14,252 nucleotides of DNA from Fidelibacterota bacterium (GTDB lineage Bacteria > Fidelibacterota > Marinisomatia > Marinisomatales > JABMOV01): the NCBI GenBank assembly GCA_046861395.1, contig JBHHUC010000057.1:1-14252 (forward strand), given 5' to 3'. Positions 1-14,252 of the stretch are shown here, in pieces. Numbering within the stretch: position 1 is the stretch's first letter; every line of letters starts with the position of its first letter. Under the pieces are notes generated by a model. It saw nothing but the letters and a program-made list of their open reading frames with translations, searched no databases and was not told where the DNA came from. Both the position numbers and the translations under genes were made by a program.

Positions 1-1
1 T

Positions 2-463
2 GCTATAGACGTTCGATCCCGCCGGGATCGTTATTTGTTATGCCATCCTTAAACCCCAAATGATTGATGCCATACATAAAACCCTGAATTCCCACTGGTT
101 GAAATGGTTGAATACACGTCAATAACCCCGTAAGCTAAGTGTTAATTGTAATTATCAAGTTATCTATTATTATGCAACACCTGACGGCGTTGTGGTTTTT
201 TCCGTTATCATTTGCTATAGACGTTCGATTCCTACAGAATCGTTTTATACCGACAAAGATTTTTGCCAAGGATCTAAACAAAAGATACATCCGGTCAGAT
301 GTGGGGAATATTGATCTGTTCGATGATAATCCTATAACCCCAGCGGGGTTATATGTCTGTAGCCGCCAGATTGCCAAAAAACATCAACCTCGCAGAGGTT
401 GAACATCAATTGCGATTATCCAAACGATCAACCCTGCGCCCGGATGGCGGGACATTGGATAAC
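2..463. repeat. Array of REP-like palindromic units (about 11-nt leader GCTAYAGACRT, then a ~7-8 bp stem with a 3-4 nt loop). + strand copies at 2-31, 163-193 and 214-243; - strand copies at 334-363, 384-413 and 434-463
   Basis: TGCTATAGACGTTCGAT is identical at 1-17 and 213-229. Hairpins: CGATCCC-gcc-GGGATCG (14-30), CGATTC-ctaca-GAATCG (226-242), ATAACCCC-agc-GGGGTTAT (334-352), TCAACCTC-gca-GAGGTTGA (384-402). Reverse-complement leaders GCTACAGACAT (353-363) and GCAATTGATGT (403-413). The 163 and 434 copies are degenerate. The array may extend left of the window. Confidence 0.7.
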
Positions 464-548
464 AATAACACCTAAAACACCCTCTTTTTTTAACTTCAGC
501 ATAATAATTCTGTTTGGCGTAAGCGAAGAAATATTCAGGCCTGGTTCG

Positions 549-563
549 GTTACACTTTGTAAC
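549..563. promoter_or_regulatory. 6-3-6 inverted repeat upstream of hypA, a possible regulator site
   Basis: GTTACA-ctt-TGTAAC ends 24 bp before the hypA ATG (588). It is short enough to arise by chance. Confidence 0.25.
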
Positions 564-587
564 TTCATGTTGACAGGAAAACGTCCT

Positions 588-929
588 ATGCATGAGATGA
601 CCATTGCACTGAACATTGTTCAACTGGCCGATGATTTTGCCCGCCGGGAACAGGCTCGTATCATTGAAGCGATCGATCTGGAAATCGGAGAACTATCCGG
701 AGTTGTCATTGATTCACTGGAGTTCTGTTTTCAGGCCGCTGTGAAAAACACTATGGCGGAAGCGGCCGACATCAATATTCATCCCATCGCCGGCCAGGGT
801 AGGTGTACTTCCTGCGATTCGGAATTCCGGATGAAACACTGGCCGCAAGCCTGCCCGACCTGTCAGGGGTGGGGTGTCCAAGTCATTGCGGGACGTGAAA
901 TGAAAGTTCGATCCATAACTATAAACTGA
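588..929 (+). CDS. hypA: Hydrogenase maturation nickel metallochaperone HypA (113 aa)
   Basis: Canonical N-terminal MHE Ni-binding motif at ATG 588 (the ORF track starts too early, at 399). IGELSGV motif, two CxxC zinc-finger pairs (CTSC...CPTC), and C-terminal GREMKVRSI. Confidence 0.96.
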   Translation: MHEMTIALNIVQLADDFARREQARIIEAIDLEIGELSGVVIDSLEFCFQAAVKNTMAEAADINIHPIAGQGRCTSCDSEFRMKHWPQACPTCQGWGVQVIAGREMKVRSITIN

Positions 930-936
930 GGGGCTT

Positions 937-1734
937 ATGTGTGATACCTGTGGCTGCGGCCAACCCGCCGAGGCAATAACTTTCCGAAAACCCGGATATC
1001 CGGACCACAATCATTCCCCGGATCATCATGATCATCCCCACGACCATCATCACGATCATCCCCACCCGCATGACCATGGATCGTCCCGCATCATTGCCAT
1101 CGAACAGGATGTCCTGTACCAGAATAATTTATTGGCCGAACGTAACAGGGGATTTTTTAAGGCCAAAGACATCTTGACCTATAACCTCGTCAGCTCACCC
1201 GGGTCGGGGAAAACAACTATCCTGGAAAAAACCATTACTGCCCTGTCCAATATCATTCCCATGTCCGTCATTGAAGGCGATCAGCAGACCCTTCGCGATG
1301 CCAACCGGATTGCAGCCACCGGTGTACCTGTTATCCAGGTGAATACGGGAAACGGTTGTCACCTGGATGCCGCCATGATCGAACGGGCAGTGTCCGATCT
1401 TGCGCCGGCCGATCATTCCCTGTTATGGATAGAAAATGTGGGGAATTTGGTATGTCCCGCCCTGTTCGACCTAGGTGAAAAAATGAAAATTACCATCATC
1501 AGTGTGACGGAAGGCGACGATAAACCGTTAAAATATCCCAATATGTTTCACGAATCCGATCTTTGTCTGATTAATAAAATCGACCTTCTGCCTTACGTTG
1601 ATTTCGATGTAGCAGCCTGCCAGGAGGCGGCCCGACAGGTCCATTCCCATATTGAGTTCATCTCGCTTTCAGCAACCACGGGAGAAGGAATGGACACCTG
1701 GTTTGACTGGATAAAGAACCAAATCAAGCATTAG
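937..1734 (+). CDS. hypB: Hydrogenase nickel incorporation GTPase HypB with N-terminal CxxCGC and a His-rich segment
   Basis: MCDTCGC N-terminus, His-rich linker, P-loop SSPGSGKTT, and the motifs IEGDQ, GNGCHLDA, ENVGNLVCPALFDLGE, EGDDKPLKYP and NKIDL. Confidence 0.98.
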   Translation: MCDTCGCGQPAEAITFRKPGYPDHNHSPDHHDHPHDHHHDHPHPHDHGSSRIIAIEQDVLYQNNLLAERNRGFFKAKDILTYNLVSSPGSGKTTILEKTITALSNIIPMSVIEGDQQTLRDANRIAATGVPVIQVNTGNGCHLDAAMIERAVSDLAPADHSLLWIENVGNLVCPALFDLGEKMKITIISVTEGDDKPLKYPNMFHESDLCLINKIDLLPYVDFDVAACQEAARQVHSHIEFISLSATTGEGMDTWFDWIKNQIKH

Positions 1735-4001
1735 TCCAACTGCGACAGCGAATCAGCATAAATGGCATTGTTCAGGGTGTGGGGTTTCGGCCCTTCATAT
1801 ATACCTTGGCCCACTCTTTTCGCCTCACCGGATTCGTCATCAATTCGGCCCGTGGCGTGGATATAGAAGCACAGGGAAACAGAAAAACACTGGCTCAATT
1901 CATACAGGCTATCCGGGATCAGGCTCCGCCTCTGGCCGTCATCATGGATATTTCCTCTTCACCCCTGCCAGACCGTGATGAAACCGATTTTACCATTCGA
2001 ACCTCTGCCAAGACAACGGCGGTAGGAACTTTCATATCTCCTGACATTGCCACCTGTGAGAATTGTATTGCTGATTTCAGTGATCCCAGTAACCGACGCT
2101 TTGGCTATCCATTTACCAACTGTACCAATTGTGGGCCTCGCTACACTATCATAGAAGACATTCCCTATGACCGGCCAAAAACGTCCATGCATTCATTTAC
2201 TTTATGTCCGGAATGTCAGGAAGAATATGAAAATCCGGAGAATCGCCGGTTTCACGCCCAGCCCAATGCCTGTCCCCGCTGTGGTCCACGGGTAACACTC
2301 TGGAAAGATCATAACCAGTTAGTTGAAAAAGATAATGCCCTGACCAGGGCGGCGGATCTTTTGCGACAGGGCTTCATCCTGGCCATCAAAGGGCTGGGAG
2401 GATTTCACCTGGTGGTGGATGCAACGAATGAAACCGCCGTGCTTACCCTGCGTAAACGAAAATTGCGGGAAGAAAAGCCGCTGGCACTTATGGTCGGCAG
2501 TAGTATTGAGGCCGAAGCTATCTGCCGGATTTCAAAAGAGGAATATGCTCTCCTGACATCACCTCGCCGACCAATTGTCCTGCTGCAATGTCGGCCGGAT
2601 ACTGCCATTGCAGACGCAGTGGCACCGGGGAATGACCGGCTGGGAATCATGCTGCCCTATACGCCTCTCCACTACCTATTATTTCAATATAAACTACCCC
2701 CGCTGGTCATGACCAGCGCCAATCTCAGCGAAGAACCGATTGTCAAGGACAATTCCGAGGCCTTTGAGCGACTGACAGACATTGCCGACTATTATCTGAT
2801 CCATGACCGTGATATTTATATTCGCAATGATGATTCGGTAACCATCGTACTATCCGGCAAACCACGCCTCATGCGACGCAGCCGTGGGTACGCCCCGCAA
2901 CCGATTCTGGTTAACAGTGACGGCCCCGGTGTACTCGCTGTGGGAGGCTTATTGAAAAACACGGTTTGCATCCTGAAACAGGATTCGGCGATCCTGAGCC
3001 AGCATATCGGTGATCTGGAAAATCTGGAATCATACCGTGTTTTCGAGCAGACCATCCGGCATTTACAGCATCTGTTCGATTTCAAACCGGATCTGATCGT
3101 GCATGATCTTCATCCCGGCTATTTGTCTACCCAATGGGCCGAACAGCAGGAGACACTCACTCTAGGCGTGCAGCATCACTGGGCACATCTGGCGGCCTGC
3201 CTGGCGGAGAACCGTCATCCGGGACCAGCCATCGGCATCATCATGGACGGCACAGGATTCGGAACCGACGGAACGATTTGGGGCGGTGAAATTCTGATCG
3301 GAGATTTTTCCGGTTTCGAACGTCGGGCGCATTTTGAGCCTCTGCCCCTGCCCGGAGGCGATGCCGCCATCAAGGAACCCTGGCGAACAGCCGTCAGTTA
3401 TATATTTTCAACCCAGGGTGAAGAACTTCCGGATATTCCATTTTTTTCCACCATTGACCCGGACCCGATCCTGGAAATGATCCGCAAGGATGTAAATTGT
3501 CCCCTGACATCCAGTTGCGGGCGGTTGTTTGATGCCGTGGCTGCCATGAGCGGAGGACGATACGTTATTCGGTACGAAGGACAGGCGGCAATTGAATTCA
3601 TGCAGGCAACCGGGGATTATCTACCCCGGCCCTTCGATTATATCATTGATGAACAGGATGGCCGCCTGATCTGGCCCCTGGCACCTGTAATTCGTTCCGT
3701 AATCAGAGATATTAAACAAGGAGCTTCCTTTTCCCGTCTCAGCGGACGATTTCACCGGATGCTGGTGGAATTGTTCACCCAATCTACTCAGCGCATTGCC
3801 CAGGAGACTGGATTGCGGACGGTCGTTCTGAGCGGTGGTGTCTTCCAGAATCAGGTTTTGTTTGAGGCATTGATTCCGCGACTGGAAAAAGCAGGCCTGA
3901 ACGTTCTGACTCACACTCTGGTTCCGGCCAACGACGGTGGCCTGTCCCTCGGCCAAACTCTCATAGGACGTGCGTATCTGGAACAGAATAAACAGGGCTG
4001 A
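1707..4001 (+). CDS. hypF: Carbamoyltransferase HypF. Start uncertain: CTG at 1707 or 1740; the GTG at 1779 lies inside the acylphosphatase motif
   Basis: The frame is open from the stop at 1704-1706 and reads ...RISINGIVQGVGFRPFIY (acylphosphatase signature). Zn fingers CENC/CTNC and CPEC/CPRC, KGLGGFHL, MTSAN, HDLHPGY, QHHWAH, DGTGFG, TSSCGRLFDA and PANDGGLSLGQ follow. Confidence 0.96.
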   Translation: MDKEPNQALVQLRQRISINGIVQGVGFRPFIYTLAHSFRLTGFVINSARGVDIEAQGNRKTLAQFIQAIRDQAPPLAVIMDISSSPLPDRDETDFTIRTSAKTTAVGTFISPDIATCENCIADFSDPSNRRFGYPFTNCTNCGPRYTIIEDIPYDRPKTSMHSFTLCPECQEEYENPENRRFHAQPNACPRCGPRVTLWKDHNQLVEKDNALTRAADLLRQGFILAIKGLGGFHLVVDATNETAVLTLRKRKLREEKPLALMVGSSIEAEAICRISKEEYALLTSPRRPIVLLQCRPDTAIADAVAPGNDRLGIMLPYTPLHYLLFQYKLPPLVMTSANLSEEPIVKDNSEAFERLTDIADYYLIHDRDIYIRNDDSVTIVLSGKPRLMRRSRGYAPQPILVNSDGPGVLAVGGLLKNTVCILKQDSAILSQHIGDLENLESYRVFEQTIRHLQHLFDFKPDLIVHDLHPGYLSTQWAEQQETLTLGVQHHWAHLAACLAENRHPGPAIGIIMDGTGFGTDGTIWGGEILIGDFSGFERRAHFEPLPLPGGDAAIKEPWRTAVSYIFSTQGEELPDIPFFSTIDPDPILEMIRKDVNCPLTSSCGRLFDAVAAMSGGRYVIRYEGQAAIEFMQATGDYLPRPFDYIIDEQDGRLIWPLAPVIRSVIRDIKQGASFSRLSGRFHRMLVELFTQSTQRIAQETGLRTVVLSGGVFQNQVLFEALIPRLEKAGLNVLTHTLVPANDGGLSLGQTLIGRAYLEQNKQG

Positions 4002-4280
4002 ATCCCGTGGGAATCAAATAGTAGGCGGTGTATCAGTCCAGATTAATTACACTGCAAACCATGCTAGTAGTACTATAACAAAGGTAACCATAATCAAAGT
4101 GCAGTCGTTATTTGCTTTTCGGTATCATATAATGCAGGATTTACACAATTGAATAAATTTACGATATCGAAAATATATTATCACCACAATAGGGGTGAAT
4201 GAGTCGACCAAGATTTTTCATGAATGCGATCCGATCGTTAATAAATTCCTCCCTGTTTTCAATCCAGTCAGGAGTAATCT

Positions 4281-4574
4281 ATGTGTTTAGGCATCCCGGG
4301 AAAAGTAACGGAAATCTTCGAAGAAAACGGTATTCTGATGGGGCATATCGATTATGCCGGCACAGTCAGCAAAGCCTGTCTGGCCTATGTCCCGGAAATC
4401 ACCGTGGGGCAATACACTGTGGTGCATGCCGGGTTTGCCATTTCCATTATTGATGAAGATGAAGCACAAAAAAGTTATACTGCCTGGGAAGAATTAGTTG
4501 CAGCAGCAGCCAGCGAGGGACTGGATGTTTATGGAAATCCCTTGCCAGCCGTGGAAAAGGATCCGACGGCATGA
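4281..4574 (+). CDS. hypC: HypC/HybG/HupF family hydrogenase formation chaperone
   Basis: [10 protein letters not shown]-terminus with Cys2 and the VVHAGFAI motif. AGGAG Shine-Dalgarno just upstream. ATGA overlap with hypD. Confidence 0.97.
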
Positions 4575-5659
4575 AATATTTAGACGAATTCCGTGATCCG
4601 GTTATTGCCCGGAAGATACTCGATCAAATCCATGCCGTGGTCACCCGCCCCTGGGTGATTATGGAAATCTGCGGCGGACAGACGCACTCCATTATTCGAA
4701 ACGGGATCGATCAGCTTTTACCACGGGAAATCGAATTGGTGCATGGCCCCGGCTGTCCGGTCTGTGTGACACCGCTGGAAGAAATAGACCGGGCTATTGC
4801 CATCGCATCCCGGCCTGATGTTATTTTCACCAGTTTCGGTGATATGTTGCGGGTTCCCGGCAGCTCTAAAGATTTATTCATGGTACAATCGGAAGGTGGC
4901 GATATCCGGACTGTCTATTCTCCCTTGGAAGCCGTACAAATCGCCCGGGAAAATCCCGATAAGGAAGTAGTTTTCTTTGCAGTGGGATTCGAAACAACGG
5001 CGCCCGGTAACGCCATGGCCATTCATGTCGCGGCACAGGAAGGACTGACCAATTTTTCCGAAATTGTCAGCCATGTCACCGTACCGTCGGCTATGGAAAC
5101 GCTCCTTTCCTCACCAGACAACCGGGTCCAGGGTTACTTGGCAGCCGGACATGTCTGTACCATCATGGGATGGGAGGAATACGAACCCATTGCCGAAAAA
5201 TATCAGGTTCCCATTGTACCCACCGGCTTCGAACCAGTAGACATTTTGGAAGGAATTCTGATGGTTGTACAACAACTGGAAGCCGGGGAACACCGGGTGG
5301 AAAATCAATATGTTCGGTCAGTGAAGCGTAACGGGAATGCAACCGCTCAATCGGTGATTCAGGAAATATTTCAGATTGTAGATCAGAAATGGCGTGGGAT
5401 TGGAACCATCCCCAAAAGCGGATTAGGCATTCGTCCAAAATATGAACGCTTCGATGCCGTGAAGAAATTTGCCGTGGGAGATTTACAGACCAGCGAACCG
5501 GAGGAATGTATCAGCGGTATCGTCCTGCAGGGATTAAAGAAACCCCATGAATGTCCCGCCTTTGGTACAACCTGCACACCGGAGAATCCCCTGGGTGCCA
5601 CCATGGTCAGTAGTGAAGGGGCCTGTGCCGCATATTTCAAATATCAGCGGGTACGGTGA
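4571..5659 (+). CDS. hypD: Hydrogenase formation protein HypD
   Basis: [39 protein letters not shown] and GFEP motifs, plus the C-terminal Fe-S region C...[10 protein letters not shown]...MVSSEGAC. Confidence 0.98.
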
Positions 5660-5666
5660 GCCTGTC

Positions 5667-6716
5667 ATGACATCATTGGAAAACCTTTCCTGTCCCGTTC
5701 CCATTCTGAAACATGAAACCATTCAGCTAGCCCACGGCGCCGGCGGCCGGTTATCGGCTGAACTTGTGGAAAAAGTAATTCTACCCCGTTTTTCCAATCC
5801 GACACTGGATGCACTTGAGGACCAGGCCGTGTTCGCCGTCACCGAAGGTCGGTTAGCCTTCAGCACCGATACCTTTGTAGTTGATCCCATCTTTTTCCCC
5901 GGCGGAGATATCGGCGAATTGGCCATCAATGGAACCATTAACGATATTGCCATGAGTGGAGCCGTTCCGCAATACCTGAGTGTGGGATTTATCCTGGAAG
6001 AGGGATTGCCCATCGATACATTTCATCGCATTCTCCTGTCCATGGAAACCGCCGCACGGCAGGCCGGTGTCCTTATTGTGACCGGTGATACCAAGGTCGT
6101 GAGCAAGGGCAGCTGCGATAAAATTTTCATTAATACGTCAGGAATCGGCCGGGTACCATCAGATATTCAATTGGGTGTGGATAGAATCCGGCCCGGTGAT
6201 GCCATTCTGCTGTCGGGAACGATTGCCGATCATGGTATGGCCGTACTCACGACTCGGAAAGGATTGTCATTCCGGTCGCGGGTTCAAAGTGACACGGCAG
6301 CCCTGCATGATTTAGTGGCCGACATGCTGAAGGTGTGTCCGAATATACGCACATTTCGGGATCCGACCCGAGGTGGTGTGGCTACCACCTTGAATGAATT
6401 TGCCCAGCAATCACAATTGGGAATGATTATCCGGGAAGAATGCATTCCGGTCAAACCGGACGTAAAGGGAGCCTGTGAAATCCTGGGCATCGATCCCCTC
6501 TATGTTGCCAATGAGGGCAAGCTGATTGCCGTTGTACCGAAAACGCGGGCGCAAGAACTCCTGGAGGCCATGCGAAACCATCCCCTGGGACGAGACGCTG
6601 TCATACTGGGTTCGGTGACGGACCAGCATCCCGGTCTGGTGACATTGGCATCGCTGCTGGGTGCAGCGCGGATTGTGGATATGCCCGTAGGGGAACAACT
6701 TCCCCGGATCTGTTAG
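5667..6716 (+). CDS. hypE: Carbamoyl dehydratase HypE (349 aa)
   Basis: Likely ATG at 5667 (MTSLENLSCPVP), 7 bp after the hypD stop. HGAGG, TDTFVVDPIFFPGGDIG, GDTKVV, RDPTRGG and ANEGK motifs, with the invariant C-terminal PRIC. Confidence 0.98.
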   Translation: MTSLENLSCPVPILKHETIQLAHGAGGRLSAELVEKVILPRFSNPTLDALEDQAVFAVTEGRLAFSTDTFVVDPIFFPGGDIGELAINGTINDIAMSGAVPQYLSVGFILEEGLPIDTFHRILLSMETAARQAGVLIVTGDTKVVSKGSCDKIFINTSGIGRVPSDIQLGVDRIRPGDAILLSGTIADHGMAVLTTRKGLSFRSRVQSDTAALHDLVADMLKVCPNIRTFRDPTRGGVATTLNEFAQQSQLGMIIREECIPVKPDVKGACEILGIDPLYVANEGKLIAVVPKTRAQELLEAMRNHPLGRDAVILGSVTDQHPGLVTLASLLGAARIVDMPVGEQLPRIC

Positions 6717-6781
6717 GAGGATTACACTATCCAGACCGGCTGTGACGTTGTAAATTACTTACATTATCATAGGGACGGATC

Positions 6782-7696
6782 ATGAACCAAAGACGACTTT
6801 TTCTTGCATTTTTTCTGTTGATCCTTGGCGGGTTCACGGCCTGGTCGTGTTCGGGAAAAAATTATACTACTTTCAACATTCCCGCATACGAACGCAGTTC
6901 GGAACAAACGGCGACGATGTATTTTGAATCGGTTGATCTGAAGGCGCTGCGTTCCTTTGCCTTCCGCAATGTGGCCATTATTGAATTCACCGTGGAATAT
7001 CTGGTGGACCTGCCCGATGCCACCTATCCCAAACTGACGGATGAGCTCTATGATTTATTCGTTGAATATCTGGAAGAGAACACTGGTCTGGCCGTCATTC
7101 CCCGGGAAAAGATTCAGAATAGTCCCATCTATATGCATTTACGAAAAAGGGATATTTTTGAACGTTGGGAAGAACCACGAGGTATATTCCGCAAAACATA
7201 TCAACGCAATCACCGCATCAGTGTCTCCTACCCGGCTTCCCACCTGGGCATTCTGGTCGATCCGCGCCAGGACCCGACCTTCAAATCCATTCGCAGTACC
7301 GATAATGAATGGTTTGAGCCCGGGGTCCTGTTTGATGTGGAAGCCGATGCCGCCCTGAAAGTGCACACGATCATTGATTTTGAACAGATCGGTAATAAAG
7401 GTCGGCTTATTATCACGGGATTGGAAGAGCCGCCGGTGGATTCCAAGATCGAAGTGCTCATCGGGTATTCCAAGACCCTGGCACCGGCCGTCGGTATTCC
7501 GTCGAAGGATGGGAAAAATTACATCTACCGCTACAACGACAATGCTGTTTTCCGGTTGAAGCGTCCCCTCGTTTCCTATGAAACTATCCGGTCCAATCGG
7601 AATGTATTCAATCTGGAAGAATTCGCCTTCCGGGCCCAGGAGATGTTCAGTGTCTATGCCGATATGTTCTCCCGTTACCTGGCCAAGCATATTTAA
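6782..7696 (+). CDS. Uncharacterised predicted lipoprotein (304 aa)
   Basis: Long ORF filling the gap between hypE and the permease. Signal peptide MNQRR plus a hydrophobic core and a lipobox-like AWS-C. The stop lies 3 bp before the next ATG. Confidence 0.8.
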   Translation: MNQRRLFLAFFLLILGGFTAWSCSGKNYTTFNIPAYERSSEQTATMYFESVDLKALRSFAFRNVAIIEFTVEYLVDLPDATYPKLTDELYDLFVEYLEENTGLAVIPREKIQNSPIYMHLRKRDIFERWEEPRGIFRKTYQRNHRISVSYPASHLGILVDPRQDPTFKSIRSTDNEWFEPGVLFDVEADAALKVHTIIDFEQIGNKGRLIITGLEEPPVDSKIEVLIGYSKTLAPAVGIPSKDGKNYIYRYNDNAVFRLKRPLVSYETIRSNRNVFNLEEFAFRAQEMFSVYADMFSRYLAKHI

Positions 7697-7699
7697 ACG

Positions 7700-8392
7700 A
7701 TGCATCCCCTGATTATAACAGCGATGTCCATCGGTTTCATCCATACGCTGATCGGACCGGATCATTATTTGCCTTTCATTGTCATGGGCAAAGCCCGGAA
7801 ATGGTCCCTGAAGAAAATTATCACGATCACCATTCTCTGCGGTATAGGCCATGTTCTGGGATCAGTGATTCTGGGATTTCTTGGTATTGCCCTGGGAATT
7901 GCGGCCGCCAAGCTGGAAATCATTGAAGGTTTCCGGGGCAACCTGGCCGCCTGGATGCTGACGGCCTTTGGCCTGGCCTACGCCGTCTGGGGACTGCGGG
8001 TCGGACTACGAGCCCGGGAGCATTCCCATTCCCATGATCATGACCACAAGGATCATCATCATTCCCACCATCATCTGGGAAGCCATACTCACCTCCATGG
8101 CGATATGAAATCATTGACGCCCTGGATGTTGTTTATCATATTTATCCTGGGACCGTGCGAACCGTTGATTCCCATTCTGATGTACCCGGCCGCTTCAGGC
8201 AGCTGGGGACTTCTTTTCGCAGTGACCATGGCATTTTCCGTAGTAACGATCGGAACCATGACTGCCATCGTTTGGATTATTTCCCGGGGCTGGGTAGTCC
8301 TCAATTTCAGCAAGATTGAACCATATATTCATACCATCGCCGGATTGATCATCGCCATCACGGGCTTTGCCATCCTCTTCTTAGGTCTGTAA
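7700..8392 (+). CDS. UreH/SodT-like nickel/cobalt permease (NiCoT/DsbD_2-related) with a His-rich loop
   Basis: TM1 motif GFIHTLIGPDHY, TM2 motif GIGH, central HSHSHDHDHKDHHHSHHHLGSHTHLH, GPCEP motif, about 6 hydrophobic segments, and hydrogenase context. Confidence 0.8.
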   Translation: MHPLIITAMSIGFIHTLIGPDHYLPFIVMGKARKWSLKKIITITILCGIGHVLGSVILGFLGIALGIAAAKLEIIEGFRGNLAAWMLTAFGLAYAVWGLRVGLRAREHSHSHDHDHKDHHHSHHHLGSHTHLHGDMKSLTPWMLFIIFILGPCEPLIPILMYPAASGSWGLLFAVTMAFSVVTIGTMTAIVWIISRGWVVLNFSKIEPYIHTIAGLIIAITGFAILFLGL

Positions 8393-8396
8393 CCTT

Positions 8397-8840
8397 ATGA
8401 CCACGGGGATGATGATCATCGCATTAATTCTGGTCAGTGCCGGCTACCTCATATCCATATATTTTTACCTGGCTACTCATAATAGGATTCCTACCGCCGT
8501 GCCCTGGTTACCGTCTCTGGTTCAGATCGGCGATTGCCGCTGTGAGGAACTGGTGGATACACCCTTCGGCCGGACGCTGGGGCGTTCCAATGCTTTCTGG
8601 GCCATGTGGTATTTTGTCTTTCTGGCAATCGCCATCATCAGTACGAACTTGAATAGCTGGCCGGGTGTCACAACCCTGTTTTTCATAACCCTGATCGCCT
8701 TTGCCCGCAGTATCTATCTGGCCTGGGCCCTGCTCCTCATGCGCGTGGTCTGCCGACCCTGTATCACCGCTCACATTATCAATCTGGGACTGATATTGAT
8801 TTTCGGATATCTTGAGTGGCCGAAACTCTTCCCAGGCTAA
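8397..8840 (+). CDS. Vitamin K epoxide reductase (VKOR) family membrane protein
   Basis: About 4 TM segments. Loop CRCEELVDTPFGRTLGRSN resembles the VKOR C..V..S/T...G.(P/S)N segment. CxxC active site (VVCRPC...H..N) lies at the start of the last TM. Confidence 0.8.
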   Translation: MTTGMMIIALILVSAGYLISIYFYLATHNRIPTAVPWLPSLVQIGDCRCEELVDTPFGRTLGRSNAFWAMWYFVFLAIAIISTNLNSWPGVTTLFFITLIAFARSIYLAWALLLMRVVCRPCITAHIINLGLILIFGYLEWPKLFPG

Positions 8841-9373
8841 TGTGTTTTTGTCTTTTTCACCCGTTTCCTGAATAGTGCCCGATATTTCGTGTCATCTCCG
8901 GGCCGGAAACCGCGAATCTTTTTCTTTATAATACCACCACCGGAAATATAGAACACCATGGGTAAAGAATAGAAGCCATAATGGGCTTTGCTGACGCCAT
9001 CCACATCAATGGCCAGATTGAGATTTGTGTTCAGTTGTTTTTTCAACTGCGAAAACGAATTTCGGTCACCATTGATTCCCACCAGAATAATATCCAAGTC
9101 TGCTGTCGGATATTCCTGAGTCAAGTCATCGATAAATCGCACCAGACGGCGACATACTGAACAACCGGGTGAAATGAAAATGAGGAGGATGGGGCGCGGC
9201 GGCCGGCTCCATTCCTTTTGTCCCCACCGCTTTCCGTCCAGACTTTCCACATAAAAGCTAGGCGCCGGTTTCCCTTCCTTGACCTCCTGCTTGGCATAGA
9301 AAATGACGGCATGGATAAAGAAACCGGCCAGCACCGAAATGATGACCAGGACAACGGTGCCTAGGACGGACAT
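8837..9373 (-). CDS. Membrane-anchored thioredoxin-like protein (TlpA/ResA/MauD-like, AhpC-TSA fold)
   Basis: N-terminal TM helix, GKPAPSFYVESLDGK motif, CxxC in FISPGCSVC and a cis-Pro loop (YSLPMVF). Its start overlaps the protease stop by 13 bp. Confidence 0.85.
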   Translation of the reverse strand: MSVLGTVVLVIISVLAGFFIHAVIFYAKQEVKEGKPAPSFYVESLDGKRWGQKEWSRPPRPILLIFISPGCSVCRRLVRFIDDLTQEYPTADLDIILVGINGDRNSFSQLKKQLNTNLNLAIDVDGVSKAHYGFYSLPMVFYISGGGIIKKKIRGFRPGDDTKYRALFRKRVKKTKTH

Positions 9374-9840
9374 GAAACGTCAACTCCCCACGCTTTGATC
9401 TGCTCCACTCCCTTCCGGGCTGCCACGGGAACCAGGGCCCGGACTTCATCTGTCAGACCTACACCCATATTCAGACTCACCGGTGGAATACCAATGAGGA
9501 TTAAATCTTCCGGCGTTTTTCCGTGAAGCCGGGCCAAAGATATCAATTCACTCAGGCCGACCTGATGGGAAGACATTTTCCGATAGATAAACCCCGGCAA
9601 TTCATCATTTTTATAGACATAGACCTGACGGTCATAGGTCTGGGGGATTATGGCATCAAAAACCAATAGCCGTTGGGCCGATTCCAAATAGTCCAGCAGG
9701 TATATTCCTTGGGTACCGCCATCGATCAATGTCACATTTTCAGGGAATTCAGCCAGGCGTTCCAGATAGCGGATTACTTCCACACCGAATCCCTCATCAC
9801 CGAACATGACGTTTCCGAGGCCGAGTACGTTAATACGCAC
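9361..9840 (-). CDS. hyaD: Hydrogenase maturation endopeptidase (HyaD/HybD/HoxM family)
   Basis: VLGLGNVMFGDEGFGV, DGGTQG, VFDAI and SSHQVGL motifs. GTG start with an AAGGAG Shine-Dalgarno. Confidence 0.96.
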   Translation of the reverse strand: MRINVLGLGNVMFGDEGFGVEVIRYLERLAEFPENVTLIDGGTQGIYLLDYLESAQRLLVFDAIIPQTYDRQVYVYKNDELPGFIYRKMSSHQVGLSELISLARLHGKTPEDLILIGIPPVSLNMGVGLTDEVRALVPVAARKGVEQIKAWGVDVSCPS

Positions 9841-9876
9841 AGGCGTCTCTCCTTGGTTTATGATGTCGGGTCTAGG

Positions 9877-10569
9877 TTATTCTGCCAGCTCCGGACATTC
9901 TTCCACATTGTGCTTATATCCGGTCACCATCGAAGACGTAACACTGGAACGATCAACGATGTCATGTCGGATTATGGCATAGAAGTGGAGAATGAAAAAA
10001 GTGGGATAAATCCAAGCCACCACGTGATGGATATTATGCAAAGCAAAGCTGCTGCCGAACAGCGGCAGGACCCAACCAAACAGAGTATCGGCAAATCCAC
10101 CTGGATTGTTTTCGGCGTACATGGCCATCCCCGTCAGAATCATGAAAAGGGATCCCAGAAATACAAACAGGAAGTATGTCAGGGCCGCTACCGGATTATG
10201 GCCGCAATAGTTCGGTTTATCGCGGGTCAGAAAGAGATAGCTGGCCATCTGATCCTTGAAGGGTTGTCCCCACCATAGTGGTGACCAGGGACGGAAACCG
10301 GCGAACCGGGCATAGGGATCTTTCCCAAACACTGCCCAGTAAAGCCGAAACAGGAAATTGGCGATGAAGATGAACGCTGAGGCAAAATGCACGTAACGTA
10401 TCCAAACCATTTGTTTGAACCAGACCGCTTCGCCAATCGGCGGACTCAGGACCGGGGCTGCGATATACAGACCGGTGGCGAACAGAACGGTAACCGCAAT
10501 CGCATTCAGCCAGTGATACAGCCGTACCGGAAAGCGCCAGACATATTGTTCTTCGATTAATCTACCCAT
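9877..10569 (-). CDS. hyaC: [NiFe]-hydrogenase b-type cytochrome subunit (HyaC/HupC/HoxZ)
   Basis: YVWRFPVRLYHW, RYVHF, GHNPVA, HNIHH, LHFY and SSMVTGYK motifs, 4 TM segments and a GGAGG Shine-Dalgarno. Confidence 0.96.
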   Translation of the reverse strand: MGRLIEEQYVWRFPVRLYHWLNAIAVTVLFATGLYIAAPVLSPPIGEAVWFKQMVWIRYVHFASAFIFIANFLFRLYWAVFGKDPYARFAGFRPWSPLWWGQPFKDQMASYLFLTRDKPNYCGHNPVAALTYFLFVFLGSLFMILTGMAMYAENNPGGFADTLFGWVLPLFGSSFALHNIHHVVAWIYPTFFILHFYAIIRHDIVDRSSVTSSMVTGYKHNVEECPELAE

Positions 10570-10581
10570 GATAATCCTCCG

Positions 10582-12306
10582 TTATGAGATTTTGACAGAG
10601 GTGATTTCATTTCCATTGGCATCGAAGATATGTGATGCGCAGGCCAGACAGGGATCGAAGGAATGAATAGTCCGGAGGACTTCCAGCGGTTGCTCCGGAT
10701 CGGCCATGGGCGTGTTTTTCAACGCCGCTTCATAGGCACCGGACCGGCCCTTGCTGTCCCGCGGTGATGCATTCCAGGTAGAGGGAACGACGATCTGGTA
10801 ATCTTCGATCTTCTTGTTCTGGATATGAATCCAATGGCCCAGGGCGCCGCGCGGTGCTTCGGTATAACCGAAACCCTTGGCGTCGGCCGGCCACCGTTCC
10901 GGATCCCACATTTCATTATTGAACGTCTGATAATCGCCTTTTTTAACATTGGCAACCAGCTTGTCATAATAATGTTGCATGAATCCGGCGGTTTGTTTGC
11001 ATTCAATACCACGAGCGGCGGTTCGTCCCAGCGTCGAGAACAAGGCTTCGACGCCAACCCCCAGGGTCTTCAGGACACCGTTCACGGTTTCCACCAACAT
11101 CGGATTACCTTTGGCATACCCAATCAGAACACGGGCCAGAGGACCCACTTCCACCGGATTATCCTTCCAGCGTGGCGTTTTCAGCCAGCTGTATTTATTA
11201 TTTGTATCCAGGTAGTCGAAAGGCGGTTTAGGTCCCGTGTAATTGGGATGTGTTTCTCCTTCCCAGGGATGGAGACCCTTGTCATCACCCCCGGAATAGC
11301 TGTACCAGCTATTAGACACTTCTTCCAGAATTTCGGCATTGTCGCGGGGGTCCACATCATAGACCGTGGTTACATCCTTGTTCAGGATAGCGCCGCGAGG
11401 CCAGAGCAGGTTATTGGTGTCATGGACATCGTTTTCCGGAAAATCGCCATAGGACATATAATTCCCCAGGCCACCGCCCCACTGGGCCCAATCCTTGTAG
11501 AACCCGGCAATGGCAATTAAATCAGGGATGTAGACCTGATCGATAAAGGTCTGCGTCTGATCAATGATATCCTTGATTTTATTGAAGTGGGAAATATTAA
11601 TGGCCGTATCCTTGTTGGGATCGATGGCACAGGCCATACCGCCAACGGTGTAATTGGGATGAGGATTTTTCCCGCCGAAGATGGCATGGATTTTTACGAT
11701 TTCCTTCTGGAATTCCAATGCTTCGAGATAATGCGCCACAGCCATCAGGTTTGCTGCCGGCGGCAACTTGTAGGCCGAATGTCCCCAGTAAGCATTGGAA
11801 AAGATGCCCAGTTGGCCACTTTCAACGAATGAGGTAAGGCGGGCTTTCAAATCCTTGAAATAACCGACCGAAGACTTAGGCCAGGATGGTGATACCTTCT
11901 GGGCCAGTGCTGACGTCTCTTTCGGATCCGCACTAAGGGCACTGACAACATCCACCCAATCCAGGGCATGGAGATGATAGAAGTGGATCAAATGATCCTG
12001 GGTCTGTTGAGTCGCATTCATGAGATTCCGGATAATCCGGGCATTCTCTGGAATCGTGATACCCAGAGCATCTTCCACACAGCGCACCGATGCGATGGCA
12101 TGTACCGTGGTGCAGACACCACAAATACGCTGTGTAAAGGCCCAGGCGTCACGAGGATCGCGACCGCGGAGGATCAGTTCCAGTCCCCGCCACATGGTTC
12201 CGCTGCTGAAAGCATCGCTGATAACATTATTGTCATCCAATTTCGCTTCTATGCGAAGATGACCTTCAATCCGTGGGATGGGATCGACTACGATTCGTTT
12301 CGCCAT
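10582..12306 (-). CDS. hyaB: Group 1 (1d-like) [NiFe]-hydrogenase large subunit
   Basis: VDPIPRIEGH, L1 motif QRICGVCTTVH, HFYHLHALDWVD, GGKNPHP, EAPRGALGHW and VVPSTWN. L2 motif SFDPCLACASH is followed by a cleavable 15-aa tail. Confidence 0.98.
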   Translation of the reverse strand: MAKRIVVDPIPRIEGHLRIEAKLDDNNVISDAFSSGTMWRGLELILRGRDPRDAWAFTQRICGVCTTVHAIASVRCVEDALGITIPENARIIRNLMNATQQTQDHLIHFYHLHALDWVDVVSALSADPKETSALAQKVSPSWPKSSVGYFKDLKARLTSFVESGQLGIFSNAYWGHSAYKLPPAANLMAVAHYLEALEFQKEIVKIHAIFGGKNPHPNYTVGGMACAIDPNKDTAINISHFNKIKDIIDQTQTFIDQVYIPDLIAIAGFYKDWAQWGGGLGNYMSYGDFPENDVHDTNNLLWPRGAILNKDVTTVYDVDPRDNAEILEEVSNSWYSYSGGDDKGLHPWEGETHPNYTGPKPPFDYLDTNNKYSWLKTPRWKDNPVEVGPLARVLIGYAKGNPMLVETVNGVLKTLGVGVEALFSTLGRTAARGIECKQTAGFMQHYYDKLVANVKKGDYQTFNNEMWDPERWPADAKGFGYTEAPRGALGHWIHIQNKKIEDYQIVVPSTWNASPRDSKGRSGAYEAALKNTPMADPEQPLEVLRTIHSFDPCLACASHIFDANGNEITSVKIS

Positions 12307-12309
12307 GGA

Positions 12310-13392
12310 TTAATCCTCCTCTCCTGCTTCGGTTGTACTTGATCGTTTCAATGCCGTGCCGATGGCATGGGCCGCCGCTCCGACGGCTGCCGCACCCACG
12401 GCCACTTTACCGATGGTGTTGGCGTTGCTGTCCGTACCCAAAAAGTCCACGGAAGCCAGCTTGGAATAGAACGGTCCGTTGTCCCAGAAATTGGGTTCAG
12501 AACAGCCCAGGCAGGGATGACCGGATCCGATGGGAAAACTGGTTCCTTCATTCCATTGAATCTTGGAACAGGCATTATAGGTTGTCGGTCCTTTGCAGCC
12601 CATTTTATAGAGGCACCAGCCTTTTTGGGCGGCGGGACTGTCAAAGTCTTCCACAAACATTCCGGCATCGAAGAAGGGCCGACGGTAACATTTGTCGTGA
12701 ATGCGAGTCCCGTAAAAGGCCTTGGGACGTCCCAGTCGATCCAGCTCCGGTAATTCACCAAAGGTCAGCACATGAGTAATGACACCGGTCATGACTTCGG
12801 CAATGGGGGGACAGCCGGGGACGTTGACAATCGGTTTATCTTTGATAATCTTGTGGATGGGTTGTGAGCCGGACGGATTGGGTTTGGCATTTTGCACGCA
12901 GCCAAAGGACGCACAGGAGCCCCAGGCAATAATTGCCATGGCATCTTCAGCCGTTTCCTTCAGGACATTCAGGAATGAATCGCCACCGACCATGCAGTAG
13001 ACACCATCATCCTTCACGGAAGCATTTCCTTCCACGGCCAGGATGAATTTCCCTTTGTACTCCTTCATGATCTGTCTGCGCACCGCTTCCAGTTGATGAC
13101 CGGCGGCGGCACTCAGGGTCTCATCGTAGTCCAGGGAAATCATATTCAAGACAATGTCGGCCACAACGGGATGGGACGACCGAATGAATGATTCGCTGCA
13201 GCAGGTACATTCCTGTCCATGCAACCAGATGACGGGAATCCGCGGTTTGGTTTCCATGGCTTTGACTATTCTGGGAACCATGGAAGCCGATACTCCGAGA
13301 TAGACTGACATGAGACTGCAGAATTTCATAAAATCGCGGCGTGAAACTCCCCGATCTTCGAATACCTCCATGAAGGATTTTTGTTCTGCCAT
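12310..13392 (-). CDS. hyaA: [NiFe]-hydrogenase small subunit with Tat signal, six-Cys proximal cluster signature and C-terminal membrane anchor
   Basis: Twin-arginine motif [50 protein letters not shown] and [12 protein letters not shown] motifs. Hydrophobic C-tail with His. Confidence 0.98.
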
Positions 13393-13418
13393 ATTACGCT
13401 CCTTGTGTTACAGGATGA

Positions 13419-13973
13419 TTATTGTACATTTTGTTTTATTAAATATTCGCATTGTCCGTGGAGGGAGACATTCAGTCCGCAATCGGAACCATAGGTGCCA
13501 TTGCAGACCATACAGATCAATTCGATATCTTCTGTTTTCATGACACTACTCTGAATATATTTATCCAATAGTTTTTTCAGCATGACCAGTTCTTCGTCAC
13601 TGAACGTGTCTAGGATATTTTTCATGTGATTATTCCGTGACCGGTAATAGTGATCGATCAGCTCTGATCCCTGGACGGACAGGGAAACAATTGTCGCCCG
13701 GCGGTCTTTGGGATTTACCCGCCGATTGACCAGCTTCAGTGCATGGAGCCGGTCGATACTCTTGCTGGTGGCGGCCCGGCTGATATCCAGGATATCGGCA
13801 AACTGACTGCCTGACATGGGGCCATAATTATACAGGATCTTGAGAATGGAAATCTGCGATGGCGAAAGATGATCAGGATAAACATCTTCGATGATTTCTT
13901 TTTCTAGAATTTCGGATAAATATTGAGCGATGATTCGGAAATCTTTATTGATATGGGCTAATTCGGGATGTAT
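13419..13973 (-). CDS. MarR-family transcriptional regulator with a C-terminal C-x2-C-x7-C-x9-C tail; probable non-canonical ATA start (184 aa)
   Basis: LSPSQISILKIL...GPMSGSQFADILDISRAATSKSIDRL...NPKDRR is the MarR winged-helix pattern. The frame stays open 52 codons upstream of the ATG at 13817, and AGGAGG (13980-13985) sits 6 nt before ATA (13973). Confidence 0.9.
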   Translation of the reverse strand: MHPELAHINKDFRIIAQYLSEILEKEIIEDVYPDHLSPSQISILKILYNYGPMSGSQFADILDISRAATSKSIDRLHALKLVNRRVNPKDRRATIVSLSVQGSELIDHYYRSRNNHMKNILDTFSDEELVMLKKLLDKYIQSSVMKTEDIELICMVCNGTYGSDCGLNVSLHGQCEYLIKQNVQ

Positions 13974-13986
13974 CGTTAACCTCCTG

Positions 13987-14009
13987 TATTATTAACCGGG
14001 TTAATAATA
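13987..14009. promoter_or_regulatory. Perfect 11-1-11 inverted repeat, putative MarR operator
   Basis: TATTATTAACC-G-GGTTAATAATA lies directly upstream of the marR Shine-Dalgarno and overlaps the predicted -10 box. Confidence 0.75.
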
Positions 14010-14032
14010 AGTAGAATTAATTAAAAATACAA
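14004..14032 (-). promoter_or_regulatory. Predicted sigma70-type promoter of the marR-hydrogenase operon
   Basis: On the - strand: TTGTAT (14032-14027), a 17-nt spacer, then TATTAT (14009-14004). Confidence 0.55.
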
Positions 14033-14134
14033 GTCATCAATTAATAATAGCGGAAAAAAGTAAAATATCGATCATGCAATAATTCGGATTGGGAGCATGA
14101 GCTAATAGTCTTAATTTCACCGCGTTTAATTGTT

Positions 14135-14207
14135 GGCTCGATAGCTCAGTCGGTAGAGCAGAGGCCTGAAAAGCCTTGTGTCGCTGGTTCGATTCCGGCT
14201 CGAGCCA
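14135..14207 (+). tRNA. tRNA-Phe (GAA), CCA not encoded
   Basis: Acceptor stem GGCTCGA/TCGAGCC, D arm GCTC-AGTCGGTA-GAGC, anticodon arm GAGGC-CTGAAAA-GCCTT with GAA at 14168-14170, T arm GCTGG-TTCGATT-CCGGC and discriminator A14207. Confidence 0.98.
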
Positions 14208-14225
14208 CTTTAGTTTAAACTGGTT

Positions 14226-14241
14226 TCCCGATAAATCGGGA
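14226..14241. repeat. Short palindrome downstream of tRNA-Phe
   Basis: TCCCGAT-AA-ATCGGGA. There is no U-tract after it, so it is not a clear intrinsic terminator. Confidence 0.4.
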
Positions 14242-14252
14242 GCTCGAACCAC

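Follow-up and report, generated by a model that had tools for sequence, protein, structure and literature searches.

What does a MarR-family regulator with a cysteine-rich C-terminus do at the head of a [NiFe] hydrogenase operon? The question is raised by a 14,252-nt stretch of DNA, hereafter the window (contig C119; GenBank JBHHUC010000057.1), from the 2.37-Mb, 94% complete genome of a bacterium of the Fidelibacterota (Marinimicrobia), in whose assembly a 16S gene was not found. To our knowledge, how uncultured Marinimicrobia and sulfate-reducing Acidobacteriota switch their energy metabolism between oxic and anoxic conditions is an open question, and a sensor candidate that is small, soluble and paired with a defined operator would make it testable in vitro or with an E. 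coli reporter, without a culture. A sequence-only reading of the window had proposed that the regulator senses redox or metal status through its cysteines and gates the operon through a palindrome over its promoter. The features concerned are as follows.

13419..13973, minus strand: MarR-family regulator (184 aa, P0001), whose gene opens the operon; assigned from profile matches, fold and orthologues
13449..13514, minus strand: four-Cys tail C154-x2-C157-x7-C165-x9-C175, proposed metal or Fe-S site; from sequence conservation
13971..13973, minus strand: putative non-AUG start codon, ATA; from Shine-Dalgarno distance, relatives and substitution pattern
13976..13988, no strand: downstream operator box, over the ribosome-binding site; single-box score 9.3
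13980..13985, minus strand: Shine-Dalgarno sequence AGGAGG, inside the downstream operator box and 6 nt before ATA
13992..14004, no strand: central operator box TTAA-n5-TTAA, core of the 11-1-11 palindrome, covering the last part of the -10 box and the start site, which is expected near 13997
14008..14020, no strand: weak upstream operator box, in the -35/-10 spacer
14004..14032, minus strand: putative sigma-70 promoter (-35 at 14027-14032, 17-nt spacer, -10 at 14004-14009)
12310..13392, minus strand: [NiFe] hydrogenase small subunit; carries a Tat signal and the two supernumerary Cys (TIGR00391, TIGR01409)
10582..12306, minus strand: [NiFe] hydrogenase large subunit; no second one was found in the genome
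9877..10569, minus strand: hydrogenase b-type cytochrome subunit (TIGR02125, above cut-off)
9361..9840, minus strand: hydrogenase maturation protease (TIGR00072, above cut-off)
8837..9373, minus strand: thioredoxin-like membrane protein; the operon probably ends with its gene (ResA-like match at E 1e-16, below cut-off)

The regulator gene and the operon behind it

The regulator is a MarR protein by fold that falls outside every named subfamily. The Pfam MarR model PF01047 matches it with 47 bits (cut-off 24.6; E 2.3e-12), and its structural model (pLDDT 89.6), in which N-terminal and C-terminal dimerisation helices flank a winged-helix domain, superposes on 2rdp_A with a Z score of 16.2 (rmsd 2.3, 138 aligned residues; VIA). 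The wing carries a DRR motif whose residues D90, R91 and R92 are each kept in at least 90% of alignment A1, a set of 105 rows picked by the Cys motif, so that the Cys invariance of this alignment is circular. None of the 21 NCBIfam models for named MarR equivalogs (SlyA, OhrR, AdcR, HpaR, MarR and others) reaches its cut-off, the best match giving 44 bits against 220. Orthologues with 69-70% identity across residues 1-183 are present in three genomes of the family. Among the homologues, P0160, P0162 and P0183 are labelled Candidatus Marinimicrobia/Neomarinimicrobiota, and the close homologue P0181 is labelled Simkaniaceae; a search of a plasmid collection with P0072 returned no match. A description of the subfamily was not found in the literature searched, mainly the main texts of open papers, and the accessible portion of the Caldithrix genome paper does not mention MarR.

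As had been proposed, the gene lies just before the hydrogenase on the same strand: 26 nt on the minus strand separate its stop codon from the ATG of the small subunit. The range first assigned to it, 13419..14032, contains a real gene but also takes in the promoter, and the coding sequence is better placed at 13419-13973. The open frame extends over 13419-13988 with its first ATG at 13817, and the N-terminus of the coding sequence offers no ATG, GTG or TTG. Three relatives have ATT in place of the ATA codon at the same position, and one public record (P0183) is annotated from the equivalent position. Codons 2-52 differ from those of three relatives by 22-27 synonymous and 11-12 amino-acid-changing substitutions, which shows that this upstream stretch is translated. 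We therefore rejected a start at ATG 13817, which would give a 132-aa protein without helix 1 and with a truncated winged helix and would leave codons under purifying selection outside the gene. An assembly error was likewise rejected, as the ATA codon is unchanged in four run assemblies, all made from a single hydrothermal-vent sample, possibly the window's source. No RNA data set was among those listed as containing this DNA. The phylum set used throughout comprises 40 regulator copies, 39 from a genome search plus that of G030. Within it, 28 members have an ATG, GTG or TTG in a 25-codon stretch around the aligned N-terminus and 12 have none; in seven of these 12, an ATH codon follows a Shine-Dalgarno match at least four bases long. 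The non-AUG start probably serves to keep translation of the autorepressor weak, and it causes gene callers to shorten these proteins (records of 132-157 aa).

From the regulator to the thioredoxin-like gene, which occupies the same place in many relatives, the successive gaps are 26, 3, 12, 36 and -13 nt. The best solved match of the small subunit is HoxK (E 2e-146), and both supernumerary cysteines, C19 and C120, are aligned. By these small-subunit cysteines the enzyme is classed as a six-Cys O2-tolerant membrane-bound [NiFe] hydrogenase, the type being defined by C19 and C120 in the accessible part of PMC11023054, where the six-Cys cluster is not treated as the sole determinant of O2 tolerance. 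Group 1d O2-tolerant hydrogenases (HoxKG, E. coli Hyd-1) are alike in their small, large and cytochrome b subunits and in C19/C120; unlike theirs, the large subunit of the window carries Gln at position E73, with 3myr_B as its best solved match. The Aquifex large subunit likewise has Gln there, according to the same excerpt (PMC11023054).

Several other genes of the window lie on the plus strand. A VKOR-like membrane protein (PF07884, 8397-8840) converges with the thioredoxin-like gene, and such a VKOR/thioredoxin-like pair, or VKOR alone, stands behind many group 1 operons of the phylum, regulator-less ones included. Genes that we take, from their motifs, to be hyp genes also converge on the hydrogenase operon. 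Between hypE and a His-rich transporter-like gene lies a 304-aa probable lipoprotein (6782-7696) with no Pfam or NCBIfam match, kept in five loci; the His-rich membrane protein (7700-8392) has weak nickel/cobalt transporter matches and is conserved beside hyp genes.

A tandem operator over the shared promoter

The 11-1-11 palindrome previously noted over the promoter is perfect at 13987-14009 and is the only such site in the genome at up to three mismatches; it is one of 19 perfect inverted repeats with arms of at least 11 nt listed for the 2.37 Mb (three of them listed twice). It forms the centre of three boxes at a 16-bp period. A further half-site suggested at 14040-14049 is present as a 10-mer but is not a box (best score -2.8; 15 occurrences in the genome), the true extra boxes being those at 13976-13988 and, weaker, at 14008-14020. 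The -10/-35 pair was not listed by a consensus scanner, but the -10 predicted earlier gains support from conservation in relatives: among the 35 phylum members with a tandem box, 28 have a TTG at a spacing of 17/18 nt, and in 27 the first base of the box is also the last of a TAnnnT hexamer.

Conservation of the palindrome is borne out in the phylum and beyond. The tandem TTAA-n5-TTAA-n3-TTAA-n5-TTAA, at no more than three mismatches of 16, precedes 30 of the 40 phylum members, against 0.97 in dinucleotide shuffles and 0-13 members for 11 other spacings, and it recurs in Acidobacteriota and Gemmatimonadota. A matrix built from 37 sites, the window's own site being left out, ranks the window tandems first (25.9) and second (20.9, most of which comes from the central box) in the genome, the next tandem scoring 14.7; the central box is also the best single box of the genome (16.7 versus 12.7 for the next). 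In-sample, 35 of the 40 phylum members score at least 12, and the five below this value include two copies inside or behind another operon. Out of sample, a box was found before 33 of 81 members in Acidobacteriota/Gemmatimonadota, compared with 0.33 in shuffles and 14 of 867 other ORFs; at score 10 none was found before the remaining 48. The 16-bp period occurs in 17 of the 81, other periods between 14 and 21 in one at most.

Upstream of 20 small-subunit genes in loci selected as having no regulator beside them (L086-L105) the best tandem reached only 8.5; three of these loci are uninformative (L091, with the regulator across a contig break; L096, with no upstream DNA; L101, with a decayed copy). 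Taken together with the position of the boxes over the -10 box, start site and ribosome-binding site, which argues for a repressor of the shared promoter, the conserved boxes make it very probable that the regulator binds them and represses its own promoter, which would be that of the hydrogenase operon as well. The autorepression proposed earlier is thus well supported by comparative evidence.

Other arrangements were considered and set aside. A wider regulon in the window's genome was rejected at the level of tandems, the next one scoring 14.7 against 25.9; 23 other single boxes score 11-12.7. Control at a distance was rejected as well, no tandem being present before the hydrogenases of five genomes that carry the regulator elsewhere (G017, G042, G053, G148, G080). 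Consensus sites for FNR, Crp, NikR and Fur were used, together with one for Rex taken from an excerpt of PMC5317091. Replacement of the regulator by FNR, Crp or Rex gave no consistent box in the 20 regulator-less operons, only two one-mismatch matches, and no convincing FNR, Crp, Rex, SurR or sigma-54 site was seen in the window promoter, where the short SurR motif matches with one mismatch and the long one with at least three.

Operons associated with the regulator

Among 301 genomes of the phylum, 34 encode the regulator and 63 a group 1 large subunit: 32 have both, two only the regulator and 31 only the hydrogenase. The large subunit is thus found in 32 of 34 genomes with the regulator and 31 of 267 without it, genomes that are kin and not independent samples. 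The 31 hydrogenase-bearing genomes without the regulator indicate that it is dispensable; a search for missed copies in five hydrogenase-positive genomes turned up only ordinary MarRs. One decayed copy (G016, L101:1-430) stands before a six-Cys small subunit, its helix-turn-helix gone, its first Cys lost and its tail interrupted by an in-frame stop.

Hydrogenase synteny is conserved, a small-subunit gene following the regulator in 30 of the 40 phylum copies. The median gap is 40 nt, with two members at 324 and 683 nt. Fifteen of these 30 operons encode the six-Cys type with cytochrome b, nine have a standard proximal cluster and HybA/HybB-like genes in a HybO-A-B-C-like arrangement, and six are of the NiFeSe type, with a TGA in the large subunit. 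The proposal of an O2-tolerant-type hydrogenase therefore holds for the window enzyme, which has both supernumerary cysteines, but not for the family link, which is not specific to that type. In five loci with [NiFeSe]-type hydrogenases (L074, L075, L080, L081, L082), one fused or two cytochrome b genes follow.

A further eight of the 40 copies precede HybA-like and NrfD genes, followed in seven by a class III-like multihaem cytochrome. At L053, L054, L059, L060, L061 and L067, operons for a HybA-like ferredoxin, NrfD and a secreted multihaem cytochrome lie under the regulator without a hydrogenase, near cytochrome c maturation or rnf-like genes; L059 has two in tandem. The last two copies, which have no box, stand tail to tail with an Fe/Mn superoxide dismutase gene (L061:9221-9817 and L083:1559-2137), followed at L061 by a peroxiredoxin and a Fur-family gene.

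The second branch, in Acidobacteriota and Gemmatimonadota, was surveyed in neighbourhoods of up to 7 kb around the best 80 of 147 loci, found with a 10-row subfamily alignment as query. By raw count, 62 of the best 80 contain Hdr, Mvh-type hydrogenase, Apr or hyp genes and 18 contain no gene of this redox set; HdrA-like genes occur in 46, VhuG/MvhG-like in 34, large subunits in 31 and AprA in 11. Many Acidobacteriota copies precede hyp genes. The 11 AprA loci have neither a hydrogenase nor a hyp gene in the locus, and in at least eight of them aprBA directly follows the regulator. In Gemmatimonadota L126, L147, L165, L167, L170, L171, L179 and L183, regulator and box precede a PorV-like cluster and not redox genes; the first gene of the cluster matched GTPase Era, in L126, L147 and others the cluster extends up to prfB, and L165 and L170 have an Mvh-type hydrogenase upstream of the regulator.

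In a sister clade of 12 loci, four face HydF and a radical SAM gene tail to tail, and eight (L186-L193, with a Cys3His tail) precede glycosyltransferases; by eye, these eight have an upstream palindrome of their own, CTATC-n7-GATAG.

The conserved unit of regulator, operator and operon is real by comparison of these loci. We consider it highly probable that the regulator is an autorepressor of Fe-S-rich respiratory operons for low oxygen, and its operator lets regulons be predicted in metagenomes.

The cysteine tail and the signal it may carry

The tail had been described as C-x2-C-x7-C-x9-C, and this spacing was confirmed. Residues 154, 157, 165 and 175 are the only cysteines of the protein, with none in residues 1-153, and they lie in a 22-residue segment directly after the last dimerisation helix. 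In a census of 152 proteins (150 best matches, P0001 and P0002), 115 have four cysteines at the same or near spacing, 14 have three, one has two and 22, together mostly ordinary, fused or cut MarRs, have none. The four cysteines also proved conserved among homologues: 38 of the 40 phylum members fit C-x2-C-x7-C-x8/10-C, one exception having a longer spacer and the other being cut by a contig end and continued on the next contig, and so do 79 of 81 members in Acidobacteriota/Gemmatimonadota, a set collected by patterns in the DNA-binding helix, where one exception is cut and the other has x8. The histidine of the tail, noted earlier beside the four cysteines, did not stand up as a ligand, as a His three residues before the fourth Cys occurs in only two of 39 phylum members. 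Eleven of the 14 three-Cys proteins carry a His four residues after the second Cys, the position at which L194-L197 have a Cys. This exchange of Cys and His at one place in the sister clade keeps four potential ligands, which speaks more for a metal site with four ligands than for a bare disulfide, and we judge that the tail probably binds a metal cofactor through four ligands.

Database searches with the tail returned little. Its Cys spacing occurs in none of the Fe-S families searched in Pfam or PDB, and the best match to PDB sequences has an E of 0.18. A separate model of the tail has a pLDDT of 65.5, below 60 over the cysteines, and its best structural match a Z of 3.0; models of metal sites made without the cofactor are often poor. 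Foldseek matches reach the MarR core only, and an Atlas search with the tail (score 0.78) gave at best a lead.

As to the signal, the targets are Fe-S- and haem-rich, of low potential, several nickel-free and several oxygen-sensitive, which argues for oxygen or redox rather than nickel; NiFeSe hydrogenase, Hdr-Mvh and Apr are oxygen-sensitive enzymes. The window's genome encodes haem-copper oxidases; NikR and Rex have no match in it at 94% completeness, and its two Crp-family proteins have zero and one Cys and lack the FNR-type Cys cluster. One sister subgroup speaks against an oxygen- or redox-sensing Fe-S site, eight of the 12 loci preceding glycosyltransferases, which are not redox genes. 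On balance we give an oxygen- or redox-labile Fe-S switch in the tail about an even chance. In such a mechanism the repressor, presumably a dimer and made at a low level from its non-AUG start, would sit on two or three TTAA-n5-TTAA boxes at the 16-bp period and hold down the whole hydrogenase operon; at low oxygen an intact, reduced cluster would make the protein leave the DNA, allowing expression of the respiratory operon, and the oxidised or cluster-free form would repress. The direction of the switch is suggested only by the kind of genes controlled.

The strongest competitor keeps the same repressor and operator and has the tail bind a single Zn(II); the site would be structural, or it would be a zinc-thiolate redox switch that oxidants or sulfane sulfur release. 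Zinc is commonly bound by C-x2-C and Cys3His sets, and the C-x2-C start of the tail and its Cys3His variant would fit tetrahedral zinc. The weak Pfam matches of the tail are mostly to zinc-finger models (best E 0.0008; five of 38 members), zinc-ribbon and LIM models each matching five of 38 tails, but any Cys-rich peptide gives matches of this kind. The sister subgroup before non-redox genes would also suit zinc; the neighbours elsewhere are respiratory Fe-S operons and not zinc transporters. The characterised metal-sensing MarRs do bind Zn, AdcR/ZitR being the only ones named in the available part of a 2024 review, and they share with the mechanism proposed here a MarR scaffold whose metal site gates DNA binding; yet their site lies between helices 1 and 2 and not in a tail, and their targets are zinc-uptake genes (PMC11672702). 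Moreover, the AdcR model gives the window regulator 33 bits against a cut-off of 175, and Fe-S sites often resemble Zn sites (PMC12343034, in excerpt). We regard zinc as a rather unlikely ligand.

An Fe-S tail might instead report iron or cluster supply, the cluster-free protein shutting iron-costly operons during iron shortage. Fe-S or haem is indeed abundant in all targets, one of which is an O2-tolerant-type enzyme with no need of a shut-off by oxygen. Iron-uptake or cluster-assembly genes are nevertheless missing from the recurring neighbours, and the window's genome (G000) has the tandem box at this promoter alone, which leaves iron supply improbable.

A metal-free thiol-disulfide switch answering oxidants or polysulfide has a precedent in SurR of Thermococcales, a Cys-based redox switch for hydrogenase and sulfur-respiration genes that acts through a CxxC disulfide (PMC12162507, as available in part). 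The tail has a C-x2-C motif, the Apr and Hdr neighbours tie the family to sulfur chemistry, and the thioredoxin-like and VKOR-like genes might belong to such a switch. These two proteins, however, look membrane-bound and stand behind only some hydrogenase operons, and the swap of His for Cys keeps four potential ligands for which a disulfide has no need. SurR itself, in the same source, is ArsR-related, with two winged-helix domains, an N-terminal CxxC, a global regulon and the motif GTT-n3-AAC(-n5-GTT), whereas the window regulator has a MarR fold, no Cys in its DNA-binding domain and a local tandem operator of the inverse form, AAC-n3-GTT. We regard a bare disulfide as quite improbable.

Nickel, raised earlier as a possible signal that would couple hydrogenase synthesis to nickel supply, has in its favour the [NiFe] enzymes that make up most phylum targets, the lack of a NikR match and the hyp genes behind many Acidobacteriota copies, but at least eight phylum operons and the 11 AprBA loci have no [NiFe] enzyme in operon or locus, no box was found before the hyp and nickel-transporter-like genes of the window, and the tail His is not conserved; a nickel sensor is therefore very improbable. 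Equally improbable is a regulator that controls only itself or an unrelated target, the hydrogenase genes having their own promoter: co-transcription is deduced and two members have the long gaps given above, but the window gap is 26 nt, no minus-strand promoter or terminator match lies between or inside the regulator and small-subunit genes, and the gene order is the same across three hydrogenase types and other modules.

Returning to the oxygen- or redox-labile Fe-S switch, two known proteins resemble it in part. ChlR of Synechocystis PCC 6803 and Synechococcus PCC 7002 is a MarR-type regulator of low-oxygen genes with an oxygen-labile [4Fe-4S] cluster; it is an activator of ~135 aa with proposed N-terminal ligands Cys18 and Cys25 and one cluster per dimer (PMC4500134, in the part available). 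In contrast, the window regulator lacks the N-terminal Cys pair, has the C-terminal four-Cys tail instead, and has boxes that overlap the promoter. ArnR of Corynebacterium glutamicum combines a winged helix, a dimerisation helix and a C-terminal Cys sensor with a [4Fe-4S] cluster and, as proposed for the window regulator, represses an anaerobic respiratory operon. As described in the accessible text of PMC12343034, its sensor domain is larger and has three cysteines (179, 193 and 223; x13, x29), against 22 residues with four cysteines spaced x2, x7 and x9 in the window tail; ArnR is confined to Actinobacteria, and its DNA binding requires the cluster and is lost with NO, so that ArnR represses with the cluster bound, opposite to the direction proposed here. 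Since the redox-Cys regulator SurR and the MarR-type Fe-S protein ChlR were already known, the mode of hydrogenase control, for which the sequence-only reading knew no precedent, is new in its parts and not in principle. If the tail does hold a cluster, both the Fe-S motif and this route of hydrogenase control would be new.

More tentatively, and at somewhat less than an even chance, the family might be a widespread class of portable Fe-S redox sensor, composed of a MarR domain, the 22-residue tail and a cross-phylum tandem operator and placed before whichever low-potential module a lineage possesses. The modules served would be three kinds of uptake hydrogenase, HybA/NrfD/multihaem conduits, Hdr-Mvh bifurcation and AprBA sulfate reduction. 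Were this so, uncultured facultative lineages that lack a Cys-bearing FNR or Rex would have in it their oxygen/redox sensor, and it may read the reduction state made by its own target, amounting to indirect sensing of H2 by feedback.

At the edge of the window, a tRNA-Phe gene (14135-14208) is divergent from the regulator; behind it lie a short hairpin and, at the end of the contig, a second, partial copy of the tRNA 3' end (14198-14208 and 14242-14252). Assemblies branch here, as at an integration site or repeat.
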